Source: Candidatus Spyradenecus sp. (GTDB taxonomy: Bacteria > Verrucomicrobiota > Verrucomicrobiia > Opitutales > UBA953). From it: a stretch of DNA of 64,000 bases. Every line of letters begins with the position of its first letter. Position 1 is the first letter of the stretch. Both the position numbers and the translations under genes were made by a program. The stretch covers positions 12,286 through 76,285 of the forward strand of contig JAZRTJ010000084.1 of assembly GCA_045651925.1 (NCBI GenBank), read 5' to 3'. This document shows, in pieces, positions 1-64,000 of this stretch. The notes under the pieces were generated by a model. That model had not been told where the DNA came from and did no database searches. It saw only the letters and a list, made by a program, of their open reading frames with translations.

Positions 1-186
1 CATGGAGAGCCCGTAGTCGCGCATGGCGTCGAGCAAGTCGAGGATGTAGCTCATCTGGCGCGGGTCGATGATGGAGAGCGAATCGATATCCCACTGAACG
101 GGGATGCTCAATTCCTTGATCCACCAATTCATGTCGTCTCCGAAGCGGATTTCGCACCAAGTCAATTGCGGCGTATTGTTTTTCAT
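1..186 (-). CDS. Hypothetical protein, 3' end runs off the window (MKNNTPQLTWCEIRFGDDMNWWIKELSIPVQWD...)
   Basis: Manual translation of the minus strand from ATG at 186 is open to position 1. It is not in the ORF track because no stop lies in the window. Confidence 0.7.
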   Translation of the reverse strand, partial: MKNNTPQLTWCEIRFGDDMNWWIKELSIPVQWDIDSLSIIDPRQMSYILDLLDAMRDYGLSM

Positions 187-255
187 AGTCTGGTTTTGTC
201 GTATTAAAAAAACTCCGGAACGCAAGCGCACCGGAGCTTTGTGGTTTACAAAGAT

Positions 256-813
256 TTAGTTGGCAGCGTTTCCGTCAACGACGATAACTTTGCGGTCTTC
301 GGCGACTTCCGCGCGGGTACCGCCCTGAGTCGCGAATTGCTCGCCCATCGCCTGGATCTGCGCGCTCTGGGCGCCGCCGATTTGGTTCAGGTACTTCTTG
401 ACGGATTGTGCACGCTTGTCGGAGAGCGCAAGATTGTATTCTTCCGTGCCGATATGGTCGGTGTAGCCGACAATGTAGATGTTGCTGCCGCGGGTGTTGC
501 CGGCAATCGCGTCGAGCTTCGCACGCCCTTCGGCATCTACCGAGAACTTGTCGAATCCGAAGTAAACCGTGCAGAGCTTGGCCTCTTCCGGAATCGAGTT
601 GGTGGCAAACCATTCCGCGACCTTTTCGTCCGTCGTGCGGGTATCGCGATCGGCGAGAACGTCTTCGCCGGCAAGCTTGCCGGAATCGACTTCAGAGATT
701 CCGCCCTGATCGCCGGTCGTGTATTTAAAGTTGTCTTCCGGTCCGCGCTTCGGCGTACAAGCGACAACGGCGAGCGAGGCGAGAAGGATGAGTGCGGTTT
801 TGATGGAATTCAT
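256..813 (-). CDS. OmpA/Pal-family peptidoglycan-associated lipoprotein
   Basis: Lipobox LAVVAC; OmpA C-terminal motifs VYFGFDK, VGYTDHIGTEEYNLALSDKRA and DRKV. Start placed at MNSIK (ATG 813). Confidence 0.9.
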   Translation of the reverse strand: MNSIKTALILLASLAVVACTPKRGPEDNFKYTTGDQGGISEVDSGKLAGEDVLADRDTRTTDEKVAEWFATNSIPEEAKLCTVYFGFDKFSVDAEGRAKLDAIAGNTRGSNIYIVGYTDHIGTEEYNLALSDKRAQSVKKYLNQIGGAQSAQIQAMGEQFATQGGTRAEVAEDRKVIVVDGNAAN

Positions 814-908
814 GGTTGCTTTTCTCTCTATATTATGAATTGGGAAAATGAAATGACAAAGCGCTCTTTCCCGCAAGCGGAAAGTGAGGCGCAGGCGGGG
901 CCTGCGCC

Positions 909-1397
909 AATTGCAAATTTCGAATTCCGAATGATTAAGGGGTTTTCTGCGAAAAAGATTAAAGATTAGAGGTTAAAGATTAAAGAAGCTCCGGCGAAAC
1001 CGGAGATAGGTAACACTCAAAAGGGAATGGGTAGTGGATAACTGATAACGGATAGGTTTCTCTGCAAAAAAGATTAAAGGTTATGAAACTAGCCCCGTTT
1101 GGAGGGGTGGAAAGAAGTTTTAAAGAGAGGGGCATTACGTGCTTTGGGGTGATTCCCGTGGAACGGGAATACATAGGATAACCGCGGGTGCAGGCAATAG
1201 CCGCAACCCGCGGAAGGGCGCCAGCGAATCATGCGCCGCTAAACGACCTCGATATGTCCCCGGCCTACCTGCGGCGCAATGGAACAAGCTACAAAAAGCG
1301 CTCCCGCCAACCAGCGCTCTTTAAGCTTTAAGCCCTAATCTTTAAGCTTTCTATCCGCTATCACTCTTTCGCGGTACGCATTCGAAATTCGCTATTC
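909..1397. repeat. Cluster of heptamer short-tandem-repeat arrays in nested inverted pairs
   Basis: GAATTCC-type at 909-935 (+) and 1377-1397 (-); AAAGATT/AAAGCTT-type at about 954-985 (+) and 1320-1350 (-); GATAAC-type at about 1037-1055 (+) and 1341-1354 (-). Confidence 0.7.
1082..1287 (+). repeat. Multi-hairpin dispersed repeat (REP/REPIN-like or ncRNA), copy 1, modules A-B-C
   Basis: Closely similar in inverted orientation to 5757-5960. Modules B-C also occur at 5591-5706 and module C at 5301-5356. Stems are CCGCGGGT..ACCCGCGG and TGCGCCGC..GCGGCGCA. Confidence 0.85.
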
Positions 1398-1561
1398 ATG
1401 CCGAAGGCACCGGACCGGTCCGAAAAAATATCCTTTATTTTAAGCGCCCGCATAAGCGTCACCGAAATTTTTTATTGACCTCAATTTTTCGCAGCGCGAC
1501 AATTTTTTCAAAATTACCCATACCCTTTTTTACCCAAGTTTTAAATTATTACTCGTTTGCT

Positions 1562-4500
1562 ATGAAGACTTCAAAATTCTTCTTCTCTACCCTCATTGCT
1601 GCCGCAGCCATGACCGCAAGTGCGTATGCGGCTACGTGGGAAACCGACGAAAGCGGCCTTCCTGTTGTTGTAGACTTCAGTGAAAAATCGGCCAATGCGT
1701 CTTCGGGGCAGCAAACCATCGACGCGGATACGGTATTTACCTTTAATACTGCAGGGAATGTTGGCATTGCTAATAATGACCCTACACAGGGATTTAATAC
1801 CAATGGGTACAATTTAGCTCTTCAAGCTGACGAGAAGGAGATGTTTATCAATGGAACGTTTCTTGGGAACGGGAATATCTACTTTGCGTCCGGACGTTGG
1901 CAGGCGCAAGTATCTGATACGTTTGTAAATATTGGAGAAATTTATGTCTCGGGAAATACTCAACTTCAGTTGAGTAACACGCAGGCGATTTCTGGAAATG
2001 TCTTTCTTGGAACAACGACATTTAAAACAGACGGAAATCTTACCAATGCGGCACTTCGTGTTGGTGTTGGAGGTCGCCACGTGAATGTGACTCTTGACGG
2101 GACAACAACGATTTTTTCTGATACGAAGATTGGTTATCAAAACTCTTCCACGCTAAATATTTCGAATCTCACGGGAACGGGTAATATTGCGACGGGGATT
2201 TGGGACGGGAATAATACGTTAAATATTAACGGCTCTACGAGCTTTACAGGTTCGATTGATGTTGTTTCCGGTATTACTTTGAACTGGAAGGATGCAAATG
2301 GTAGTTTTGGCGGACTTTCTGGGAACGGGGCTGTTGGCGGTGGAAGCATGCTTAATCTTGTGCTAGGAGATGGGGTAAGAAAAGACTTTTCTGGGACTGT
2401 TGGGGGCGTGGATTCCGCAGTTAATCTGAATATTTCCGGTACGGGAACACAGGCGTTTACGGGAGCAACTTATTTGGGCGAGGTTGCCAATTCTGGGAAT
2501 TTGGTACTTGGTGGGACTGTTTCGCTTTCTTCTGCGATTACCAATACGGGAATAATCACCCTCAATGATGCTGTTATTTTTGATCTTGGACAATTCAATC
2601 TCGCTTCTGGGGATAATGTGATTATTTCAGGAGGCACAATTACTCCCGGTTTGGGGAAGGGTAATTTCCAAAATATTGGCGTGATGCGCGGCGGGTCGTT
2701 TTCCGTTAATTCTACGACGTCGTCTCTTTCTCTCACACTTACGCAGGGCGTTGCCGGGACTCTCGCATGGAGTGGCGTAGCAGGTGCGGTGTGGAATACG
2801 AGCACGGATAATGACAGCGTCTGGACTCTTAGCGGAGGAGAAACTTCGTCTTTCTACTTTAAGGACAATGTTATTTTCGATGCTAGCGCGACCAACAAGA
2901 CAGTGAAGCTTGAGTCCGGAAATACGGTTACAGTGGGAACTGCTACGGTATCGGGAGGTCGATACATCTGGGATGTTCAGGGAGGAACGAAGCCTGCAGT
3001 TGTCTCTGGCTCTACGCTCACAATTGATGGTGGAGCGACGCTCCGTATTGGGAATGATACTACCGTCGCTGGCAATCGTGTGGAGCTTTCGTTTGACGAG
3101 ATCATTCTTGGAGGTGTTCTAGAGTACAACTCTCAAGGAACGACAACATGGTCGTCTCTCGAATTCAAGGAAGGAGGAAATTTGCATATTGTCGATGCGA
3201 CAGGGGGGACTCCGCAGTTGACGATTGATTCTGTTTCGGTTAGCGGAAATGCGACGATTACTTCTGCGGCAGATAAATCTCTCCAGATTAACGCTCTTTC
3301 TGGTGATAAGAATCTTACTGTTACGGGTGCGAATGCATGGGGAGAGCAGAAATTGATCTTGGGGAGCTTGTCGGACTATTCGGGTACATTGACACTGAAC
3401 GACGGAATATACGGGCTAGGTGTTAGTATCAACACCAAAGATATTGGAACCACGGCTAAAGTTGTTATCAACGACGGTGTTGTACTTGCTGCAACTTCTT
3501 CTGCTGGGCAAAACACAACGGTAGATATGTCCAACGTTTCTGGGACAGGGACAGTTTTGTTGAAGCTCAAAGCTGATAATGGTGCTGGGTTTAATCTTTC
3601 CAACTTTGCGGGTACGATTGAAGTTGATAATGCAGACGGGCAAGGGTCTGGTCGCTTGCAATTGAATACGTCAACCTTGAATACTTCTTCATTGATCAAA
3701 GTTCTCGATGGTGGGCAACTCGTATTTGATGATAATTCAAATAAGGATGTCTCCAACGATATTACGGTTTTAGCGAACTCGACGATTCATGTGAACACCG
3801 GTTGCTTGGGGACGCTTTCTGGGGCAATTAACGCCACGGGAACGGTTACCAAAGCAGGAGCAGGGACACTGACTCTCACGGGAGAAGCAAATATTGCGAA
3901 AATTGCTGTTGACACAGGGACACTGAATGTAGGCAATGGTGGCGTTTTGACTGTTACCGGTGACGATAATGGAACATCTGAAATTTCCGGCACCCTTAAT
4001 GTTACTGGCGGAGGAACTCTCAAGTTTGGAGGGCACGATGCGCTTGGGTATAACAACCGTAATGCGTCCGGAACGATTATCGCACAGGGAGCTTCCTCTG
4101 AAAAATTGGCTACAATCCTTTTCAATGATACAGGAAAGCTTACACTGTCCAAAGAAATTCAGCTGAAAGGAAACACTGTTGTCAAAAATGCGGACGGGAA
4201 TTCAAATAGCATCAAGGCATTTGGAGGTCAGTTTACGGCATCGGGAGCGAACAATACAATTTCCACTGCGTTTGATATGTCCGAAGGGAAGGTTGATTTC
4301 AGTGTCGTCCAAGATGGTTCTCTGACGGTTGACAGCGTGATTTCCGGAAGTAAATCATGGGACAAACTTGGTGATGGAACGTTGACGCTCAAGGGGAATA
4401 ATTCCTCTTATTCGGGAACAATCACTGTTTCTGCGGGAACGGTGGTTGCGGCTCATAAGAATGCACTCGGAAGCGGGAATGTGACGGTGGGTGTGGAAAA

Positions 4501-5221
4501 GATTTCTAGTGACTTGCCGTATGCTCCGACGTTGAATCTTGGTGCCGGAGAGGTCGTGGTCAATAATTTGAATGGTTATGGTGACATCTGCTTGGCTGAC
4601 GGGGTGGATGCTTCGACGCTAACGATTAATTCCACTGTAGATACTTCTTTTGAAGGGAATATTTATCCCGCCGCGTTGGATGATAGCAGTACGATCGGGC
4701 GTACGATATCGCTTGTCAAGACCGGTGACAAAGCGTTTACGCTTAACAGTATGTTTAATGCGTTAGATTTGGTTACGGTTAAAGAGGGGACATTGGCACT
4801 GACTGCGTATTCTGTCGGGTACGGATCAAGTGTCGCAGACGTGAAAGTCGAAGGCGGAGCAACACTGAAGGTCATTACGGGGGGAGTCACGACTGGCGCT
4901 CTCAGTTTTGATGCGGGAGCAACATTCGCACTTGATCTTACTTTATTTGGAGTTTCGTCCGACGCAGAGGAAACGCCTTTGTGCATCATCAGTGCGTCTG
5001 CGCTTACTTTCAATGGGGTGGACGCGGCTACAATGAGCTCTGAGGAAATTGACAGCTATCTTGATTTGGATAATTCCGCTCTTGGGCTTTACGCGAATAA
5101 TCGTGTGTGGTCATATGCTGACGGGATGCTGACGCTTGCGATTCCGGAGCCGTCGATGTTCGGCTTGTTGGCGGGCTTGGGTGCGTTGGCTTTGGCCGGT
5201 ACGCGTCGCCGCCGCAAGTAA
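1562..5221 (+). CDS. Large secreted adhesin-like protein with autotransporter-associated beta-strand repeats and a C-terminal PEP-CTERM sorting signal
   Basis: Signal peptide MKTSKFFFSTLIAAAAMTASAYA; repeats TKAGAGTLTLTG and KLGDGTLTLKGNNSSYSGTITVSAGT; C-terminus IPEPSMFGLLAGLGALALAGTRRRRK. Visibly AT-richer than flanking genes. Confidence 0.9.
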   Translation: MKTSKFFFSTLIAAAAMTASAYAATWETDESGLPVVVDFSEKSANASSGQQTIDADTVFTFNTAGNVGIANNDPTQGFNTNGYNLALQADEKEMFINGTFLGNGNIYFASGRWQAQVSDTFVNIGEIYVSGNTQLQLSNTQAISGNVFLGTTTFKTDGNLTNAALRVGVGGRHVNVTLDGTTTIFSDTKIGYQNSSTLNISNLTGTGNIATGIWDGNNTLNINGSTSFTGSIDVVSGITLNWKDANGSFGGLSGNGAVGGGSMLNLVLGDGVRKDFSGTVGGVDSAVNLNISGTGTQAFTGATYLGEVANSGNLVLGGTVSLSSAITNTGIITLNDAVIFDLGQFNLASGDNVIISGGTITPGLGKGNFQNIGVMRGGSFSVNSTTSSLSLTLTQGVAGTLAWSGVAGAVWNTSTDNDSVWTLSGGETSSFYFKDNVIFDASATNKTVKLESGNTVTVGTATVSGGRYIWDVQGGTKPAVVSGSTLTIDGGATLRIGNDTTVAGNRVELSFDEIILGGVLEYNSQGTTTWSSLEFKEGGNLHIVDATGGTPQLTIDSVSVSGNATITSAADKSLQINALSGDKNLTVTGANAWGEQKLILGSLSDYSGTLTLNDGIYGLGVSINTKDIGTTAKVVINDGVVLAATSSAGQNTTVDMSNVSGTGTVLLKLKADNGAGFNLSNFAGTIEVDNADGQGSGRLQLNTSTLNTSSLIKVLDGGQLVFDDNSNKDVSNDITVLANSTIHVNTGCLGTLSGAINATGTVTKAGAGTLTLTGEANIAKIAVDTGTLNVGNGGVLTVTGDDNGTSEISGTLNVTGGGTLKFGGHDALGYNNRNASGTIIAQGASSEKLATILFNDTGKLTLSKEIQLKGNTVVKNADGNSNSIKAFGGQFTASGANNTISTAFDMSEGKVDFSVVQDGSLTVDSVISGSKSWDKLGDGTLTLKGNNSSYSGTITVSAGTVVAAHKNALGSGNVTVGVEKISSDLPYAPTLNLGAGEVVVNNLNGYGDICLADGVDASTLTINSTVDTSFEGNIYPAALDDSSTIGRTISLVKTGDKAFTLNSMFNALDLVTVKEGTLALTAYSVGYGSSVADVKVEGGATLKVITGGVTTGALSFDAGATFALDLTLFGVSSDAEETPLCIISASALTFNGVDAATMSSEEIDSYLDLDNSALGLYANNRVWSYADGMLTLAIPEPSMFGLLAGLGALALAGTRRRRK

Positions 5222-5227
5222 GAGAAT

Positions 5228-5356
5228 AAAGCTTAAAGTTTAGGGCTTAAGGCTTAAAGAAGGGCGCTCTCGCTGTTTGGCGGGAGCGCTTTTTTGTGGC
5301 TTGTTTCATTGCGTCGCAGGCGGGTCAGGGCGTGCCTGAGTCCGTGAGCGGCGCAC
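5228..5356 (-). repeat. Inverted copy of 1230-1350 (module C, terminator-like hairpin and heptamer array)
   Basis: Its reverse complement GTGCGCCGC..CTGCGACGCAATGAAACAAGCCACAAAAAAGCGCTCCCGCCAAACAGCG..TTTAAGCCTTAAGCCCTAAACTTTAAGCTTT aligns with 1231-1350. It includes the probable terminator GGGCGCTCTCGC..GCGGGAGCGCTTTTTT at 5262-5295. Confidence 0.8.
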
Positions 5357-5505
5357 GGCCTCGAAGAGTCAATTGCGAATAGCGAATTCCGAATGCGTAC
5401 CACGAAAGTGATAACTGATAGTTGATAACGCATAAGTAAAAAGGCCGCAGCGCGAATAAGCTCCAAGCATCAAACATCGAGCATCAAGACAGCGTTAATC
5501 ATTAA

Positions 5506-6037
5506 GGCTACCTCGAGAAATTCAGTTTTTAGGGCATTGTCCTAAATTCCCTTCTTTCCACCTGTCAGAATCTGTGCTCCGGAGGTGCACTACATTGGAT
5601 AACCGCGGGTGCAGGCAATAGCCGAAACCCGCGGACAGGCCTCCGGCCCCATGCGCCGCTAAGTGACTTCGATCGCTCTCCGACCTGCCTGCGGCGCAAT
5701 GGAACAGACAGAAAAGAAATTAAAGAGACTCCGGTTTTGGTAATATCCGTCCATATTGTTCCATGCGCCGCAGGAAAATCAAAGACGTAGCTATGTCTTC
5801 AAGCGGCGCTTCTTACCTTTGGCAAATCCGCGGGTTGCGGCTATTGCCTCCACCCGCGGTTATCCCATGTATTCCCGTTCCACGGGAATCACCCCAAAGC
5901 ACGTAATGTCCCTCTCTTTAAGACGTCTTTCCATCCCGCCAAACGGGGCTAGTTTCATACAAAAAAGAGCGTCTCGCTACCCCCGAGACGCTCTTTTTGT
6001 AATGGTTCCTCTAAAAAATGAATTTCTAGAGGTAGCC
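5506..6037. mobile_element. Non-autonomous MITE-like element, 532 bp, with 27-bp terminal inverted repeats and TTAA flanks
   Basis: Left TIR GGCTACCTCGAGAAATTCAGTTTTTAG (5506-5532) versus reverse complement of 6011-6037 GGCTACCTCTAGAAATTCATTTTTTAG, 2 mismatches. TTAA at 5502-5505 and 6038-6041. No convincing internal ORF. Confidence 0.7.
5591..5871. repeat. Inverted doublet of the B-C hairpin repeat (REPIN-like) inside the MITE
   Basis: TACATNGGATAACCGCGGG..GCGGCGCA(A)TGGAACA at 5591-5706 (+) and 5757-5871 (-), separated by about 50 nt. Confidence 0.8.
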
Positions 6038-6054
6038 TTAAGGGTTAAGACACG

Positions 6055-6093
6055 AAAAAAGCGTTCCCGTGAATTTCACGGGAACGCCTTTTT
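6055..6093. terminator. Bidirectional rho-independent terminator
   Basis: AAAAAAGCGTTCCCGTGAATTTCACGGGAACGCCTTTTTT, downstream of the toxin gene. Confidence 0.7.
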
Positions 6094-6109
6094 TGTGAGA
6101 AGGATGCGT

Positions 6110-6373
6110 TTAGTTATGTCCGTAATGTGTTTTACAGGAGATAATTTCGAGCGCGTCGGCGCTTGAGCGATAGACGATTCGGTCTCTGCTGTTTATGCGG
6201 CGGCTCCAATAGCCGGCTAAGTCATGTTTGAGCGGCTCGGGTTTTCCGTCTCCCTCATAGGGCGTTCTTACGCATTGTTTGATGAGACGCACAATTTTTT
6301 TGAAGGTCTTGGGGTCTATTTCATGCCACAGGGTAAATTCTTCCCATGCGGCATTGTGCCAGACAATTTTCAT
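6110..6373 (-). CDS. yoeB: Txe/YoeB family toxin
   Basis: MKIVW..AWEEF..W, PYEGDGKPEPLKHDLAGYWSRRINSRDRIVY and SCKTHY match YoeB motifs. Confidence 0.9.
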   Translation of the reverse strand: MKIVWHNAAWEEFTLWHEIDPKTFKKIVRLIKQCVRTPYEGDGKPEPLKHDLAGYWSRRINSRDRIVYRSSADALEIISCKTHYGHN

Positions 6374-6627
6374 AAATCTTCGAGCCGAGTTGTTCTGCGT
6401 TTGGCGGGAGTACGCATTTCAGCAATTCGCTTCTTGAGTTCATTGATATTTTCCGGGCTGTTAAACGGATCCGGGGCAGAAACAGAAAATGGAATTGCAC
6501 GATCTGCGAGGACGCGGTGGACGAAAATGCTGATTGCCGCGGAGGGGGTTATGCCGATTTCACGGCAAATGGTATTGAATCCGTCTCGGGTTGTTTTATC
6601 GATACGAACTGAAATTGTTGTTTCCAT
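6370..6627 (-). CDS. RelB/DinJ family antitoxin
   Basis: METTISVRID..ICREIGITPSAAISIF....IPF ribbon-helix-helix pattern; 4-nt overlap upstream of the toxin. Confidence 0.85.
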   Translation of the reverse strand: METTISVRIDKTTRDGFNTICREIGITPSAAISIFVHRVLADRAIPFSVSAPDPFNSPENINELKKRIAEMRTPAKRRTTRLEDL

Positions 6628-6767
6628 AGATGTAATATAAAATCGCCCTATTGTATTACGTCAATTGTGTTTTGTATTTCATTGCCACCGCTTTCTTTTT
6701 CTGCTCTCGGTTGACAATGCCTATCTGTTTGGTATTGTTTTTCGGCATGAGACGAGACCTACACCCT

Positions 6768-7712
6768 ATGGCGTTGTGCAATACGGCGCGCCTCGGCTTG
6801 GCGGCAATGCTGTTGTCCGCTTCCGCGCTTACGGCTTTTGCCGCAGAGGCGCGTACGATTTTTGCTCCCGGCGTTACGGAGACTTCCGGTTGGTATGATG
6901 TGAATAAAAAGAGCACGACGAGTCTGGCGACGAAAGATTTTCTTTTCTGCTGGGGCGCGGCCGCTTCGAACATGGCCCAATATTGGCAGGATTGTTACGT
7001 GAAGTCCGGGCATGATCTTCCGCCAAACGTGCCGAACGGGACGGCCTCCGCCTTGGGCTACGAGCTCGGAATCTTTGACGTGTTTTTGAACAACTGGTCT
7101 TCCGAGCGCGGGGCGGATCCGTATGTCGGGCTCATGTGGTATTTCAGCGGCGGCAGCCATTCGATGACAAATTATGCGAAACCGACTGCGGGGACGGGCG
7201 GCTACTGGAAGGATTCCTATGCCGCATTGCAGAGCGATTTGGGTAATAATTTCATTCTTCCGGAAGTCGGCGGCTACTCGACTTGGGGCGCGTGGGCGAA
7301 CGATCGATCACGGACGGCGCTTGAAATTTTTTCCGAACAGGCTGTTTCCGTTTTGAAAACCGGGGTTGCGAGCATCGCCGTAAAAACGGCGACAATCCTC
7401 CATGCGGTAACGCTCTGGGGCGTTGAGGTGGATGCGCTGGGAATCGTTACGGCCGCTTATATTACGGATTCGGACGACGCGGGGAAGACCGGACAAATTT
7501 CCGGTTTGAGAAAATACTCGCTGACGACCGATAGCATGAATCGGACCGTTTCCCTTTTGGGCACGGATTACGGGACGGTGAATATTACCAACCTCTACGG
7601 TCTGACGGCGTATCCGATTCCGGAGCCGTCGGTGTTCGGGGTGTCGGCAGGCGTGCTTGCGCTCGGCTTGGCCTTGTCGCGGAGGAAACTCCGCCGGGCG
7701 CGGGTTGCTTAG
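6768..7712 (+). CDS. IdeS/Mac-1 family cysteine endopeptidase with PEP-CTERM signal
   Basis: GWYDVNK, CWGAAASN (catalytic Cys), HAVTLWG (His) and ITDSDD (Asp); C-terminal IPEPSVFG..LALSRRKLRR; N-terminal signal peptide. Confidence 0.75.
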   Translation: MALCNTARLGLAAMLLSASALTAFAAEARTIFAPGVTETSGWYDVNKKSTTSLATKDFLFCWGAAASNMAQYWQDCYVKSGHDLPPNVPNGTASALGYELGIFDVFLNNWSSERGADPYVGLMWYFSGGSHSMTNYAKPTAGTGGYWKDSYAALQSDLGNNFILPEVGGYSTWGAWANDRSRTALEIFSEQAVSVLKTGVASIAVKTATILHAVTLWGVEVDALGIVTAAYITDSDDAGKTGQISGLRKYSLTTDSMNRTVSLLGTDYGTVNITNLYGLTAYPIPEPSVFGVSAGVLALGLALSRRKLRRARVA

Positions 7713-8065
7713 GCGGCTTTGCCGCGGAAGACGAAGTAAACGGCGCCGACGAGGCAGAGGAAGGCCCAAAGGTAGTCCCAGCGCCATTTTTCGCCCATGA
7801 AGAGCAGGGCGAAGGGCACGAAGACGGCGAGGGTGATGACTTCCTGCATGATTTTGAGTTGCCCGAGCTCGAGGCCGCCGGTGTAGCCGATGCGGTTGGC
7901 GGGCACCATGATGAAGTATTCAAAGAACGCGATGCCCCAGCTCATGAGGACGGCGACCATCCACGGTGCCGTTTTCAGGCCTTTGAGATGCCCGTACCAG
8001 GCGAAGGTCATAAAACAGTTGGAAAGGACGAGCAGGGCTGCCGTTTTGAGGATTACCGCGTTCAT
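7709..8065 (-). CDS. DMT family small membrane protein (DUF486-like)
   Basis: LVLSNCFMTFAWYGHLK, SWGIAFFEY...VPANRIG and LKIMQEVITL are typical of this family. Confidence 0.85.
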   Translation of the reverse strand: MNAVILKTAALLVLSNCFMTFAWYGHLKGLKTAPWMVAVLMSWGIAFFEYFIMVPANRIGYTGGLELGQLKIMQEVITLAVFVPFALLFMGEKWRWDYLWAFLCLVGAVYFVFRGKAA

Positions 8066-8144
8066 GGATTTAGAGAAGTGAGTCGGGCATTTTTCTATAA
8101 ATCGCCTCCGATATCAAGGTTGATAAACACGCGTCGGGCAGGGG

Positions 8145-8927
8145 CTAAGACTGCGGGTTTTGCAGCTCTTCGAGGGCTTCCGTGATGATTTGTTTGCGGG
8201 AGCGGTTTTGCGTGCGTTCCCGCATGGCTTCAAAATAGCGGCAGGTCGCCGGAATGCGCTCGGGGAAATGCAGGCGGACGATGTTGGCGTAGGAGAGAAA
8301 GCAAAACCACGGGGAGCGGCGGCTTTCCATGGCGAGCTTATAAAATTCGAGGGCGCGTTCGAAGTCGGGTTTTCCGTAAATCAGCGCGGTCTTAATCATC
8401 GTTACCTGCGCGGCGAGGGCATAGACCTTGCCTTCGCCCGGGAAGCGTTTGGCCATTTGGGCGATGACGGCAAGCGCGGATTCGTAGGCCTTGCGGTGGA
8501 TTTCGGCTTGGACTTTTTCGGCGACGCGGGCGCCGCCGCGGGCTTGGATAATCCACGACGGGAAGTCGAACGCGATGTAGTTGATCGAGTTCTCCCAGAA
8601 AAAGTAATTTTGCGGGTCGAGGGTGCGGGCAAGCGCCATCAGCGATTCGCAGTTTTGCAATTCGCGCGTGCTCCAAAAATGGTAGGCGCGCAACCAGGCG
8701 ATGTCGGCCAAGACGGTGCGAAACCCGCCGATTGTGCCGAGGATGACACCCGTTCCTGCGGTTTCGGAGAGGGATTCCGCCGAAATTTCCGGCATCGTTG
8801 CCTTGACGTAGTTCCAGGCCGGCTTTTCCAGGGGCGCCGAGGCTACGCCCGCTCCCGCGAGCAGGAGCAACGCGACGCCGTAACGTTTTGCCCAATCCAA
8901 AATACAATCCGCAAGCCAATGATGCAT
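8145..8927 (-). CDS. Hypothetical membrane-anchored helical (TPR-like) protein co-transcribed with the ABC transporter
   Basis: N-terminal TM segment, LGGFR..LAD..WLRA-like motif and helical repeats. Coding-strand codon style and operon position support it. Confidence 0.6.
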   Translation of the reverse strand: MHHWLADCILDWAKRYGVALLLLAGAGVASAPLEKPAWNYVKATMPEISAESLSETAGTGVILGTIGGFRTVLADIAWLRAYHFWSTRELQNCESLMALARTLDPQNYFFWENSINYIAFDFPSWIIQARGGARVAEKVQAEIHRKAYESALAVIAQMAKRFPGEGKVYALAAQVTMIKTALIYGKPDFERALEFYKLAMESRRSPWFCFLSYANIVRLHFPERIPATCRYFEAMRERTQNRSRKQIITEALEELQNPQS

Positions 8928-8943
8928 GGTAATGATTCCGAAA

Positions 8944-9765
8944 TTACATTTCGCGGTGGCGGAAGCACCAAACCGTGACGAGGAGCAGGACGGCGATCCA
9001 AACGGAACCGTAGCCGAAAATTTCGGCGAGCGTGCCGGCGGGGACGCCCTGGGCATTGAGTGTCAGCTGCGGGCCGAGATTGAAGAGCTGGAGATTCGGA
9101 AGCAGTTTTGTCAGGGCTTCGGCGCCGCATTTGACGATCAGCGAGGATTTTGCCGACGCGGCGACGTCCTGAAGAATGTATTGGAGCTGCGCAATCAGCA
9201 GGCCGCAAAAGGAGACGATAACGGCGTAGAGGTAGGTCTGCGAAAAACTCGTAAACGCGACGGTCATGGCGGCGACGATGCCGAGGCGCATCCACTGGAG
9301 CAGGGCGAAGAGCCCGAGTCCGGGGAGGCTCAGGAAGGGCTCCGGCATGCCGCGGGCAACAGCCGCTTGGGCGAGGGCGGGTTGGCGCAAGGCGAGGACG
9401 AGAGCCAGCAGACCGGTCATAATCAGCGTAAAGACACCGAGCAGGGTCCAGACTCCGAAGAATTTTCCCAAAATAAAGGCGCGTCGATTGACGGGCTTGG
9501 CCAAAAGCGTAATGGCCGTACGATTGTCGATTTCGGCGAAAAAGAGTTGGACGCTCATGACGACGGCGAGAATCGAGCCGAACAGGAAGAGCCCGCCGAA
9601 CCCGAAGTCGGCGATGAATTTCAGTTCCGAGGAGCCGAAGTTAAAGCCGGTGATGCCGACGGAGACGGCGGTCATCACGAGGCCGAGCAAGAGCAGAAAG
9701 TTGAAGAATTTCTGCCGGACGGCTTCGAGGAAGGTGTTTTTGGCGATCCAAAATACGGCTTTCAT
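8944..9765 (-). CDS. ABC transporter permease (ABC-2-like)
   Basis: IAKNTFLEAVR, LLAKPVNRRAFILGKFFG, six hydrophobic segments and C-terminal FRHRE. Confidence 0.85.
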   Translation of the reverse strand: MKAVFWIAKNTFLEAVRQKFFNFLLLLGLVMTAVSVGITGFNFGSSELKFIADFGFGGLFLFGSILAVVMSVQLFFAEIDNRTAITLLAKPVNRRAFILGKFFGVWTLLGVFTLIMTGLLALVLALRQPALAQAAVARGMPEPFLSLPGLGLFALLQWMRLGIVAAMTVAFTSFSQTYLYAVIVSFCGLLIAQLQYILQDVAASAKSSLIVKCGAEALTKLLPNLQLFNLGPQLTLNAQGVPAGTLAEIFGYGSVWIAVLLLVTVWCFRHREM

Positions 9766-10649
9766 TATTGCGGGTCCTTGGAAAAGTTTTGGATGAAGAA
9801 TTTTTCGAGCGAGAGGCGCGGGTGCGATACGGCGTCGAGGGTGGCGCCGCGGGCACGCAGGAAGGCGTCGAGCTCGGCAAAGTCTTTTTCAGAAAATGTG
9901 TCGAGGCCGGAAATCGTCAGCGTCGTCTGATCCTTGCGCGTGAGCACGTTGTCGAGCGTTCCCGTGACGACGAGTTTTCCGCGGTTCATAATCGCGATGC
10001 GGTCGCAAATGTTTTCAACCTGCCCGAGCAGGTGGGAGCAGAGGACGACGGTTTTGCCGCGCTTTTTCATGGCGAGAATGCATTCGCCGATTTCCGCGGA
10101 GCCGACCGGGTCGATGCCCGCCGTCGGTTCGTCGAGAATGACGAGTTGCGGGTCGTGGACGATGGCTTGCGCGACACCGATGCGCTGGAGCATGCCCTTG
10201 GAATAAGTTTTGACGCGGCGGTCGGCGGCCTCGGTCATGCCTGTTGTCTCCAGCGCTTTCTCAACGGCTTCGTCGAGCTGCTTGGCGGGGACGCCGGCGA
10301 TGCGGGCGTAGAAACGGACGAGCTCGCGGCCGGAGAGGTAGCCGTAGAAATAGGGCGCTTCGGGGAGGAATCCGACTTCGCGGCGGGCGGCGGTCTCCGT
10401 GCTTTCGTGGCCGAAGATGCGGCAGCTGCCCGAGGTCGGGCGGAAAAGACCGAGGATGATTTTCAGCGTCGTGGACTTGCCCGAACCGTTGGGACCGAGC
10501 AAACCGAAGATTTCTCCGGCATTGACGCGGAACGAAACGTTGTCAACGGCGCGCAGTTTTACACCGCGGATGCCGATACGGAAGTCTTTCGTGAGCCCCG
10601 AGATTTCAATGGCGGGGACGCTGCCGTTTTCGCAAGACGGAGTTTTCAT
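9765..10649 (-). CDS. ABC transporter ATP-binding protein
   Basis: Walker A GPNGSGKST, signature YSKGMLQR, Walker B ILDEPT and H-loop CSH. Confidence 0.95.
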   Translation of the reverse strand: MKTPSCENGSVPAIEISGLTKDFRIGIRGVKLRAVDNVSFRVNAGEIFGLLGPNGSGKSTTLKIILGLFRPTSGSCRIFGHESTETAARREVGFLPEAPYFYGYLSGRELVRFYARIAGVPAKQLDEAVEKALETTGMTEAADRRVKTYSKGMLQRIGVAQAIVHDPQLVILDEPTAGIDPVGSAEIGECILAMKKRGKTVVLCSHLLGQVENICDRIAIMNRGKLVVTGTLDNVLTRKDQTTLTISGLDTFSEKDFAELDAFLRARGATLDAVSHPRLSLEKFFIQNFSKDPQ

Positions 10650-10652
10650 GGT

Positions 10653-10934
10653 TTATTGAACGATTTGGAAGCCGCGCTCGCAGGGCGGAGCAAGGTAGTG
10701 GCGTTTTTCGATTTTTCGGATAAAGGACTTCATTTCTTCGGCGACGGCGGTCACGAAATCGGTGACTTCGCGTTCCGTGCCTTCCGCGTGAAGCAAAACG
10801 CGCCCGTCGGCAAGATTGCGCACGGAGCCGGAGACTTCGTATTCACGCGCCACTTTCAGCGTTTGAAAACGAAATCCGACGCCCTGGACGCGGCCTTCGA
10901 ACCAGACGTCCGCGTGGTAAACCTGTTTATCCAT
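10653..10934 (-). CDS. acyP: Acylphosphatase
   Basis: GRVQGVGFR and GSVRNLADGRV motifs; start at MDKQVY. Confidence 0.9.
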   Translation of the reverse strand: MDKQVYHADVWFEGRVQGVGFRFQTLKVAREYEVSGSVRNLADGRVLLHAEGTEREVTDFVTAVAEEMKSFIRKIEKRHYLAPPCERGFQIVQ

Positions 10935-11015
10935 GAGGCAATGGAAACGAGTTCCCGTGCCGCCGCCAAGAAAATTTTCTCGCAAGACAATCGCGGGAAC
11001 GCATGATTGAGCGCC

Positions 11016-11444
11016 ATGCATACCTGCGAAAAAATTTATACGGACATTCCGATCGGCCACGCGCAGCACCGCCACGCCGGGCACTGCCGGTTCGTCCACG
11101 GACACAATTGGTCGTTTGCCCTGACATTTGCCTGCGACGAGTTGGACGATCAGGGCTTCGTCATCGACTTCGGCGGTATCAAGTTTATCGCGCGCTGGAT
11201 TGACGAAAATCTCGACCATGCGTTCCTTTTTGCTGAAAGCGACACCGAAGGGCGTAAGATGCTCGCGGCGTTTCCGCATCTTTTCAAGGCCTACATCGTG
11301 AAAAACTGTTCGGCGGAAGGCTTGGCCGTTCACCTTTTTGATGTTTTCGACAAGCTCATCCGCGAGGAATCAAACGGTCGCGCCTGGCTTAAATCCATCC
11401 GCGTCGGGGAAGACAGCAAGAATTTCGCCTATTTCTCCAAATAG
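11016..11444 (+). CDS. queD: 6-carboxytetrahydropterin synthase (QueD/PTPS family)
   Basis: HAQHRH, CxxxHGH (CRFVHGH), GFVIDFG, LDHAFL and SAEGLA motifs; adjacent to queE. Confidence 0.85.
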   Translation: MHTCEKIYTDIPIGHAQHRHAGHCRFVHGHNWSFALTFACDELDDQGFVIDFGGIKFIARWIDENLDHAFLFAESDTEGRKMLAAFPHLFKAYIVKNCSAEGLAVHLFDVFDKLIREESNGRAWLKSIRVGEDSKNFAYFSK

Positions 11445-11455
11445 CGAAATTCTTG

Positions 11456-11922
11456 AATCTCAAATTTCGAATTCCGAATCCCGAATGCAATGACGGCAAG
11501 AGATGACAATGTAATTGAGAAGAAATCTTTTGCCTTTGCGGTTCGAATCGTACGTCTTTGTCGTTTTTTGAGGGAAAAGAAAAAGGAATTTGTGATTTCG
11601 GATCAGCTATTGCGCGCGGGAACCTCCGTCGGAGCGAATGTCACGGAGGCCCAGGAAGCGTTTTCCGAGAAGGATTTTGTAGCCAAGCTTTCGATTGCTC
11701 GAAAAGAGTCCGCAGAAAGTGCCTACTGGATTCGCTTGCTGTTTGAGACGGAATATCTTTCGCAGGAGCAATTTGATTCGATTTACGGAGATGCCGTTGA
11801 GATTCGAAAGATTCTTTCGTCGATTGTATTGACCATTGAGAAAAAGCAAAAACGAAATAAAGACGATGACTCAGCCGTTGAATGAAACTGAATTCGGAAT
11901 TCGGAATTCGGAATTCGAGATT
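11456..11922. mobile_element. Candidate small mobile unit: four-helix-bundle gene bounded by 33-bp inverted heptamer arms
   Basis: Left arm AATCTC-AAATTTC-GAATTCC-GAATCCC-GAATGC (11456-11488). Reverse complement of the right arm is AATCTC-GAATTCC-GAATTCC-GAATTCC-GAATTC (11890-11922). It sits between queD and queE. Confidence 0.6.
11490..11885 (+). CDS. Four helix bundle protein (TIGR02436 / 23S-IVP / bAvd-like)
   Basis: KSFAFAVRIVRL, QLLRAGTSVGANVTEA, DFVAKLSIARKESAESAYWIRLL. Confidence 0.9.
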   Translation: MTARDDNVIEKKSFAFAVRIVRLCRFLREKKKEFVISDQLLRAGTSVGANVTEAQEAFSEKDFVAKLSIARKESAESAYWIRLLFETEYLSQEQFDSIYGDAVEIRKILSSIVLTIEKKQKRNKDDDSAVE

Positions 11923-12543
11923 GTGAAAAAAATCAAATACAGCGTTTTTGAATTTTTTCACAGTTTCCAGGGCGAAGGGGAGTATCTCGGGCGCTCGGCG
12001 TTTTTCATTCGCCTTTTCGGGTGCCCGATTCGTTGTCCGTGGTGTGATTCTGCGGGAACCTGGCAGAGCGACGGCGCCGCCGAGGTGAAGCGCCTGTCGG
12101 CCGCCGAGCTGGCGGAAACGGCCGCCGCGGCAAAGCCCGACTGCGTCGTCATCACCGGCGGCGAACCGACGATTCATGATCTGACGCCGCTTTGCGACGC
12201 CCTTCACGCAAAAGGCCTACGCGTTCACTTGGAAACCTGCGGCGCATTTCCGATTCGCGGCGATGTCGATTGGGTGACCTTGAGCCCGAAGCGCCAAAAG
12301 CTTCCGCTTGCCGAAAATTGGGCGCGTGCCCGCGAAATCAAAATCATCGTCGATACGCCCGACGCCATTGCGGAGTGGGCGGGAAAAATCGGTGAGCATT
12401 CCGCGAGCTCGATTTGGCTGCATCCCGAATGGTCACGCTCCGAAGATCCCGAAATTCTCGGAAAAATCGCCGAGTGGATTTGCGCGCATGGGGCTCCCTA
12501 CCGCGCCGGCTGGCAGCTTCATAAGCTTTTCAGGGTGAGGTAG
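11866..12543 (+). CDS. queE: 7-carboxy-7-deazaguanine synthase (radical SAM); start is either ATG 11866 or GTG 11923
   Basis: EFFHSFQGEG, CxxxCxWCD (CPIRCPWCD), VITGGEP, LETCG, TLSPK and QLHK motifs. Confidence 0.9.
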   Translation: MTQPLNETEFGIRNSEFEIVKKIKYSVFEFFHSFQGEGEYLGRSAFFIRLFGCPIRCPWCDSAGTWQSDGAAEVKRLSAAELAETAAAAKPDCVVITGGEPTIHDLTPLCDALHAKGLRVHLETCGAFPIRGDVDWVTLSPKRQKLPLAENWARAREIKIIVDTPDAIAEWAGKIGEHSASSIWLHPEWSRSEDPEILGKIAEWICAHGAPYRAGWQLHKLFRVR

Positions 12544-12737
12544 TCCGGGAAGAAGGCGGAATCCGGCGCTCTTAGTTGCATTTTTCCGGTTTTCGTTCTC
12601 CGGCTGTCGTCCGTCGTACCGACTATCCGTCTCCGCCTTAGTTTCGCTCTTGCCTTTGTCGAAAAACAGATTTTAATTCGTCAAGGTAGCCGCGAAAATG
12701 CAGGGCTACAAACAAGTCTTTTATAAAAATCCCACAC

Positions 12738-15700
12738 ATGGCAAAAAAAACTCCCGTTAAAACCGGCGCGAAATCGACCAAATTCGTTTACGAATTCGGT
12801 AAAAAAACTGACGGCGCCGCAACGATGAAAAACCTCCTTGGCGGCAAAGGCGCCAATCTCGCCGAAATGGCTCGCATCGGTCTTCCCGTGCCGCCCGGCT
12901 TTACGATCAGCACCGAAGTCTGCACGTATTATTACAATAATAACAAAACCTATCCGGTCACGTTGATGGCCGACGTGCGTAAGGCTGTCGCTAATATCGA
13001 AAAGCAACTCGGAAAGAAGTTCGGCGACGCCGAAGGTTTCCCGCTGCTCGTTGCCGTCCGCTCCGGCGCCCGCGAATCGATGCCGGGTATGATGGACACG
13101 ATTTTGAATTTGGGCTTGAACGACGAAACCGTCGAAGCACTTGCCCGTGTGACGCAGAATGAGCGCTTTGCTTGGGACTGCTACCGCCGCTTTGTTCAGA
13201 TGTACGGCGACGTCGTGCTCGGCGTTCAGAAGCTTCCGGGCGAAGACCACGAACCGTTTGAAACGGTCATCGAATCCGTCAAGGCGGAGATGCTCGGCAA
13301 TGCGGAAGCGAGCGACACGGAACTGAAAGCTCCGGAACTGCGCGAGCTCGTTGTTCGCTTTAAAAAGCTGATTAAGGACCGCACGGGTTCGGAATTCCCG
13401 AGCGATCCGTGGGAACAGCTCGAAGGTGCTATCGGCGCTGTTTTCGGTTCCTGGATGAACGACCGCGCGATTGTTTATCGTCAGAAATACCATATCCCGT
13501 CGGACTGGGGAACGGCTGTCAACGTGCAGTCGATGGTCTTCGGTAACACGGGCGAAAAATCCGGCTCCGGTGTGGCGTTTACGCGTGACCCGGCGAGCGG
13601 CGAAAAGGTTTTCTACGGCGAATTCCTGATGAACGCGCAGGGCGAAGACGTCGTCGCGGGTGTCCGCACGCCGGCCCCGGTCGCGGAACTCAAGAAGGTC
13701 ATGCCGAGCGCCCACGCTCAGTTGCTCGGAATCTGCAAGACGCTGGAAAACCACTTCCGCGACATGCAGGACTTTGAATTTACGATTGAAGACTCGAAAG
13801 TGTTCATGCTCCAGACGCGTAACGGCAAGCGCACCGGCCTTGCGGCTATCCGCATTGCCTGCGAAATGGAGCAGGAAGGTCTGATTGATTGGAAGAAGGC
13901 GGTTTGCCGCGTTCCGGCCGATCAGCTCGACCAGGCGCTCGCTCCGGTTTTTGACCGCGCGGCACTGAAGAACGCCAAGCAGATTGCAAAGGGCCTTCCC
14001 GCCGGACCGGGCGCAGCTTCCGGCCACGTTTATTTCAATGCGGAACGCGCGGAAGCGGCTGCCAAGGAAGGCCAGAAGGTCCTCTTGGTTCGCCTCGAAA
14101 CCTCGCCGGAAGACCTCCGCGGGATGATCGCCGCTGAAGGTATTCTCACGGCCCGCGGAGGTGTTTCCTCGCACGCGGCGCTCGTGGCTCGCCAGATGGG
14201 CAAGGTCTGCGTCTGCGGTGCTTCGGGCATCACGATTGACTATGCGAAGAAGGTGCTGTTTGCCGGATCGGTCAAGGTCGAAGAAGGCGAATTCCTCTCC
14301 ATCGACGGAACGACGGGTGCGGTTTACGAAGGACAAATTCCGACGGCTCCGTCCGACATCGTGCTCGGCCTCGTTCAAAAGGATGCGACCGCACGCCGCT
14401 CCAAGGCCTACAAGAATTTTGCCAAGCTCATGGATTGGTGCTCGCAGGTGACGCGCCTCGGCGTGCGCACGAATGCGGACGCGCCGGAACAGGCCGCCGT
14501 TGCCGTGGCTTTCGGCGCTCAGGGTATCGGTCTGACGCGTACGGAACACATGTTCTTCGCGGGTGAACGCATCGACGCCGTTCGCGAAATGATTCTTGCA
14601 ACGGACCTGGATGCACGCCGCACCGCCGTGAACAAGTTGCTCCCGTACCAACGCGGAGACTTCCTCGGCATCTTCAAGACTCTCAAGGGCCTGCCGGCGA
14701 CGATTCGCTTGCTCGACCCGCCGCTGCACGAATTTCTCCCCCACACGAAGGAACAGCAGCTCGACCTCGCCAAGAAGTTGAACGTCCCCGTCGAACAGGT
14801 TCAGCGCCGCGTCTCCGAACTCCACGAGTTCAACCCGATGCTCGGTCACCGCGGCTGCCGTCTCGGCATTTCCTACCCGGAAATCACGGAAATGCAGGCG
14901 CGTGCCATCTTCGAAGCCGCTGCGGAAGTCGCTAAGATGCGCATTCCGGTCAATCCGGAAATCATGATCCCGCTCGTCGGCTTTGCTGCAGAATTCAAGA
15001 ACCAGGCTGCCGTTATCCGCCGCGTCGCTGCGGAAGTGATGGCCGAAAAGAAGGTGACGATTAACTACAAGGTCGGCACGATGATCGAAATCCCGCGCGC
15101 TTGTGCGACGGCGGACCAGATCGCGGAAGAAGCCGAATTCTTCTCCTTCGGAACGAATGACCTTACGCAAACTACGCTCGGAATGAGCCGCGACGACTCC
15201 GGTTCCTTCCTCGGCGACTACATCAATCGCGAAATCCTGAAGGCGAATCCGTTTGCTTCGATCGACCGTGAAGGCGTCGGCGCAATGATGAAGCTCGGTG
15301 TCAATCTCGGCCGTCAAACGCGTCCGGACATCAAGTTGGGCATCTGCGGCGAACACGGCGGCGATCCTGCTTCGGTCAAGTTCTGCCACAGCCTCGGCCT
15401 AACCTATGTCAGCTGCTCTCCGTACCGTGTTCCGACGGCGCGCTTGGCGGCGGCACAGGCTGCGATTGAAGAAGCAGCAGCTTTATCCTCCAAGAATATG
15501 GCTACTAAAACTACCCCTAAGAAGGCTCCGGCTAAGAAACCGGCGGCCAAAAAAGCTCCGGCCGCCAAGGCCGCTGTGAAGAAACCGGTTGCGAAGAAAG
15601 CGGCTCCGAAGGCTGCTGCGAAACCGGCGGCTAAGCCGGCAGTGAAGAAGGCTCCGGCGAAAAAGCCCGCTGCGGCTCCGAAGGCTGCTGCCAAGAAGCC

Positions 15701-15884
15701 GGTAGCAAAAGCTCCCGCCAAGAAAGCTGCTCCGAAAGCGGCTCCGGCCAAGAAGGCCGCGCCTGCTAAGAAGGCCGCTCCGAAGGCAGTAGCAAAGGCT
15801 GCTCCGGCGAAGAAGGCAACGGCGACGAAGGCGGCTCCCGCCAAGAAACCGTGCGCTAAGCGCGGTGGCTGCAAGAAGAAATAA
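12738..15884 (+). CDS. ppdK: Pyruvate, phosphate dikinase with an in-frame C-terminal Ala/Lys/Pro-rich histone H1-like extension
   Basis: [32 protein letters not shown] (phospho-His), [27 protein letters not shown]; 128-aa AKP tail from ATG 15498. Confidence 0.95.
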
Positions 15885-15907
15885 ATCGCTTCTCGACCGC
15901 TAAGGAC

Positions 15908-15940
15908 GTCCCCGCAGAATTTTTCTGCGGGGACTTTTTG
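15908..15940 (+). terminator. Rho-independent terminator after ppdK
   Basis: GTCCCCGCAGAA TT TTTCTGCGGGGAC followed by TTTTTG. Confidence 0.75.
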
Positions 15941-15981
15941 TTTTTGCATTCCCGTTCTCAAAAAAATTATCTTCTTTTGCT

Positions 15982-17496
15982 ATGTTAATGAATCTTCTTG
16001 CTCAATCTGCTCAAGCCGCGGAGCAACTCGCGTCCGGGTTGAATCACACGATTCCGCTGTGGGCCTGGGTTGCCTTCAGTGTTTTCATCGTCGGGATGCT
16101 CGCGTTGGACTTGGGGGTGTTTCACCGAAGCGATAAGGCGGTACCGTTTAAGGAGGCCGTCCTTTGGAGCGTTATCTGGGTCGGTTTGGCGGGTGTCGCC
16201 TGCGGGCTTGTCGGCCTGTGGCACGGCGCTCCGGTTGCGGAGCTTTTTGCGACGGGCTATCTGCTCGAGCTTTCGCTGAGTGTGGATAATCTCTTCGTCT
16301 TTTTGTTGATTTTCTCGTTTTTCAAGGTGCCGGACAAATATATGCACCGCGTGCTGTTCTGGGGAATCATCGGGGCGGTGTTTTTCCGCGCGCTTTTCAT
16401 TTTCGGCGGCGTAGCACTCGTCGAGAAGTTCTCGTGGTTGATGTACGTTTTCGGCGCGCTGCTCATTTACACGGGGCTGAAAATGTTTTTGCCGGAAAAG
16501 AAGGATGCCGACCTTTCGGGGAATCTGATCGTACGCCTTGCCGCCAAGACCGGACGCTTCTCGAAGGAATTGCACGGCCACTCCTTCTTCTTTATGCGTG
16601 ACGGTTTGCTTTACGCGACGCCGCTCTTCCTCGTCCTGATTGTTATTGAGCTTTCGGACGTGATGTTTGCGGTGGATAGCGTGCCCGCCATTCTCGGCGT
16701 GATTCCGAAGGAAACGGATACGGGCATGAAGATGTTCCTGGCGTTTACTTCGAATATTTTCGCGATTCTCGGGCTGCGCTCGTTCTTCTTCGCGCTTTCC
16801 GGATTTATGAAAATGCTGCGCTTCCTGCGTTTCGGTTTGGGCGTGATTCTCGCCTTTATCGGCGTGAAGCTAACGCTCGCGGAACTCGGCTGGTGGCATC
16901 CGAGCACGCAGGTTTCTCTGCTCGTTTTGCTTGTCGTGCTGGTTGTTTCCGTCCTGCTTTCGGTCTTTATCCCCGAGAAAAAGGAAGAGCCGGAACCGGA
17001 TCTTTCGGACGAAGCACTGCCGGAAAAGGCTCCGGAAGCGGAACCGGAACCGTGCGAAGGTGCGCCGCGTCTCACGCCGTGGATCGGTGTCGATTTGGAT
17101 GGCACGCTTGCCCGGTACGAAGGCTGGCGCGGCTTCGATAAAATCGGTAAGCCGGTACCGCTCATGCTGGCCCGTGTAAAGCATTGGATTGAACACGGCT
17201 ATACGGTGAAGATTTTTACGGCGCGTGCTTCGTCGCCGGAAGAAGGCATTCCGCCGGTTAAGCGTTGGCTCGAAGAAAACGGGTTGCCGGATCTTGAAGT
17301 CACGAACCAAAAAGACTTCGGGATGATCGAGCTTTGGGACGACCGTGCGGTTCAGGTGGTCGCCGGGACGGGGAAACCCTTCCTGTCGCAGTATTTCGGC
17401 GGGCGTCCGACGGCGCCGATTCTGCCGAACGAAGCGGCGGGCGAAAGCTTTTATCCGTTGAATCCGTCCAAGAAAACGGAAGATTCCGAAAAATAA
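15982..17496 (+). CDS. terC: TerC/Alx family membrane protein fused to a C-terminal HAD-like domain
   Basis: YLLELSLSVDNLFVF, HRVLFWGIIGA, IELSDVMFAVDSVPA and TSNIFAILGLRS (TerC); then WIGVDLDGTLA..KIFTAR..WDDRAV (HAD motifs). Confidence 0.85.
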   Translation: MLMNLLAQSAQAAEQLASGLNHTIPLWAWVAFSVFIVGMLALDLGVFHRSDKAVPFKEAVLWSVIWVGLAGVACGLVGLWHGAPVAELFATGYLLELSLSVDNLFVFLLIFSFFKVPDKYMHRVLFWGIIGAVFFRALFIFGGVALVEKFSWLMYVFGALLIYTGLKMFLPEKKDADLSGNLIVRLAAKTGRFSKELHGHSFFFMRDGLLYATPLFLVLIVIELSDVMFAVDSVPAILGVIPKETDTGMKMFLAFTSNIFAILGLRSFFFALSGFMKMLRFLRFGLGVILAFIGVKLTLAELGWWHPSTQVSLLVLLVVLVVSVLLSVFIPEKKEEPEPDLSDEALPEKAPEAEPEPCEGAPRLTPWIGVDLDGTLARYEGWRGFDKIGKPVPLMLARVKHWIEHGYTVKIFTARASSPEEGIPPVKRWLEENGLPDLEVTNQKDFGMIELWDDRAVQVVAGTGKPFLSQYFGGRPTAPILPNEAAGESFYPLNPSKKTEDSEK

Positions 17497-17499
17497 TTC

Positions 17500-17528
17500 T
17501 TGACGGTTCAAAAAAATAAGAGCATATT
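17500..17528 (+). promoter_or_regulatory. Putative sigma70 promoter for the tRNA
   Basis: TTGACG-N17-CATATT, with the -10 box ending 14 nt upstream of the tRNA. Confidence 0.4.
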
Positions 17529-17542
17529 AGCCTTTCAATTTT

Positions 17543-17617
17543 GCCAGAGTAGCTCAGCGGTAGAGCACGGGACTCATAAGCCTATGGTCGGTGGTTCAAA
17601 TCCACCCTTTGGCACCA
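17543..17617 (+). tRNA. tRNA with CAT anticodon (non-initiator; Ile2 or elongator Met)
   Basis: Acceptor GCCAGAG/CTTTGGC, D arm GCTC/GAGC, loop CTCATAA, T arm GGTGG-TTCAAAT-CCACC and encoded CCA. G1-C72 pairing excludes fMet. Confidence 0.9.
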
Positions 17618-17624
17618 ATTTCTA

Positions 17625-17655
17625 AAAGAGCGCTTTTTCGAAAGCGCTCTTTTCT
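17625..17655 (+). terminator. Terminator after the tRNA
   Basis: AAAAGAGCGCTTT TTCG AAAGCGCTCTTTT palindrome. Confidence 0.7.
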
Positions 17656-17765
17656 TTTTGATTCAGAGCGGGGCGTACAAGCTTTCGCTAATACGGTTTT
17701 TTTGCTTTACAAAAAAAACTCATGCTTTAACCTAAAACGAAATTCAACCCCTTTAATTTTTATAA

Positions 17766-18047
17766 ATGAAGACCATGCGTAAATTCTCTCTCATTGCTTC
17801 GGCTATCGCGCTTGCCTTTGCATTTACAGGTTGCAACGGCTACGACACGGATTACCACGGAAACAACGTTACGGCTGAAGCCTCCCATAACTTTATGGGC
17901 ATTGTGAAGACGAATCCGGGTTCCTATCGATACGTGAACGAAGCATCCACTATTATCATCGATACGGACGAACTGTGGTGCCGTCGTGATTTTAGCGGAT
18001 CGGATACGTCGCTCTTCTGGGGACTTATCAATATTCGCGATTACTAA
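17766..18047 (+). CDS. Small hypothetical lipoprotein
   Basis: Lipobox FAFTGC after a hydrophobic signal; followed by its own hairpin terminator at about 18072-18099. Confidence 0.7.
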   Translation: MKTMRKFSLIASAIALAFAFTGCNGYDTDYHGNNVTAEASHNFMGIVKTNPGSYRYVNEASTIIIDTDELWCRRDFSGSDTSLFWGLINIRDY

Positions 18048-18121
18048 ACCGAAACATCTTTTATCTGCGCGAAAACCCTCGAGAGCCTCGAGGGTTTTTG
18101 TTTTTTCCGAAAACGCTATTT

Positions 18122-19807
18122 ATGTCCGTCCCTTCGTTTAATGTTGCACGATTTATTCGTGAATCCGCCGAACGCGTGCCTGCCGTGTGTGCCATTCGCC
18201 TGCCTGACGGGCGCAATGCCGATGCGTCCATTCGTTATCGGGAGCTGAGCTTCGCCGAATTGGATGCGCACACTGCCGCTGCCGCCGAGCTTTTTCGGGC
18301 AAGCGGTATCGGTGCCGGTACGCGCACCCTGTTGATGGCGCGTCCCGGCTGGGATTTGATTTTGTGTGCTTTCGCGTTGTTTCGCATTGGCGCCGTTCCG
18401 GTTGCTATCGATCCGGGGATGGGCCTGCGTCACTTCCTGCGCTGTGTCGAAAACACCCGTCCGGAAGCCCTCGTCGGCATTCCGCTCGCCCACTGGGTCA
18501 GCTGCTTCTTCCGCAAGTCGTTTGCTTCCGTGAAGATGAAGGTCGTTGTCGGCAACCGGAAATTCAACGAAAAGATCGCACGGCTTGCTTCCGATCCCGG
18601 TCTGCGTAGCGAGATTGTCCGGACCGCCGCCGACGAATTGGCTGCGATTCTTTTTACCAGCGGTTCGACGGGAGCGCCCAAGGGTGTTTGCTACACGCAC
18701 GGAATGTTTGATGCTCAGCAGCGCATTGTCCGCGACGTTTACAAAATTGAGCCCGGCGAAATCGATCTGCCGTTGCTTCCGATTTTCGCACTTTTCAATC
18801 CGGCGTTCGGCATGACGACGGTTACGCCGGAAATGAACCCCTCGAAACCGGCGACGCTCGACCCGGAAAAAATCGTTCGCGCCATTCGCCAGAACGGAGT
18901 GACGAATAGCTTCGGTTCGCCGATTCTTTGGCGGAAAATCGCCGAATACTGCGATGCGCGCGGTGAGACGCTCCCGAGCATCCGGCGCATTCTTTGCGCG
19001 GGAACGGCCGTTCACCCCTCACTCATGGCGCTTTTAAAGAAAGTCCTGCCGAATGCCGAAATCCACTCGCCCTACGGAGCAACCGAAAATCTTCCCGTCG
19101 CCGATGTCGATGCCGAAACCGTGCTCGGCGAAACCGGAGCGCTTACGGCGCGCGGTTGCGGGACGTGTACGGGAACAATCGTTGCGGGCAATCGCGTTCG
19201 CATCGTCCCCGCTTCCGATGCCGTTTTCCCGGATTTTGAAAGCGCCGGCGACGTTCGGGAGCGTTTCCGCGGATTTCCCGTCGGAGAAATCTGCGTTTGC
19301 GGGCCGACGACGACGCGGGCTTACGACAACAATGCCCGGGCCACAGCGCTTGCCAAAATCAGCGATCGCTCCGACGGTTCCCTGTGGCACCGCATGGGCG
19401 ATCTCGGCTATCTCGACGAACAGGGGCGCCTCTGGTTCCTCGGCCGCAAGGTCGAACGCGTCGAAACCGCCGGGGAAACCCTTTACACGGAGGCTTGCGA
19501 ACCGATTTTCAATGCGCATCCGGACGTGTTCCGTTCCGCGCTCATCGGCCTCGGCGCGCCGAAGCAGGCCGTTCCCGCCGTCGTCATCGAATTGCGCGCG
19601 GGAACGCCCAAGTGCCGTCACGGCAAAATTCTCGACGATCTGCGCCGCTTAGCTTTGGAAAATTCCGTTACGCAGGACATTCGCCATTTCTTCATTCATC
19701 CGAAAAAATTCCCCGTGGATGTCCGCCACAATGCGAAGATTCACCGTCTCAGCCTGCGGAAATATTACGAGAAATTTGCGGAAAAATTAAAATCCGAGAA
19801 GATTTGA
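18122..19807 (+). CDS. oleC: AMP-dependent ligase, OleC-like (olefin beta-lactone synthetase family)
   Basis: ILFTSGSTGAPKG, PYGATE, WHRMGDLG, and C-terminal FPVDVRHNAKI, which is characteristic of OleC-type proteins. Confidence 0.7.
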   Translation: MSVPSFNVARFIRESAERVPAVCAIRLPDGRNADASIRYRELSFAELDAHTAAAAELFRASGIGAGTRTLLMARPGWDLILCAFALFRIGAVPVAIDPGMGLRHFLRCVENTRPEALVGIPLAHWVSCFFRKSFASVKMKVVVGNRKFNEKIARLASDPGLRSEIVRTAADELAAILFTSGSTGAPKGVCYTHGMFDAQQRIVRDVYKIEPGEIDLPLLPIFALFNPAFGMTTVTPEMNPSKPATLDPEKIVRAIRQNGVTNSFGSPILWRKIAEYCDARGETLPSIRRILCAGTAVHPSLMALLKKVLPNAEIHSPYGATENLPVADVDAETVLGETGALTARGCGTCTGTIVAGNRVRIVPASDAVFPDFESAGDVRERFRGFPVGEICVCGPTTTRAYDNNARATALAKISDRSDGSLWHRMGDLGYLDEQGRLWFLGRKVERVETAGETLYTEACEPIFNAHPDVFRSALIGLGAPKQAVPAVVIELRAGTPKCRHGKILDDLRRLALENSVTQDIRHFFIHPKKFPVDVRHNAKIHRLSLRKYYEKFAEKLKSEKI

Positions 19808-19859
19808 ATTCCTACGGGCGCACTAAAACATTAAGCTCACCACTTTTTAAGAAAAATCA

Positions 19860-20933
19860 ATGAATACCATTAAGACCGACGACACGCGCATCCAGCGCCG
19901 CAAACCGCTTTTGACTCCGGCTCTGATTATCGACGAGATCTGTCCGAGCCATGAAGGCGTTCATGTCGTGGAAACCGCACGTGCCACCATCAGTGATATC
20001 CTTACCGGGAAGGACGACCGCCTTCTCTTTATCACGGGGCCGTGTTCGATTCACGACATTGCCGCGGCAAAAGAATATGCCATGCACGCCAAACGCCTTG
20101 CGGAAAAATACGCGAAGGATCTTTTCGTCGTCATGCGTACCTATTTCGAAAAGCCGCGCACCGTTGTCGGCTGGAAAGGGCTCATAAACGACCCTTACAT
20201 TGACGGCACTTTCTGCATTAATGACGGCCTGCGTATTGCCCGCCGCCTGCTTTGCGATCTGGCGGAACTCGGTGTGCCCAGCGCGACTGAATTCCTCGAT
20301 CCCATTACGCCGCAATTCCTCGCCGACCTCGTTTCCTACGGGGCTATCGGAGCGCGTACGACGGAAAGCCAAATTCACCGCGAGCTGGCTTCCGGGATGT
20401 CCATGCCCATCGGCTTCAAAAACGGAACCGACGGCACAATTCAGGTCGCGATTGACGCCGTGCGTGCCGCTCACCACTCGCACTGGTTCCCCTCCGTCAC
20501 GAAGGACGGGGTTGTCGCTATTTTCGAAACGCAGGGCAACAAGGATTCGCACATTATTCTGCGCGGCGGCTCCCGCACGGGACCGAACTACGGCGCGGAA
20601 TTTGTCTCGGAATGCGCCGAAAAGCTCGGCAAGGTGCAATTGCCCCAAAGCGTCGTCGTGGACTGCTCTCACGGGAACAGTAGCAAGGATTACAAGCGCC
20701 AGCCGATTGTGGCGGCGGAGATTGCCGAACAGCTGGCGGCGGGTTCGCGTACGATTGTCGGCGTGATGATCGAAAGCAATCTCGTCGAAGGCCGACAGGA
20801 TTACGACTGCTCGCAAAAGGGCTCCTGCGTTTACGGGCAGAGCATCACGGATGCCTGCATCGATATCGCGGCAACGGAAGCTATTTGCGAAACGTTGGCG
20901 GCGGCCGTTCGTGCCCGCCGCCAACGCAACTAA
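19860..20933 (+). CDS. aroG: 3-deoxy-7-phosphoheptulonate (DAHP) synthase, class I-alpha; AroF/G/H isoform not resolvable
   Basis: GPCSIHD, RTYFEKPRTVVGWKGLINDP, IGARTTESQIHRELASG, VDCSHGNS, YGQSITDACI. Confidence 0.92.
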   Translation: MNTIKTDDTRIQRRKPLLTPALIIDEICPSHEGVHVVETARATISDILTGKDDRLLFITGPCSIHDIAAAKEYAMHAKRLAEKYAKDLFVVMRTYFEKPRTVVGWKGLINDPYIDGTFCINDGLRIARRLLCDLAELGVPSATEFLDPITPQFLADLVSYGAIGARTTESQIHRELASGMSMPIGFKNGTDGTIQVAIDAVRAAHHSHWFPSVTKDGVVAIFETQGNKDSHIILRGGSRTGPNYGAEFVSECAEKLGKVQLPQSVVVDCSHGNSSKDYKRQPIVAAEIAEQLAAGSRTIVGVMIESNLVEGRQDYDCSQKGSCVYGQSITDACIDIAATEAICETLAAAVRARRQRN

Positions 20934-21074
20934 GGCCGGGGCGGAGCGAGTTCGGGGCCGCGTTTTAATGTCCCGCGTGAAACTCAAGCTTGGCGCAGAA
21001 GCGGCGGAGATGCTAAAATTCGCGAACGCGGATTGAGGCAGTCTCCGCCGCTTTTTATTTTGAATCTATCCGAC

Positions 21075-24000
21075 ATGAAATACTTTCTCGCTTTACTCTT
21101 GGGAACGGTACTCGCGGGCGTGCCGCAGCTGTCTTATGCCGCCGAGCAGAATCGGGCTCTTGGCGCGTTGTCGGAATCCGTAATCTTGCCGGTTCCCGCG
21201 TCTGCATGGAAGGCGGCGGGAACGCTGACCTGTGAGCTTTGGGTGGGTCCCGACGGCGGGAATACAAGCGCTACCATCTTGCGTCTCGGTAAGGCGGAGT
21301 TGGTTTTAAGCGGCGGGGTTTTAGGTCTGAAGACTCCGGAGCTTGCGTTTGACGGCGAACACGCGGCCTTTGCGGCGGGAAGCTGGCATCACGTTGCCGT
21401 GTCACTTTCCGGCAACACGCTTGAGCTCTTCGTCGACAATGCGAGTGCGGGTAAGCTCGAAGACCCGGCGTTGTCGGCGGCCTTAATCGAGAATTGGCGC
21501 GGCGTTGAATTGGCGGGCAATTTCCCCGGTCGCCGGGACGAGCTACGGCTTTGGGACTGTGCGATGGAGGCGGGAGACTTCTTCCTGAACGGACCGCTTT
21601 CACTCGTCGATAAGCGGTATGCCGACTTGATCGGGGTGTGGCATTTGGACGGAGATTTCGAAGACGGGAAGTGGACGCGGCAGTTTGACGCCGTCGGCTT
21701 ACTTTATCCCGAATCGAAGAAACCGGCAATCGCTTCAGGGAATGCGCTTTTCTCGGGAATTCTTCCGGATTCCGGCGTGGTTTTTGCGGCGGCGGACGAC
21801 AACACCGTTTTCCGCTATTCGTTTTTGCAGGGCTATGTCCGCGGGGTGCATGTGCTCTATGATTGGATTTCGCGGGAACACTTAATCAGCTCGTCCGAAT
21901 TGATTTACGTCGGCGCGGTTCCGCAGGCGAACGGCTGGGTCGATTTCTCTTATCCGGACAACGATGCGACGGCGATGTCGGGGCTGAGTCGCGAGGCAAG
22001 CTATACGGACCGCGCGGGAAAGTCCTATTCAGGAATTACGAGCTTCGGCGGACAGGGGGCAAGCATGAAGGTCGGAACGGGCTTGTTTACGACTTCGCTC
22101 ATCGGGAGTTCGAAGTTTACGATTGAAACGCGCCTGTGTCTTCCGGCCTGGGTGAGCGGTGCGAAGATTTTCGAAAACGAAGCCGTGTCCTTGCGTTGCG
22201 GAAACACTGCCGGCGAGTTTGTGCTTCAGGTCGGAACAAGCGCGTGGACGGCAACGGTTGCCGATTTCCCGCTGAACAGCTGGTTCCATTTAGCCGTGAC
22301 GCGCAACGGAGCGGCGCCGTCCGTTTATTTCAATAAAAACGCGCTGGCGGTCGCGACGGCAACGGCCGTCTCCCTGCCGGCGAAGGGAAGTGAAAGCGTT
22401 GTCGGCGAGAATCTTTCCGCGAAGATGGATTATCTGAGAATTTGGGGCAACGAAGCGCGAAGCGTTGCGAATCTGGACGGCATGATTCGCAATACGTGGG
22501 CGGATCGCAATTTGTGCGCCCGCTGGGAAGGCGAAATTCTCGGTCGGGACACGGCTTCGTGGGTTGAGCACATTCGCATTCTGAAGCGAAAGCTCGCGGG
22601 GACTAAGGGAACGCGTATTACGCTTTGTATTGCGGGCGGGGCTTGGAAGGAATTCGTCGTCAAGACCGCGAGCGGAACCGGGTGGAACGGGCAAAATGCC
22701 CGCTGGGCTTTCGGCGCGCGCCTGAAAAATCTCTACCAAAAATACGGGCCCGATTCGCCGGAGCCGATTATTGACGGCTTTGATTTGGACTTCGAGTGGC
22801 CGGAAACGGACGCGCTTTGGGCGGCTTACGCCAATACAATCAGCGTCGTGCGGCAAGTCATTCCCGCCAAGACGTTTTTTTCTAATTCTCTCCATGCCCT
22901 TTACTACAAGCTCCCGAATGTCACGAACGGGAACGTGAAAACACACGATGCCTTGGACTTGATTAATTGCCAGAATTACGGTCCGCAACAGGCGCAAAAC
23001 AAGTACGCGAATTTCACGCAGGCGTACAATAATTGCGTGAACTACGGTCTGCCGAAGCGAAAACTCGTTTTCAGCACGCCGGTTCAGGGAACTGCCGTTC
23101 AAAGCGGAGACGGCACTCCCGGCAATTACATCAAGACTTGGCGGGAAATTTACGCGGCGGCGAAGGATGCGGGAGTCACCATTGAAAATTCCACGGATTC
23201 CATTCCCTACACCTTTTCGATTTCCGGGAACACGGTTTCCCGCAACATCAGCATCGTCGGAGTTGATTCCACGGCAAAGCGCGCGCAATTCATTTACGAC
23301 AAGGGGCTTCCGGGAATCATGTATTGGGACATGGGCGAAGACGTCGCCTATGATTCCGGAACGGGCGGCAAAACAAATCAGAGCGGTCCCGGCGACCTCT
23401 TCCACCCGTTCTCGCTGGTGGCTTCGATGAGCCGTGTTTTGGGAACGACGGTGTTTCCGAAGCGCGAGAACACCCTGGCAATTCAAAGCGCCGGGATTCA
23501 CGCCGGAAAAACGGCTTTGTCAACGAGCTTGAAGATCCGGACGAATCAGGCGTGGACACTGAGCGTTCCCGAAAGTGCGAGTTGGATTAAGCCGGGAGTG
23601 CGTTCCGGCACCGGTGATGCCGATCTTACGCTCGAAATCGCGGAAGCCGGATTGAGCGAGCGCTTCGCCGTGCTGACGGTTGTCGCCGAAGACGGACAGT
23701 GCCAAAGCGTGGAAGTGACTCAAGTGCGCGGGGAGGCCCGTTTTGAATTGAGCGGCGGGAATGCGTGGGAATCCGTTCCCGCCGGAGGAGAAGAAAAGGA
23801 GTTTGAATTTACGACGAATCTCGATGTCGGTGACTTGAGTCCGGAGGTCGACGAAGCGGCGGTCGATTGGCTTTCCGCGGAATTTAAAGATGGCAAGCTT
23901 TGGGTTTGTGTGCTTGAGAATACGCTAATTTCCGAGCGCTCGGGCGTAATTCGGGTTAAGGGAAGCGGCGGCAATGTGCTCACGGAAATAACGGTTTCGC

Positions 24001-25121
24001 AGGAGGCCGCAGTAGCTTTTTTCAAGGTGCAGTCTCTTGCCGTTGGTGCCGGCGTTTCCCGCGCGGATTGCCCCGTTGAAAGCAATACGAAGTGGAAAGT
24101 GCTCGAGTCTTCGGTCGATTGGGTGAGCGTCGCATCTCCGGCAACCGGAAGCGAGCAGAGCGCTTCGGGGAGCCTAATCTTGAGCATCACCGAAAACGAA
24201 AATATTGAGCCTCGGGAAGGCGGCGTGAAAATCGCTTGGTTGGACGGTACCCGCTGGAGGGAGACCGTGCTACCCGTGACACAGGCGGCGGCAAGCCCCG
24301 TTCTCGAAACCGAAATTTCGCAATGGTTGGCTCCGCGCGAAGCCGCGACAAAGCAGGTTGCCGTCCGGACGAATGTTCCCGGAAGCTGTTCCGTCCGTGT
24401 CTTGAACGGCGGGGAATGGCTGAGCTGTACGGCGGAAAACAATATTTTGCGTTTAACGCTTGCGGAGAATACGTCGCCGATTATGCGCACGGGGAGCGTT
24501 GAAGTCGCCGTTGCCGCGCTTTCGCGTACCATTACGGTGACGCAGCAGGGCCTGCATTTTTCCTTGGATAAAACCTCGATTTCTGCGGGCGGCGCAGGCG
24601 GAACGCAAACGCTGGTTGTGACGGCCAATTGCGAGTGGACGCTTTCCGCGATACCGGATTGGATGCGTGCGACGGTGCTTTCCGGCGGAAGCGGAACGAC
24701 GCGTGTGGAGCTCACGATTGAGCCCAGTGCGCTCATCACGGCGCGTGCCGGCGTGCTTACTTTCGAATACTGCGGGAAAACGGAGACAATTCCGGTCAAA
24801 CAGACTGCGGGAGCTTCGCGACCGACGGAGCCCGAAGGCGGCGAGCGTCTACCGGCTTGGGACGGCGGTCTGATGTACGATTCGATTATTTCAATTTTGA
24901 TTCTGAAGGCGGGCGAGTTGCGTGAAATCGTTTTGCCGTTCGAGGCGGAGGGACCGCCGTTTGTCTTGGATCCGGAATGGCTACTTTGCGATTTCGACGG
25001 CGGAACGCTTTACTTGGAAGCCGGAGCCAATACACAAGGCGAGGTGCGCGAAACCTATGTGTTCCTGCAGGTCAAGGGCGGCGGCATTCGCGCCTTCGCG
25101 GTAAAGCAAATCGACAAATAA
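21075..25121 (+). CDS. Secreted multidomain glycoside hydrolase family 18 with LamG and several BACON domains
   Basis: Signal peptide; LamG motifs (WHHVAVS, DELRLW, WFHLAVT, DYLRIW); GH18 DGFDLDFEW and GIMYWDMGED; repeated BACON-like units (W..V.SG.G..L, RSG.I.V, ITV.Q). Confidence 0.8.
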   Translation: MKYFLALLLGTVLAGVPQLSYAAEQNRALGALSESVILPVPASAWKAAGTLTCELWVGPDGGNTSATILRLGKAELVLSGGVLGLKTPELAFDGEHAAFAAGSWHHVAVSLSGNTLELFVDNASAGKLEDPALSAALIENWRGVELAGNFPGRRDELRLWDCAMEAGDFFLNGPLSLVDKRYADLIGVWHLDGDFEDGKWTRQFDAVGLLYPESKKPAIASGNALFSGILPDSGVVFAAADDNTVFRYSFLQGYVRGVHVLYDWISREHLISSSELIYVGAVPQANGWVDFSYPDNDATAMSGLSREASYTDRAGKSYSGITSFGGQGASMKVGTGLFTTSLIGSSKFTIETRLCLPAWVSGAKIFENEAVSLRCGNTAGEFVLQVGTSAWTATVADFPLNSWFHLAVTRNGAAPSVYFNKNALAVATATAVSLPAKGSESVVGENLSAKMDYLRIWGNEARSVANLDGMIRNTWADRNLCARWEGEILGRDTASWVEHIRILKRKLAGTKGTRITLCIAGGAWKEFVVKTASGTGWNGQNARWAFGARLKNLYQKYGPDSPEPIIDGFDLDFEWPETDALWAAYANTISVVRQVIPAKTFFSNSLHALYYKLPNVTNGNVKTHDALDLINCQNYGPQQAQNKYANFTQAYNNCVNYGLPKRKLVFSTPVQGTAVQSGDGTPGNYIKTWREIYAAAKDAGVTIENSTDSIPYTFSISGNTVSRNISIVGVDSTAKRAQFIYDKGLPGIMYWDMGEDVAYDSGTGGKTNQSGPGDLFHPFSLVASMSRVLGTTVFPKRENTLAIQSAGIHAGKTALSTSLKIRTNQAWTLSVPESASWIKPGVRSGTGDADLTLEIAEAGLSERFAVLTVVAEDGQCQSVEVTQVRGEARFELSGGNAWESVPAGGEEKEFEFTTNLDVGDLSPEVDEAAVDWLSAEFKDGKLWVCVLENTLISERSGVIRVKGSGGNVLTEITVSQEAAVAFFKVQSLAVGAGVSRADCPVESNTKWKVLESSVDWVSVASPATGSEQSASGSLILSITENENIEPREGGVKIAWLDGTRWRETVLPVTQAAASPVLETEISQWLAPREAATKQVAVRTNVPGSCSVRVLNGGEWLSCTAENNILRLTLAENTSPIMRTGSVEVAVAALSRTITVTQQGLHFSLDKTSISAGGAGGTQTLVVTANCEWTLSAIPDWMRATVLSGGSGTTRVELTIEPSALITARAGVLTFEYCGKTETIPVKQTAGASRPTEPEGGERLPAWDGGLMYDSIISILILKAGELREIVLPFEAEGPPFVLDPEWLLCDFDGGTLYLEAGANTQGEVRETYVFLQVKGGGIRAFAVKQIDK

Positions 25122-25135
25122 TTTTTTTTACTCCT

Positions 25136-25570
25136 ATGAAAATTTTCAATTACCTGGTCTTCAAAATGATCTTGCTCGCGGCAATGGCGGGATTTTGCGC
25201 TTGCGGCGGCGGAGGAGGATCGGACGGAGAAACGCCGCCTGAAGGCGAACCGCTGCCGGAACTCGCGGGCGCGCAAATGCGCTTGAGCTCGGGGAATGCC
25301 GAGTATTTTTACTTCGTTGATACGACGCGCGTTGTCGTGAAACGCCGTGACGGGACGGAATACGACGGGGCTTATACCCGCGATCAGAACGAATTGACGC
25401 TGAGCGATTGCAAAAGCCGTCACGGCGCGGCAACGGTGAGTTATTCCGGAACGATTAGCGACTACAGCGCCGCACAAGCGCGTGGACGTTACCGCTTCAC
25501 GGAAACGCATTCCGAGGACGGAAGAGCCGTTCAGGAAAGCGAGTTTGTGTTGTTGAGCGGAAATAAGTGA
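25136..25570 (+). CDS. Hypothetical lipoprotein
   Basis: Signal ending FCAC-GGGGG; lies directly after the GH18 gene. Confidence 0.65.
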   Translation: MKIFNYLVFKMILLAAMAGFCACGGGGGSDGETPPEGEPLPELAGAQMRLSSGNAEYFYFVDTTRVVVKRRDGTEYDGAYTRDQNELTLSDCKSRHGAATVSYSGTISDYSAAQARGRYRFTETHSEDGRAVQESEFVLLSGNK

Positions 25571-25703
25571 ACGGAAGCGGCGGGAAGAAGTCGGGGACGA
25601 TGCTCGAATTATCCGACGATTACGACTTATCCCGATAATAAATCCTCGCCCGGTGCATTCGGATAATCCATGATTGCGGGAACTTCATTTTCGAAACACC
25701 GCA

Positions 25704-26465
25704 ATGCTTTCCGTTCGAATCATTCCTTGCCTTGATGTCAAAGCCGGGCGCGTCGTTAAAGGCGTCCAATTCGAGTCGCTCCGCGACGCGGGTGATCCCG
25801 TTGATTCTGCGCGGGCCTATGAAAAGCAGGGCGCCGATGAGCTCGTCTTTCTCGACATCACGGCTTCGTCGGACGGGCGCAATATCATGCGCGACGTCGT
25901 TGAGCGTACTGCCGACCAGGTATTTATGCCGCTGACGGTCGGCGGCGGCTTGCGTACGGTTGAAGACATCCGCGCGATGCTGAATTCCGGAGCCGACAAG
26001 GTTTCTCTGAATTCGGCGGCGATTTCCAATCCCGATCTCATTCTCGAATCGGCGAAGCGTTTCGGGAATCAGTGTATCGTCGTGGCGATTGATGCGCGCC
26101 GAAATCCGGGAACGGACACCTGGCAGGTTTACTCGCACGGCGGTCGAACGCCCTGCGGCATCGATGTTATCGAATGGGCGAAGCAAGTCGTTTCGCTCGG
26201 AGCCGGAGAGATTTTGCTGACGAGCATGGATTGCGACGGCGTAAAGACCGGGTACGACTTGGAGCTGACGCGCCGCGTGAGCGAATCCGTCGGCGTGCCC
26301 GTCATTGCTTCCGGCGGGGCCGGCAATCTGCAACACATGGTGGACGCCGTAAAAATCGGCAAGGCCAGCGCCGTTCTCGCGGCTTCCATCTTCCACTTCG
26401 GCACCTATTCGATTCGCGAAGCCAAGGAAGCGATGCGCGACGCCGGGCTTCCCGCGAGACTTTAA
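25704..26465 (+). CDS. hisF: Imidazole glycerol phosphate synthase cyclase subunit
   Basis: [45 protein letters not shown]. Confidence 0.97.
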
Positions 26466-26475
26466 GCCGGGAGCA

Positions 26476-27093
26476 TTAGCGGTTTCCGCGCTGAGGGCGG
26501 CGACGCTGGTTATTGTTCTGGCCGCCCTGCTGTTGCGCGTTTTGAGGACGACCGCCTTGGCGTCCCGAGGCGTTTTGATTGTTGTTTCTCTGCGAATTGG
26601 CTGTGCCTACTTGAACGACCTGGACGGCTGTGCCGATAGTCGTTCCCGGATGCGGGTTGTAAGCCGCTTTGACGGCGAGCGGTTTTTCTTCCGGATTGGC
26701 CAAAGTTAAAACAAGACGCCCCGCCGCGGTTTGGACGTTCAGCGATTTCTGCGTCGGGTTGTAGCTTTCGACGACGATGCCGCTTTCGTTTTGCTCCCGC
26801 AGTTTTAGCCAGTAGCAACGTTGAGCGCGGGTGTCGTAGAGTCCGAATTCCGTTTCGCCCGCAATGGTGAGCATGCCGCGAAACTGCAGGAGTGCCGCGG
26901 GCGCATTGCGTGCGCTGATTTTGTTTTTCAGGACCGGCTTAAACGGCGAATTCAACATCAGGGCGACAAAGGATTCCGGCTTCGGGGCCTTGGACGTTTC
27001 GGCGGCGGGGGATTCCGGAGCGGGAGCACTTTGCGCGCCGAGCAGGGCCATACCGGCGAGGCTTGCAAAAATTACGGCGAGGGCGTTTTTCAT
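26476..27093 (-). CDS. Hypothetical exported protein at the end of the T2SS operon (possibly GspC-like)
   Basis: Signal peptide and Q/N-rich tail; 4-nt overlap with gspD. Confidence 0.6.
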   Translation of the reverse strand: MKNALAVIFASLAGMALLGAQSAPAPESPAAETSKAPKPESFVALMLNSPFKPVLKNKISARNAPAALLQFRGMLTIAGETEFGLYDTRAQRCYWLKLREQNESGIVVESYNPTQKSLNVQTAAGRLVLTLANPEEKPLAVKAAYNPHPGTTIGTAVQVVQVGTANSQRNNNQNASGRQGGRPQNAQQQGGQNNNQRRRPQRGNR

Positions 27094-29405
27094 TCGGCGG
27101 CTCCTTCCGTATTTTGCGCTTCGCTTTCGCGGCGCTTCTTTTCCGTGTATTCGGGATTTTCGAGCTGCGGGAAGCGGCCGGTTTCGATGAAGTAGCGGGC
27201 TTCCTCGCGCGTGAGGGATTCTTCACACGTGCCGAGCATTTCTTTTTCCGATTTCTCGGAGACGATGTAGGGACGCAGGAAAACGATGAGTTCGCGCTTG
27301 GCCGACGATTCGGTCTTCGGGCGGAAGAGCGAGCCGATCAGCGGCAAGTCGCCGAGGAAGTAAACCTTGCCGTCGTTGTGCGTTTCGTCGAAGGACTGCA
27401 GACCGGCGAGGACGACGGTTTCGCGGTCCTTGACGCTGACGTAGGAGGTGGCGCGGCGGGAGGAAATGAGCGGCTGCTCGTTGCCGTCGATGCTCGTCGT
27501 GCCGATGACATTGTCGATTTTCTGAGAAACGTCGATTTGGACCGTGCCGTTGGCGCCGATGCGCGGGATGACTTCGAGCTCGAGGCCGATGTCTTTGTAG
27601 GTAACCTGCGACGACGTGTTCATGCTCGTCGAATCGGTCGTCGAACCGGTGATGACGGGGCGCTGTTCACTGATGACGATTTGCGCGCTCTTGTTGTGCA
27701 TCGTCATAATTGTCGGCGAAGAAAGCACTTTGACGCGGGAATTGGTTTTTGCCTGGTTGAAGACCATTTCGAAGGCGAGGTCGCTGAGCGAACCTTCCAT
27801 CGAGAACGCGCTGTTCGGCGCGCCGGCTGCGACGCGGTAATTGCCTTCGAGTGTGTTGGTCGTGCCCAGCGGGGAAAGCTTGTAACCGAGGCCGAGCGTG
27901 TTGAGGCCGCTGACATCCGTGTTCGAGAGCAGGACTTCGACGATGATGGCTTCGATACGCACTTGCGGCAGCGCGATGTCGATTTTTTCGATAACGTCTT
28001 CAATCTGTTTGATGTCGCTGTTCGTGCCGATAACGATGATGGAATTGGCACGCGTGTCGCCGATGACGGTCAGGTATTCGGAAAAGCGCTGGGTGTCCGA
28101 GTCATTGTCGGCCGTTGTCGCGGGTGCGACGGCATTGTCGCCGGCTGTGAAAACTTCGTAGCCGCCGGAGCTCGCGTTGCTACTTGCCGTGCTTTCGCCG
28201 GAATCGACGGAGTAGCGTCGTGCGGACGAGGAGCTGCTTCCGCTCGAGGAGGACGAGGAAGAGCTGCGGGATGACGAACCGGTGCTCGAGGACGAGGAGC
28301 CGTTGCCGATGATGGTCACGGAAGCCGTTTTGTTTTGCCCGGTCACGTTCGGACGGGAGCCTTCGATGACGCCCTTGAGCGCGTCGGCGACATCGTCGGC
28401 GTCGGCATGCTTGAGCTGGAAGATTTTGCTGCGCGTAATCGGCACGTTTTCGACGTCGAGCTTGGCGACGATGTCGTCGATGAAGGCTTTGTTCGCCGTG
28501 CTGGTGACGATGAGCAATTGGTTCGTCAGGTCGTTAGCCGAGAAGCCGACTTCGCCCTGGAGGAGGTTTTTCATCCCGCTCTGTTGCAGGGTTTGCAATT
28601 GTTTTACGACTTCAGAGGCCTTGATGTTTTTCAGGTTGTAGAAGAGCACCTGGCCGGGGACGTCGAGGCTGCCGATCAGCTTTTCGAGACGCTGAACGTT
28701 CGTGAGCGAATCGGTGACGAGGATGGAATTGGCCGCCGGCATCGTCAGTAACGACCCGCCGCGGTGGTGGGTGACCATGCCGCGTACGAGTTGTTCGACT
28801 CCGGCGACATTGATGTTTCTAAATTTGAAAAGACGTGCAACGGAGCGTTCGCTTGCAGGGAGATCGGCGACGGAATCGACGTAAAGCGGCGGGGCTTCGG
28901 AGGTTGCGTAGCCGGAGATGACGGCCTTGAGGAAGTCGTCGCCTTCGGGAATGATCGAGACGCCGTTGAGGGCAAGCAGGGATTCCAGCGCGATGATGGC
29001 TTTGTCGGTTGCGATCGTTCCGCGGGAGTCAAAATTGATGCGCAGGACGGGGATGGATTGACTGCGGATGACGCTTTTTCCCGTGAGGCGTTCCAGCAAA
29101 TCGAAGACCTGCTGTGCGGGTGCATCGACGATGAGGAGACGTTCGATGAGCTTGGGCGTTTCGGTTTTTCCGGAAGCGGCGGCTTGGGCATCGCTGACGA
29201 ATTTGACGGCAATCGGTTCGTTGGCGGCGCCGGGTGCGCCCGGGACATTCGTCGCTCCTGCGGGCGCGGAAATCGTGCGGCGGGCAATCGCGGGATCAAG
29301 CGTCCGGCGTGTGGGGGTGTTGTTTTGCTGTTGGGCGAGTGCCGGGAGGCTTGTGAACCCGATTGCGAGGGTCGCGGCAAAGAGGAAAAAGGGAGAAAGT
29401 TTCAT
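27090..29405 (-). CDS. gspD: Type II secretion secretin
   Basis: N-domain repeats (LKHADADDVA), PQVRIEAIIVEV, LSSPTIMT..NKSA.I, DIGLELEVIPRIG, VYFLGDLPLIGSLFR; Ser-rich spacer. Confidence 0.9.
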   Translation of the reverse strand: MKLSPFFLFAATLAIGFTSLPALAQQQNNTPTRRTLDPAIARRTISAPAGATNVPGAPGAANEPIAVKFVSDAQAAASGKTETPKLIERLLIVDAPAQQVFDLLERLTGKSVIRSQSIPVLRINFDSRGTIATDKAIIALESLLALNGVSIIPEGDDFLKAVISGYATSEAPPLYVDSVADLPASERSVARLFKFRNINVAGVEQLVRGMVTHHRGGSLLTMPAANSILVTDSLTNVQRLEKLIGSLDVPGQVLFYNLKNIKASEVVKQLQTLQQSGMKNLLQGEVGFSANDLTNQLLIVTSTANKAFIDDIVAKLDVENVPITRSKIFQLKHADADDVADALKGVIEGSRPNVTGQNKTASVTIIGNGSSSSSTGSSSRSSSSSSSSGSSSSSARRYSVDSGESTASSNASSGGYEVFTAGDNAVAPATTADNDSDTQRFSEYLTVIGDTRANSIIVIGTNSDIKQIEDVIEKIDIALPQVRIEAIIVEVLLSNTDVSGLNTLGLGYKLSPLGTTNTLEGNYRVAAGAPNSAFSMEGSLSDLAFEMVFNQAKTNSRVKVLSSPTIMTMHNKSAQIVISEQRPVITGSTTDSTSMNTSSQVTYKDIGLELEVIPRIGANGTVQIDVSQKIDNVIGTTSIDGNEQPLISSRRATSYVSVKDRETVVLAGLQSFDETHNDGKVYFLGDLPLIGSLFRPKTESSAKRELIVFLRPYIVSEKSEKEMLGTCEESLTREEARYFIETGRFPQLENPEYTEKKRRESEAQNTEGAAE

Positions 29406-29414
29406 GGCGAAAAA

Positions 29415-29993
29415 TTAACGGAGCTTGTTGGAGGCGGAGGATTGCAGGAGGAAAGAGGTGATTTCGTAAGAGGCGGTGAGCGTCATCCCGTCGTCGGAAG
29501 TCGGAGTGAAGCGGGCTTCGGTGACGGCGACGGAGGGATATTCGTTGGAGATGCGTTCGTCGAACTCGATGAGATTTTCGAGTGGCGCATTCCGGAGAGT
29601 GATGCGAACGGAAATGATGTCGAAGGGCGCTTGGCTTTTATTGGTCGGGCGGGAGCTTTCCGGCTTCAGTTGCGTTTCCGCGCCGAGAGCGCCGATGATG
29701 GAAAGCAGGTCCGTTCCCGAGACTTCCGCGCTTTTGTCGAGTTCGCGTGCCTTTTCGGCGAGCCGGCGTTGGACGAGTTCTCGGGTGCCGAGCACGATTT
29801 CGTTTTGGGCGATTGCGTGGGTTGCGGCATCGTTTTCCGTTTTAAGTTGGCGGAAATTATTCGTCAGGCTCATCAGCCAGATAAAGAGGGCGACTCCGAT
29901 GAGGGCGAGTAGCATGACGCGTTCCCGAGGCGTTGCCTGCTTGGCGCACAGGCTTTTCCTGGATTGCTTTAGTTTTTCCAAGAGAGAATTCAT
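29415..29993 (-). CDS. T2SS GspM-like inner membrane protein
   Basis: TPRERVMLL followed by a single TM segment and a periplasmic domain; operon position. Confidence 0.65.
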   Translation of the reverse strand: MNSLLEKLKQSRKSLCAKQATPRERVMLLALIGVALFIWLMSLTNNFRQLKTENDAATHAIAQNEIVLGTRELVQRRLAEKARELDKSAEVSGTDLLSIIGALGAETQLKPESSRPTNKSQAPFDIISVRITLRNAPLENLIEFDERISNEYPSVAVTEARFTPTSDDGMTLTASYEITSFLLQSSASNKLR

Positions 29994-31318
29994 TGGTTGT
30001 CTCCTTCGCTTGCGGATTCGCGGTTCGGGGCTTCTTCGGCGGGTTCGGCAGATGCCGCTTCGCTTTCCGTTTCTTCGGCGGCGCTGTCACCTTCCTTTTC
30101 CGGCGTGTCGTAAAAATCAATTTCGCCGATTGCGTTTTTGTCCGGCTGGCACTGTAGCGAGAAATTGGCGCCTACCGAGGCGATATTGGCCGTGAAAACG
30201 ATGTCTTTGAAAAGTCCGCATGCGTGCAGGTTCCTTTCGAATTCCTTTGCGAGTGTGATGTTTTCGGCGGTGCCTGTCACGGAAATCATGCCGGAGGTGC
30301 CGTTCCCGCTGAAGTTGGAGAAGGCGACGCCGTTCGGACGCTGTGCATTCAAAACGGCAACCGTACGTATGGTTTGTAATTTGTTTTCCTGCACTTTCGA
30401 AATATCGGCAATCAGCTTGGCTTGGGCGCGGATGTCCGCGACCTGCGGGCGTTGCGCGGCTTCTTTGTCGAGCAGCTGTTGCGTCTTGTGGCCGAAAATC
30501 CAGAGGGCGATTTGGGCGACGGCCAAGACGACGGCAAGTATGCCGCAGGCGGAGAGCGCCTGTTTGCAAAGGGCGGCGTGCTTGCGTTCCTTGCGTTCGC
30601 GGGAGAGGGTGGCGGCATCGCGGATGTCGGCGTCCCAAAGAGAGTCGTCCGTAAGCGTGAAACGGAGGACGCGGGCGGCGGCGACGAGGCTGCCGTCGGC
30701 GTTGAGGCGTTTGAGGCGGATTTCCCCACAACGCTTTTTCGGATCGATGATTTGTTCGTCGAAAAGGTAGATACCGTCTTTGTGAACGGCCGTCGAACGG
30801 ATTTCCTTTTTGCGTTCGGCGCATTCCGCGATCAGGGCGTTGCGGGCATCGTCGGAGTCAATCGGAGAGCCGTCCCGCTCCCAGGAAAGGACGCGGACGG
30901 GCAGGGCGTTGTCCGGCTCGATGAGTATCGCGGTCAATTCGTTTTCGGTGGCGAGCCATTCCCAGCGCGGGGCGGCGACGTCGGCGTTGTCCCAAAGGGC
31001 AAATGCGGGCAGACAGTGGAGCGTTTGTGCGGGAAGCTTTTCGAGGCGTTCCCGGCAGCGTTCGCGGGCGGCTGCGTAGCAGAGGACGGAATCGCTGCGG
31101 GGTTTTGAAACGAAGCCGGACAGGAGCTGTTCTGCGGGAACCGGGGCGAAGCTTTCGAGGTGGAGTGCGACTTGCTCCCGGCGCTGTTCACGGGTGGAGC
31201 CGGCCTCGGCCGCAAGGTTTTCGACGAAAAAGAGCCACGACGGAAAGAATGCAATCGGCGGGGCTTTTGTTTCGGGGGACTGGGAAGAAAGGGAGTTCAC
31301 GATGCTGATTTTTTTCAA
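29990..31318 (-). CDS. T2SS GspL/PilN-like protein
   Basis: Cytoplasmic domain, single TM segment and PilN-like C-terminus; operon position between gspK and the GspM-like gene. Confidence 0.6.
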   Translation of the reverse strand: MKKISIVNSLSSQSPETKAPPIAFFPSWLFFVENLAAEAGSTREQRREQVALHLESFAPVPAEQLLSGFVSKPRSDSVLCYAAARERCRERLEKLPAQTLHCLPAFALWDNADVAAPRWEWLATENELTAILIEPDNALPVRVLSWERDGSPIDSDDARNALIAECAERKKEIRSTAVHKDGIYLFDEQIIDPKKRCGEIRLKRLNADGSLVAAARVLRFTLTDDSLWDADIRDAATLSRERKERKHAALCKQALSACGILAVVLAVAQIALWIFGHKTQQLLDKEAAQRPQVADIRAQAKLIADISKVQENKLQTIRTVAVLNAQRPNGVAFSNFSGNGTSGMISVTGTAENITLAKEFERNLHACGLFKDIVFTANIASVGANFSLQCQPDKNAIGEIDFYDTPEKEGDSAAEETESEAASAEPAEEAPNRESASEGDNQ

Positions 31319-31376
31319 CGCAGATTTCGGGGGAAAGTTTCAAAGATTATGCAACTTTGGAGAAATTTTACGAATG

Positions 31377-32420
31377 CTATTCTCGCCGGATGTTCTCCTT
31401 GCGCTCGATGAGTGTGAAGGGGGTGGAATTGGAGCCTCCGCGGGAGGATGCGATTTCGACGCAGGTTTCGAGGACGAAGCTGGCGGTGCCGCGCCGTGCC
31501 GTGGCCGTGATACGGAGTGTGCGGACGGCGAACGAAACCTTGTTTGCGAGCGATTCGGCTCCTGCGCGCGAAAGGTCGTTGGCGTTGCGGAAGATGCCGC
31601 CGGCGGCGCCGAAATGGTCCTGCGGGTCGCGGTAGTCCCGCAACGCGTTTTCGTTGACGTCGGTTTCGTAGCAGAGAACGTTGAGCGCGGCGTCGGAGAC
31701 CGTATTGACATTGGGTTTTCCGGAGGAAGCGATGAGTGAGACTGCGGATTCGAGTTGGCGGAAGAGCGCGTTCGGACGGTCGTCCTCTTCAAAGAAAACC
31801 TCCCGGAAATGTTTGATGTGGCGGATTTCACGCAGGTCGCTCAGTTCGCGATTCGGCGGGATGTATTCGGCGTCGAAGCCTTCGTAGTCGTCGATTTCCG
31901 CGCCGTTGGTGCGGGCGTTGTCGTCGGCGTCAATCCAGTCGGCGAGGCAGGCGCTGAGGTTGGCGGCGTCGGAGTCGGAAATGCCGAGTGCGATGAAGAG
32001 GGCGGTCAGTTCGCTTTCCGAGAGTTTGTTGATCGGGAAGCGGGAGGATTCGTCGAAGAAGCTGACGGAGATGAGCGTTTTTTCGTCGAAGCGCCAGGCG
32101 TTTTCTGCGGGGACGTATTCGAATCCCGCGAGTGCGAGTGCGTCGCTCCAGCCTTGCTGCGGAGCGTAAACGGCGCCGTCGATGTTTTGAAAGTTGGCGA
32201 TGACGGCGAGGGCGGATTCCAGAGCCGTGCAGGCGGCGATTTCGAGTTGCGGGCGTGCGTACCCTTCGGCCTGCCAGAGGATTTCGCGCTGGGCATTTTT
32301 CAGGATGCCGATTGTGAGCATTGCGAGCAGGACGACGAATCCGAGAACGACGAGCAGGGCTGCACCGGCGCGGGAACGGGTGGCGGCGAAGAAACGGAAA
32401 ATTTTTTGTCGGCAGCGCAT
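31377..32420 (-). CDS. gspK: Type II secretion minor pseudopilin GspK
   Basis: GAALLVVL, DESSRFPIN, LADWIDADD...GAE, PNVNT motifs. Confidence 0.85.
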   Translation of the reverse strand: MRCRQKIFRFFAATRSRAGAALLVVLGFVVLLAMLTIGILKNAQREILWQAEGYARPQLEIAACTALESALAVIANFQNIDGAVYAPQQGWSDALALAGFEYVPAENAWRFDEKTLISVSFFDESSRFPINKLSESELTALFIALGISDSDAANLSACLADWIDADDNARTNGAEIDDYEGFDAEYIPPNRELSDLREIRHIKHFREVFFEEDDRPNALFRQLESAVSLIASSGKPNVNTVSDAALNVLCYETDVNENALRDYRDPQDHFGAAGGIFRNANDLSRAGAESLANKVSFAVRTLRITATARRGTASFVLETCVEIASSRGGSNSTPFTLIERKENIRRE

Positions 32421-32421
32421 T

Positions 32422-33087
32422 TTAGTAGGTAATGCCTCCTGCAAGGACTTTGGATAAAGTGAAGACGCGTTCGCGGATTTTTCCGTTTTCGTTGAAGCGC
32501 AGGGCGAGACGCAGGGCGCGGCTTTGCAGTGTTTCGGATTCTACGGCATCGACGGCTTCCCAAGTTCCGGCTTCCTCTTCCCAAACCAGGATACGGACGG
32601 ATTCCAGAAGTGGGGAAAGCAGGGTAAAGCTCACGAAGTTTTCGTTTTCGTTGCGCTGGCGCGGACTTTGCGAAATGAGCCAGAGGCCGTCGGCGTCCCA
32701 ATAGAGCCAAGCGGTGATTTTTGGTGTCGGTTTTTCTTCGAGCTGAAGGATCGGGTAGGTTTCGGTGAGTGTAAATTGCGGGAAGCTTTCGTCTTTGTCC
32801 GGCGGTTGCGTCCAGGTGCAGCCCACGATTTTTTTTCCGGAGCTGCTTTGTGCGACCTGGGTGGTTTTCTGAGTTTCGATCAGCGCGGAAAGAAAGCGGT
32901 CCAGCCCGGCGAGGTGGCGATCGAGCGAGGCGATGTTTTCGGATTTGTCCCAGAGATTCACCGTGTTCATGACCACACCGGCGCTTGCCGTCAGCAACAG
33001 ACCGGCCAAGGCGATGGCGATGACGACTTCGAGGAGCGTAAATGCCCGTCGGATACGGGGACGCAATCTGTCGGTGAGGCGGCGCAT
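32422..33087 (-). CDS. gspJ: Prepilin-type pseudopilin, GspJ-like
   Basis: RRAFTLLEVVIAIAL class III signal; ATG lies 1 nt after the gspI stop. Confidence 0.7.
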   Translation of the reverse strand: MRRLTDRLRPRIRRAFTLLEVVIAIALAGLLLTASAGVVMNTVNLWDKSENIASLDRHLAGLDRFLSALIETQKTTQVAQSSSGKKIVGCTWTQPPDKDESFPQFTLTETYPILQLEEKPTPKITAWLYWDADGLWLISQSPRQRNENENFVSFTLLSPLLESVRILVWEEEAGTWEAVDAVESETLQSRALRLALRFNENGKIRERVFTLSKVLAGGITY

Positions 33088-33088
33088 T

Positions 33089-33544
33089 TTAAAATGTGTC
33101 AAAACGATCGAGCGGGAAGATTTCCCTCAGGTCTTCAAGAAGGACTTCCTGATTGTCGAACTGCGATTTCCAGTCGGGGCGGAAGGCGTAGAAGAAAAAG
33201 CTTTCCGTTTCGGACTCCTTGTCCCAATCGACGAAAACGGTTACGCGGAACAGCCCGGTTTGGGGCGTTTCTTCGGCTTCCGCGGTCCAGCTTGCTTTTT
33301 CGCCGTCGAGGCTTTCGTAGTCGCCGCCGGTTTCGAGTTTGTCGCAATCGTTTTCTGATTCGGAGAGCAGGATGCGCATGATTTCGCGGCGGTCTTCGTG
33401 GCGGGAGTCGCGTTTTGTCAGTGAACTTTGAGCCGCGTAAGCGTTGCCGATGGCCGCGAGTAGCGTTCCTGCCGTGACGGCGAAAATGGCAATCGCGACG
33501 ACGACTTCAATTAGCGTAAAGGCTCTGCGGGAAAGGCGCCTCAT
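33089..33544 (-). CDS. gspI: Prepilin-type pseudopilin, GspI-like
   Basis: RRAFTLIEVVVAIAIF class III signal. Confidence 0.7.
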   Translation of the reverse strand: MRRLSRRAFTLIEVVVAIAIFAVTAGTLLAAIGNAYAAQSSLTKRDSRHEDRREIMRILLSESENDCDKLETGGDYESLDGEKASWTAEAEETPQTGLFRVTVFVDWDKESETESFFFYAFRPDWKSQFDNQEVLLEDLREIFPLDRFDTF

Positions 33545-34032
33545 AATGCGGAACGTTCCGTAAGCCCGCCGGAAAAGGGATCCGTTTGAAAGATTTTTTC
33601 GGTGCGGCGGTCTTTGATGATTTCGATGACGGCGGGAGTCGAGCAACCCGACGGGTGAAATTCGATTGTGTCAATCTCCTTCATGTTGCTCACGGCGAAG
33701 AGGCGGGTCCCGTCGCGCGGATCAAGCCGGAAGCAAAGCTCCCGTGCGTCGTTGCCTTCGGTCGGTAAGCGGAAGGTTTCGATTACGTTTCCGCGGATGT
33801 CTTCGAGTGTCAGGACGTTGCGCGTTTCGTTGAGGCGGAGGAAAAAGCGGCTTTTCTGCGTCCAAGCCCGATGGGCGGCGAGCGTGCAGGCGCGGAAGAC
33901 GAGTTTCTCGGGTGCCGGTTTTTCCAGTGCGGGAATAAACAGGTCGAAACGCAATACGGCAACACCGGCAATCAGGGCGATGAGCGCGATGACGACGATG
34001 ATTTCAATCAGCGTGAATGCGCGTTTTCGCAT
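33541..34032 (-). CDS. gspH: Prepilin-type pseudopilin, GspH-like
   Basis: MRKRAFTLIEIIVVIALI class III signal. Confidence 0.7.
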   Translation of the reverse strand: MRKRAFTLIEIIVVIALIALIAGVAVLRFDLFIPALEKPAPEKLVFRACTLAAHRAWTQKSRFFLRLNETRNVLTLEDIRGNVIETFRLPTEGNDARELCFRLDPRDGTRLFAVSNMKEIDTIEFHPSGCSTPAVIEIIKDRRTEKIFQTDPFSGGLTERSAL

Positions 34033-34085
34033 GATATGCCGGTGGTGCCGTATAGTTGCGGGTTGGAAAAGGAATCGGAGGGGGC

Positions 34086-34508
34086 TTATTTTGTCGCTCC
34101 GGCCCAATTCGTGATGTCGTCTTCACTTTCGACACCGTCCGGGCCGAACGACCACAGATCGTAGCCGCCTTTGTTCTTTTCGCCCGGGAAACGATAATTG
34201 AACGGGCGTTTCCAGGGGTCTTCGGGGAGCTTTTTGAGTTCGCCGGAATTGACGACTGCCTGCAGGCCTTCTTCCGTCGTCGGATAGGCACCGTGCTTCA
34301 CCTGATAAGCAAAAAGCGGCGTTTCGAGCGCTTGAATGTCCGTTTCCGCGATTTTCTTTTGGTTGTCGGAGAAGATGCCGCCGAGATTGCTGAATCCGGC
34401 CCCGACGATGAGGGCGATGAGCGCGATGACGATGATGATTTCCATCAGCGTGAAACCGCGGCGTTTGCGGGGAGAAGAGGTGCGGGGGAGGATACGGTTG
34501 TTTTGCAT
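34086..34508 (-). CDS. gspG: Type II secretion major pseudopilin
   Basis: RRGFTLMEIIIVIAL, YPTTEEGLQA, DPWKRPFNYRFPG, YDLWSFGPDG. Confidence 0.92.
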   Translation of the reverse strand: MQNNRILPRTSSPRKRRGFTLMEIIIVIALIALIVGAGFSNLGGIFSDNQKKIAETDIQALETPLFAYQVKHGAYPTTEEGLQAVVNSGELKKLPEDPWKRPFNYRFPGEKNKGGYDLWSFGPDGVESEDDITNWAGATK

Positions 34509-34772
34509 AAATCTAATTTGTTGCCTTTCTTGAGTGCAGGCAACGCATAAACGTGGAGAAAGTTTCACAAAATTTTATATTTTATTCGAAAAAACGGATA
34601 TATGCGGACACGCGGCCCGAAAAACGAAAATCCTACCCCCGAAAATCTCCTTTATCCTTAAAAATCTTTCTTGTCGAGATTTTTTATTCTCGACGTTTTG
34701 AATTTTTTCTGTAATCTTATTCGCTAACATCGGCTTGTAACCCGACAAAAGTAGAAAATAAAGTATACCAAA

Positions 34773-36113
34773 ATGGCAGAGAAAAAAACGGATAGTAAAA
34801 AAGAGAAAGATATGCGCTCCACCTACGCCTATCTCATCGAAAAGAAACGTGACGGCGGCGAATTCACGAGTGACGAAATTCGGACAATTGTAGATGCTAT
34901 TATTAATGAGCAGATGCCGCTTTCCCAGCAGGCTGCGCTGTTGATGGCCATTTATTTTAAATCGATGTCGGCGAACGAAATGTCGTCGCTTTCCGAAGAA
35001 ATGATGTTCTCCGGAGATACGGTTGAGCTCAACAGCATTACGGATCCGAAGATGTCGAAGGTTTCGACCGGCGGCGTCGGCGACAAGACGACGATTGCCC
35101 TCGCGGCGCTTTCGGCGGCCTGCGGCGTTGTCGTCCCCACGATGGTGTCCAAGGATGAAGACTTCATCATTACCTCGGTGGACAAGATGAAGGCCATTCC
35201 CGGCTTCAAGGCAAATCTTTCCGTGAAAGACTACGAAACGGTCCTGCGCCGCGTCGGTTGTGCTATCGTCGAACAGAGCAAACATATCGCGCCGATTGAC
35301 GATATGCTCAGCGACTTGCGTCAGCAGACGGCGACGGTTTCGAGCCTTCCGCTTATTACGAGCAGCATTCTGTCCAAGAAATTTGCAGAAGGTTGCGAAG
35401 GTCTCGTTGTGGACGTGAAGTGGGGCAACGGCTCCTACATTCGCGATCTGGAACAGGCGAAACAGCTCGCCCGCACGATTACGCGCGTCGCCCGCGGAAT
35501 GTCCCGCCGCTGCGTTGCTCTCGTGACGGACGCAAACCAGCCGCTCGGCAATACCGTCGGAACGGGCTTGGAATTGCTCGAAGTCGTCGAATTGCTCAAG
35601 GGCGAAGGTCCGGAAGATTTGAAGGAGCTCCTGCTCAAACTCGGTATGGAAATGGTCCGTCTCGCCGGTGTTGCCGGTTCGACGCTTTCCGCAAAGCAGT
35701 CCGTCGAGCGTGCGCTCAAGGACGGCTCCGCGCTGAAGAAGTTCCGCGATATGGTGGTTGCTCAGGGCGGCAAGGCGGATTGGATCGACAATCCGGAAAA
35801 GTTCCCGAAAGCGAAGTACTCCAAGAAGCTTCCCGCAGCCAAGCGCGGCTACGTCCACATGATCAACGCCGGCATGATTGCCCGCGGCGTTCAGGAGTTG
35901 GCCAAGCGCAAGGACGGTTCTTATGATCCCGCCGTCGGCTTGGTCAATCTCAAGAAGGTCGGAACGCAGGTCAAGCAGGGTGAACCGCTCGTTGAAATTC
36001 TTTACAACGACGAATCGAACCTCGATAAGGCGATGGAATACTTCCGTAGCGCTTACCGTCTCGCGCCGAAGCGCCCGAACGACATCGGTCTCATCGTCGA
36101 ACGCGTTGCCTAA
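34773..36113 (+). CDS. pdp: Pyrimidine-nucleoside/thymidine phosphorylase homolog with degenerate active site
   Basis: LIEKKRDG, STGGVGDK, SSILSKK, VDVKWGNG and C-terminal domain conserved. The catalytic His and the GRGLGHTGGT loop are replaced. Confidence 0.8.
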   Translation: MAEKKTDSKKEKDMRSTYAYLIEKKRDGGEFTSDEIRTIVDAIINEQMPLSQQAALLMAIYFKSMSANEMSSLSEEMMFSGDTVELNSITDPKMSKVSTGGVGDKTTIALAALSAACGVVVPTMVSKDEDFIITSVDKMKAIPGFKANLSVKDYETVLRRVGCAIVEQSKHIAPIDDMLSDLRQQTATVSSLPLITSSILSKKFAEGCEGLVVDVKWGNGSYIRDLEQAKQLARTITRVARGMSRRCVALVTDANQPLGNTVGTGLELLEVVELLKGEGPEDLKELLLKLGMEMVRLAGVAGSTLSAKQSVERALKDGSALKKFRDMVVAQGGKADWIDNPEKFPKAKYSKKLPAAKRGYVHMINAGMIARGVQELAKRKDGSYDPAVGLVNLKKVGTQVKQGEPLVEILYNDESNLDKAMEYFRSAYRLAPKRPNDIGLIVERVA

Positions 36114-36130
36114 GGGCTTCCCGAAAGATA

Positions 36131-36172
36131 AAGAAGAGCGGCATCTCTAAACGGAGACGCCGCTCTTCTTTT
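36131..36172. terminator. Bidirectional terminator between pdp and hisG
   Basis: AAGAAGAGCGGCATCTCT AAAC GGAGACGCCGCTCTTCTTTT. Confidence 0.7.
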
Positions 36173-36193
36173 GTTTCGAAAACCGAAGGGTGC

Positions 36194-37078
36194 TTAGTAA
36201 ACGACCTTGTTGAGCGGGTATTCGATGATGCCTTCCGCTTGGCAGGCTTTGAGCGCGGGGATGATGTCGCGCGTGAGCTTGCTGTCGATAATCGTTTCAA
36301 CCGCAATCCAAGCATCGTTCGAGAGCGGGGCGATTGTCGGGTTACGCATCGCAGGGAGCTTTTCGACGACCTCGTTAAGCTTTTCGCGCGGGAGGTTGAA
36401 CTTGAGGCCGACGAGGTGTTTCGCCGTAAGCGCTGATTGGAGCATCATGGCGATGGACTCAATCTTGGCTCGCTTTTCCGGATTCTCCCAAGCCTGCTTG
36501 TTGGCGATGAGCTTGGTATTCGTCTTCAAAATCGTGTCAACGATACGGAGTTTGTTCGCTTTGATTGAGCTGCCGGTTTCCGTCAGGTCCACGATGGCGT
36601 CCGCCAAATCCGGCACCTTGACTTCCGTCGCGCCCCAAGAGAATTCGACCTGGGCCGTGACGCCCTGGCTTTCGAGAAAGCGGCGCGTCGTGCCGACGAG
36701 TTCCGTCGCGATGCGCTTGCCCTGCAGGTCCTTGACTGTCTTGATGTCGGAGGCTTCGGGAACGCAGATGACCCAGCGGCTTTGAACGTTGGAGGCGCGG
36801 GAGTAAACCAAGTCGCAGACTTCGACGACGTCGGCGTTGTTTTCCACCACCCAGTCGTATCCGGTCAGGCCGCAGTCGAAATAACCGTGTTCCACATAGC
36901 GGGCGATTTCTTGTGCGCGCACGAAGCGGCCGTCGAGAGTCGGGTCGTCAAAAGACGGGCGATACGAGCGGGAGCTTTTAACGACGGGATAACCGGCTTT
37001 CGCAAAGAGCGCGAGCGTGGATTCTTCAAGGCTGCCCTTGGGCATGCCGAGCATCAGAAGCGGTGTGGAGTTTGCCAT
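36194..37078 (-). CDS. hisG: ATP phosphoribosyltransferase (long form)
   Basis: LGMPKGSL, RAQEIARYV, DCGLTGYD, SWGATEVK, AIVDLTETGSS; C-terminal regulatory domain. Confidence 0.95.
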   Translation of the reverse strand: MANSTPLLMLGMPKGSLEESTLALFAKAGYPVVKSSRSYRPSFDDPTLDGRFVRAQEIARYVEHGYFDCGLTGYDWVVENNADVVEVCDLVYSRASNVQSRWVICVPEASDIKTVKDLQGKRIATELVGTTRRFLESQGVTAQVEFSWGATEVKVPDLADAIVDLTETGSSIKANKLRIVDTILKTNTKLIANKQAWENPEKRAKIESIAMMLQSALTAKHLVGLKFNLPREKLNEVVEKLPAMRNPTIAPLSNDAWIAVETIIDSKLTRDIIPALKACQAEGIIEYPLNKVVY

Positions 37079-37262
37079 ATCTATTAAGTATTATGAAGAA
37101 ATGAGCTCACAAGAATCTACATCGGCTCCAATCTTGTCAAGGCGCAAGAAATGAGTTGACAATTTAGGAGAGGAGTGCGACTCTTTTGCCAGAAACTGCG
37201 TGTCTTGCAGTCTCGAATTTCCTAATTTATCCCAAATTACACCCGAAATTTTACACAATCCT

Positions 37263-37964
37263 ATGAGAAATCTTCTCACCATTCTTGCTTCCGTCTCAAT
37301 CCTCGTCTGCGCCGGTTGTGCTTCCAACAGCGACGGTTCCGCGAAAAGCCCGTGGGCTGCCGGAGCTACCGCCAAGCCCGTTGCCGTGCCCGCCGTACCC
37401 GCCGTGGACGCCTATGAAGCGCCGGAAGCGGATGTTGCGATGTCCGACGCGCCTGAGGTGGTTTCCGCCGAGCGTGAAGCTCCGTTGCTCGCCAACTATC
37501 CGGCTCTTAGCCAGGCGAATAAGGAAAAGGCATTGGCAGCGATTGAAGCGGCAAAGGCCGACAGCGAACCGCTTCCGACGCCGGATGAAGGTAAGGCACG
37601 CGTTGTTGCGTACAATGTGGATTGCTCCCTCGTTCAATTTGATACGAACACTGCTTTCAAACAGGGTGAAAAGGTCGTCCTTTCCAAGGCCGGTGCTCAC
37701 ACGCTCGTTATCGTTGTCGCCGTTCAAGACAACACGCGCTACGTTGCGGAAGAAGTGGACGGCATTGTCGGTGCCCCGACTCTCGTTCCGGGCGACGAAC
37801 TCGATTGCACGGTTTGGGTAAATCCGGAAGACGTTGCCGCTGTTACGGCAGCCGCCGAAAAGGCTAAGCAGGATTCCGGCGATGCTCTCGAAGCCGTCAG
37901 CGAAGAAGACGAAGGCGAAGAAGAGTACGTCGAAGAGGAAGAGTACGAAGAAGAAGAGGAATAA
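37263..37964 (+). CDS. Hypothetical lipoprotein with acidic C-terminal tail
   Basis: Lipobox LVCAGC; ends EEDEGEEEYVEEEEYEEEEE; terminator at about 37987-38024. Confidence 0.75.
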   Translation: MRNLLTILASVSILVCAGCASNSDGSAKSPWAAGATAKPVAVPAVPAVDAYEAPEADVAMSDAPEVVSAEREAPLLANYPALSQANKEKALAAIEAAKADSEPLPTPDEGKARVVAYNVDCSLVQFDTNTAFKQGEKVVLSKAGAHTLVIVVAVQDNTRYVAEEVDGIVGAPTLVPGDELDCTVWVNPEDVAAVTAAAEKAKQDSGDALEAVSEEDEGEEEYVEEEEYEEEEE

Positions 37965-38116
37965 TCCCCTTCCTAACGATTCCGAGAAAACGGGCAAGCT
38001 CGCAGGGGCTTGCCCGTTTTTTTTTGTTTTCGGAGAGTGAAAAATATTTTAATGCGAAATAAGCGAAGCCCGCGATTGCCTTGGCCGCTCTATTTCGGTA
38101 GATTCCGAAGCTTCTT

Positions 38117-39283
38117 ATGATGTCATCCGAGTCTAACACGCATTTCACCGTATTAAAAACCGATCCTGCGAGTGCGGCCCGCCGTTGCGAGTTGCGCACG
38201 CGCCATGGAACGGTGCAGACGCCGGTTTTCATGCCGGTCGGAACGCAGGGCACGGTCAAATCGCTTACGCCGACGCAGGTCAAGGAAACGGGCGCGCAGA
38301 TTATTCTCGGAAATACCTATCACCTGAATCTGCGCCCGGGGCCGCAGACCGTACGTGCGCTCGGCGGCTTGCACAAGTTTATGGATTGGGACGGACCGAT
38401 TCTGACCGACTCCGGAGGCTTTCAGGTGTTTTCTTTGTCCAAACTGCGGAAAATCACGGAAGCGGGCATTACCTTCGCGTCGCATTTAGACGGAGCCCGG
38501 ATCACGCTCACGCCGCGTTCTTGCCTTGATATTCAGAGCGCTCTCGGAAGCGATATCGCCATGGTCTTGGACATCTGCCCGCCTTTCCCGGCAACGAAGC
38601 GCGATGTCGCCGACGCTAATCGCACGACGTTGCGTTGGGCCAATGAATTTCTCTGTCATGCGACGGACGATGGCTTTCTCGCTGCCGGGCATCACGTCTT
38701 CGGGATTGTTCAGGGCGGCATTTACGACGACCTTCGCCGGGAATGTGCCGAGGCGCTCTCGCAGATGGATTTTCCCGGCTATGCCATCGGCGGGGTCTCG
38801 GTCGGGGAACCCGAACCGGAAATGCTCCAGCAGGTGGCCGCGAGCACGCCTTTCCTGCCGCATTTTAAGCCGCGCTACGTTATGGGTGTGGGCACGCCGC
38901 CGCAATTACTGAAAATGATCGCTCTCGGCGCGGACATGTTCGACTGCGTGATGCCGACGCGCTTGGCACGCCACGGTACGGCCTTCACGCCGGACGGCAC
39001 GATTAACATTAAAAACGAAAAGTTCAAGCTCGACGAGGCGCCGCTCGTGGAGGGATTGGACAATTATACTTGCCGCCGCTTCTCCCGCGCTTACCTGCGC
39101 CACCTCTATGTCGCCGGGGAAATGCTTTCTTCGACGCTTTTGAGCATCCACAATATCCACTTTTTTCAAGACCTCATGCGCCAGGCGCGGGAACACCTCG
39201 AGGCGGGCGATTTTACGCCGTGGTCGCGGGAATGGATTGCCCGCTACGAAGCCGGCGAGGCCGCAAGAAAGCAACGCCGCTAA
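38117..39283 (+). CDS. tgt: tRNA-guanine transglycosylase
   Basis: TPVFMPVGTQG, ILGNTYHL, LTDSGGFQVFSL, FGIVQGG, PRYVMGVG, DMFDCV. The C-terminal zinc site appears reduced (DNYTC). Confidence 0.95.
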   Translation: MMSSESNTHFTVLKTDPASAARRCELRTRHGTVQTPVFMPVGTQGTVKSLTPTQVKETGAQIILGNTYHLNLRPGPQTVRALGGLHKFMDWDGPILTDSGGFQVFSLSKLRKITEAGITFASHLDGARITLTPRSCLDIQSALGSDIAMVLDICPPFPATKRDVADANRTTLRWANEFLCHATDDGFLAAGHHVFGIVQGGIYDDLRRECAEALSQMDFPGYAIGGVSVGEPEPEMLQQVAASTPFLPHFKPRYVMGVGTPPQLLKMIALGADMFDCVMPTRLARHGTAFTPDGTINIKNEKFKLDEAPLVEGLDNYTCRRFSRAYLRHLYVAGEMLSSTLLSIHNIHFFQDLMRQAREHLEAGDFTPWSREWIARYEAGEAARKQRR

Positions 39284-39290
39284 ACGCGGT

Positions 39291-39803
39291 TTACGGTTTG
39301 CTGTTTGCGATTCTCTGAAAAAGCCCTACCGCTTTTTGTCGGATTGAGTTCCAGGGAGACCGCGTAACCCAGGATTGTGCGGAGGCTTGGGCTTTTTCGA
39401 AAAGGTCAGCGAGCGGAATAAGAACGAACGCGCGTTCCTGCCAGCGCGGATGCGGCAGGCTCAGTTGCGGAGTGGCGCGGGTTTCGTTTTCAAAAAAGAG
39501 AAGGTCCAAGTCGCAGGTGCGCGGAGCGTTGGGGAAGGGGCGTTCGCGTCCGAGGGCCTTTTCCGTCGCGAGAAGCCGGTCGAGCAGGGTTTCCGGAGAC
39601 AGTTCGGCAGGGATTTCTAACGCGGCGGCTCCGTTGAGAAAATTCGGTTGGTTCGTGTAGCCGACGGGTTCGGTTTCGATGAAGTCCGAGACGGCGAGTA
39701 CGCGGATTCCGGCTGTTTCCAGTTGGCTTAACGCTTGGCGGAGCGTGGCTTCCCGGTTGCCGAGATTGGCGCCGAGAGCGATGATGGCGACGGGCTTTTC
39801 CAT
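39291..39803 (-). CDS. folK: 2-amino-4-hydroxy-6-hydroxymethyldihydropteridine diphosphokinase
   Basis: IALGANLG, ETEPVG..NQPNFLN, PRTCDLDLL, LPHPR..ERAFVL. Confidence 0.93.
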   Translation of the reverse strand: MEKPVAIIALGANLGNREATLRQALSQLETAGIRVLAVSDFIETEPVGYTNQPNFLNGAAALEIPAELSPETLLDRLLATEKALGRERPFPNAPRTCDLDLLFFENETRATPQLSLPHPRWQERAFVLIPLADLFEKAQASAQSWVTRSPWNSIRQKAVGLFQRIANSKP

Positions 39804-39853
39804 AAAAAAGAAAAGCGTTCCCGCGTCTAACGGGAACGCTTAGTAAATCGGGA

Positions 39854-41461
39854 TTATTCCTGTTCGGTGTTTTCCTGCGGCGGCGTGACCTTGAAAAGTT
39901 CTTCGCCGATGCGCTGGCTGAGCTGGATGTTCAGCGTGGTGTTTGCAATCTGCATATTGACGAAGCCCGCGAGTTGCGCGAAATCCTTTGAGCCCTTGTC
40001 CAGTTCCGGAACCGTCTTCTTGGTCGGGCGGACGAAGTAGGCGACGTCGCCGGCGTAGAGGATGTCCGAAACGGTGTTCAGCGGGGTTGCTTTCAGGGAT
40101 TCGAAAAGTGCGTAGCTGACGACCTGCAGGTCTGCGGGAACGTTTTGCATGGTGACGGCGGCGATCGGCTTGGAGACCGTCATGCCGAGGGCCTTGGCGG
40201 CATCGGCGAAGGGCTTTCCGTCGGCGACAGCCTTGCGGAGTTGGGTGCCGAGTTCGCGTGCGCGGTCGAAGCGGAGGCTGTCCTTTTCGGCTTCGAGCCA
40301 ATCGGCGGTGACCTGTTCGCGGATTTCGCTCAGGGCCGGGATGCGGGAGGGATCGCTGCCGAGGAAGACGACCACGAGGGCGTTTTCGCCGTGCGGAATG
40401 GCATCCGTGCGCCAGAGTGTGCTATTGAGCGAGGTGGCGACATCGCGGAGAACGGCTTCCGGAATCGGGGCTTTGGCGGGAACGGCATCCTGCGGGAAAG
40501 CGGGAAGGGTTTTCAGCTCCAAGCCGGCGGCTTTGGCGCTTTCGGCGAATTCCGGCATGTCCGGGCTGATGAGGTCCTGCGGCAGTTTGTCGGCGAGCAT
40601 GTCGGAGGTCGACGAGGCGACCTGCAGCGAGAGGCGGTCTGCTTTCCAGCGCTTGACCCATGCGGCGCGATCCTTGGCGAGGACTTCGGTGACGGCCTTG
40701 TCGTCGGAGAGTTTGCGGTCCTGCATGCGGACGAAGAGTTTCAGTTCCGCGTCCGTCGGTTCGCCGATTTTGGCACGCATTTCGGCGCTCGGTTGAACGA
40801 TGGCGTAAGCGAGCTTAACCATCGGCGCGATGCGGTAGTTTTCGGCGTTGGCGGTGAAGTATTTTTCGAGATCGGCTTCACTTGCCTTGGGTTCGACTTT
40901 GAGCGTAGCGAGCGGGAGCGTGGCGCTTTCGAGTGCCCATTGCGTGTTCAGCTCTTGCCAGCGCAGAACGATGTCGGCATCCAATGCGGCGGGGGAACCG
41001 GCAAGAATGTTTTGCATTTCGGCGATGCGGCAGGTTTGAACCAAAATGGTTTTCAGGGTTTCCGGGTCGATGTTCAGACCGAAGCGCTTCGGGTCGAGGA
41101 CTTCGCCGTCTTTGAGACCGAAAAATTGCTTCGTGAAAGCGTCGAAGGCTTCCTGGGACGGATTCGGGATTTGGTAGGTGTCGGCGAGGTGTTCGAGGAC
41201 AACGCGCTGAACGAGTGCCGTGCGGAATTGGGATTCGCTGATATCGCGTCCGGAGGTCAGCAACACGGCGGTGCGATAGATTTCGGCCTCACGGTCGTTG
41301 AGTTTTACGCCGCAGACTTCCGGCGACTTGCGGAAGCCGAGGAGGTCCATCGCGCTACCCGAGCCGGTGTAGAAAACGAAGGAGATGACGATGACGACAA
41401 GAAGCAGACCGAACATCAGCCGGTGGTGCTTCGCCATGGTATTTTGGAAAAAACCGATCAT
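39854..41461 (-). CDS. SurA N-terminal domain / PpiD-like membrane-anchored periplasmic chaperone
   Basis: MIGFFQ, N-terminal TM (LLVVIVISFVF), long helical periplasmic region. Confidence 0.6.
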   Translation of the reverse strand: MIGFFQNTMAKHHRLMFGLLLVVIVISFVFYTGSGSAMDLLGFRKSPEVCGVKLNDREAEIYRTAVLLTSGRDISESQFRTALVQRVVLEHLADTYQIPNPSQEAFDAFTKQFFGLKDGEVLDPKRFGLNIDPETLKTILVQTCRIAEMQNILAGSPAALDADIVLRWQELNTQWALESATLPLATLKVEPKASEADLEKYFTANAENYRIAPMVKLAYAIVQPSAEMRAKIGEPTDAELKLFVRMQDRKLSDDKAVTEVLAKDRAAWVKRWKADRLSLQVASSTSDMLADKLPQDLISPDMPEFAESAKAAGLELKTLPAFPQDAVPAKAPIPEAVLRDVATSLNSTLWRTDAIPHGENALVVVFLGSDPSRIPALSEIREQVTADWLEAEKDSLRFDRARELGTQLRKAVADGKPFADAAKALGMTVSKPIAAVTMQNVPADLQVVSYALFESLKATPLNTVSDILYAGDVAYFVRPTKKTVPELDKGSKDFAQLAGFVNMQIANTTLNIQLSQRIGEELFKVTPPQENTEQE

Positions 41462-41479
41462 AGCTTTTGGGAGTGTGGG

Positions 41480-42580
41480 TTATTGGTTTAAAATGGTTTT
41501 GAGTGCGGCAAGCAGACGGGCGTTCTGCTCGGGCGTGCCGACGGTGACGCGCAAGTGGTTCGGCATTCCGTAGCCCTTCATCGGGCGGACGATGACGCCG
41601 TGCTTTTCGAGTTCGACGAAAACTTTGCCGGCGTCTTCGACTTCGACGAGCATGAAGTTTGTGTGCGTCGGAACGTATTTCAGGCCGAGGGCTTCAAAGC
41701 CGGCATAGAGCGTCTTTACGCCTTCGGCATTGCCGCGGAGCGTGGTTTCGACGAATTCGCGGTCGTCGAGTGCCGCAAGGGCCGCGACCTGGGCGGGAAG
41801 ATTGCTGTTAAAGGGCTGGCGCACGCGGTTCATGAGCCCGACGACTTCTTCGGAGCCGAAGAGGTAGCCGATGCGGAAACCGGCGAGGCCGTAGAGCTTG
41901 GAGAAGGTGCGGGTGACGACGATTTTGCGGCCCCGGGCGATGAGCGGGCGCAGGTCCGGCGTCTTGTCCGTAAATTCCGCGTAGGCTTCGTCGATGACAA
42001 GGATGACGTGCTCGGGCAGGCTTTCCGCGAAGGCGAGCAATTCGTCCGGATCGCTGACGGTTCCCTGCGGATTGTTCGGATTCGTGATGAAAATCATGCG
42101 GGTTTTGTCCGTTACGGCGGCACGCATGGCTTTCAGGTCGGTTTGGAAGTTCGGCATCGGGACGGGCACGCTCTTGGCGCCCGCGAGAATCGTTGCGATT
42201 TTGTAAACGACGAAGGCCTGTTCGCCGTAGATGACTTCGCAGTCCGGATTCAGGAAGGTTTGCCCGAGGATCATGAGGGCTTCGTTAGACCCGTTGCCGA
42301 CGAAAAACTGCGAGGGCTTCAGGGCCCAAAGTTTTGCAAGGCGGTCCCGCAGTTCAATCGATGCGCCGTCCGGATACATATTGACGCCGTCGAGCATGGC
42401 ACGTACGGCAGCCAGGGCCTTGGGCGATGCACCGAAGGGATTTTCGTTCGAGGCCATTTTGACGATATCGTCCGGGTCCAAGCCGAATTCCCGTGCGACG
42501 TATTCAATCGGCTTTCCGGGTTCGTAAACCGGCATCTTGGAGACGACCGAATTGGCAAGCTCTGTGTAGGAAAGTGACAT
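41480..42580 (-). CDS. hisC: Histidinol-phosphate aminotransferase
   Basis: YEPGKPI, KMASNENP, NPNNPQG, VIDEAY, RTFSKLYGLAGFRIGY (PLP lysine). Confidence 0.93.
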   Translation of the reverse strand: MSLSYTELANSVVSKMPVYEPGKPIEYVAREFGLDPDDIVKMASNENPFGASPKALAAVRAMLDGVNMYPDGASIELRDRLAKLWALKPSQFFVGNGSNEALMILGQTFLNPDCEVIYGEQAFVVYKIATILAGAKSVPVPMPNFQTDLKAMRAAVTDKTRMIFITNPNNPQGTVSDPDELLAFAESLPEHVILVIDEAYAEFTDKTPDLRPLIARGRKIVVTRTFSKLYGLAGFRIGYLFGSEEVVGLMNRVRQPFNSNLPAQVAALAALDDREFVETTLRGNAEGVKTLYAGFEALGLKYVPTHTNFMLVEVEDAGKVFVELEKHGVIVRPMKGYGMPNHLRVTVGTPEQNARLLAALKTILNQ

Positions 42581-42753
42581 AAAATTAAAGCTCAATCATG
42601 AGCGCTGAGTCGCCTCCGCGCAACAGAGAATAAACATAAATTTGCGGGTAATTTTTCCTGTGTTTGCATTTGCAAGTTTGCGGGGAAAATGGGAGACTCT
42701 CCGTCGGCTTCTTATATTCGGAAGCAAACCCTCATCATCCGACATATAACTTT

Positions 42754-45700
42754 ATGAATAAAAATATCCTTGCTCTTGTATTTTCCGGTCTGGCGATTGC
42801 CTGCTTCGGCGCGATGCCGCAGCTAGAAGGCTTCCGCTACGGAAACGATTCGGCTCCGACGGGGAACGAATGGGATCCCGCCCGTGACGTGAATTGCGTT
42901 AAGAATCTTGCCCTCAACAAGGAAATGCCGCGCGCGACCTTTACTTCGTTTGCCGATGCGGCTTCCGCCCGAAAGGTGCTTCCGGAGTATTCCCGCTACT
43001 GGAAATCCCTCAACGGCGACTGGAAATTCCACTGGTGCAAGACGCCGGAGGAACGTCCGAAAAACTTCTTCAAAGCCGGCTTTGATGCTTCGGCTTGGGA
43101 CACAATCGCCGTTCCGTCGAACTGGAACGTCGCCGGCATTCAAAAGGACGGTTCGCTCAAGTACGGCCTGCCGATGTATGTCAACCAGCCGGTGATTTTC
43201 GAACACAAGGTCGCAGTCGGCGACTGGAAGCTCGGCGTGATGCGCGAACCGGCGAACAAACAGCGCACGACCTACGTTTACCGCAATGAAGTCGGTTCCT
43301 ATCTCCGCGATTTCGAGGTGCCCGCCGATTGGAACGGCCGCGAAATCTTCCTCAATTTTGACGGTGTGGATTCTTTCTTCTACGTTTGGGTGAACGGCAA
43401 GTACGTCGGTTTCTCGAAGAATTCCCGTGACCCTGCCTGCTTCGATATTTCCGAATTCGTGAAACCCGGCGAAAAGGCCACCGTCGCGGTCGAAGTTTAC
43501 CGCAATTCCGACGGTTCCTTCCTCGAAGCGCAGGATATGTACCGCCTTCCGGGGATTTTCCGTACCGTGTCGGTCTATTCCACGCCGAAAGTGCATATCC
43601 GCGACTTCGTCGTTATTCCGCAGGGTGACAAGCTCAACGTGACGACGGACGTACGTAATTTCGGCGCCGGCGTTGACGGTTGCGAAATCGTTTACTCGCT
43701 TTATGCGCAGAAAGCACTTTACTCCGACGAGTACTCGGAAGCTCCGGTTGCAACGGCAACGGTTTCTGTTCCTGCACTGAAGAGCCGCGAAAATCTTGAA
43801 CTGCCGAAGACCGTGCTTGCCGTTCCCTCGCCGAAGCGCTGGTCGGCGGAAGACCCGAATCTTTATCTGCTCATTGCGGAATTGAAACGAGACGGAAAGA
43901 CGATTGAAGCCGTTTCCTCGCAGGTCGGTTTCTGCGAAGTCGAAATCCGCGACAACCAGGTCGACGAGTTCGGCAAGAAGGGCCGCTACCTTTACGTTAA
44001 CGGAAAGACCGTCAAGCTCAAGGGCGTTAACCGCCACGAATCGCATCCGGAACGCGGACACGCCGTGACGCGCGAAGACATGGAAGAAGAAGTCATGCTT
44101 ATGAAGCGCGGCAACATCAACCACGTCCGCAACTCCCACTACCCGACGGATCCGTATTTCTACTTCCTCTGCAATAAGTATGGGATTTATCTCGAAGACG
44201 AAGCGAATATCGAATCGCACCAGTATTACTATGGCGATGCCTCGCTTTCGCACCCGATCGAATGGCGCCCGGCGCACGTTGCACGCGTTATGGAAATGGC
44301 GCACCGCAACGTCAATCAGCCGTCCATCGTAATTTGGTCGCTCGGCAACGAAGCCGGTCCCGGCGACAACTTCAAGGCCGCCTATCAGGAACTGAAGAAG
44401 TTTGACGCGTCCCGTCCGGTTCAGTACGAACGCAACAACAATATCGTGGACATGGGCTCGAACCAGTATCCGTCCGTCGGCTGGGTCAACTACGCCGCAC
44501 AGGGCCACTGCAAGCAGCCGTTCCACATTTCGGAATACGCGCACTCGATGGGTAACGCGATGGGCAATCTCAAGGATTATTGGGATGCCATCGAATCCTC
44601 GAACTATATTTGCGGCGGCGCCATTTGGGACTGGGTGGACCAGGCACTCTATCGCTACGATCCGGAAGCGGGCCGACGCGGCTTGGTTTACGGCGGCCAG
44701 TTCGGTGAAATTCCGAACGACCGCGACTTCGTCTGCAATGGCGTCATCTTCGCCGATCGCTCGCCGAAACCGCAGTACTTCGAAGTCAAGAAGGTTTACC
44801 AGTACATCGGCGTTGCGGCTGCGGCGGAAGATGCTTCTAAGGTTGAAATCTTTAACAAGTATTACTTCAAGAGCCTCGACGGCTACGTGCTGAAGTGGGC
44901 ATTGACCGAAGACGGAAAGGCTGTTCAGTCGGGCACGCTTCCGGCCTCCGCACTTGCCGGCGTTGCGCCGCGCACGAAGAAGGTGCTCGAAATTCCGTTT
45001 GACGCGAAAAAGCTCAAGCCGGAATCGGAATACTTCCTCAACGTTCAATTCTGTCTCGCGGGCGATGCTCCTTGGGCGGAAAAGGATTATGTCCAGGCGG
45101 ACGAACAGTTGCCCGTCAAGGCTGCGGGAGCACGTCCGAGCATCGCCGATGTGGCTAAGGGCGAGGCTGTCGAACTGAAGCATTCGCCGAACGGAGATGC
45201 GGAAATCCGCGGTTGCGGCTTCACCGTGAAGTTCTCCGGAACGACGGGTACAATCGAATCGCTCCAGTACGGCGATGATACGGTGATTACGGCCGGTAAC
45301 GGTCCGAAGATCAACGCTCACCGCGTCCCGGTCAGCAACGACAATGTCCCGCGCGGACGTTGGGCGCGTGCCGGCCTGAGCAATCTCAAGCAGAGTGTTG
45401 CCGGTGCACCGTCGATTTCGCAGGATCCCAAGACCGGGATCTGCACGCTTTCCTATCCGGTGAAGGCGGAAGGCCAAAACGGTTTCCATTTCAACGCACA
45501 CCAGATTTGGACGGTTTATCCGGACGGCTCCATTGAGCTCCAAACCATGATTTCCTGTTCGGAAGGCAAATTCGACCTGCCGCGCCTCGGCTACGAAGTC
45601 GCGTTGCCTGCAGGCCTCGATACCTTCGCGTATTACGGCCGCGGACCGATTGAAAACTACGCCGACCGCAAGTCCGGCTCTTTCGTCGGACGCTATCAGG

Positions 45701-46713
45701 GCAAGGTGGCAGACAATTTTGTCCGCTACATTCTCCCGCAGGAAATGGGTAACCGCGAAGACGTGCGTTGGTGCGCACTCCTGAACAAGGAAAACAAGAG
45801 CGGGGTTGCGTTTGTTTCCACGGAAAAATTCTGTGCCTCCGCGCTCCCGATCTCCCAAGCGCAAATCGCCGCGGCGTCGAATGCTTACAAGCTTGAGGAC
45901 GCGGTTGCGAACTCCGAAAAGACGACGCTCCTGCTCAGCTCCGGTGTTCGCGGGCTCGGCGGGGCTTCCTGCGGTCCGGACGCACTCGATCGCGACAAGG
46001 TCTTCTCCGAACCGACGAGCTTCGGCTTCATCATGCGTCCGCTCAAGGCCGGTTCAATCGCCGAGCAGGTCAATGTCGCTCCGGCCGGCGCTATGCCGAT
46101 TGCGATTGCGCGTGACATCGCCGGTGTCGTGACGATTTCGGCTAAGGACCCGAAGGCGGAAATTTACTACTCCGTTGACGGCGGAGAGGCCCAGGCTTAC
46201 ACGGGCACAATCGCGTTCCGCAACGGCGGAAAGATTGCCGCATGGCTCGCCGGCCGTCCCGAACTGAAGACCGAAATGGACTTGCCGCGCCTCGAAAAGG
46301 TCAGCCTCGCCGTTGCGTTCTGCAGTAACCAGGAAGGCGGGGAACCGGCGGACAATCTCGTTGACAATGACCCGTCCACGATCTGGCACACGGCCTACAG
46401 CGTGACCGTCGCCCCGTATCCGCACTGGGTGGATTTCGACACCGGAGAAGTGAAGACCCTCAAGGGCGTTTCCTATCTCCCGCGCTCCGGCGGTGAAAAC
46501 GGCGACATCAAGGACTACGAAATCTACGTCAGCCTCGACGGCAAGACCTGGGGCGATCCGGTTGCCAAGGGTAGCTTCCCGCGCACGAAGGACGAAAAGA
46601 AGATTCTCTTCCCGAAGCCGCTGAAGGCGCGTTACGTACGCTTCCGCGCCTTGTCCTCGCAAAACGGACAGGACTTCGCCGGCGGTGCCGAATTCGGCGT
46701 CCTCGGTGAATAA
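42754..46713 (+). CDS. Secreted GH2 beta-galactosidase (LacZ-like) with C-terminal chitobiase-like Ig and F5/8 type C (CBM32) domains
   Basis: FDGVDS, GVNRHE, VRNSHYP, WSLGNEAG (acid/base), SEYAHSMGN (nucleophile), GGAIWDWVDQ; C-terminal DNDPSTIWH..RYVRFRALS. Confidence 0.9.
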   Translation: MNKNILALVFSGLAIACFGAMPQLEGFRYGNDSAPTGNEWDPARDVNCVKNLALNKEMPRATFTSFADAASARKVLPEYSRYWKSLNGDWKFHWCKTPEERPKNFFKAGFDASAWDTIAVPSNWNVAGIQKDGSLKYGLPMYVNQPVIFEHKVAVGDWKLGVMREPANKQRTTYVYRNEVGSYLRDFEVPADWNGREIFLNFDGVDSFFYVWVNGKYVGFSKNSRDPACFDISEFVKPGEKATVAVEVYRNSDGSFLEAQDMYRLPGIFRTVSVYSTPKVHIRDFVVIPQGDKLNVTTDVRNFGAGVDGCEIVYSLYAQKALYSDEYSEAPVATATVSVPALKSRENLELPKTVLAVPSPKRWSAEDPNLYLLIAELKRDGKTIEAVSSQVGFCEVEIRDNQVDEFGKKGRYLYVNGKTVKLKGVNRHESHPERGHAVTREDMEEEVMLMKRGNINHVRNSHYPTDPYFYFLCNKYGIYLEDEANIESHQYYYGDASLSHPIEWRPAHVARVMEMAHRNVNQPSIVIWSLGNEAGPGDNFKAAYQELKKFDASRPVQYERNNNIVDMGSNQYPSVGWVNYAAQGHCKQPFHISEYAHSMGNAMGNLKDYWDAIESSNYICGGAIWDWVDQALYRYDPEAGRRGLVYGGQFGEIPNDRDFVCNGVIFADRSPKPQYFEVKKVYQYIGVAAAAEDASKVEIFNKYYFKSLDGYVLKWALTEDGKAVQSGTLPASALAGVAPRTKKVLEIPFDAKKLKPESEYFLNVQFCLAGDAPWAEKDYVQADEQLPVKAAGARPSIADVAKGEAVELKHSPNGDAEIRGCGFTVKFSGTTGTIESLQYGDDTVITAGNGPKINAHRVPVSNDNVPRGRWARAGLSNLKQSVAGAPSISQDPKTGICTLSYPVKAEGQNGFHFNAHQIWTVYPDGSIELQTMISCSEGKFDLPRLGYEVALPAGLDTFAYYGRGPIENYADRKSGSFVGRYQGKVADNFVRYILPQEMGNREDVRWCALLNKENKSGVAFVSTEKFCASALPISQAQIAAASNAYKLEDAVANSEKTTLLLSSGVRGLGGASCGPDALDRDKVFSEPTSFGFIMRPLKAGSIAEQVNVAPAGAMPIAIARDIAGVVTISAKDPKAEIYYSVDGGEAQAYTGTIAFRNGGKIAAWLAGRPELKTEMDLPRLEKVSLAVAFCSNQEGGEPADNLVDNDPSTIWHTAYSVTVAPYPHWVDFDTGEVKTLKGVSYLPRSGGENGDIKDYEIYVSLDGKTWGDPVAKGSFPRTKDEKKILFPKPLKARYVRFRALSSQNGQDFAGGAEFGVLGE

Positions 46714-46731
46714 ATTAAGTGCCGTTTATAC

Positions 46732-46771
46732 AAAAACGCTCCCGGAAATTGCTCCGGGAGCGTTTTTTTTA
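46732..46771 (+). terminator. Terminator after the GH2 gene
   Basis: AAAAACGCTCCCGGA AATTGC TCCGGGAGCGTTTTTTT. Confidence 0.7.
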
Positions 46772-46949
46772 TTTGGCGTTTTAAAACCATTTTCGCGAGA
46801 CAAAGAATTAGGTCGCAACGTAAGGCAAGCAGGGGCGTCCCGCAGATTTCACAAAGATTATTTTCGCCGCTGATGGCGCGAATGACGCAGATTTACGGGA
46901 ATGCGAATGTAAAAATCTTTGTGCTCCCCGGGTGCCTGCGACGGATTGT

Positions 46950-47105
46950 TTAGGGCGAGCGGGTCTGTGCCGTGCCGTCGGTGTCGCTTTCTAAGACTTC
47001 GGAGAGCGCGAAGCGCGTTCCCGTGAGTCCGGCAAGCGCCGGTGTTCCCGTGGTCCGCGGGAGCCTGCGGGGATGATGTTTTCTAATGGGGGTAATTTCT
47101 TTCAT
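46950..47105 (-). CDS. Possible 51-aa small protein (MKEITPIRKHHPRRLPR...)
   Basis: GAGGAG Shine-Dalgarno 9 nt upstream of ATG 47105; no family recognised. Confidence 0.35.
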   Translation of the reverse strand: MKEITPIRKHHPRRLPRTTGTPALAGLTGTRFALSEVLESDTDGTAQTRSP

Positions 47106-47272
47106 TTTATTTTTCTCCTCTTCCGTATTTGTAGACGTAAGAGATAATTCGCTCGCATGTTTTGTCAAATGTGCTTTGTGTAGTCGTGGACGGGGGAGCG
47201 GGTGCCGAAATCGGCTTGTCCCCGATTATGCTTTTGCCTTGTCGTCGGGAATGCGCATAATCGTCAGGCACT

Positions 47273-47845
47273 ATGAATTCCGAAATCCAAGAAGAGGTTC
47301 TCAATATTTTCAAAGAAAGCAAGGCGTTGCTTTCCGGTCACTTTATTCTGCGCAGCGGTCTGCACAGCGCGAATTATTTCCAATGCGCGCAGGTGTGTCA
47401 GTACATGGACAAGGTTTCGCGCCTCGTCGAATTGTTGCTGCCGAAGCTGAAAGATCTCGGCATTGAAACCGTGCTCGCTCCGGCGATGGGCGGCTTGGTT
47501 GTCGGTCAGGAAATTGCGCGCCAGCTCGGCGTTCGCTTCATCTTTGCGGAAAAGGAAGACAACAAGCTCGTCCTGCGTCGTAATTTCAAAATTGCTCCGG
47601 GCGAAAAAATTCTCGTCGCCGAAGACGTCGTCACGCGCGGCGGCCGTGTCGTTGAATGTGCGGACATTATCAAGGCTTGGGGCGGCGTTCCTGTGGCTTG
47701 TGCGATGCTCGTTGACCGCTCTGCCGGCAATGCTACGCTCCCGATGCCGGCGGTGTCGTTGCTGGAACTTTCGTTCCCGACCTATCCGGCCGATGCGCTT
47801 CCGCCGGAGCTCGCCGCGATTCCTGCGGTCCATCCCGGTTCTTAA
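47273..47845 (+). CDS. pyrE: Orotate phosphoribosyltransferase
   Basis: GHFILRSGLHSANYFQCA and PRT motif LVAEDVVTRGG. Confidence 0.92.
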   Translation: MNSEIQEEVLNIFKESKALLSGHFILRSGLHSANYFQCAQVCQYMDKVSRLVELLLPKLKDLGIETVLAPAMGGLVVGQEIARQLGVRFIFAEKEDNKLVLRRNFKIAPGEKILVAEDVVTRGGRVVECADIIKAWGGVPVACAMLVDRSAGNATLPMPAVSLLELSFPTYPADALPPELAAIPAVHPGS

Positions 47846-47908
47846 TTGCGTATTCGGACAAAAAAGTTCCCGCGAGCTTTAAGCCTGCGGGAACTTTTTT
47901 ATGCGGTT

Positions 47909-48736
47909 TTACGATGCGGTTTCGGCGGATTCCGCGGCCGGTGCTTTGGCCGGGCGGCGACGACGGCGGCGCTTCTTGGGGGCTGCTTCGCCGAGCACTT
48001 CCGCCATATCAAAGCCCTTCGGCTCTTTCTTGGCGGGCGTAGCCTTCTTTTTCGGCGGTGCCTCGCAGATGGACTTGCGGGAAATCTTTTTCGGAGCGAT
48101 ACCGAGCTCCTGCAGTTTTAGGAAAAGCTCGCGGCTCGTCCACGCATCGGTCGCAGCGTAGATAATCTGTTGTTCGCTCAGCGTTTTTGCGGCCCAATTG
48201 GAAACCTGAGCATTTTTGGAAATGCGGCCGCCGAGGAAATAGGCACAGAGCGCACGCAGTCCTGTATTTTCGATTTTTGCCTTACGCGTATAGGTGCTGG
48301 CATCGACGAATCCGGCGTCGTCAAACGGCGCGCGTTTCTTCAGGTGAAGCACGTCTTCCTTGACGGCAACGCCGACTTTGAGGATGTCCGGATTTTCGAA
48401 GACGGGAAAAAGCACGGGGACGCCGCCGCAGTAGTCGAGGCGGAAAAGGTAGGCGCACTTTTTGCCGCAGAGCTGGACGAGCGAAGTCAGATAGGAATTA
48501 CCGCGGCTGAAGCTGGGGCGCGTTTCCGTGTCGAAGCCGAGGATTTCTTCCTTGCAGAGGGCTTTGACGGCCTTGCGGGCGGCTTTTTCGTCCGTGATGA
48601 GTTCGATTTTCCCCTCGTACTGAAGGAGGGGCAGGGCGGCGACGAATTCTTTGTCGATGTGCACAAGCCCGTCCTCCGAGGCTTGAATTTCGGGAACTTG
48701 GGCGGGAACAGCGACCTTGGGTTTCGCAGCTTTCAT
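47909..48736 (-). CDS. 3'-5' exonuclease (DEDDy, RNase D/WRN-like)
   Basis: LGFDTE, LVQL, KVGV...D, SNWAAKTLSEQQIIYAATDAW. Confidence 0.88.
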   Translation of the reverse strand: MKAAKPKVAVPAQVPEIQASEDGLVHIDKEFVAALPLLQYEGKIELITDEKAARKAVKALCKEEILGFDTETRPSFSRGNSYLTSLVQLCGKKCAYLFRLDYCGGVPVLFPVFENPDILKVGVAVKEDVLHLKKRAPFDDAGFVDASTYTRKAKIENTGLRALCAYFLGGRISKNAQVSNWAAKTLSEQQIIYAATDAWTSRELFLKLQELGIAPKKISRKSICEAPPKKKATPAKKEPKGFDMAEVLGEAAPKKRRRRRRPAKAPAAESAETAS

Positions 48737-48843
48737 GATGGGACCAAGTCTAATTTTCGTCGCGTTTTAAGCAATCTTGAAATCGGCTTTGAGGGAACGC
48801 GGGCTTGACAAGCGCGGGCAAAAGCGAGATTTTTCTACATAAC

Positions 48844-48906
48844 GTGATTTTTTACAAGAAGAGCCGACTTAGTCTTAATCTCCTGCTTCTCCCCGAGGGG
48901 GAGTAA
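48844..48906 (+). promoter_or_regulatory. Putative leucine leader peptide (attenuator) upstream of leuA
   Basis: GTG ATT TTT TAC AAG AAG AGC CGA CTT AGT CTT AAT CTC CTG CTT CTC CCC GAG GGG GAG TAA = MIFYKKSRLSLNLLLLPEGE, with 6 Leu codons of which 4 are consecutive. Confidence 0.65.
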
Positions 48907-49035
48907 GTGCTTTTTTGCGGGCAGGCGACCGCTTTTCAACGCCGAAACCGACGGGGCTGTTCCCGCGAAAATTTCTCTTTTCCGCTTTGCGTTTTCCCGC
49001 GAAGTAAACCTACGAAAAAATTTATAAAAACGATT

Positions 49036-50712
49036 ATGCAACACGAAAAAATTACGAAATACGCTGCGTTCCCGACGATTGATTTGCCCAATCGCCGCTG
49101 GCCGAACAACTCCATTACAAAGCCGGCCATTTGGTGTAGCGTTGACCTGCGCGACGGGAATCAGTCGCTCGCCGTTCCGATGAACGTCGAAGAAAAAATC
49201 GAAATGTTCAAAATGCTCTGCGACATCGGTTTCAAGGAAATTGAAATCGGCTTCCCGAGCGCATCCGACACCGAATTCGCCTTTGCGCGCACGCTCGTCG
49301 AACAGAATCTGATTCCGGACGATGTCACCGTTCAGGTACTCGTTCAGTGCCGCGAACACCTCATTCGCCGTACTTTCGAAGCGCTCCGCGGGATGAAGCA
49401 GGCGATTGTCCACATTTACAATTCGACCTCGCCGTTGCAGCGCCGCGTTACTTTCGGCGATGCCTCCAAGGAACAGATTAAGCAAATTGCCATCGACGGC
49501 GCACAGCTCGTGAAATCGCTCCTGCCCGAAGCCGCAGGAACGAAAATCCGCCTCGAATATTCCCCGGAAAGCTTCTCCGATACGGAAGTCGATTTCGCCC
49601 TCGAATGTTGCAAGGCCGTTATGGACGTCTGGCAGCCGACCAAGGAAGATCCGATTATTTTGAATTTGCCCGAAACGGTTCAGTGGACGACGCCGAATGT
49701 TTACGCCGACATGATTGAAGCGTTTACTAACGGCTTGGAGAATCGCGAGGCAGCGATCATTTCGTTGCACACGCACAACGACCGCGGCACCGGTGTCGCG
49801 GCAACCGAGCTTGGCCTGATGGCAGGCGCAGACCGTGTCGAAGGCACGCTCTTCGGCAACGGCGAACGCACAGGCAATCTCGACATCGTCACCGTCGCGC
49901 TCAACATGTACACGCACGGTATCGAGACCGGGCTGAAATTCGACAACCTTCCCGCCATCCGCGAAGTGTACGAACGTTGCACGCGCATGACCGTTCCCGA
50001 ACGCCACCCCTACGGCGGCGACCTGGTCTTCACGGCGTTCAGCGGTTCTCACCAGGACGCGATTAAGAAGGGCATGGACCTGCGCCGCAATGCCGGTCCC
50101 GATGCTCCGTGGCACGTGCCGTATCTGACGATCGATCCCTCCGATGTCGGCGCCAATTACGAAGCCATTATCCGCATTAACTCCCAGAGCGGAAAGGGCG
50201 GTATCGCCTACATCCTCGGACGCGATTTCGGCATTGAATTGCCGAAGCTCATGCACCCGGTCGTCGGCGAAGTCATCGGCGGCATTGCCGACAAGCTCGG
50301 CCGCGAACTCACGCCGAAAGAAATCAACGATGCCTTCATGCAGCACTTCGTTAACGTCGCCGAACCGCTCAAACTCAAGGTCTTTGAAAGCCTCTCGGAA
50401 AAGAAGCCGCTCGTTTCCTGCAACGCCACCGTCGTCTATCAGGGACAGGAACACCACATCTCCGGAAGCGGGAACGGCCCGATCAACGCCTTCGTCAAGG
50501 CCATCCACCTGCAGGGCTGGAAAAACTTCACGCTCCGAGACTACCGCTCGCACGCGATTGGAAGCGGCTCGGCAACGGAATCGGCCGCCTACGTTTCGAT
50601 TTCCCGCGACAGCGACGGCAAGGTGTTCTGGGGTTGCGGTATCGACACGAACATCGAGCTCGCGGGCTTGCTTGCCCTTGTCTCGGCATTCAATCGTTCG
50701 CGCCGTATCTAA
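49036..50712 (+). CDS. leuA: 2-isopropylmalate synthase (yeast/actinobacterial type)
   Basis: WCSVDLRDGNQ, KEIEIGFP, ISLHTHNDRG, GNGERTGN, AFSGSHQDAI, RINSQSGKGG. Confidence 0.95.
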   Translation: MQHEKITKYAAFPTIDLPNRRWPNNSITKPAIWCSVDLRDGNQSLAVPMNVEEKIEMFKMLCDIGFKEIEIGFPSASDTEFAFARTLVEQNLIPDDVTVQVLVQCREHLIRRTFEALRGMKQAIVHIYNSTSPLQRRVTFGDASKEQIKQIAIDGAQLVKSLLPEAAGTKIRLEYSPESFSDTEVDFALECCKAVMDVWQPTKEDPIILNLPETVQWTTPNVYADMIEAFTNGLENREAAIISLHTHNDRGTGVAATELGLMAGADRVEGTLFGNGERTGNLDIVTVALNMYTHGIETGLKFDNLPAIREVYERCTRMTVPERHPYGGDLVFTAFSGSHQDAIKKGMDLRRNAGPDAPWHVPYLTIDPSDVGANYEAIIRINSQSGKGGIAYILGRDFGIELPKLMHPVVGEVIGGIADKLGRELTPKEINDAFMQHFVNVAEPLKLKVFESLSEKKPLVSCNATVVYQGQEHHISGSGNGPINAFVKAIHLQGWKNFTLRDYRSHAIGSGSATESAAYVSISRDSDGKVFWGCGIDTNIELAGLLALVSAFNRSRRI

Positions 50713-50732
50713 GTCGTTTCCCGACTGCAATC

Positions 50733-50766
50733 AAAGCGTTCCCGCCGATCACGGGAACGCTTTTTG
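50733..50766 (+). terminator. Terminator after leuA
   Basis: AAAGCGTTCCCG CCGATCA CGGGAACGCTTTTT. Confidence 0.7.
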
Positions 50767-50908
50767 TTTTTGGGAGAGCGGACTTTCCGCCCCTTCGTCG
50801 TTGGCTCAATCCTACATTTCTCTTGAAAATCGTTTTCGGCGGCATACGATTGGTCTAACTCAATAACGGCGCGTTTTTATCGCGAAGTGCTTTAACTGAA
50901 GGAACTCT

Positions 50909-51673
50909 ATGAAACACGTAAAAATTTTAGTTGCTCTGATGCTTGCCGCGACGGCGTTGTCCGCTGTCCCCGCATCCGCTTTTGCGGGCGAAAAGGACGG
51001 GAAGCCGCGTATTGTGCGGGAAGCGGAGCGCCGGGAGCGCGAACGCCAAGATTCGACGTGGACGCCGGAAAACATCCGCGACAATCCCGTGCTTTTCCTA
51101 CAGGAAACGATTGCTTCGTGCGACGCGCTGAAAGATAAAATCGAAGCGCAGGACATTGCGTTCATCCGTTTGAAAAAACAGGCGGAACGCAAGGTCTCCG
51201 AAGCCGAAAGCGCGATTCGCCGCTACACGAAATTTTTGGAGGAAGCGAAGAAGCAGTACAAGATTGCCAAGGAAAAGGATGCGTTTCCGGTGACGATTAA
51301 CGGCTTTGAGCTGTCCGAGGAAGAACTTTCCGACAAGGTCGCCGATGCGCTCGAACGCGTTGAGCTCGCAAAGAGCCAAAAGAAAACCAACAGCGTCGTC
51401 GCCAAGAAAGTAAAAATCCGTCAGGGCGTTTTGAAGACGAAGACGCGGGAACTGCGTACGATTCGCCGCAAGCTCGTACTCCAGCTCGAACAGGTAAAAA
51501 TGAACGAAGCACTCGGCGAAATCGACGAGCTGACGGATGTGCTCGGCACGATTAAGGATATGTCGATCGAACTCGACGAAGATCCGACGAAGCTTTCTCT
51601 CGACGACATCACCGAGGAAGACCCCGACGCGGCCCGCAAGCAATCCGCCGAAGAATTTCTCGAAGGCGAATAA
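50909..51673 (+). CDS. Secreted coiled-coil hypothetical protein
   Basis: Signal peptide ending ASAFA; long heptad-rich, PspA-like helical body. Confidence 0.7.
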   Translation: MKHVKILVALMLAATALSAVPASAFAGEKDGKPRIVREAERRERERQDSTWTPENIRDNPVLFLQETIASCDALKDKIEAQDIAFIRLKKQAERKVSEAESAIRRYTKFLEEAKKQYKIAKEKDAFPVTINGFELSEEELSDKVADALERVELAKSQKKTNSVVAKKVKIRQGVLKTKTRELRTIRRKLVLQLEQVKMNEALGEIDELTDVLGTIKDMSIELDEDPTKLSLDDITEEDPDAARKQSAEEFLEGE

Positions 51674-51684
51674 GAAAGAAATTT

Positions 51685-52803
51685 ATGACACCGACAAAGC
51701 TGGCAGGCTTGCTTGCCGTTGCGGCGATGCCGTTTTTGGCGTCGTGCATGACCCCGAACGAGAAAATCGCCCGGGGGCTGGATGAGTACTCGCTGACGCT
51801 CAACGAGGCTCAAGCGGCGATTGCCGAGGGAGCGGAGATTTCCGTGGCTTTTTTGGTGAAAGCGGCAGTCCGGGACAATGTTGCGGTGGTGGAGCTTTTT
51901 GTTGCGGAAGGCGCGAATCCCTGGGAAATGAAGGATGCGACGGGAACGTTTTCGCTCTTCGCCTACGCCGCGAGTCATTGCCGGGAGGCTCTTCTCAAAA
52001 TCTGTTTTGATACCAAGGCGCTTTACCCGGATCTCGCGGAGAAGAAGGCGACAGAGTATGTCGAATTCGTCATTTCCAAGCTGTCGCAGGATCCGAGCCT
52101 GCGCGTTACGAATGTGTGTGCTCTGATCTGGGAGGCGGGCTTGGCGCTTCCGACAAAAGCGAAAATGGAGGCTGAGCAAAAACGCGTCGCCGAAGAAGAA
52201 GCCCGTCGCGAAAAGGAACGGATTGAGCGGGAACGCAAGGAGGCTTTAGAGACCTTAAAGGACCTTGAAATTGCTGCGTTGAGCGTTCGGATGATTGAAG
52301 AGGTTTTAGCCGGAGAAAAGAAGCTTTCGAAGGAAGAAAGCTCCCGCGGGCGTGTCCTTATTGAGGCCTTCGGAGAAGAACAAATGCCCGCGCTTCTCGA
52401 ATGCTACAAGCAGGCACGGCAGGCTTTTCTCGAAGCGGACGCGAATCTGAACGAGCTGGTTGCGGCACTTCGGGCGGAGGGTGTCAATACGAAGCTGAAT
52501 TTCGAAATTCTTGGGGCGTGTGCAAAAAATCTGCTGACGTTTGACGAGTTCGTGGCGGATCTCAAGGAAGAGGATCAGACCAAGTGCATTGCGCGTTACG
52601 GGAGTGAATTGTGGTGGCAACGCCAAGATGTCCTTGCCGCGGCGAACGATATTTTTCAGGCGGCGGGAAATCGCTGGCTGGATTTGGCGGCCGAATACTG
52701 GCGTCTGCGTTACAAACTGACGGATTATTACTCGCTGTTTAAAATCGGGGCGATTACTCCGGACGAACTCGCCGCTAAAGATGCGGCATTCCCCGAAGGC
52801 TGA
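51685..52803 (+). CDS. Hypothetical lipoprotein with an ankyrin-like segment and helical C-terminal domain
   Basis: Lipobox FLASC; AAVRDNVAVVELFVAEGANP resembles an ankyrin repeat. Confidence 0.65.
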   Translation: MTPTKLAGLLAVAAMPFLASCMTPNEKIARGLDEYSLTLNEAQAAIAEGAEISVAFLVKAAVRDNVAVVELFVAEGANPWEMKDATGTFSLFAYAASHCREALLKICFDTKALYPDLAEKKATEYVEFVISKLSQDPSLRVTNVCALIWEAGLALPTKAKMEAEQKRVAEEEARREKERIERERKEALETLKDLEIAALSVRMIEEVLAGEKKLSKEESSRGRVLIEAFGEEQMPALLECYKQARQAFLEADANLNELVAALRAEGVNTKLNFEILGACAKNLLTFDEFVADLKEEDQTKCIARYGSELWWQRQDVLAAANDIFQAAGNRWLDLAAEYWRLRYKLTDYYSLFKIGAITPDELAAKDAAFPEG

Positions 52804-52838
52804 TTGCCGATTCCCCGACGCAGAAAATTAAATGTGCT

Positions 52839-53849
52839 ATGAAGACTTTATTGAAATCTCTTTTGGGAGCTGTTGCGGCCGCGTTCGGCGTTTCCGCGTT
52901 TGCCGCTCCGGAGAATCACGAAGCATTTGCCCGGGAATACATGCCGGAATCGCAAGCCGTGTTCGAACGCTTTCGTAAGGATTGCGCGGAAAGCAAAAAA
53001 CTTCGTGAATCCCTCGCGGAAGATTTGCGCGTGATGAATCGACCGGCGGAAGACGACGCCGGCTATTGCGCGCTCTCCGAAAAAATTGCGGAACTCGAAA
53101 AACGGGAGGCCGAGTGGAGCGGCACCGTTAAAGACTCATTTCTTCGCCACAAGGCCGGTTTGGTGACTGCCGAAAAGCTCGGAGACGCGGACCTCGAGCT
53201 CGCGAAAAGAAGCATCGCTTGGGAAAGTAAAGTACTCGAGAATTTGCTTAGGAATTCCGTCGCAGGCTTCGGAGTTCCGGAGCTGGTAAAGATTCCGGGA
53301 TGTAATTACGCGTTCGGAAAATACGAAGTTACGCAGGCGCAATATCGCGTCATTATGGGCCGAAACCCGTCGTACTTTAAGGGGAACAATCTCCCCGTAG
53401 AATCCGTTACCTGGGAGGAAGCCGTCGAATTTTGTGTGCGTCTGACCGAGCGGGAACATGCGTTGGGACGCTTGCCGAAAGACCGCGAATACCGTTTGCC
53501 TACTTGCGAAGAATGGGAACACGCCTGTCGCGCGGGAACAACGACGAATTATCATACGGGGGATTCGATGGCTGCTTTGGATCGTGCCGGATGGTATGCC
53601 GGAAACAGCGAGCGCAAGGTCCATCCCGTCGGGCAAAAAGAACCGAATGCATTCGGGCTTTACGATATGCACGGGAATGTCAGCGAATGGACATGCAGCT
53701 TCTATGAACCCCGATTTGCGTGCATGGGCGGTGATTGGAGCGATCTCGCGGATAATTGCAAAGCTTTGGATTGGAATGGCCGCCTGCCGGAAGCCCGTTT
53801 CGCCTACCTCGGCTTCCGGATCGTTCTCGCCGAAGCGGAAGAAGAATAG
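52839..53849 (+). CDS. Secreted formylglycine-generating enzyme family (FGE-sulfatase / CLec fold) domain protein
   Basis: GKYEVTQAQY, PVESVTW, YRLPTCEEWEHACRAG, PNAFGLYDMHGNVSEW, LGFRIV. Confidence 0.85.
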   Translation: MKTLLKSLLGAVAAAFGVSAFAAPENHEAFAREYMPESQAVFERFRKDCAESKKLRESLAEDLRVMNRPAEDDAGYCALSEKIAELEKREAEWSGTVKDSFLRHKAGLVTAEKLGDADLELAKRSIAWESKVLENLLRNSVAGFGVPELVKIPGCNYAFGKYEVTQAQYRVIMGRNPSYFKGNNLPVESVTWEEAVEFCVRLTEREHALGRLPKDREYRLPTCEEWEHACRAGTTTNYHTGDSMAALDRAGWYAGNSERKVHPVGQKEPNAFGLYDMHGNVSEWTCSFYEPRFACMGGDWSDLADNCKALDWNGRLPEARFAYLGFRIVLAEAEEE

Positions 53850-54001
53850 TTTACCGCATTCGCTTATCCGAAAGCGTTCCCGCCAATCCCGGGGACGCTT
53901 TTTGCTTTTGGAGGGCGGGAGGCTTCAAGCCGGAATCTTTCTCTGCGCGGGCGATTTTAGAGGTTTACGCGGGAACGTGCGGGCGGGCATAATTCCGAGT
54001 T

Positions 54002-55198
54002 ATGAATTTGTCTTTCGGAAAGATTTTTTTGTGCGCGGCTTGCGTGTGTGCGTTGCCGTTTTCGGTGTCGGCGGAAGAAGCGGCGAGCGGAAAGATTTCG
54101 GTCGGGGCGGGTGTCGAGCGTAAGACTTTCGGTCTCGACTTGAGCGTGCCGCCGACGGAAACGAAGCAGGACGAGGCGGCGGTGCCGGAAATTTCCGAAG
54201 CCAAGGCGGTGCCTGTTGCGGCGGAGCCCGTGAAGCCGAGTTTTCCGGAGGCGCACCGGAAGTTTATTTTTGAATGCGAACCGAAGGAGTTTTCGGCGGA
54301 AGCCTACGAGCGCTCGGTGGAGAATTTGCTCGCCGCCTACGAAAAAAATACGGGGCGCAAGCTGGTGCCGGGCGAACACAAAAAGGTGGCGCTCAAGATT
54401 TACACGGCTTCCGGACGCGGCTTGGAAACGCCGAAGGATTTGACGCGGGCGGTGCGGACGGCTTTGGAAAACCGCGGCTTTTCGCGGGAAAATATCTTGC
54501 TCGTTGATTTGAGCGAACGCCAGTTGCGCCTCGCCGGTTACTTGCCGCCGTTCCGCAAAAAGAACGATTTCTTCTGGGAAGGTTCACCGGTGGCGGCACT
54601 CGATACGGGCAAGCATTACCACGAAAAATGGTTTTACGAAAACAATTTGCCGACGCGGGAATCGAATACGGGGGCGGCTTCCGAGTGGGAGGATATTGCC
54701 AACGAGCGAAAGAGTTTTCTGCCGATTCCCTTGCTCTTCGAAGTCGATTTTTGGATTAATCTCCCCGTGGCTTGCGACAGTCCGGTGTTGGGTGTTTGCG
54801 CGGCTCTCGGCAATGCGACGCTTTGGAATGCCGGCAATCAGAAGCGCTTTTTAGATAACCCTGCGAACGCCGTTCACATGGCGGTTTCGATTGCGACGAT
54901 TCCGGAATTGCGCGCGAAGTTTGAGCTTTCGATTCTTTCGCTGGAAAAATACCAGTTTATCGGCGGGCCGGTTTTCAACGAGAACTACACGCTTTCGGAA
55001 AAGCAAATCTGGATGAGCGCGAATCCCGTGATTTTGGATTTTCTGATGTGGCAACGCATGAATCGCGCACGCGCAGCTCGCGGCTTTAACCCGATTTTCC
55101 CCGAGCCGCCGCTGTTTTCCACGGCCAGCAAGGGCGAATACTCGCTTGGCTCCTGCATGGCTTCGGAGCTAAGCCTCGTCCGCGTTCCCGCAGAGTAA
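54002..55198 (+). CDS. DUF362-like exported protein
   Basis: Signal peptide; VALKIYT..G..TP..L..AV...L...G and DFWINLP..A.GN patterns resembling DUF362. Confidence 0.6.
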   Translation: MNLSFGKIFLCAACVCALPFSVSAEEAASGKISVGAGVERKTFGLDLSVPPTETKQDEAAVPEISEAKAVPVAAEPVKPSFPEAHRKFIFECEPKEFSAEAYERSVENLLAAYEKNTGRKLVPGEHKKVALKIYTASGRGLETPKDLTRAVRTALENRGFSRENILLVDLSERQLRLAGYLPPFRKKNDFFWEGSPVAALDTGKHYHEKWFYENNLPTRESNTGAASEWEDIANERKSFLPIPLLFEVDFWINLPVACDSPVLGVCAALGNATLWNAGNQKRFLDNPANAVHMAVSIATIPELRAKFELSILSLEKYQFIGGPVFNENYTLSEKQIWMSANPVILDFLMWQRMNRARAARGFNPIFPEPPLFSTASKGEYSLGSCMASELSLVRVPAE

Positions 55199-55246
55199 GC
55201 TCCCGATCAGAGGCGTTCGGGAGTCCTTCCCGAGAGACCTCTTGGA

Positions 55247-56890
55247 TTAATTTCTTCGCCAGACGATGGTGAAGAAGAGCCAGGCGGTGAGGATGGCGGC
55301 GACGACGAAGCCCGTGATGCCCAAGTGCTTGGCGAATCCGAGCTCGTTGCCGATACTGGCCGCGCAGACCAAAAGCGCACTTGCGACCAGAAGCGCGGAG
55401 ATAATCATGGCGAGCGCCATGCGGTTGGCGGAACGGTCGAGGGTGACGCGCGTGGCGTTGAGGCCTTCGTGCTCGATGTTGATGCGGGCGTCGCCGCTTT
55501 CGATTTTCCAAAGGATACGCTGGAACGATTCGGGGATTTCCTTGATGTAGGCGAGTTGGCGCTCCGCGTGCCAGTAGATGTCGCGTCCGACATTGAGCGG
55601 ATTCCGGCGCTGGGAATGAAGGTTCCTGAGTGCCTTCCGGGCAAATTCGGAAAGTTCGAAATCCGGATTCAAGGCACGCCCGGATTCTTCCATGACGGTG
55701 ACGGATTTCGCGAGCAGGGCGTAATCGCGCGGGAGCGGGAGTCCGTTCTGGGCGAATACGCGCAACATATCGAAAATGATGCGCCCGACGGCCCCGGCAT
55801 CGTTTTCGAAATTGGCGTGGCGGCGCAGGACAACGGCGATGTCCGCTTCGAGTTTGGCCTTGTTGACGTGTTCCTTCGGCGGATTGATGCAGAGCGCGAT
55901 TTGCAGGACTTTTTCGGCGTTGAGCTCGGCGACGGCAGCAAAGATGTCGGCGAGGAAATAGCGCATTTTTCTCGAGAGCGTCCCGGCGCATCCCCAGTCG
56001 AGGAAGCAGAGGCGCCCGTCGGGTGTGATGAGGAGGTTGCCCGGATGCGGGTCGGCGTGGAAGAAGCCGAAGGAGAAAATTTGACGGAAGACGGATTCGC
56101 CGCCGGCGATGCTGAGTTCGCGTGCGACGTCGGCGGGAATGCGCTTGTCGCCGGGCGAAAGACCGTCCACCCAATCCGTTACGAGGAGCCGTGCCGAGGA
56201 AAGGTGCTGGAAGACACGCGGAGCGAAGATGCGCGGGTCGTCGTTGATTTTGTCGAAGTGCTGGGCGTTTTTAGCTTCGAAGGTGAAATCGATTTCGCGC
56301 AGGACGCCGTTGCGGATTTCGTTGAGAATGCCGGCGAAGTCGTAGGCGGCGAGTTCGGGAATATTTTCCGTGGCCTGCGTGACGATCCATTCGAGGATTT
56401 CAAAGTCGGCCCGCATGGCTTTGCCGGCGCCGGGACGCCGTACTTTTACGGCGACGCATTCGCCTGTTTTCAGCGTGGCTTTATAAACGAGTCCGATGGA
56501 ACCGCAGGCAAAGGCCTCTTTGTTGAAGGTCTGAAAGTTTTCGGTGATTCCGCCCTTGAGCTCGCCGTCGATTACCGGTTCCACGGTTTCCCAGGGAAGC
56601 GGGGCGACATGATCGCGGAGCTTTTTGAATTCCTCCAGGAGCGGGGGCGGAAGAATATCCTCGCGGGTGCTGACGATTTGGGCGAATTTGACGAAAGTTG
56701 GTCCGAGCTCTTCGCAGGTGACCCGAATGCGTTGCCAAATTGAAAGGCCGGACGGATGCGGGAGGATTTTCCTGAGGAAGAAATTGTGCGGCTGCAATTT
56801 CCCGGCAATCTCCGCGAAGCCGTTGCGCAGCAGGACGACGGCGATTTCTTTCGCGCGCAGGCTATTGCGCAGGAACGAAATCGTCCGCAT
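55247..56890 (-). CDS. ABC1/UbiB/AarF family atypical kinase
   Basis: ELGPTFVKFAQ, ACGSIGLVY, VAVKVRRPG, FFHADPHPGNL, FLDWG; two C-terminal TM segments. Confidence 0.9.
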   Translation of the reverse strand: MRTISFLRNSLRAKEIAVVLLRNGFAEIAGKLQPHNFFLRKILPHPSGLSIWQRIRVTCEELGPTFVKFAQIVSTREDILPPPLLEEFKKLRDHVAPLPWETVEPVIDGELKGGITENFQTFNKEAFACGSIGLVYKATLKTGECVAVKVRRPGAGKAMRADFEILEWIVTQATENIPELAAYDFAGILNEIRNGVLREIDFTFEAKNAQHFDKINDDPRIFAPRVFQHLSSARLLVTDWVDGLSPGDKRIPADVARELSIAGGESVFRQIFSFGFFHADPHPGNLLITPDGRLCFLDWGCAGTLSRKMRYFLADIFAAVAELNAEKVLQIALCINPPKEHVNKAKLEADIAVVLRRHANFENDAGAVGRIIFDMLRVFAQNGLPLPRDYALLAKSVTVMEESGRALNPDFELSEFARKALRNLHSQRRNPLNVGRDIYWHAERQLAYIKEIPESFQRILWKIESGDARINIEHEGLNATRVTLDRSANRMALAMIISALLVASALLVCAASIGNELGFAKHLGITGFVVAAILTAWLFFTIVWRRN

Positions 56891-56972
56891 CGGGGAGGAT
56901 TGGGGAATGGGGCGGTTGGGCACGGAGATCAGGAAAGGTCCCCGCGAAGGATTTCACGGGGACGGGTGAAGG

Positions 56973-57347
56973 TTATCCGACGACTTCCGTGTCGGTCGCG
57001 GGGGTTGCGTTTTCGGCTTTTTCCGCGTCGCAACAGCATTCGCACTCGGTCGGAATACCGAGCTTTTCCTCGATGGCCTTGAGGCGTTTGCTGATGGCGC
57101 AGACCTGTTCCTGCGTGGCGAAGGGCCATTTCTTACCGAGAGCCTCCGCTTTGTTCGAAAAATCGCAGCGGGCCTTTTCCCAGTTTTCTTCGCCTACCTT
57201 GGAGGCTTTTTCAAAGAATTCCTTTGCGTCTGCGGCGGAAATTTTTCCCTTGGCGACCCAATCGCCGAGCACTTTTTCGATGGCTTCTTTGGAGAGCGTT
57301 GCGGCGCCGAGGCCGGCGTAGAGTGTTTTTTTGAATGTGTCGAACAT
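56973..57347 (-). CDS. Phasin-like / PHA-granule-associated small protein
   Basis: KKTLYAGLGAATLSKE...WVAKGKIS..DAK pattern; upstream of the ABC1 kinase gene. Confidence 0.6.
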   Translation of the reverse strand: MFDTFKKTLYAGLGAATLSKEAIEKVLGDWVAKGKISAADAKEFFEKASKVGEENWEKARCDFSNKAEALGKKWPFATQEQVCAISKRLKAIEEKLGIPTECECCCDAEKAENATPATDTEVVG

Positions 57348-57398
57348 GGTTTTCCTTTCTTTGCGTGGGTTAAATTTTACTAAAAGCGTCGCGAGACC

Positions 57399-58199
57399 TT
57401 ACTTTTTGTTTTTGTTTACGTCCTGACGCTCGATTTCCGTGGCAATCGTGTCGGGCGTGCCGAGGGTGAAAAGCAGGCCGCCGAGGCCGCTGACCGTAAT
57501 TTGTTCATTGAGGCGGACGAGCTCGCCGGCTTTTACGGCATCAGCCCATTCCTTGCTCGGGGTTTCGGAGCTTAGGCCGATAAAGACCTTATCGTTCAGC
57601 GTTTTTGAAATTTCCGAAGCGAATTTTCCCAGATAGCGGAAATCTTTGCGTTCCCGCAGGTAGTAGATATTGAAAAGCTTGTAAAATTCTTCGACTTCGG
57701 CGGCGTCGGGCAGGCGGAACTCGATGGTCTTCGCGTGGGTCGTGTGCGGGTAGGTTTTGACGACGAGGTATTCCGCGAGGTCCGTGACGTTGGATTTCGT
57801 CGCCTTGTTAAGCGTGTTTTTCAGGCGCGTTTTGGCGTTGCCGTACTGGGGAATTTTTTGGGCGATGCGCAGCGGGTCGAATTCTTCCATCGCGTAGATG
57901 CGGACTTGGCCCGGCATGTTTTCGAAATCGATGGTCATTTCCGTGATGTACTGCGGCGGGGTGCTGACGCGGGTGCTTTCCGTCGCCTGAGACGAAACGT
58001 ATTTCTGCAGGGAAACGTGTGTGATTTTGCGTGCGTCCTTGCAATAGAAACTCTGGTAGGGCTCTTGAATTTCAATTCCGAATGCGTTCTGCGGGAGCTT
58101 GGCCGCAGACACCGTTACCGCCTCCGCGAGAGACGGGAGAAGCAGGGCCGGACACAGGCATAGGAGAGCTTTCGAAACGAAGGGCAGGGGCTTTCTCAT
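57399..58199 (-). CDS. Hypothetical exported protein
   Basis: Signal peptide ending LAEA; VVKTYPHTTHAKTIEFR motif; no family recognised. Confidence 0.65.
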   Translation of the reverse strand: MRKPLPFVSKALLCLCPALLLPSLAEAVTVSAAKLPQNAFGIEIQEPYQSFYCKDARKITHVSLQKYVSSQATESTRVSTPPQYITEMTIDFENMPGQVRIYAMEEFDPLRIAQKIPQYGNAKTRLKNTLNKATKSNVTDLAEYLVVKTYPHTTHAKTIEFRLPDAAEVEEFYKLFNIYYLRERKDFRYLGKFASEISKTLNDKVFIGLSSETPSKEWADAVKAGELVRLNEQITVSGLGGLLFTLGTPDTIATEIERQDVNKNKK

Positions 58200-58304
58200 A
58201 CGGGAAGAATTTTGTTGGAAGGTTCCGCCGAGTGCAATTATGAATTTTGCGTGCGGGAAACTCTCCCGTTGATTCGGCGCATTCCTTGGTTTAGGTTTTA
58301 GGCA

Positions 58305-60314
58305 ATGCGTTTTTATACTCGTAATTGGTTACCCCTCGGCTGTTGCTTGTTGGCTGTTTTGGCGAGTGCTCGGGACGACGCTCCCGTGCCGGCGGCGGAT
58401 TCGGCTCCGGCAGAATTCGTCTCTAAATGCGCCAAGGCCGAACGCATTATCAGAGGGCGGGAGGAAAGCGAAATCGCCGAGCGCCTCAACGAGATTGTGC
58501 CGACGCCGGAAAATCCCTTTACGACGGAAATCGCGGTCCAGCGTCCGACAAAACTGAAGATGATTGTGCGCCGCATTTCGGAGAACGAACGCCGCAAGGT
58601 GGACAAGGCGGCGGAAGCGGCCGAGCGCAAAAGGCTTTTGGAGGAGAAAAAACGGGCAGCCGAGGAACGCCGGGCCGAACGGCAGGCGCGTTCCTGGATG
58701 CTTTTCGACGAGCGGGAAAAAGAAGACGCCAAGCGCCGCGAAGCTTTGGAAAAGATGAAAAAGGAGCAGGAGGAAAAGGATCAGCAGCAGGAGGATTTCC
58801 GCAAATTCGTCGAACTGCCGGCGCAATCGGTTTTCAAGCACGCGGCATCGGAATTTTTCCCGGGAGCCGTGCCCGAGAGCATTCAGCGCGTGAACAAAGC
58901 TTTTAAGACGGATAACGAGATTCGCGATTGGCAGTGCACCGGCGTTTATGCGCCGCCCGGGGAGATTATCCGCGTGCACGTTTCGTCGGCGGCCATCGGG
59001 ACCGGCTACCGCATTCGCATCGGTACGCATGAAGACAATTTGCTGGAAGGCCGGAAGAAAAACTATTGGCACCGCTTTCCGACGATCGTGCGGGAATTTG
59101 ACGTCGGCAATTCCACGGTCGAAATCGCGAATCCCTTCGGCGGGATGATTTATGTTTACGCACCGGCTCCGCCGGCACGCAGTAAACTTTCCTCGTCCTC
59201 GCAACGCCGCGTGCCCCGCTACGCCCGTTTCCAGTTTATCGGCGTCGTCGAGGCCCCGTATTTCGAGCTCGGCGAAACCAAGCCGGCGGAATGGTTGCAC
59301 CTGCGCAATGCTCCCGCGCCTTGGGCCCATCTCGCGGGCAAATATTTCATCGCGACCGTGCCGTCCTCCGCCGTGAGAAAAATCGAAAATCCTCAGAAAC
59401 TCGTCGAGTTTTGGGATAAAATTATCGAAGGCCTCGACAAGCTCTCCGGGCGCGAAAAACGTAATAAAAATGCGCCGCGGGAATGCATTGTCTTCGACGT
59501 CGATTCCGTCGGATTTGCCGGCCACGAGGGCGATACCATCGTCCTGCCGCTCGAACTCGTAAAAACTTTCGTCGATTTGGATTACGTCCGCAAACACGGC
59601 TCGTGGGGACTGTTTTTCTACCTCGCGAAAAACCGCGTGAGAGCCGAGTGGACGCTCAACGGAAATACGGATGCTCCGGCGGCATTGCTTGCCCTGTATT
59701 GCATGGAGCAGGTGACGGAACGTAAAGCGCATACGTTCTTTAACGCCAAGGCGCTCCAGTCGTCGGCACTGACGCATCCGGATGCGGCGGGGACGCCGGA
59801 AATCATCGGCGCCTATTTGGCTCCGCTCGAAGCCTTCGGATGGGAGCCGCTCTTCAAAGCGTTCGACGTTTACAACAACAAGAAACGCCCGCTGACCGAG
59901 ACGGAGCTCGACAAGGCGGAAACCTTCGTCACCGTGTGGTCGCGCGCCGCCAAGACGAATCTCGGGCCTTATTTCGAAAAATTCGGAATCGAATATTCCA
60001 AGCGCCTGCAAATGCGCCTCGAGAAGCTGAAAAAGTTTTCTCCGCAGCGCTTTCCGCCGGCACTCGGCTTGGAAAAACCGAGCGAAGACTGCTTCCGCGG
60101 CGACGTGCCTTTGGGCAGTGTTGCGATTTTCTTCAGCGATTATTTCCCGCCGGAACAGACGGAAGAGGAATTCGTCAGCCTCGAGGAATTCACGGAAGAA
60201 CCCGAAGAACCTGCGGAAGATTCCGGGGAATCGGAAACTCTCGAAGATGCGGAGGAAGCGGAGGACGGCGGGGCTGCCGACCCCAGAGTTTTCGGAGAAA
60301 AAATACGCGTATGA
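58305..60314 (+). CDS. Secreted peptidase M60/enhancin-like protein lacking the HEXXH motif
   Basis: TGVYAPPGE, ANPFGGMIY, APYF, APWAHL, FWDKII (M60 N and catalytic domains). WGLFFYLAKN occupies the WGxxHExGH position. Confidence 0.75.
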   Translation: MRFYTRNWLPLGCCLLAVLASARDDAPVPAADSAPAEFVSKCAKAERIIRGREESEIAERLNEIVPTPENPFTTEIAVQRPTKLKMIVRRISENERRKVDKAAEAAERKRLLEEKKRAAEERRAERQARSWMLFDEREKEDAKRREALEKMKKEQEEKDQQQEDFRKFVELPAQSVFKHAASEFFPGAVPESIQRVNKAFKTDNEIRDWQCTGVYAPPGEIIRVHVSSAAIGTGYRIRIGTHEDNLLEGRKKNYWHRFPTIVREFDVGNSTVEIANPFGGMIYVYAPAPPARSKLSSSSQRRVPRYARFQFIGVVEAPYFELGETKPAEWLHLRNAPAPWAHLAGKYFIATVPSSAVRKIENPQKLVEFWDKIIEGLDKLSGREKRNKNAPRECIVFDVDSVGFAGHEGDTIVLPLELVKTFVDLDYVRKHGSWGLFFYLAKNRVRAEWTLNGNTDAPAALLALYCMEQVTERKAHTFFNAKALQSSALTHPDAAGTPEIIGAYLAPLEAFGWEPLFKAFDVYNNKKRPLTETELDKAETFVTVWSRAAKTNLGPYFEKFGIEYSKRLQMRLEKLKKFSPQRFPPALGLEKPSEDCFRGDVPLGSVAIFFSDYFPPEQTEEEFVSLEEFTEEPEEPAEDSGESETLEDAEEAEDGGAADPRVFGEKIRV

Positions 60315-61072
60315 GTGCGGATTGTATGAAAAAACCGGCCTGTGCCGTTTTGCTTGCCGGCGGCTCCGGAACGCGGATGCGCGGGACGGTGGACGACAAA
60401 ATTTTTGCACGTTTGGCGGGCGAGGCGGTGCTTGCGCACGTCATTCGCAGTTTCCGCGAAAGCGGCATCGCGGAGACTCTCGTTTTCGTCTGTCGCGATG
60501 AGGCTCAGGAAGACGCCGTTCGCACGGAGTTGTGCAAGCTTGAAGCCCGGGAGGCGTTCGCAAATATCGTGTTTTGTCGCGGCGGAAAGGAACGGCGCGA
60601 TTCCGTACTGAACGGCCTGCGTGCGGCTAAATCGGCCGGCATCGCGGAAGATGCCGTTGTGCTGATTCACGACGCGGCGCGCCCGCTTGTTTCGGCGGCG
60701 TCCCTGCGGGAGGTTTACGAAACGGCCTTGCGCGAAGGGGCCGCCGTGCTTGCCCATCGCTGCGTGAATACGGTCAAGCGTGTGCCAGTGGGCACGTGTC
60801 CGGGAACGGCCTCCGAAACGGAAGACCTGGACCGCGGAAGACTGTGGGAAACGGAAACGCCGCAGGCTTTCCCGCTGGGAAAAATTCTACTCGCCTATGA
60901 GCGCGTTTGCGCCGAAGACCTTACGGTGACGGACGATGTTTCCGCTTTCGCCGTTGCGCTCGACGGGCGGGTGGCGCTCGTGGAAAATCTTTCGCCGAAT
61001 CTCAAGATTACCGCGCCCGCCGACCTCGTTCTTGCCGAAGCGATTTTAAATTTGTCCGCTCGCGCGTCATAG
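60311..61072 (+). CDS. ispD: 2-C-methyl-D-erythritol 4-phosphate cytidylyltransferase
   Basis: LLAGGSGTRM, DKIF, GGKERRDSVLNGL, LIHDAARP, ETPQAF, TDD, NLKITAPADL. Confidence 0.92.
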   Translation: MSADCMKKPACAVLLAGGSGTRMRGTVDDKIFARLAGEAVLAHVIRSFRESGIAETLVFVCRDEAQEDAVRTELCKLEAREAFANIVFCRGGKERRDSVLNGLRAAKSAGIAEDAVVLIHDAARPLVSAASLREVYETALREGAAVLAHRCVNTVKRVPVGTCPGTASETEDLDRGRLWETETPQAFPLGKILLAYERVCAEDLTVTDDVSAFAVALDGRVALVENLSPNLKITAPADLVLAEAILNLSARAS

Positions 61073-61171
61073 ATTGCCCGTCACGGGAGGATTGCCGCTT
61101 TCTCGTTTGTGGTGGAGAAAACTTTAGATTTTTTGGTGGACATTGTTTCTTTTGTGTTCAGACTTTAGTGC

Positions 61172-64000
61172 ATGAAGTTGCTCGTCTCTCTTTTTCTTTT
61201 CGCATTGTTTACTGCTGCCCATCTTGAGCTGCGTGCGGATGTTTCCCGAAAAGATTTGTGGATTGAGGCGCTTGTTGCCGACGAATCGGGAAATTCCCGG
61301 CAGAGTTTGGAGGCGGCGACAAAGCTTTTGTCGGTGGCTGCGGAAAATCCTCTTGAGTATGTCCTCGCCGCGGAATTGTATGCGCGGGCGCTTGTAAAGG
61401 CGGAGCAATCGGGCAAACGCCGCTATTTACGGGTGGAGGCTCTACGGGAAGCTCTGAAAAACGCTCCGGATGAACCGGCGAAAGCTTTGTTGGAAGTCAA
61501 ACTGGCTTGGGAATATGCCGAACTTGCCGAAAGCAGTTATTCGCGGTCTTCGGGGAAAAGCGATTCTACAGCCGCGCTTCCTGTGAATCTTGAAGAATGG
61601 AACGCATCTCAGTTCCGGCGTGCGGCAGTGGAGCACTATGACGTCGTGCTTTCAAAATATGCTTCTGCTCTGCAGAAAACGCCGATTGATGCGCTCAAGG
61701 CTCCGGAAATTCTTTGTAAAGAGGATCGGGAAAAAGTTTTCCCCGGGAGGCGTAAGGGGGAAAAGCGAAAATTGCTTAAAGACGTTAGCTTTGAAATCCT
61801 GAATTTGAATAGTGCTTCGGCAGCGGAATTTCCGACCTTATACGATTTCATTGCCCACGATGCGGGAAAATTCTACGAAGTACTTTCAGGGCAGGTCCTT
61901 GGGCAGGAAAAAGAGGTGTTGCCTGATTCGGAAACCTTGCTGGCGTCACCGAAAGAGTTTTTGGAGAGAGTCGAAGCCGAGGCCGCAAGAAAGTCGGATT
62001 ATAAATGGCGGACGCTTCGGATTTTATGTGAGAGAACGCGCTTCCACTTGTCCGATACGGACTCCTCCGCGCTTGCGCGGGTGACACTTGAACGCATTTT
62101 CTTCGTTCAAAAGGAATTTCGCGAAAGTGTTCCCGAAGAACTGGATGCGCTTTTTGAATTTATCGGCTCCTATGAAAATGCGTGGCTTCCGCGTGTATCG
62201 CACGAAAGGCAAAATATAAAACACAGACTTTCGAGGAAGCAGGGATTGCCGCTTGGCTTTGAGGCTGCGTTGACGCGTTTTATCGCCGACTATGAATCTT
62301 TGCCGGTTGCGGCGGAAGCGGTTGAGATTTTGGCGCGTTTTTATATCGCTAACGGGCGCGAAGTTGAAGCGGAATCGCTTCTCAAAAAGGCGATTGCTGC
62401 GCATGGGAATTGCGTTAATGCGGAAGGGTGCAAGCAGCTTTTGGAGCAACTCGAAAGCCCTGTGCTCTGGCCGTTGGTGCTCCCGCGGAATTGGGTAAGT
62501 TCCGAGCCGGTGGATTTCCATGTTGTCGCTAAAAATGTCAGTCAGATTCGCTTACGCGCCGTTGCCGTCGATTGGCGAAAGTATTTCCGGGGAGAATTGG
62601 GACAATTTATTCGTAAGTTTGGCGCCGGAGCTCTGGTGGCGGACAAAGTACGCGAATTGCAGGTTCCGCTGAATGCTGAAAAGAATTTTCGGGAGACGGT
62701 TTATCGCGAGAGTATCCCCGCCGGATTTTTGTCTCCGGGATTCTACCTTGTTTTTGTCGCTTACAATGACGAAGCGTTTGAGCGTCACCCTTTGCCTGTT
62801 TGGGTGAGCGATCTTGCCGTTGTTACTGAGGCGGGACATGCCTGTGCGGGAGCGCATTCGGGGCGGGAAGGGTTTGAGTTGCGCGTCGTCAACGCAGTTA
62901 CGGGAGCTCCGCTTGAAGGCGCGAAGGTTTTTGTGCGAGAGAAAAAACATTCTGTCGGCGATTGGGTCGATACTCCCGCCGGGAAAACAGACAAGCTGGG
63001 AGAGGCAATCGTTCCCGGCGTTGCTCCGGATTGCGGCTCGGTTCTTGTCGTTGAAGCAAAACTTCCGCGGAAAGAACGACACGTGCATCGTCCTTCCGAA
63101 TATTTTAAACCTGTTTTGGAGTCTCAAGAGGATCTTCGCCCGAGTTTTGTCGGGAATCCGGAAGATGCGCAAGCGGACGACGATGCATACGAGACGCATG
63201 TTACCGCGATTGAGCGGATTGGAAGTATTTATGATCCCTCAAGCATCGGCGTTTCGACGGCAAAGCCCGTTGAGCTTGCCGTTTTCGCCGATCGTGATTT
63301 TTTACGTCCCGGGGAAACACTTGCGTTCAAAGGAATTGTTTTTCGTGAACAGGGCGGCGGACATCCCGCACCGGAGCTTTTTGTCGGTAAAAAAATAGCC
63401 GTTTCGCTCAAATGCCTAAAAAACGGGAGATTCGAGGAAATGGTGAAGACCGAACCGGTTTCCAATGAATTTGCTTCATTTTCCGGAAGCTTGAAAATCC
63501 CGGAGGATGCGGATTGCGGGGAGTGGCTTTTGGTTGCGGAATGTGTCGAGGGCAAACACATATCGTCGAATACGAAAATTTACGTCGGAGAAAATTGGAG
63601 AACTGCTCCGAAACTTGAAATTCTTAAAGCGGATTTTCCGCAGAGGCTCGGCGGGAAAGTCGTGGCAAAAATTGCGGGAAGGGCGCCGGACGGAACGGCG
63701 CTTGCGGGCGCTCACGTGCATTGGCGGGTCAGGGAAAAGCGAGTCGGAGTCAAAGCCGATTGCGCGCATGGCGACGGCGTACTGGATGAAAACGGGAGCT
63801 TGGAAATTTCATGGGAAACGGAGCCGCGGGAGCTTTCGACGGCGGAAAATGAAGGGACTGTACCTGAAAGCTGCCTATTCACGGAGTTTAATGTTTCTGC
63901 GGAGACGACTCTTCCCGACGGGAAAATTTTATCCGCGGAAAAGGAACTTGCTTTCGGAAACAGAAGCTTCAATTTGATCGCGAGCCATCGGAATTGGTCT
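61172..64000 (+). CDS. Bacterial alpha-2-macroglobulin family protein, 5' part (runs off the window)
   Basis: Manual translation from ATG 61172 stays open to the end of the window. Signal peptide MKLLVSLFLFALFTAAHLELRA; MG-domain motifs FADRDFLRPGETLAFKGIV and NEFASFSGSLKIP. Confidence 0.8.
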   Translation, partial: MKLLVSLFLFALFTAAHLELRADVSRKDLWIEALVADESGNSRQSLEAATKLLSVAAENPLEYVLAAELYARALVKAEQSGKRRYLRVEALREALKNAPDEPAKALLEVKLAWEYAELAESSYSRSSGKSDSTAALPVNLEEWNASQFRRAAVEHYDVVLSKYASALQKTPIDALKAPEILCKEDREKVFPGRRKGEKRKLLKDVSFEILNLNSASAAEFPTLYDFIAHDAGKFYEVLSGQVLGQEKEVLPDSETLLASPKEFLERVEAEAARKSDYKWRTLRILCERTRFHLSDTDSSALARVTLERIFFVQKEFRESVPEELDALFEFIGSYENAWLPRVSHERQNIKHRLSRKQGLPLGFEAALTRFIADYESLPVAAEAVEILARFYIANGREVEAESLLKKAIAAHGNCVNAEGCKQLLEQLESPVLWPLVLPRNWVSSEPVDFHVVAKNVSQIRLRAVAVDWRKYFRGELGQFIRKFGAGALVADKVRELQVPLNAEKNFRETVYRESIPAGFLSPGFYLVFVAYNDEAFERHPLPVWVSDLAVVTEAGHACAGAHSGREGFELRVVNAVTGAPLEGAKVFVREKKHSVGDWVDTPAGKTDKLGEAIVPGVAPDCGSVLVVEAKLPRKERHVHRPSEYFKPVLESQEDLRPSFVGNPEDAQADDDAYETHVTAIERIGSIYDPSSIGVSTAKPVELAVFADRDFLRPGETLAFKGIVFREQGGGHPAPELFVGKKIAVSLKCLKNGRFEEMVKTEPVSNEFASFSGSLKIPEDADCGEWLLVAECVEGKHISSNTKIYVGENWRTAPKLEILKADFPQRLGGKVVAKIAGRAPDGTALAGAHVHWRVREKRVGVKADCAHGDGVLDENGSLEISWETEPRELSTAENEGTVPESCLFTEFNVSAETTLPDGKILSAEKELAFGNRSFNLIASHRNWS

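Follow-up and report, generated by a model that had tools for sequence, protein, structure and literature searches.

Is the heptamer-bordered stretch at positions 909-1397 a single element that inserts as one unit, the relic of such an element, or a patchwork of repeats? The locus lies in a 64,000-nucleotide stretch of DNA (the window, from whose first letter all positions are counted) of a Lentisphaerota bacterium from the ruminant gut. The sequencing runs with matching sequence are bovine or gut metagenomes, and the nearest public genomes are the MAGs 'Opitutales bacterium RGIG7497' and 'Candidatus Spyradenecus sp.'. The 489 bp in question form the core of a 748-bp divergent intergenic region, between an OmpA-family lipoprotein gene and the gene of a PEP-CTERM-anchored surface protein (Table 1). 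The original prediction described a non-coding unit bounded by the same inverted arms as a four-helix-bundle (4HB) gene farther along the window, and proposed either a hotspot at which heptamer-armed units repeatedly insert and lose their gene or a non-autonomous derivative carrying RNA-like cargo. We favor a different answer, to which we give a probability of roughly 0.55: the region would be a recombining mosaic of dispersed repeats around a small-RNA gene, and not one mobile element.

Table 1 Features of the 909-1397 locus, of the neighboring repeat island and of the 4HB unit (F1 to F4, heptamer families; a prime marks the inverted partner).
Feature	Position	Strand	Remark
OmpA-family lipoprotein gene (ompA)	813-256	-	PF00691
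Predicted ompA promoter	859-832	-	
GC hairpin GGCGCAGGC-GGG-GCCTGCGCC, adjoining the left arm	888-908		Kept in orthologues L070 and L071
F1 left arm, GAATTCN-type	909-933	+	AATTGC AAATTTC GAATTCC GAATG
F2 array (AAAGATT)n	954-986	+	On the minus strand, T-rich tail of terminator 1005-989
Intrinsic-terminator hairpin CTCCGGTTTCGCCGGAG	989-1005	-	Leftward transcription; upstream of the ompA promoter
F3 array	about 1036-1057	+	GGATAAC TGATAAC GGATAGG; cyclic permutation of TAACTGA
RNA copy A, 5' extension	1083-1149	+	1082-1214 94.7% identical to 5959-5827
RNA copy A, core	1150-1285	+	Covariance-model score 139.8 bits
Terminator hairpin AGCGCTCCCGCCAACCAGCGCT of RNA A	1293-1318	+	1268-1316 90% identical to the copy C tail
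F2' array (CTTTAAG)n	about 1318-1350	+	T-rich tail of the RNA A terminator
Reversed composite-repeat copy	1351-1397	-	F3' 1351-1363, spacer 1364-1376, F1' 1377-1397
F1' right arm	1377-1397	-	Reverse complement GAATAGC GAATTTC GAATGCG
Predicted PEP-CTERM gene promoter	1475-1503	+	
PEP-CTERM-anchored surface protein gene	1562-5221	+	1219 aa
Second island	5221-5430	-	On the minus strand: F3', spacer, F1' (5397-5371), short RNA C, terminator (5297-5262), F2' (5259-5227)
Short RNA copy C	~5345-5298	-	
F4 array (CAAGCAT)n	5457-5488	+	Family of the 4HB-unit arms in relative L173
RNA copy B	5571-5705	+	147.4 bits
RNA copy D with 5' extension	about 5758-5960	-	Convergent with B; 138.9 bits; 94.7% identical to A over 133 nt
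4HB unit	11455-11923	+	Between queD and queE
4HB left arm	11455-11489		
4HB gene	11490-11885	+	PF05635/TIGR02436
4HB right arm	11889-11923		

All arrays of the three heptamer families announced for 909-1397 are present, in inverted pairs. Tandem Repeats Finder reports eight period-7 arrays in the 64 kb, all at three intergenic spots in the first 12 kb, and for the motif (GAATTCN)2, when up to 2 mismatches are allowed, 18 occurrences compare with an expectation of 6.9; this clustering and this excess argue that the arrays are not due to chance. The genome scan that the original prediction had proposed, run here on the window, finds arrays that are far from uniformly scattered. The outer arms, F1 and F1', are 17-18 nt long and 83-88% complementary, and their predicted likeness to the arms of the 4HB unit is borne out in sequence (914-932 and 11461-11479, in the 4HB left arm, agree at 19/19 nt), in polarity, with (GAATTCC)n on the left and (ATTCGNN)n on the right, and in span (489 bp vs ~467 bp). 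The 17-nt outer inverted match does not on its own exceed chance; its weight comes from the heptamer family, the register and the conservation in orthologues. The AAAGATT/CTTTAAG pair (F2 and F2') was correctly called, with 33 nt at 88% complementarity. For the GATAAC pair (F3), the plus-strand array exists as described, but the inverted partner of 1036-1054 is F3' at 1351-1363 (13 nt, 92%) and not 1341-1354, which was placed about 10 nt too far to the left; moreover, contrary to what had been proposed, the F3 pair does not nest with those of F1 and F2.

The F2 arrays are associated with hairpins. When read as (CTTTAAN)n, seven of the nine F2 arrays in the sequences analysed lie directly 3' of a GC-rich hairpin, and several of these hairpins have an A-run on the opposite side. 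Judged by sequence, they look like bidirectional or one-sided intrinsic terminators of which the array forms the T-rich tail. Since the left array would be the tail of the minus-strand terminator and the right array that of the RNA A terminator, the F2 'inverted pair' reads as two outward-facing terminators. With putative terminators on both strands between the outer arms, co-transcription of the two arms would be unlikely.

Between the arms, where the absence of a 4HB ORF was confirmed, lies the RNA-like cargo that had been predicted: a multi-copy structured RNA with covarying helices, which is followed by the terminator at 1293-1318. Its core is composed, in order, of a hairpin H1 with the consensus loop CGGAG or UGGAA, a single strand ACAUNGGAUAAC, a long hairpin H2 with the inner tip GGC-AAUA-GCC, a small and variable hairpin H3, a stem H4 (GCGCCGC paired with GCGGCGC) around a variable hairpin, and a tail AAUGGAAC. 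The 5' extension is common to copy A, copy D and the copies of two related loci (L071 and L007). Within the window, some 210 nt (1083-1290) come back at three other places, the copies B, C and D of Table 1. A pattern search found nine more copies in two sister MAGs. A covariance model built from 14 copies was run over 194 kb of the three sister species, the window included; the full-length copies number 19, with scores of 110-153 bits, and the short forms about five. The covariance-model search found no RNA copy in three more distant relatives.

Several observations support the modeled structure. Standard pairs occupy 94% of the cells and nine pairs show changes on both sides; H1 is completely replaced, as a block, in three copies, and a G-C to A-U change occurs in four copies at the H2 tip (also listed as helix 3). 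On four of five measures only 0-1 of 500 shuffles reach the observed value, against 32 of 500 for the further pair types, and pairing falls to 30-48% when the 3' partners are slid. G-U cells outnumber A-C cells (24 vs 11), which favors the modeled strand. The outer eight H2 pairs are invariant and hence uninformative either way, and the covariation comes from closely related copies. Altogether, the compensatory changes give the putative conserved secondary structure moderate, although not conclusive, support.

As to expression, a terminator hairpin with a T-rich tail lies downstream of copy A and likewise of copy C, and a search for a consensus promoter of the RNA found none; a conserved TATGAAAC, with which the 5' extension opens, might be read as a putative promoter element. 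A metatranscriptome contig of a paralogous copy has a depth of 8.5 as compared to ~2 for ompA, in unstranded and shallow data, a weak hint that the RNA may be transcribed. The genes that adjoin the RNA copies are unrelated to one another, and from their N-termini we take them to be groEL, purH and mraY. Since the neighbors are unrelated and terminators follow the RNA, we reject a cis-regulatory leader; because these neighbors would be housekeeping genes with nothing in common, a trans-acting or protein-binding small RNA is presumed.

The family appears to be undescribed; it is a candidate for a new family of structured RNAs, limited to a narrow clade of gut Lentisphaerota. Rfam 15 contains no family that matches at the gathering threshold, the best matches in 800-1600 having E = 4-9, and ARAGORN together with Rfam (E up to 10) yields nothing in the 909-1397 region. 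A degenerate pattern run over 596 Gb of genomes for wider homologues gave 58 matches, a number consistent with chance; the one Victivallales match that was examined (L012) is apparently coding sequence, lacks the RNA core and was taken as a chance match. No RNA match was found in viral contigs. Two further possibilities were considered and rejected. A 32-codon ORF at 1083-1181 does not behave as coding sequence, since copies A, D and that of L071 differ mostly non-synonymously in it and the L007 copy has an in-frame stop. A guide-like role of the variable loops was dropped as well, the longest matches or complements elsewhere in the window being 11-12 nt, at chance level. As a side observation, a 136-aa ORF without a Pfam match (5756-6166) overlaps RNA copy D.

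The same modules reappear in other orders and orientations at other intergenic sites. A composite repeat, in the order F1 array, spacer TACCRCGAAAG, F3 array, hairpin and CAAGCAT (F4) array, is found at 5371-5488 of the window and at 4630-4746 of L007, and twice in L071; shorter forms occur at L001 2308-2376 and at the right end of 909-1397, where 1366-1397 is 93.8% identical to 5408-5377. This composite repeat mostly occurs without an inverted partner. GAATTCN and TAACTGA-type arrays recur elsewhere as components of such larger composites. ORF-less inverted pairs of the same array family also exist elsewhere, for example at L001 419-590 with a 115-nt interior, and ORF-less inverted array pairs only 18-32 nt apart are seen in unrelated lineages.

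Comparison with relatives is informative about what changes at this locus. With the OmpA protein as query, the same locus was retrieved from five genomes. The two closest have OmpA proteins 95% identical (L070, RGIG7497) and 92% identical (L071, Spyradenecus sp.) to that of the window, and both keep the two flanks and the left arm, as well as a same-orientation RNA copy at the orthologous site; in both, the left arm is exactly one heptamer longer. L071 has the same outer shell as the window (F1, F2-terminator, interior, terminator-F2', F3' and F1'), and in its interior a D-type full RNA is followed by reversed F4, F3 and F1 arrays and then by a C-type short RNA. In L070 the interior is different and holds a single RNA copy, which comes after an F1 array; the right arm is absent. 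In the three more distant species another gene closely precedes ompA, and in 30 kb from these species neither arrays nor RNA copies were found. The predicted hotspot is therefore real in the sense that three species with OmpA proteins 92-95% identical carry different interiors between conserved flanks. The alignment with relatives nevertheless gives no support to the proposal that armed units insert here: relatives keep both flanks and the left arm around a different interior, and the events that can be reconstructed read as slippage and recombination among repeats.

Copy A itself bears on the latter. Its 5' part is 94.7% identical to copy D and its 3' tail is 90% identical to copy C. Given this D-type 5' part and C-type 3' part, and given that L071 has both types, copy A would be best explained as a chimera produced by a deletion through recombination between tandem D-type and C-type paralogues.

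Copy number in the metagenome X1, the richest in this organism, separates the interior from the arms. Depth is 130-230 over the flanking genes and 1000-2900 over 961-1360, with 327 at the left arm and 97 at the right arm. Relative to the flanks, this amounts to ~6-17x for the interior modules and ~0.5-2x for the arms. The interior modules are thus present at ~6-17 copies, or are common to co-resident relatives, and neither the arms nor the whole unit is amplified. A second copy of the whole 909-1397 unit was not found in 194 kb of related sequence, in which only parts recur. The claim that 909-1397 inserts as one unit finds no support in these data: whole-unit copies were not found, the arms are unamplified and the right arm belongs to a composite repeat. 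Metagenome contigs break at module borders; contig 'joints' that could have been alleles of 909-1397 were set aside, as they stem from paralogous module arrangements. We also note that the one public contig encoding an identical OmpA protein breaks off at the border of the repeat region, 220 bp upstream of ompA.

Because the interior is amplified and the arms are not, and because the orthologues keep the flanks and the left arm around different interiors, we favor a mosaic over a transposon-like unit. In the mechanism that we propose, the functional centre would be a structured small RNA of ~135-210 nt, directed rightward and ended by its own intrinsic terminator. A second terminator, directed leftward, would shield the ompA promoter. 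Of the outer GAATTCN arrays, the right one lies within the composite repeat and the left one beside the hairpin upstream of ompA; both are probably solo copies of a family which, by analogy, would form the RNase III-type closing stem of the resident 4HB cassette. Array length changes by 7-nt slippage, as the one-heptamer difference between species shows, and the interior would be remodeled by homologous recombination between repeat copies. Against such a mosaic stand the symmetry of the outer shell, which is kept in two of the three species, and the polarity and near-equal span, which are those of a discrete armed unit; the closing stem predicted between the arms (see below) and the ORF-less inverted pairs found elsewhere also count against it.

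This last objection calls for a closer look at the 4HB unit. Its arms are 33 nt long and complementary at 29/33 positions, with a predicted closing stem of ~31 bp (z = -3.5). An orthologous unit with F1-type arms is found in L068, L177 and L178, and one with arms of the CAAGCAT (F4) family in L173, while in L174 and L175 queD and queE are adjacent (23 and 84 nt apart) without a 4HB unit. The predicted presence/absence polymorphism is thus seen for the 4HB unit itself, at the queD-queE junction. A profile search retrieved 80 metagenomic 4HB loci, of which 70 have both flanks. At most loci, tandem heptamers flank the gene on either side within ~150 nt; the repeat unit varies from locus to locus, and the two arms of each locus are reverse complements. 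An inverted match score of at least 14 is reached by 60 of the 70 loci, compared to 13 of 70 in the direct-orientation control, and 61 same-family inverted pairs enclose a 4HB gene. Inverted heptamer arms are a rule for 4HB genes. That the arm sequence drifts as complementarity is retained argues for pairing rather than for a sequence-specific binding protein.

The rule has a defined reach. About 10 of 18 loci in viral contigs have arms, the most distant, Avd-like proteins lack them, and of the 20 4HB loci checked none is located in rRNA. In L180 and L181, different genes come after the same unit and left flank, the synteny stopping exactly at the end of the right arm. DUF4391 was considered as an alternative cargo (L088) and rejected, since the arm polarity places it between two units and not inside one; inverted pairs around Bro-N (L134) and an HsdS fragment (L084) were left out of the alternative-cargo count. 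We found no paper that states a general heptamer-arm/4HB rule in the searchable literature, and one may exist outside it.

The best-surviving rival, which we nevertheless regard as doubtful, starts from this rule. In it, 909-1397 would be an ORF-less derivative of an IVS-like 4HB cassette that has lost its gene and whose centre was later invaded by modules of the terminator, GATAAC and RNA types; base pairing of the arms, in RNA or in single-stranded DNA, would have been retained and would offer a substrate to RNase III or to recombination. The family, register, polarity and span of the arms all match the 4HB unit, inverted heptamer arms are the rule at 4HB loci (60/70 against 13/70), and the 4HB unit is gained or lost at the queD-queE junction. 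Within the same clade, moreover, the F1 and F4 families serve as 4HB arms and also occur at ORF-less places. In Coxiella the intervening-sequence ORF decays and the RNA stem stays (PMC4990558), and at 909-1397 a closing F1:F1' stem of ~16 bp is predicted in both the minimum-energy and centroid folds (z = -1.6). However, a lost 4HB gene, as originally predicted, has left no remnant here: a six-frame hmmsearch of 909-1397 for PF05635, with all HMMER filters off, gave no match (positive control, 3e-62), and in a blastn against 4HB units only the arms match. The arms are also short (17-18 nt with mismatches, as opposed to 33 nt with 29/33 in the 4HB unit), terminators lie on both strands between them, the right arm sits in a composite repeat that is unpaired elsewhere, and L070 does without it. 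The missing coding remnant, the short arms, the weak stem, the terminators, the composite right arm and L070 are the reasons why we rank the mosaic first and the relic of a cassette second.

A broader and still more tentative proposal would extend the arm rule to other lineages. Inverted heptamer arms would mark widespread IVS-like cassettes, mostly outside rRNA and usually with a PF05635 gene, and 909-1397 would be one that carries a small-RNA cargo; the many intergenic heptamer arrays seen in Cyanobacteria, Bacteroidota, Beggiatoaceae and Lentisphaerota would represent paired or solo arms of such cassettes, which the pentameric 4HB protein might recognise or RNase III might cut.

The resemblance to 23S intervening sequences (IVS) is what both of these proposals draw on. 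Those with an S23p ORF, in Coxiella burnetii and Leptospira, measure ~430-490 nt and have terminal inverted repeats and a long stem, of at least 20 bp; many other intervening sequences have no such ORF. The Coxiella burnetii element, the closest precedent and the only one that we found in the searchable literature, is 428 nt long with an S23p ORF and a 28-bp terminal stem, which is cut by RNase III in vitro; its 5' arm holds two to three tandem GACAGAT heptamers, in strain-dependent number, and the element is regarded as selfish, with an ORF that can decay (PMC4990558). All of these sequence features are common to the 4HB unit at 11455-11923. The 909-1397 region shares the tandem, variable-number heptamers in an arm, the arm family, the polarity and the span. 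It differs in having no ORF and much weaker arms, in carrying terminators on both strands and an unrelated RNA gene, and in its location: the 64-kb window contains no rRNA, and 909-1397 lies between ompA and the PEP-CTERM gene instead of in 23S helix 25/45.

Alternatively, the outer arrays could be cis-regulatory sites of two divergent promoters, inverted only since the flanking genes diverge, an explanation that we consider unlikely. In the reading direction ...CATTCG GAATTCG..., the array would be a marker of the region upstream of transcription units. It does lie upstream of the predicted promoters of ompA and of the PEP-CTERM gene, at least six RNA copies have it directly upstream at a constant distance, and it immediately precedes the queE start codon; TAACTGA arrays near start codons have likewise been proposed as regulator-binding sites (PMC4679880). 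The fixed distance to the RNA copies, however, may reflect joint duplication as one module. The 4HB loci are harder to reconcile with such sites, given that their heptamers vary freely across lineages as the arms stay complementary, and that the 4HB unit has its left arm toward the end of queD and not toward a promoter.

Finally, a MITE-like non-autonomous transposon that moves as one piece, its terminal inverted repeats being the heptamer arms and its passenger the RNA, would fit the inverted ends, the non-coding content, the many repeats of the genome and the contig breaks at the region, but it is very improbable given that 194 kb of related sequence holds no second whole-unit copy, that the interior modules and not the arms are amplified in depth, that orthologues share the site and the arms around different interiors, and that there is no target-site duplication, the flanks ...CTGCGCC (...GCCTGCGCC) and CATGCCG... 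(CATGCCGAAGG...) having no common direct repeat.

Returning to the mosaic, we find that 909-1397 combines known kinds of element: intergenic heptamer repeats, IVS-type arms and a small-RNA gene. TAACTGA repeats are known in Beggiatoaceae, Cyanobacteria and Bacteroidetes (PMC4679880), and the locus resembles the cyanobacterial STRR/TAACTGA loci in its intergenic arrays of two to six heptamers, its mixed families and its 7-nt indels; its GATAAC array, as a rotation of TAACTGA, contains that motif (PMC4679880). The reports on those repeats describe direct repeats, mostly just upstream of start codons (PMC4679880), without inverted pairs, links to terminators or 4HB genes, or an embedded RNA gene, and the phylum here is Lentisphaerota.

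Bacterial interspersed mosaic elements (BIMEs), built from REP sequences in enterobacteria, are intergenic motif mosaics of variable order and orientation, often near terminators, which occur in many copies and act as substrates of recombination. The 909-1397 region is similar in that the same short modules are recombined in varied order and orientation, at 6-17x module depth; its modules are tandem heptamers and a 135-nt structured RNA rather than 35-nt REP palindromes, and they are not REP-like. Multi-copy bacterial small-RNA families, for their part, occur as several paralogues per genome, placed in intergenic regions that are unrelated; their core structure is conserved, their peripheral hairpins vary and each copy has a terminator of its own. 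The present family differs from these in having copies within repeat mosaics, truncated forms and no Rfam match, and it looks more like a dispersed repeat than like a stable small-RNA regulon.

To our knowledge, intergenic tandem heptamers (STRR, TAACTGA) have been catalogued for decades without a mechanism, and we know of no function for PF05635, the very large family of the '23S rRNA intervening sequence protein', outside diversity-generating retroelements. The complementary arms around 4HB genes in most of the loci examined link the two, and they turn an old descriptive puzzle into a testable one, in terms of RNase III cutting of the stem, 4HB binding of the arrays and solo arms elsewhere. 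This link is the more surprising result, and it belongs mainly to the unit at 11455-11923. What 909-1397 adds is a candidate RNA family, and a locus that shows closely related species shuffling such arrays together with terminators and RNA genes. A last, minor observation concerns its left edge: on the minus strand, the left arm and the hairpin at 888-908 read as a GAATTCN array followed by a hairpin, the same arrangement as in the leaders of the RNA copies.

Inverted tandem heptamer arrays on both sides are the rule for four-helix-bundle (4HB) genes of the PF05635/TIGR02436 type, as seen in our survey of 80 metagenome loci (L075-L154) and a set of viral contigs (L155-L172). The arm sequence differs from locus to locus, with mostly AATT-containing units, and the complementarity between the two arms is kept. 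A score of at least 14 was reached in 60 of 70 4HB loci, versus 13 of 70 in the direct-orientation control. None of the 20 4HB loci checked for an rRNA location was found there.

The 4HB unit at the queD-queE junction is present in some relatives, and the junction is empty in others (Table). In the occupied contig L173, the unit sits at the same site with CAAGCAT-type arms in place of the GAATTCN-type. Two further contigs, L180 and L181, have one 4HB unit and its left flank in common, and their synteny stops exactly where the right heptamer arm ends (about 1869-1905); beyond this arm, one contig continues with cysS and the other with a gene of ParA-like type that is encoded on the opposite strand. 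Inverted pairs of a single heptamer family also occur without any ORF, either adjoining 4HB units or standing alone. Their interiors span only 18-115 nt, and they would be expected to form plain hairpins.

Coordinates of arrays, modules and neighboring genes
Feature	Location	Strand	Remark
queD-queE junction	L173 3030-3540		with 4HB unit
queD-queE junction	L174 3007-3031		empty
queD-queE junction	L175 2929-3014		empty
ORF-less inverted heptamer pair	L097 1850-1996		
ORF-less inverted heptamer pair	L157 614-949		
ORF-less inverted heptamer pair	L142 504-563		
ORF-less inverted heptamer pair	L001 419-590		
CCTCTAGAAATTCGTTTTTTAGAGG-type palindrome	window 5510-5535 and 6008-6032		also L002, L004-L008
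Alternative H4 pairing	L007 3190-3235		
Alternative H4 pairing	L005 6391-6300	-	
YoeB-like toxin (PF06769, 2e-31) and RelB antitoxin (PF04221) pair	window 6113-6627	-	
Mac-1 (IdeS-like cysteine protease) domain protein (PF09028, 8e-13)	window 6651-7712	+	
136-aa ORF	window 5756-6166		overlap with copy D of the RNA and with two terminators

A metatranscriptome contig of about 1.9 kb (runs X28 and X29), matched to window 954-1056, joins an AAAGATT array to a GATAAC array near one end and has a depth of 36-45 versus an organism background of about 2; arrays of these kinds are therefore carried in at least one abundant RNA transcribed from a paralogous locus.

Palindromes of the form CCTCTAGAAATTCGTTTTTTAGAGG make up a further dispersed module and are often neighbors of copies of the candidate small-RNA family. 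In some of these copies, the 3′ strand of stem H4 (GCGGCGCAAT) can pair instead with ATTGCGCCGC, which lies downstream and has T's after it. This alternative terminator hairpin is reminiscent of an attenuator, and it is inconsistent from copy to copy. In contig L007, a non-coding island of 2.7 kb is dense with arrays and also holds four copies of the RNA; within it, a stretch at about 3560-3950 (+) ends in ...GGGGTTCGACTCCCCTCATCTCCACCA and, judged from its sequence, resembles the 3′ terminus of a candidate tmRNA gene.

The 136-aa ORF at the second repeat island has no Pfam match and is probably not a gene. The YoeB-like/RelB pair directly adjoins this island, and the C-terminus of the nearby Mac-1-domain protein looks, by eye, like a PEP-CTERM-type anchor.

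Follow-up and report, generated by a model that had tools for sequence, protein, structure and literature searches.

The window analysed here, a 64-kb stretch of DNA taken as a whole, contains four copies, one of them truncated, of a repeat unit whose core is 135–140 nt long across 18 full copies. These 18, which come from two or three close genomes, form the alignment set. In 5'→3' order the core consists of hairpin A, the motif ACAUnGGAUAA, hairpin B, a variable linker, hairpin C and AAUGGAAC. Hairpin A has 7 bp and a GGA triloop, replaced by GAA in 3 copies. One strand of the core forms hairpins A, B and C, frequently together with a small linker hairpin, and the predicted pairs of the three main hairpins are present in 95% of cells. 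Two single-stranded motifs resemble each other, CAnnGGAUAA in the interval between hairpins A and B and CAAUGGAAC on the 3' side of hairpin C. The cores fold with z-scores between −1.9 and −5.3; the folding energy is similar for both strands and is thus uninformative on the functional strand. A small ORF at the start of hairpin C (AUG-CGC-CGC-UAA) was rejected, as it is not conserved among the copies. The four related copies reported in the earlier note were recovered by independent searches. Specifically, a 28-nt stem-B pattern, for which shuffled sequences give an expectation of 0, matched at 1176–1203 (+), 5597–5624 (+) and 5838–5865 (−), the 3' motif matched at 1269 and 5689 and, if 2 mismatches are allowed, at 5302 (−), and the covariance model scored the copies at about 151, 137, 134 and 23 bits, with no further copy in the remaining 58 kb of the window.

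The first copy, c1 (core 1149–1286, +; 136.9 bits, E = 1.5e-33), comprises hairpin A at 1153–1169 (7 bp, GGA triloop), ACATAGGATAA at 1171–1181, hairpin B at 1182–1213, the linker at 1214–1232, hairpin C at 1233–1277 with its apex at 1240–1270, and AATGGAAC at 1278–1285. It is a long form, whose 5' extension (1082–1148, +) is common only to c4 and to the same locus of L130, a 99%-identical strain in which positions 1–96 align with window 1054–1149. The copy c3 (5570–5706, +; 151.1 bits, E = 3e-37) represents the canonical form, with hairpin A at 5574–5590, ACATTGGATAA at 5592–5602, hairpin B at 5603–5634, the linker at 5635–5652, hairpin C at 5653–5697 and AATGGAAC at 5698–5705; this copy had been recognised before, but with a start at 5591, since hairpin A, which moves the true start to 5574, was overlooked. 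Its closest relative, L007:4869-5005, belongs to another species and is 92% identical (84% in the apex). The copy c4 (5757–5960, −; inverted repeats I1 and I2) is made up of a core at 5757–5892 (134.5 bits) and a 5' extension at 5893–5960, and converges on c3 across a gap of 50 nt. Inverted repeat I1 joins 1082–1214 to 5827–5959 (133 nt, 95% complementary); the long form of c1 and c4 has a 67-nt 5' extension, and its hairpin A, though built on a different stem, keeps the 7 bp and the GGA triloop. Compared with c1, c4 is chimeric, showing 97% identity through hairpin B and 55% in the linker and apex. The truncated copy c2 (5302–5402, −; 23.4 bits, E = 3e-4; 5296–5371 by nhmmer) consists of an upstream ATTCG-type module fused straight to hairpin C, and it lacks the 3' half of hairpin A, hairpin B and the linker. 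The two parts meet at TGCGCCG, which is common to the 5' arms of hairpins A and C, and c2 looks like the product of a deletion between these two occurrences.

Three kinds of module surround the cores in shuffled order: a T module, period-7 arrays and terminator-like hairpins. The T module (22 nt, CTAAAAAAyGAATTTCTAGAGG) was found exclusively beside cores in the 136 kb searched, often as an inverted pair. Within the window, an inverted left copy (5495–5532, −) and a right copy (6011–6048, +) constitute inverted repeat I3 (38 nt, 89% complementary, arms separated by 478 nt) and enclose the c3/c4 pair. Inverted T pairs lie around single cores at L002 1633-1862 and L007 3024-3263 and around convergent core pairs at window 5495–6048 and in L003, four units being enclosed in all, and such pairs may correspond to the terminal inverted repeats of MITEs. 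The copies of type i carry T on one side only, and about half of the cores are without an upstream T, so that terminal inverted repeats are not a general feature. The period-7 arrays AAAGATT x4.7 (954–986), GGATAAC x2.7 (1036–1054), ATTCGnn (5371–5394) and CAAGCAT x3.6 (5464–5488) were detected by Tandem Repeats Finder. A further array, CTTTAAG x4.6 (1319–1350), is the inverted partner both of 954–986, with which it encloses c1 (I6: 33 nt, 88% complementary), and of TAAAGCT x4.7 (5227–5259), downstream of c2 on the strand of c2 (I4). GGATAAC recurs beside the L007 cores, the ATTCGnn array makes up the type-i module, which precedes many cores, and CAAGCAT stands directly 5' of the hairpin-C-only copy in L009 and in one metagenome contig. 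A terminator-like hairpin, read from the sequence as AGCGCT…AGCGCT followed by CTTT, directly follows c1 (1293–1320, +), and a similar sequence follows c2 (5271–5294, −; I8: 24 nt, 96% complementary). Such hairpins trail some copies only, namely c1, c2 and several MAG copies.

Across the 18 full copies, the apex of hairpin C measures 31–32 nt and the linker 16–19 nt. The apex has a mean pairwise identity of 0.55 and the linker one of 0.40, compared with 0.91–0.97 for the conserved parts. The idea of fixed-length hypervariable loops therefore stands as regards length, which is constrained rather than freely varying, but not as regards hypervariability: about one third of the loop positions are fixed (T1, G6, A7, T14, T18 and G23 are among the invariant positions of the 13 class-1 apexes, in which G6 A7 / G23 A24 may form a tandem G-A motif), and the two apex classes are each present in both genomes. 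We also considered the apex as a structured extension, which holds only for class 2 and c4, the class-1 apexes being no stabler than shuffles (mean z −0.3), and as the variable repeat of a DGR template/variable pair, which was rejected as its substitutions are of all types and not adenine-specific; a reverse transcriptase gene was absent from the neighbouring genes checked. Stem covariation had been proposed earlier as a check. Lower hairpin B and the closing stem of hairpin C show none, because both are invariant, whereas in hairpin A of c1 and c4, 6 of the 7 base pairs are changed on both sides with the GGA triloop retained, and in the apex of hairpin B the pairing GGC/GCC becomes GAC/GUC in 3 copies. 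Additionally, the 44-nt hairpin-B region is identical between species, while the orthologous protein compared is only 85.5% identical, which argues for sequence-specific recognition by some partner.

A total of 21 copies were found in 136 kb, 17 of them outside the window, in 68 kb from two related MAGs. Every copy is intergenic. Three convergent doublets occur (window c3/c4, L003, L005), their members 22–50 nt apart, and the other copies are singlets or tandem. The word depth of the core in four DNA metagenome runs was 11–57x that of flanking single-copy genes, which suggests roughly 10–55 copies per genome. The family is carried by the species of the window, which matches the MAG bearing the name 'Opitutales bacterium RGIG7497', and by a MAG under the label Ca. 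Spyradenecus sp.; the search pattern matched two species among 185,579 genome representatives. As judged from these sequence matches, the family is confined to a narrow clade of uncultured ruminant-gut PVC bacteria. A hairpin-B-anchored pattern gave 0 matches in metagenome contigs and 0 in viral contigs, plasmids yielded no match to the c3/c4 composite, and 120 loci (L010-L129) collected with a loose hairpin-C metagenome pattern proved to be chance matches, 0 of which were recognised by the nhmmer profile. Likewise, 60 kb from relatives contained no copy. No known Rfam or IS-end family, either of which had been named as a refuting outcome, was matched. Rfam 15 returned only a tRNA for the whole window at the gathering threshold, and for the region 800–6300, with E up to 10, only chance matches of 17–24 bits against thresholds of 55–120.

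The loci show a mosaic organisation, with decayed and chimeric copies. Hairpin-C-only copies occur twice (c2 and L009:5629-5753), and metagenome contigs break and rejoin at module borders, for example at 1317/1318 and 1348–1352. Upstream of the AAA-ATPase orthologues L004:7055 and L002:1-1419, whose proteins are 85.5% identical and whose promoter-proximal stretch is about 93% identical, the cores differ in subfamily, upstream module and flank junction, and a third lineage displays yet another junction at the same intergenic region. Window 969–1053 (85 nt) is absent from strain L130 and is flanked by 29-nt direct repeats at 940–968 and 1055–1083 with a start-to-start spacing of 115 nt. Metagenome contigs compared with the window and with L002 break at the repeats and gave no clean filled-versus-empty site. 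No consistent direct repeat marking a target-site duplication was seen at the unit ends, which merge into TTAAAG-type arrays, and the available DNA contained no parent IS or autonomous element with matching ends.

The copies lie beside genes of unrelated function, which encode GroEL, SOD, DapB, MgsA, Mrp, a glycosyltransferase and PEP-CTERM proteins, and their orientation relative to these is mixed; no transposase gene was seen nearby. We rejected a role as riboswitch or leader because orientation and gene distance are inconsistent and the neighbours unrelated. An association with integrases was likewise discarded: the copy in L002 directly adjoins a gene for a tyrosine recombinase, but no cores were found in 60 kb around three homologues of this gene (four loci, L133-L136).

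Taken together, we favour, with somewhat better than even confidence, an undescribed family of non-autonomous, MITE/BIME/BOX-like small interspersed structured repeats. The family is multi-copy and intergenic, combines a few modules in varying ways and has stable predicted hairpins, as mosaic repeats do, and the loci compared show dispersal, intergenic position, modular mosaicism, chimeras and deletions, and different members at one orthologous region. Copies would spread and exchange via transposition and via recombination at the segments that do not vary. Hairpin B, the closing stem of hairpin C and two GGA motifs would be held constant, probably because a trans-acting protein recognises them; this protein may be a transposase, a recombinase or, should the element be co-transcribed, an RNA-binding protein. 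In the linker and the C apex, by comparison, drift would be limited by length and, weakly, by structure. The appearance of a fixed scaffold plus a variable insert would then arise because the recognition segments stay constant while linker and apex drift. Any effects on the host would arise where untranslated regions adopt these structures, as RNA or as DNA, and would bear on termination or transcript stability, as in similar repeat families. The cross-species identity of the 44-nt region suggests a host or RNA function as readily as recognition by a transposase, and the family may be purely selfish or may have been co-opted.

For Proteobacteria and Firmicutes, small interspersed repeats are well documented. 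No such description is known to us for PVC bacteria, and a full-text literature search returned none for this group. The present family would be an unusually large and elaborately folded example, and its closest known counterparts include the BIMEs, or mosaic REP clusters, of E. coli (a related review is PMC3184786). Like the family described here, BIMEs are intergenic, number at least tens of copies and consist of conserved hairpin modules in alternating orientation; they also include other short motifs in variable order and are located in transcribed or terminator regions. In contrast, a REP measures about 35 nt, and the present unit strings together three or four different hairpins over 135 nt, accompanied by period-7 arrays and a 22-nt T module, with no RAYT, IHF or gyrase link known, in a PVC rather than an enterobacterial lineage. 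The BOX elements, which like RUP and SPRITE are repeats of Streptococcus pneumoniae, are described by Croucher et al. (2011, PMC3049150) as modular intergenic repeats of one species and its nearest relatives with extensive predicted structure, which are thought to be largely parasitic, can affect co-transcribed genes and gain new insertions slowly. The present family is likewise modular, structured, intergenic and limited to a narrow group of relatives, but has no sequence relationship to BOX, whose modules A, B and C differ in size and order; moreover, transcription has been demonstrated for BOX, while this family is known from DNA and from contigs of unstranded RNA runs. Bacterial MITEs such as the Correia elements and ERIC/RU-1, a subject of the Delihas reviews (PMC2229807, PMC3184786), resemble it as non-coding, multi-copy, intergenic elements of about 100–300 bp that form long RNA folds when transcribed, and in part through the terminal inverted repeats present in a portion of the copies. 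Unlike MITEs, it offered no target-site duplication or parent IS, about half of the copies are without inverted repeats, and the interior is far better conserved than the ends.

Alternatively, though in our judgement this is unlikely, the cores could be a multigene family of individually transcribed trans-acting small RNAs, in which all members would offer their scaffold to one protein, for instance as a CsrA/RsmA-type sponge or by way of a different RNA chaperone, and the apex and linker would confer the specificity of each paralogue, or, in an extreme version, the apex would be a guide. The core exposes four GGA motifs in loops or single-stranded linkers, as a CsrB/RsmZ-type sponge sRNA exposes several: the hairpin A triloop, ACAUnGGAUAA, GCGGA on the 3' side of hairpin B, and AAUGGAAC. 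Two of the four are unchanged in 18/18 copies, and UACAUnGGAU resembles the SELEX consensus of CsrA, RUACARGGAUGU; an approximate csrA query, however, found no such gene in about 165 kb. The G-U pairs exceed A-C mismatches in the cores (18 vs 4 cells), mainly through a single conserved, strand-specific G-U pair of hairpin A in 12 of the 18 copies, and this excess, together with the trailing terminator-like hairpins, would also fit independent small-RNA genes, as would the constant apex length and the apex subtypes kept between species (c3 and L007:4869). Against this, none of the window copies is preceded by a promoter-like site, even though the vicinity does contain sigma-70-like promoters, and a terminator stands immediately before c4. 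The 10–55 copies per genome far exceed known sibling-sRNA families, the clade is very narrow, and truncated or chimeric copies and closely convergent pairs are unusual for genes. Metatranscriptome assemblies do contain copies: they occur in three RNA runs, in contigs of up to 481–496 nt that continue into the flanks and that are unstranded, with DNA carry-over possible. The depth of the copies over window genes in these same unstranded contigs is about the DNA copy ratio only.

Very unlikely, in our estimation, is a REPIN-type repeat moved by a single-copy RAYT, a Y1 HUH transposase that would recognise a hairpin on single-stranded DNA. According to Bertels and Rainey (2011, PMC3116915), REPINs are extragenic inverted doublets with predicted hairpins in single-stranded DNA or mRNA, forming within-genome populations with subfamilies. 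The earlier assignment to the REP/REPIN class holds in this broad sense, since the element is extragenic, multi-copy and hairpin-forming and includes three convergent doublets. The invariant stems also suggest sequence-specific recognition, the G-U (G-T) strand bias would suit a single-stranded DNA substrate, and a conserved CGTAGG stands directly 3' of many cores. The unit itself, however, is not a short palindrome of 20–40 nt but 135 nt with three or four different hairpins, singlets predominate where doublets are the replicative unit of REPINs, and the inverted T modules rather indicate DDE-type ends. The RAYT-type Y1 partner gene that had been predicted elsewhere did not appear, either in about 165 kb searched by tblastn with an approximate IS200 TnpA query or, by Pfam, among 20 neighbouring genes.

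Highly improbable, too, is the reading in which 10–55 paralogous RNAs share an invariant protein-binding scaffold (hairpin B, the GNA-triloop hairpin and the two CAnnGGA motifs) and use the 31-nt apex, with about 17 free positions, to direct an effector whose gene lies elsewhere, as a guide or address would; if true, this RNA-programmed system would be without known relatives. The proposal that the loops act as guides found no backing in complementarity, as the longest matches of the apexes in 136 kb, which represent a small genome fraction, were 10–12 nt and hardly differed from those of shuffled controls, and phage genomes had no match to any of the 18 apexes. Nor is a guide function supported in other respects: about one third of the loop positions are fixed, and no recombinase or nuclease gene lies nearby. 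Conserved stems with variable segments of fixed length are a superficial likeness to IS110 bridge RNAs and IS200/IS605 omega RNAs, which adjoin their recombinase or nuclease gene and whose variable parts match target or donor DNA, whereas the cores adjoin housekeeping genes.

Similarly improbable is a reading of the T-bracketed units as invertons, in which a site-specific recombinase would flip a core with the promoter or leader for PEP-CTERM and IdeS/Mac genes: inverted repeats of 22–38 nt do surround segments of 190–480 nt, units do lie upstream of surface genes (c1; L009:5745, a Laminin_G/PEP-CTERM gene; c3/c4, the Mac-1 gene) and many joints in metagenome contigs are of the 'opposite strands' kind, but the joints fall off the inner T edges (5564|6010, not 5532|6010) and are better explained by other mosaic loci, many units stand beside housekeeping genes (GroEL, MgsA, AAA ATPase), half of the cores have a single T copy, and no recombinase is consistently nearby, the homologues of the one adjacent integrase being without cores in 60 kb.

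The repeats of the preferred interspersed family have practical consequences as well. They break MAG assemblies, and the Logan contigs of related strains, such as L130, end at them. They also mark variable regions around surface-protein genes, and their sequence is a potential strain-typing marker for this ruminant-gut lineage. Element-rich regions coincide with a synteny breakpoint, at which L131 matches the window with 90% identity on the right-hand side, starting at 6704, and is unrelated to it on the left.

The four copies recorded in the earlier note, at 1082-1287 (+), 5301-5356 (-), 5591-5706 (+) and 5757-5960 (-) and here termed c1 to c4, agree in sequence with their first description and belong to a real and well-defined repeat family. 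Three occurrences of the 28-nt centre of 'stem B' are found in the window and none in 100 shuffles, while the 3' motif CTGCGGCGCAATGGAACA is found three times, once with two mismatches. A repeat finder recovers the same families and reports c1 and c4 as a 133-nt inverted repeat with 95% complementarity. Trained on 18 full copies, a covariance model assigns 134-151 bits to the three full window copies (c1, c3 and c4) and 23 bits to the truncated c2, and detects no further copy elsewhere in the window (58 kb). The most economical reading, which we consider rather probable, takes the copies as members of a new family of non-autonomous interspersed repeats, structured and mosaic in the manner of MITE, BIME and BOX elements; the family is new in sequence and elaborately structured, yet of a familiar kind. 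Generally known points of comparison are BIME, Correia, ERIC, CsrB/RsmZ, bridge RNA and omega RNA. The invariant segments would serve as recognition sites for some protein, and the variable segments would drift and be reshuffled through recombination between copies.

Alignment of the window copies with those in related genomes defines a core of 135-140 nt. From 5' to 3', the core comprises hairpin A (a 7-bp stem closed by a GGA triloop, which is GAA in 3 copies), the single-stranded motif ACAUnGGAUAA, hairpin B (arms CCGCGGGU and ACCCGCGG, topped by a 3-bp apical stem with an AAUA loop), a linker of 16-19 nt that forms a small hairpin in about 8 of 13 class-1 copies, hairpin C, whose 7-bp closing stem GCGCCGC/GCGGCGC encloses an apex of 31-32 nt, and the closing element AAUGGAAC. 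What recognises the invariant 44-nt hairpin-B region is the point worth pursuing. The first description of c3 had overlooked hairpin A, and this copy in fact starts at 5574. Copies c1 and c4 represent a long form with a 67-nt 5' extension, in which the stem of hairpin A is wholly different (UUCCCGU/ACGGGAA) while its length and GGA triloop are unchanged. Of the hairpins, c2 retains only C, fused to an upstream module at the heptamer TGCGCCG; since this heptamer starts the 5' arm of both hairpin A and hairpin C, the arrangement points to c2 as a putative deletion product of recombination at TGCGCCG. In one subfamily (c3 and the related-genome copies L007:4869 and L009:5745), CCUCCGG in the linker complements CCGGAGG of hairpin A, the partners in c3 being 5581-5587 and 5640-5646. 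In the minimum-free-energy fold of c3 this pairing replaces hairpin A and encloses hairpin B, and it could be an alternative conformation; the complementarity is not conserved family-wide.

In the consensus structure 95% of cells are paired, compared with 29-47% when the 3' partners are slid by 1-3 columns. The stem covariation that had been proposed as a check is limited: compensatory changes come from the B apex, where GGC/GCC becomes GAC/GUC in 3 copies, and from hairpin A, whose replacement in c1 and c4 alters 6 of 7 pairs. The hairpin B lower stem and the C closing stem show essentially no variation and thus provide no evidence either way on structure. With 18 cells, G-U pairs are more frequent than A-C mismatches (4 cells), an excess that derives mostly from one hairpin A pair kept in 12 of 18 copies and favours folding of the strand as written, as RNA or single-stranded DNA. 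The computed thermodynamics does not separate the strands, with folding z-scores of -1.9 to -4.7 (forward) and -2.1 to -5.3 (reverse).

All copies are intergenic, and their orientation to the flanking genes is mixed, some being antisense to both neighbours (locus L008), which excludes a leader or riboswitch role. The main rival reading, a trans-acting small RNA family possibly bound by a GGA-recognising protein, appears unlikely, if worth keeping in mind. Family members are present in three RNA-labelled runs, on contigs of up to 481-496 nt that run into the flanks, and core depth there, in unstranded contigs with possible DNA carry-over, is ~4-20x the depth of those few window genes that are detectable, close to the DNA copy ratio. 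A hugely abundant discrete small RNA is not seen in these three runs. No sigma-70-like promoter lies upstream of any window copy; a good one is present upstream of the adjacent OmpA-family gene, and c4 directly follows a terminator. Genes neighbouring the copies include those for GroEL, superoxide dismutase, DapB, MgsA, an Mrp/NUBPL ATPase, polysaccharide-synthesis proteins, serine dehydratase and PEP-CTERM proteins; no transposase is found among them, and one neighbour is a tyrosine recombinase. The recombinase gene (2306-3667 (+) of locus L002) adjoins a core where synteny with the Spyradenecus locus stops; a tie between the recombinase and the cores was rejected, as its homologues elsewhere lack accompanying cores in ~60 kb of context.

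When 185,579 species, each represented by one genome, are scanned with an exact pattern, the element is found in only two MAGs, 'Opitutales bacterium RGIG7497' from water-buffalo colon and 'Ca. Spyradenecus sp.', whose nine 3.7-8 kb loci contain 17 copies after profile and covariance-model searches. DapB is 98% identical between the window and RGIG7497, which places the two organisms in the same species or nearly so. The Spyradenecus MAG carries a different phylum label but is closely related, one orthologous AAA ATPase being 85.5% identical between it and RGIG7497. The labels read 'Opitutales bacterium' (Verrucomicrobiota) and 'Ca. Spyradenecus' (Lentisphaerota), and at least one of them is probably wrong. 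No match is obtained in metagenome contigs scanned with the hairpin-B pattern, in viral contigs, or in plasmids searched with a c3/c4 composite; a second, too loose metagenome pattern yields chance matches only, and ~60 kb from relatives reached via an integrase homologue contains no core copy. In four bovine-gut DNA runs, the summed contig word depth of the core is 11-57x that of adjacent single-copy genes, which implies tens of copies per genome-equivalent. The REPIN/RAYT membership suggested earlier is unsupported because the unit is no short palindrome, doublets occur as a minority form and no RAYT is seen in about 165 kb of available DNA, and a strict REPIN reading is very improbable. The comparison with REPINs is based on PMC3116915, and that with BOX elements on PMC3049150.

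The loops had been described as hypervariable and of fixed length. The length is indeed fixed, the C apex measuring 31 nt in 13 copies and 32 nt in the other 5, and hypervariability holds only in part. Mean pairwise identity is 0.40 in the linker and 0.55 in the C apex, 0.83 in the hairpin B apex (3-bp apical stem and loop), 0.86 in the 3' arm of the C closing stem and the 3' tail including AAUGGAAC, and 0.91-0.97 in the ACAUnGGAUAA motif, the hairpin B lower stem and the 5' arm of the C closing stem. About one third of positions are (nearly) invariant in class-1 apexes (n=13), namely T1, G6, A7, T14, T18, C19, G23, A24 and T27. Apexes of a second class, AAAGUGACAGGG...CCCGUUUAC, form an internal hairpin of their own, are accompanied by an A-rich linker and are found in both MAGs. 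Loop subtypes are common to different genomes, and the nearest relative of c3, L007:4869, belongs to the other species (92% identity overall, 84% in the apex). Loop substitutions are of every kind, with no adenine specificity. The loops reflect relaxed constraint plus a length constraint, not a diversifying mechanism. The idea that the apex acts as a guide finds no support and is very improbable. Phage genomes searched with the C apexes give no match.

The cores are part of a mosaic. The 22-nt T module, CTAAAAAAyGAATTTCTAGAGG, occurs within 136 kb solely beside cores, directly downstream and/or inverted upstream. T pairs bracket single cores (L002 1633-1862, L007 3024-3263) and convergent core pairs (window 5495-6048, L003 3655-4090), and in doing so resemble terminal inverted repeats. 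Period-7 arrays of four kinds (TTAAAGn, GATAACn, ATTCGnn and GCATCAA) fill the core-bearing intergenic regions and can also flank units as inverted pairs. Six of them, with 2.7-4.7 units each, lie within the two repeat-rich intergenic regions of the window (954-986, 1036-1054, 1319-1350, 5227-5259, 5371-5394 and 5464-5488), and heptad arrays recur next to cores in both MAGs, often as inverted pairs. For a protein contacting one face of double-stranded DNA, such a 7-nt period would be unusual. A solitary hairpin C follows a GCATCAA array in L009 and in one contig of metagenome run X1. Metagenome contigs break and rejoin exactly at the module borders 987, 1032, 1318, 1350, 5574, 6010 and 6042, and the identity of c1 and c4 falls from 97% through hairpin B to 55% beyond it, which indicates chimeras.

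In both species a core stands upstream of the orthologous AAA-ATPase gene and is aimed at it. These two cores belong to different subfamilies and carry different upstream modules; the promoter-proximal sequence is ~93% identical, and the junction lies 4 nt from T in one species and ~105 nt in the other, with yet another junction in a third lineage. The syntenic contig L131 is 90% identical to the window from 6704 rightwards and unrelated leftwards, at the repeats. Positions 1-4578 of this contig, opposite window ~6049-6704, encode an SMC_N/AAA_15/AAA_21 ATPase and a DUF3226 protein, a possible defence pair, where the window has repeats and the PEP-CTERM gene. The window ORF at 6224-6640 is without a Pfam match and has zero depth in metagenome runs X2 and X3. 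A 99%-identical strain has no counterpart of window 969-1053, a stretch situated between two 29-nt direct repeats (940-968 and 1055-1083, 115 nt from start to start). Most of a GATAAC array lies in this stretch, together with a CTCCGG-cgaaa-CCGGAG hairpin, and corresponding 'skips 44/45' joints are seen in two metagenomes. Neither a clean empty site nor a target-site duplication was found in the mobility evidence examined.

The gene for a 1248-aa PATR/PEP-CTERM surface protein (1475-5221 (+)) is bracketed by the c1/c4 inverted repeats (1082-1214 and 5827-5959). Its metagenome depth is mostly zero or low where the flanks are deep (0-12 against ~140 in X1), so the gene is strain-variable, and it may be an invertible or exchangeable cassette. 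As a reading of the repeats themselves, invertible switches are very improbable. Downstream, 6651-7712 (+) encodes a homologue of IdeS/Mac-1 family cysteine endopeptidases, whose PEP-CTERM-like C-terminus resembles the one in the 1248-aa protein (direct repeat D2, 5121-5197 and 7597-7673), and many such homologues are found in ruminant-gut PVC and Alistipes MAGs. Two mutually inverted arrays, (AATTCCG)x3.4 at 11463-11486 and a perfect (GAATTCG)x4 at 11890-11917, enclose a gene (11490-11885 (+)) for a 131-aa protein of the 23S_rRNA_IVP family (PF05635, E 1.3e-28), an Avd-like four-helix bundle. By synteny with the contigs L131/L132 (with a coordinate offset), its flanking genes are PTPS and Radical_SAM, which we take to be queD-like and queE-like, respectively. 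The ATTCG-type array is also the upstream module of many cores, and such arrays may therefore mark the junctions of mobile cassettes in the window genome.

Follow-up and report, generated by a model that had tools for sequence, protein, structure and literature searches.

The window, the whole stretch of 64,000 nucleotides that was analysed, holds a single four-helix-bundle (4HB) gene, which in this rumen Opitutales bacterium separates queD from queE and is armed on both sides with heptamers (Table 1). The queD stop codon TAG occupies 11442-11444, the 4HB gene starts with the ATG at 11490, and queE starts with the GTG at 11923. The array (GAATTCG)x4 plus AGATT of the right arm, 11890-11922, lies directly against this GTG. 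A repeat search pairs 11456-11489 with 11889-11922 over 34 nt at 88% complementarity, separated by 399 nt, and TRF reports period-7 arrays at 11463-11486 and 11890-11917. The cassette is therefore bounded by 34-nt terminal inverted repeats. A preliminary description of this DNA had claimed such arms, at 33 bp; the positions it gave for the arms, the reading frame and the adjacent stop and start codons all hold. The genes around the 4HB gene encode an ABC transporter, an acylphosphatase, QueD, QueE and PPDK. Both the QueD-like and the QueE-like products score below the NCBIfam equivalog cut-offs (60 bits with TIGR03367 for the former), and a member of the 90% cluster of the queD product is named 6-carboxytetrahydropterin synthase [Opitutales bacterium]. 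Gene callers place the queD start at the ATG at 11016. The queE gene could also start at an in-frame ATG at 11866, in which case translation would cross the right arm, and gene callers chose the upstream start at L161 and L166. No catalytic domain was found within about 3 kb of the cassette, and no promoter-like or terminator-like site near it. The GC content of the cassette is 41-46%, against 55-63% in its flanks. In the window, Rfam gives a single match that passes the gathering threshold, a tRNA at 17543-17614; thus, the window contains no rRNA.

Table 1. Coordinates of the cassette, its neighbours and related arrays within the 64,000-nt window
Feature	Position	Strand	Basis
Orphan A-type arm	908-935		914-932 (19 nt) identical to 11461-11479
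Orphan A-type arm, opposite orientation	1366-1397		94% complementary to 5377-5408
Orphan A-type arm	5370-5408		GAATTCG dimer matches
Orphan CAAGCAT-type array (heptamer type of form B)	5464-5488		TRF, compared with form B arms
queD-like 6-carboxytetrahydropterin synthase gene (PTPS family)	11007-11444	+	PF01242, E 1.8e-21
Left junction hairpin	11417-11455	+	12/12 complementary, fold z = -4.4
Exchangeable segment, form A versus form B	11456-11942	+	L166 (A) versus L167 (B), flanks 99-100% identical
Left arm, about 5 heptamers (AATCTCA AATTTCG AATTCCG AATCCCG AATGCA)	11456-11489	+	Repeat search, TRF
4HB gene, 131 aa, S23p / 23S_rRNA_IVP / TIGR02436, cassette form A	11490-11885	+	PF05635, TIGR02436
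Right arm, T + (GAATTCG)x4 + AGATT, reverse complement of left arm	11889-11922	+	Repeat search, TRF
Right junction hairpin	11917-11967	+	Fold z = -5.3
queE-like radical-SAM 7-carboxy-7-deazaguanine synthase gene	11923-12543	+	PF04055 and TIGR04322-like, below cut-off

The 4HB product matches PF05635 (E 1.3e-28; 99.8 bits against a cut-off of 33.8) and TIGR02436 (108.5 bits against a cut-off of 24). To our knowledge, PF05635 proteins, first found in rRNA intervening sequences in 1993, still have no assigned function. The AlphaFold model (pLDDT 94.7) has four long helices, and its best fold matches are 2RLD (TM 0.80/0.94) and 2GSC (TMt 0.83), crystal relatives of five chains each. The DGR protein Avd follows (4DWL, TM ~0.8, and 8UBE, in which Avd is in an RNA complex), which agrees with the likeness to Avd noted in the preliminary description. 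At the sequence level, the likeness to Avd is too weak for a profile search to detect. Avd itself forms a positively charged pentamer that binds nucleic acid and has a dedicated RNA-binding element (bioRxiv 10.1101/2023.10.23.563531), and Pfam and CDD place Avd and 4HB proteins together (PMC10053308). Unlike DGR Avd genes, the window gene has neither a reverse transcriptase nor a template or variable repeat nearby, and DGRs are not described with heptamer arms. The median pI of the family is 9.0; the window protein, at 6.4, is not basic. Binding of the arms by the 4HB protein is plausible.

Across the clade, the queD-queE site exists in three states: empty, filled by form A as in the window, or filled by form B, whose protein is 55% identical to that of form A and whose arms consist of CAAGCAT units. 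About 50 outgroup queD-queE loci, with gaps of -3 to 36 nt, carry no cassette, and one empty locus, L146, is placed inside the filled clade. Strains whose flanks are 99-100% identical can carry either form A or form B at one and the same position, and then differ in nothing but the cassette. For example, L166 (A) and L167 (B) diverge only within positions 2430-2960 of L166, from directly after AAATTCTTG to directly before GTTTTTGAA. By this comparison, the exchangeable segment ends on the right at about 11942, within the first queE codons. Loose ends at 11455 and 11943 in the rumen runs X3 and X4 correspond to form B junctions. Gene and arms are thus gained, lost and exchanged as a single block, being jointly absent from L146 and the outgroup loci and jointly replaced by form B. 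The preliminary description, which had taken gene and arms for one unit and looked to queD-queE relatives for empty sites, is borne out on both points.

The block is not a recent arrival. Both forms occur in each of the three host subclades, and the tree of each form mirrors the host tree. Synonymous divergence of the cassette is close to that of queD in two comparisons (dS 0.376 versus 0.374 and 0.266 versus 0.236), queD dS between an A strain and a B strain is 0.011, and relatives of form B at 67-82% identity are all found at the queD-queE site. Forms A and B look like the two alleles of an old polymorphism that has co-diverged with its host, which contradicts reading the clean insertion initially proposed as a fresh one. 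Within the explanation favoured below, we lean towards a cassette that is a long-term resident of this lineage, held as a two-allele polymorphism, and not actively jumping. With dN/dS values of 0.03-0.14 (0.07-0.14 for form A), the 4HB protein is under purifying selection, and it evolves about as slowly as QueE. Beyond its own right arm, one form B locus, L177, still has the outer arm units of form A and the A-type start of queE. This pattern resembles form B nested in form A arms; since a recombinant haplotype explains L177 equally well, nesting is not counted as demonstrated.

The slow evolution of the protein, its co-orientation with the neighbouring genes and its presence at the same site in all close relatives first sampled would also suit an ordinary accessory gene that is passed on vertically within the queuosine operon, whose inverted repeats are regulatory and which does not behave as a cassette. 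However, the gene is absent from the roughly 50 distant loci and from L146 inside the clade, it is replaced at the same position by a 55%-identical paralogue with different arms, and an identical architecture recurs across phyla in operons unrelated to this one. The empty and alternative alleles in effect refute a plain accessory gene, and we regard this explanation as very improbable.

The pattern extends well beyond this clade. In a sample of 80 homologous loci from many phyla, 71 4HB genes were compared with 91 control genes from the same loci, with a score of 12 or more as the criterion for an inverted repeat. Inverted flanking repeats accompany 45/71 4HB genes and 0/91 controls (Fisher 7e-22), confirming the enrichment of heptamer arrays beside 4HB genes that had been anticipated from this locus. 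At least one flank carries a period-7 array in 83% of 4HB genes versus 10% of controls. The arms mostly comprise 4-5 heptamers (~31-33 nt), and start and stop codons often fall within them. The heptamer consensus is A-R-T-K-n-n-n, with a fixed polarity in which A-R-T-K runs inward from both tips; the form B heptamer CAAGCAT does not fit this consensus. Heptamer type and protein identity are correlated (rho -0.27, permutation p<0.0005). Cassettes are co-oriented with the upstream neighbour at 69/72 loci and with both neighbours at 58/64. Most lie between housekeeping genes, such as lepA-hemN, nuoE-nuoF, smpB-tsaB and ychF-lgt. Identical proteins keep to one context: P0085 (85 contigs) is always found at lepA-hemN, and P0240 (137 contigs) always in one type III restriction-modification (R-M) operon. 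Arms are also present in 11/18 homologs on viral contigs. The arm-less viral homologs were considered as candidate DGR Avd genes, but no reverse transcriptase was found among those of their neighbours that were tested. In the literature searched, no link between PF05635/TIGR02436 genes and heptamer arrays was found beyond a single Coxiella description, nor were typical arm sequences found in print. Tandem 7-nt intergenic repeats, the STRR of cyanobacteria, resemble the 4HB heptamer arrays, and we know of no link between STRR and 4HB genes.

Period-7 arrays that lack a 4HB gene do occur elsewhere in the window, as would be expected if heptamer arrays were general intergenic repeats that lie beside 4HB genes by chance. 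The control-gene test contradicts this reading: such arms flank none of the 91 control genes of the same loci, they are missing where the gene is missing, and the heptamer type follows the protein lineage. Coincidence is thus hardly credible.

With at most 2 mismatches allowed, the window contains 18 copies of the GAATTCG dimer where 1.8 are expected, and 0/100 shuffles reach 18. Matches to the dimer include sites at 914-934, 1378-1391 and 5376-5397, so the orphan arms reported in the preliminary description exist. No remnant of a 4HB gene was found between the orphan arms, and Rfam gave nothing meaningful on the orphan-array regions. In rumen metagenomes, the right-arm array is multi-copy, with depth spikes and unrelated flanks. 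The number of left-arm units varies by strain: L162 has one unit fewer, L001 differs from L002, and an RNA contig from a metatranscriptome assembly bears a 7-nt deletion at 11463. Arm units are thus gained and lost by slippage.

The cassette is flanked by two hairpins that consist of host coding sequence (Table 1), one of which shows compensatory changes. In the left hairpin, 11417-11428 (queD codons K-N-F-A) pairs with 11444-11455, so that the queD stop codon lies in the loop and the 3' half comprises the G of that stop codon and the 11-nt "spacer". All three host subclades retain this hairpin at their A and B loci, with compensatory changes from G-C to A-T and from C-G to T-A; it is absent from the empty site L146. 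On the right, 11923-11937 (the queE GTG and four codons) pairs with 11947-11961 (queE codons F-E-F-F-H). L166 and L003 have the 15-bp stem without a mismatch; in subclade III the sequence is different but the structure is the same, reaching 18-21 bp in L006. Fold z-scores of the junction hairpins range from -4.4 to -6.8. One earlier claim needs correcting, namely that removal of 11456-11922 would cleanly restore a normally spaced operon. The coordinates stand, but the 11 nt left behind are half of a conserved 12-bp hairpin seen only at cassette loci and not a neutral spacer, and the right edge is near 11942 and not 11922. Across the family, such hairpins are not the rule at cassette junctions (p = 0.23). 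Hairpins of 15-20 bp were also observed at the junctions of L048, L061 and L006.

The preliminary description knew of no mechanistic account of such a system, but elements of the same design are described. The closest known system is the 23S rRNA intervening sequence (IVS) that carries S23p, found in Leptospira, Coxiella, Haemophilus and Brucella. Like the window cassette, these elements of about 430-470 nt contain a PF05635 reading frame enclosed by a stem of terminal inverted repeats of about 28-34 bp. The Coxiella IVS measures 428 nt and has an S23p reading frame and a 28-bp terminal stem that is cut by RNase III (PMC4990558). Its arm carries 2-3 GACAGAT heptamers directly 5' of the start codon, in a number that varies among strains (PMC4990558). 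Both systems are sporadically distributed, with inferred horizontal transfer and no encoded recombinase (PMC4990558). However, the IVS resides in helix 25 or 45 of 23S rRNA, whereas the window cassette lies in the spacer of a protein operon. The Coxiella reading frame is apparently dispensable, decaying and unexpressed (PMC4990558), in contrast to the clear purifying selection on the window protein. The IVS description includes neither a family-wide heptamer rule nor a two-allele polymorphism nor junction hairpins. Excision by RNase III has been demonstrated for the rRNA elements; for the window cassette, we infer it from those elements of other bacteria.

On this basis, the best model is an RNA-level, self-insulating cassette with a pentameric Avd-like protein that binds the arms, a reading to which we give somewhat better than even weight. 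The cassette would be transcribed by read-through out of queD, and the arms would pair in the transcript to form a ~34-bp duplex that RNase III could cut, on the model of the rRNA elements. The cut would free the 4HB message as a closed loop and leave each of the two flanking messages, queD and queE, with a junction hairpin as its cap; this proposed capping may be how the operon tolerates its passenger. A basic pentameric 4HB protein would then bind the heptamer array, with about one unit per subunit. As part of this model, the window cassette is probably, though far from certainly, the form A member of a very large family of compact promoter-less 4HB cassettes, each with a gene of ~120 aa that two inverted arrays of 4-5 heptamers enclose almost to the codon (PF05635 comprises 20,180 clusters at 50% identity). 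In the MFE and the centroid fold of 11440-11940 alike, the closing stem consists of the paired arms. Among the assembled contigs of one metatranscriptome, a single contig joins queD, the left arm and the 4HB start. A wobble test favoured neither side: sense-strand arm mismatches comprise 25 G.U and 25 A.C, and the long stem therefore bears no RNA-specific signature. Register-tolerant pairing and protein binding are two ideas as to why the arms might consist of heptamers and not of just any inverted repeat. The RNA-level model leaves the long-lived A/B polymorphism without an explanation.

Alternatively, the cassette could be a DNA-level mobile element with its arms acting as terminal inverted repeats composed of several binding sites; the pentamer would bind and pair the ends, and a host enzyme or one encoded elsewhere would cut and join, possibly preferring hairpins or resident arms. 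Several observations suit such an element, including arm complementarity without an RNA wobble bias, the fixed inward polarity of A-R-T-K, the co-variation of heptamer type and protein, and the distinct GC content of the cassette. Cassettes on viral contigs, orphan and interleaved arrays in the window, and L177, which looks as if B had entered an A-type element, point the same way, as do reading frames with 76-78% nucleotide identity that lie between unrelated flanks in different phyla. However, no identical or near-identical cassette was found at two sites among the surveyed loci, and where reading frames of the 80 genomes are highly identical, the paired loci are orthologous. The junctions show no target-site duplication and instead hold inverted copies of host sequence, and the assembled contigs contain no excision joint or circle of the kind that the preliminary description had suggested looking for. 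The very long co-divergence of the cassette with the queD-queE site and the lack of a catalytic domain within ~3 kb also argue against mobility at the DNA level. We know of no nuclease or recombinase activity for the 4HB fold. Because the cassette is old at its site and no second site, target-site duplication or excised form was seen, the "transposase-free mobile element" of the preliminary description is still hypothetical, and we hold a DNA-level element to be possible but unlikely.

Known classes of small elements resemble the 4HB cassettes only in part. Integron gene cassettes are likewise promoter-less, co-oriented single-gene units expressed by read-through, bounded by imperfect inverted repeats and exchangeable at a fixed site. 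Unlike them, 4HB cassettes have no attC, attI or integrase, have a heptamer array on either side of their gene, and are found one at a time in housekeeping operons rather than in arrays. REP/BIME elements with RAYT transposases and MITEs are also short intergenic inverted-repeat elements without a transposase of their own, often located inside operons and able to form RNA hairpins. In contrast, 4HB cassettes carry a conserved non-transposase gene, are low-copy and stable in position, and show no target-site duplication.

The persistence of A and B in each of three subclades, each form co-diverging with its host, is also what balancing selection on a conflict or recognition module would produce. 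Here, the 4HB protein would have a frequency-dependent function (defence, counter-defence, addiction or self-recognition) that keeps two alleles and the empty state, and the arms would be only an expression or insulation device. Near-isogenic strains that differ in the cassette only, the cassettes within a type III R-M operon and the role of Avd relatives in diversity-generating systems are consistent with such a module. Likewise, 4HB genes are among the strain-specific genes of Arthrospira, and cassettes are found in cas operons (PMC3936711). However, PADLOC matches neither form A nor form B, PHROGs gives no match, no partner gene accompanies the cassette, and most cassettes lie between housekeeping genes. 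Recombination between related lineages could maintain the polymorphism instead. We thus consider a conflict module distinctly improbable.

A broader reading would make PF05635 cassettes widespread recombinase-free selfish genes of operons. The pentamer would recognise its own arrays, and the cassettes would spread, for example, by RNA- or DNA-hairpin-directed insertion into loops or resident arms through host enzymes, with competing types persisting as ancient same-site alleles. We view this reading as tentative and rather unlikely. If true, it would also explain the origin of 23S rRNA intervening sequences.

These findings link rRNA intervening sequences, thousands of stray 4HB genes in operons across numerous phyla, and tandem heptamer repeats, which were formerly treated separately. 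They also supply a simple rule, a co-oriented and promoter-less gene with inverted heptamer arms, that turns an annotation dead end into a testable subject. The A/B/empty polymorphism at a single site, outliving host divergence, is unusual for bacteria and points to a drive-like or frequency-dependent function. If the arms are RNA insulators, they would offer a natural design for portable gene cassettes.

The cassette between queD and queE is a discrete unit with a family-wide architecture: co-oriented with its neighbors, promoter-less, and encoding a four-helix-bundle (4HB) protein that is under purifying selection. Its arms, reading frame, spacing to queD and queE, and the orphan arms (heptamer arrays without an adjoining 4HB gene) were confirmed on the window sequence as given in the preliminary description (see table). 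The two arms are 88% complementary, and the G+C content of the cassette is 41-46% compared with 55-63% in the flanks. Neither a sigma-70-like promoter nor a terminator was seen around it. The GAATTCG dimer (at most two mismatches) has 18 matches in the window against 1.8 expected, a number reached by no shuffle; among them are the orphan arms (914-934, 1378-1391, and 5376-5397). At 11866-11925, translation from an in-frame ATG (11866), which would give a 20-nt overlap with the 4HB gene, would read through the right arm and extend QueE at its N terminus (..EFGIRNSEFEI..). In several relatives, the equivalent upstream start is the one chosen by gene callers, and at the homologous loci L003, L004, and L006, the 4HB stop codon and the queE start overlap (ATGA). 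Downstream, a pyruvate phosphate dikinase gene (12738-15884) has a long Lys/Ala/Pro-rich, histone H1-like tail, and its relatives give a weak HC2 match.

Cassette, neighboring genes, and junction hairpins in the window
Feature	Position	Description
queD	11442-11444 (stop)	TAG; PTPS family, PF01242
Left junction hairpin	11417-11428 x 11444-11455	queD codons in 5' strand; perfect pairing; stop codon in loop
Left arm	11456-11489	34 nt, AATCTCA AATTTCG AATTCCG AATCCCG AATGCA; ends one base 5' of ATG
4HB ORF	11490-11885	131 aa; PF05635 E 1.3e-28; TIGR02436 108.5 bits (cut-off 24)
Right arm	11889-11922	T(GAATTCG)x4AGATT; directly adjoins GTG
queE-like gene	11923 (start)	GTG; radical-SAM
Right junction hairpin	11923-11937 x 11947-11961	queE start region paired with queE codons

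A profile built from 20 homologs yielded 80 loci in species-representative genomes, including Bacteroidota, Clostridia, Pirellulaceae, Endomicrobia, Ignavibacteria, Desulfobulbia, beta- and gamma-proteobacteria, Anaerolineae, and SAR202. The 90 nt 5' of each start were compared with the 90 nt 3' of the stop, using other genes at the same loci as controls. Inverted-repeat scores of at least 12 were obtained for 45 of 71 4HB genes and 0 of 91 control genes (Fisher 7e-22), which bears out the proposed enrichment of heptamer arrays across phyla; a period-7 array lies in at least one flank of 83% of 4HB genes versus 10% of controls. Arm size clusters at 4-5 units (~31-33 nt), and arms often include the start or stop codon itself (..GAATG; TAATT..). 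The heptamer varies by locus (AATTACG, AATTAGG, AATTGAC, AATTCAA, AATGCAT, AGTGAGG, and others), with a pooled consensus of A-R-T-K-n-n-n. Mean protein identity is 63% for loci sharing a heptamer versus 50-52% for very different heptamers (heptamer type against protein identity, rho -0.27, permutation p<0.0005). Cassettes share their orientation with the upstream gene in 69/72 cases and with both neighbors in 58/64. The family comprises 20,180 representatives at 50% identity, and arms are present in 11 of 18 homologs from viral contigs. Other host operons include lepA-hemN, type III mod-res, thiolase-holA, smpB-tsaB, nuoE-nuoF, and ychF-lgt, and a cassette between cmr3 and cmr2 has been reported (PMC3936711). 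Cassettes within core operons occur at L074 and L151-L160, one between the NADH dehydrogenase genes nuoE and nuoF and another in lepA-hemN of gut Oscillospiraceae. In Flavobacterium (L201-L210), a cassette lies within a type III restriction-modification operon, between methyltransferase and RhuM/helicase-nuclease genes; this arrangement is the same across many samples, with methyltransferase lengths of 525 to 598 aa.

The window cassette belongs to a rumen Opitutales bacterium. Without exception, its closest 4HB homologs (73-89% identity) occupy the queD-queE site and have GAATTCG-type arms, and the regions upstream differ among them. Empty sites, which the preliminary description proposed to seek in relatives, were found. 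Gaps of -3 to 36 nt, with nothing in between, separate the two genes at about 50 queD-queE loci that are more distant, and L146, nested within the filled clade with a QueD 90-91% identical to those of cassette-bearing L004 and L006, has a 65-nt spacer with zero heptamers. Loci with identical QueD protein carry either form A, as in the window (131-aa gene, GAATTCG arms), or form B, a 124-aa 4HB gene with CAAGCAT arms whose protein is 54.6% identical to that of form A. Loci L166 (A) and L167 (B), on contigs of >100 kb from different samples, have flanks that are 99-100% identical (2.4 kb on the upstream side, 1.5 kb on the downstream side); between ..AAATTCTTG| (window 11455/11456) and |GTTTTTGAA.. 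(window about 11942), identity is only ~60%. In two rumen runs, contigs break off at 11455 and 11943, and these loose ends are form B junctions. Every form B relative (67-82% identity) again lies between queD and queE. The QueD tree has three host subclades, each containing A and B, and the A and B trees both mirror the host tree.

Among same-form pairs (A-A and B-B), cassette dS equals that of queD (0.376 vs 0.374; 0.266 vs 0.236). The cassette is ancient and stable here, not a recent clean insertion. When strains of different form are compared, queD dS can be as low as 0.011. Form A and B proteins have dN/dS of 0.03-0.14, indicating that both are functional. The simplest reading of these sequences is a long-standing polymorphism, with two alleles and an empty state, in which recombination has homogenized the flanks; a possible alternative is repeated exchange between lineages. 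Outside its own right arm, locus L177 (form B) still has the outer form A arm units and a queE start of the A type, which suggests nesting or recombination between forms. At another form B locus (L168, 2430-2900), gene callers place nothing between queD and queE; the B frame looks largely intact (94% identity, tblastn), and the missing call may stem from the start codon or the calling itself, or from decay at an early stage.

With a pLDDT of 94.7, the 4HB structure model best matches two pentameric crystal structures, 2RLD and 2GSC; next comes Avd, the accessory protein of diversity-generating retroelements, including Avd inside the retroelement ribonucleoprotein. Avd, described as "similar to S23 ribosomal proteins," forms a pentamer with positive charge and binds a defined RNA element (bioRxiv 10.1101/2023.10.23.563531). 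The family's median pI is 9.0 versus 6.4 for the window protein. The preliminary description knew of no mechanism for such a system; one of the same kind has been described. The S23p-carrying intervening sequence (IVS) of Coxiella 23S rRNA spans 428 nt, has a 28-bp terminal stem that RNase III cuts mid-stem, and carries two or three GACAGAT heptamers immediately 5' of the ORF, their number depending on the strain (PMC4990558). The same paper mentions an older suggestion, in which the IVS is a mobile element and its ORF aids its mobility. Given this shared S23p ORF, terminal stem, and heptamers, the window cassette is an rRNA-IVS-type element that, unlike the IVS, sits in a protein-coding operon. 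As in Coxiella, heptamer number varies: strains differ by exactly one left-arm unit (L162 vs L161, L001 vs L002), and so does one RNA contig. Arms change unit number by slippage, and conserved hairpins flank the cassette.

In the predicted transcript fold, MFE and centroid alike, the arms pair as a closing stem around the ORF. In the likeliest mechanism, the cassette would be transcribed by read-through and the arm duplex cut by RNase III. Cutting would release the 4HB message as a loop held shut by what remains of the stem, and queD would end up with a hairpin on its 3' side and queE with one on its 5' side. Whatever the register, arms built from identical units would still pair after slippage. 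The number of units (4-5) corresponds to the five subunits of the ring protein, and this protein may bind the units. The left junction hairpin is retained in every subclade, at A and B loci alike, and is absent from empty L146; two positions have changed on both strands of its stem (G-C to A-T; C-G to T-A). In subclade III, an 18-21-bp hairpin of different sequence occupies the right-junction position. Junction hairpins are not general among the family's loci.

Wobble pairs are not favored among the arm mismatches (25 vs 25), a point against the RNA reading. In a rival reading, the protein would bind the arms as terminal repeats, and a trans-acting factor would provide catalysis. Such DNA-level action fits the fixed heptamer polarity, the spread across phyla, and the orphan and interleaved arrays; against it, no second-site copies or target duplication were seen, nor any excised or circular forms in contig-level data. 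The interpretation first proposed is partly supported: the cassette is a true, exchangeable gene-plus-arms unit of a large family, and its status as a transposase-free mobile element is hypothetical.

Elsewhere in the window, 900-1400 and 5200-6100 are dense mosaics of period-7 arrays (A type, AAAGATT, GGATAAC, CAAGCAT), interleaved rather than cleanly nested. A ~190-nt GC-rich core occurs in three copies (1082-1286, 5591-5706, and, reverse-complemented, 5764-5959). These regions gave no Rfam match and no 4HB remnant. A terminator-like hairpin plus heptamer array, in inverted copies at 1293-1350 and 5228-5294 (94-96% complementary), brackets a 1248-aa PEP-CTERM surface protein gene (1475-5221). 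Heptamer-array inverted repeats therefore also bracket a large non-4HB gene, and the region could be an invertible or exchangeable segment. On the minus strand at 6110-6627, two small overlapping ORFs (87 and 85 aa) resemble, by eye, a toxin-antitoxin pair (YoeB/RelE-like plus antitoxin).

A search of defence libraries with the cassette proteins gave no match, and none of the literature found generalizes heptamer arms or describes such cassettes in operons; the family-wide arm rule and the population pattern appear undescribed. The cassette is exchangeable and has spread horizontally over evolutionary time, and the persistence of its polymorphism may point to a function that is frequency-dependent or drive-like.
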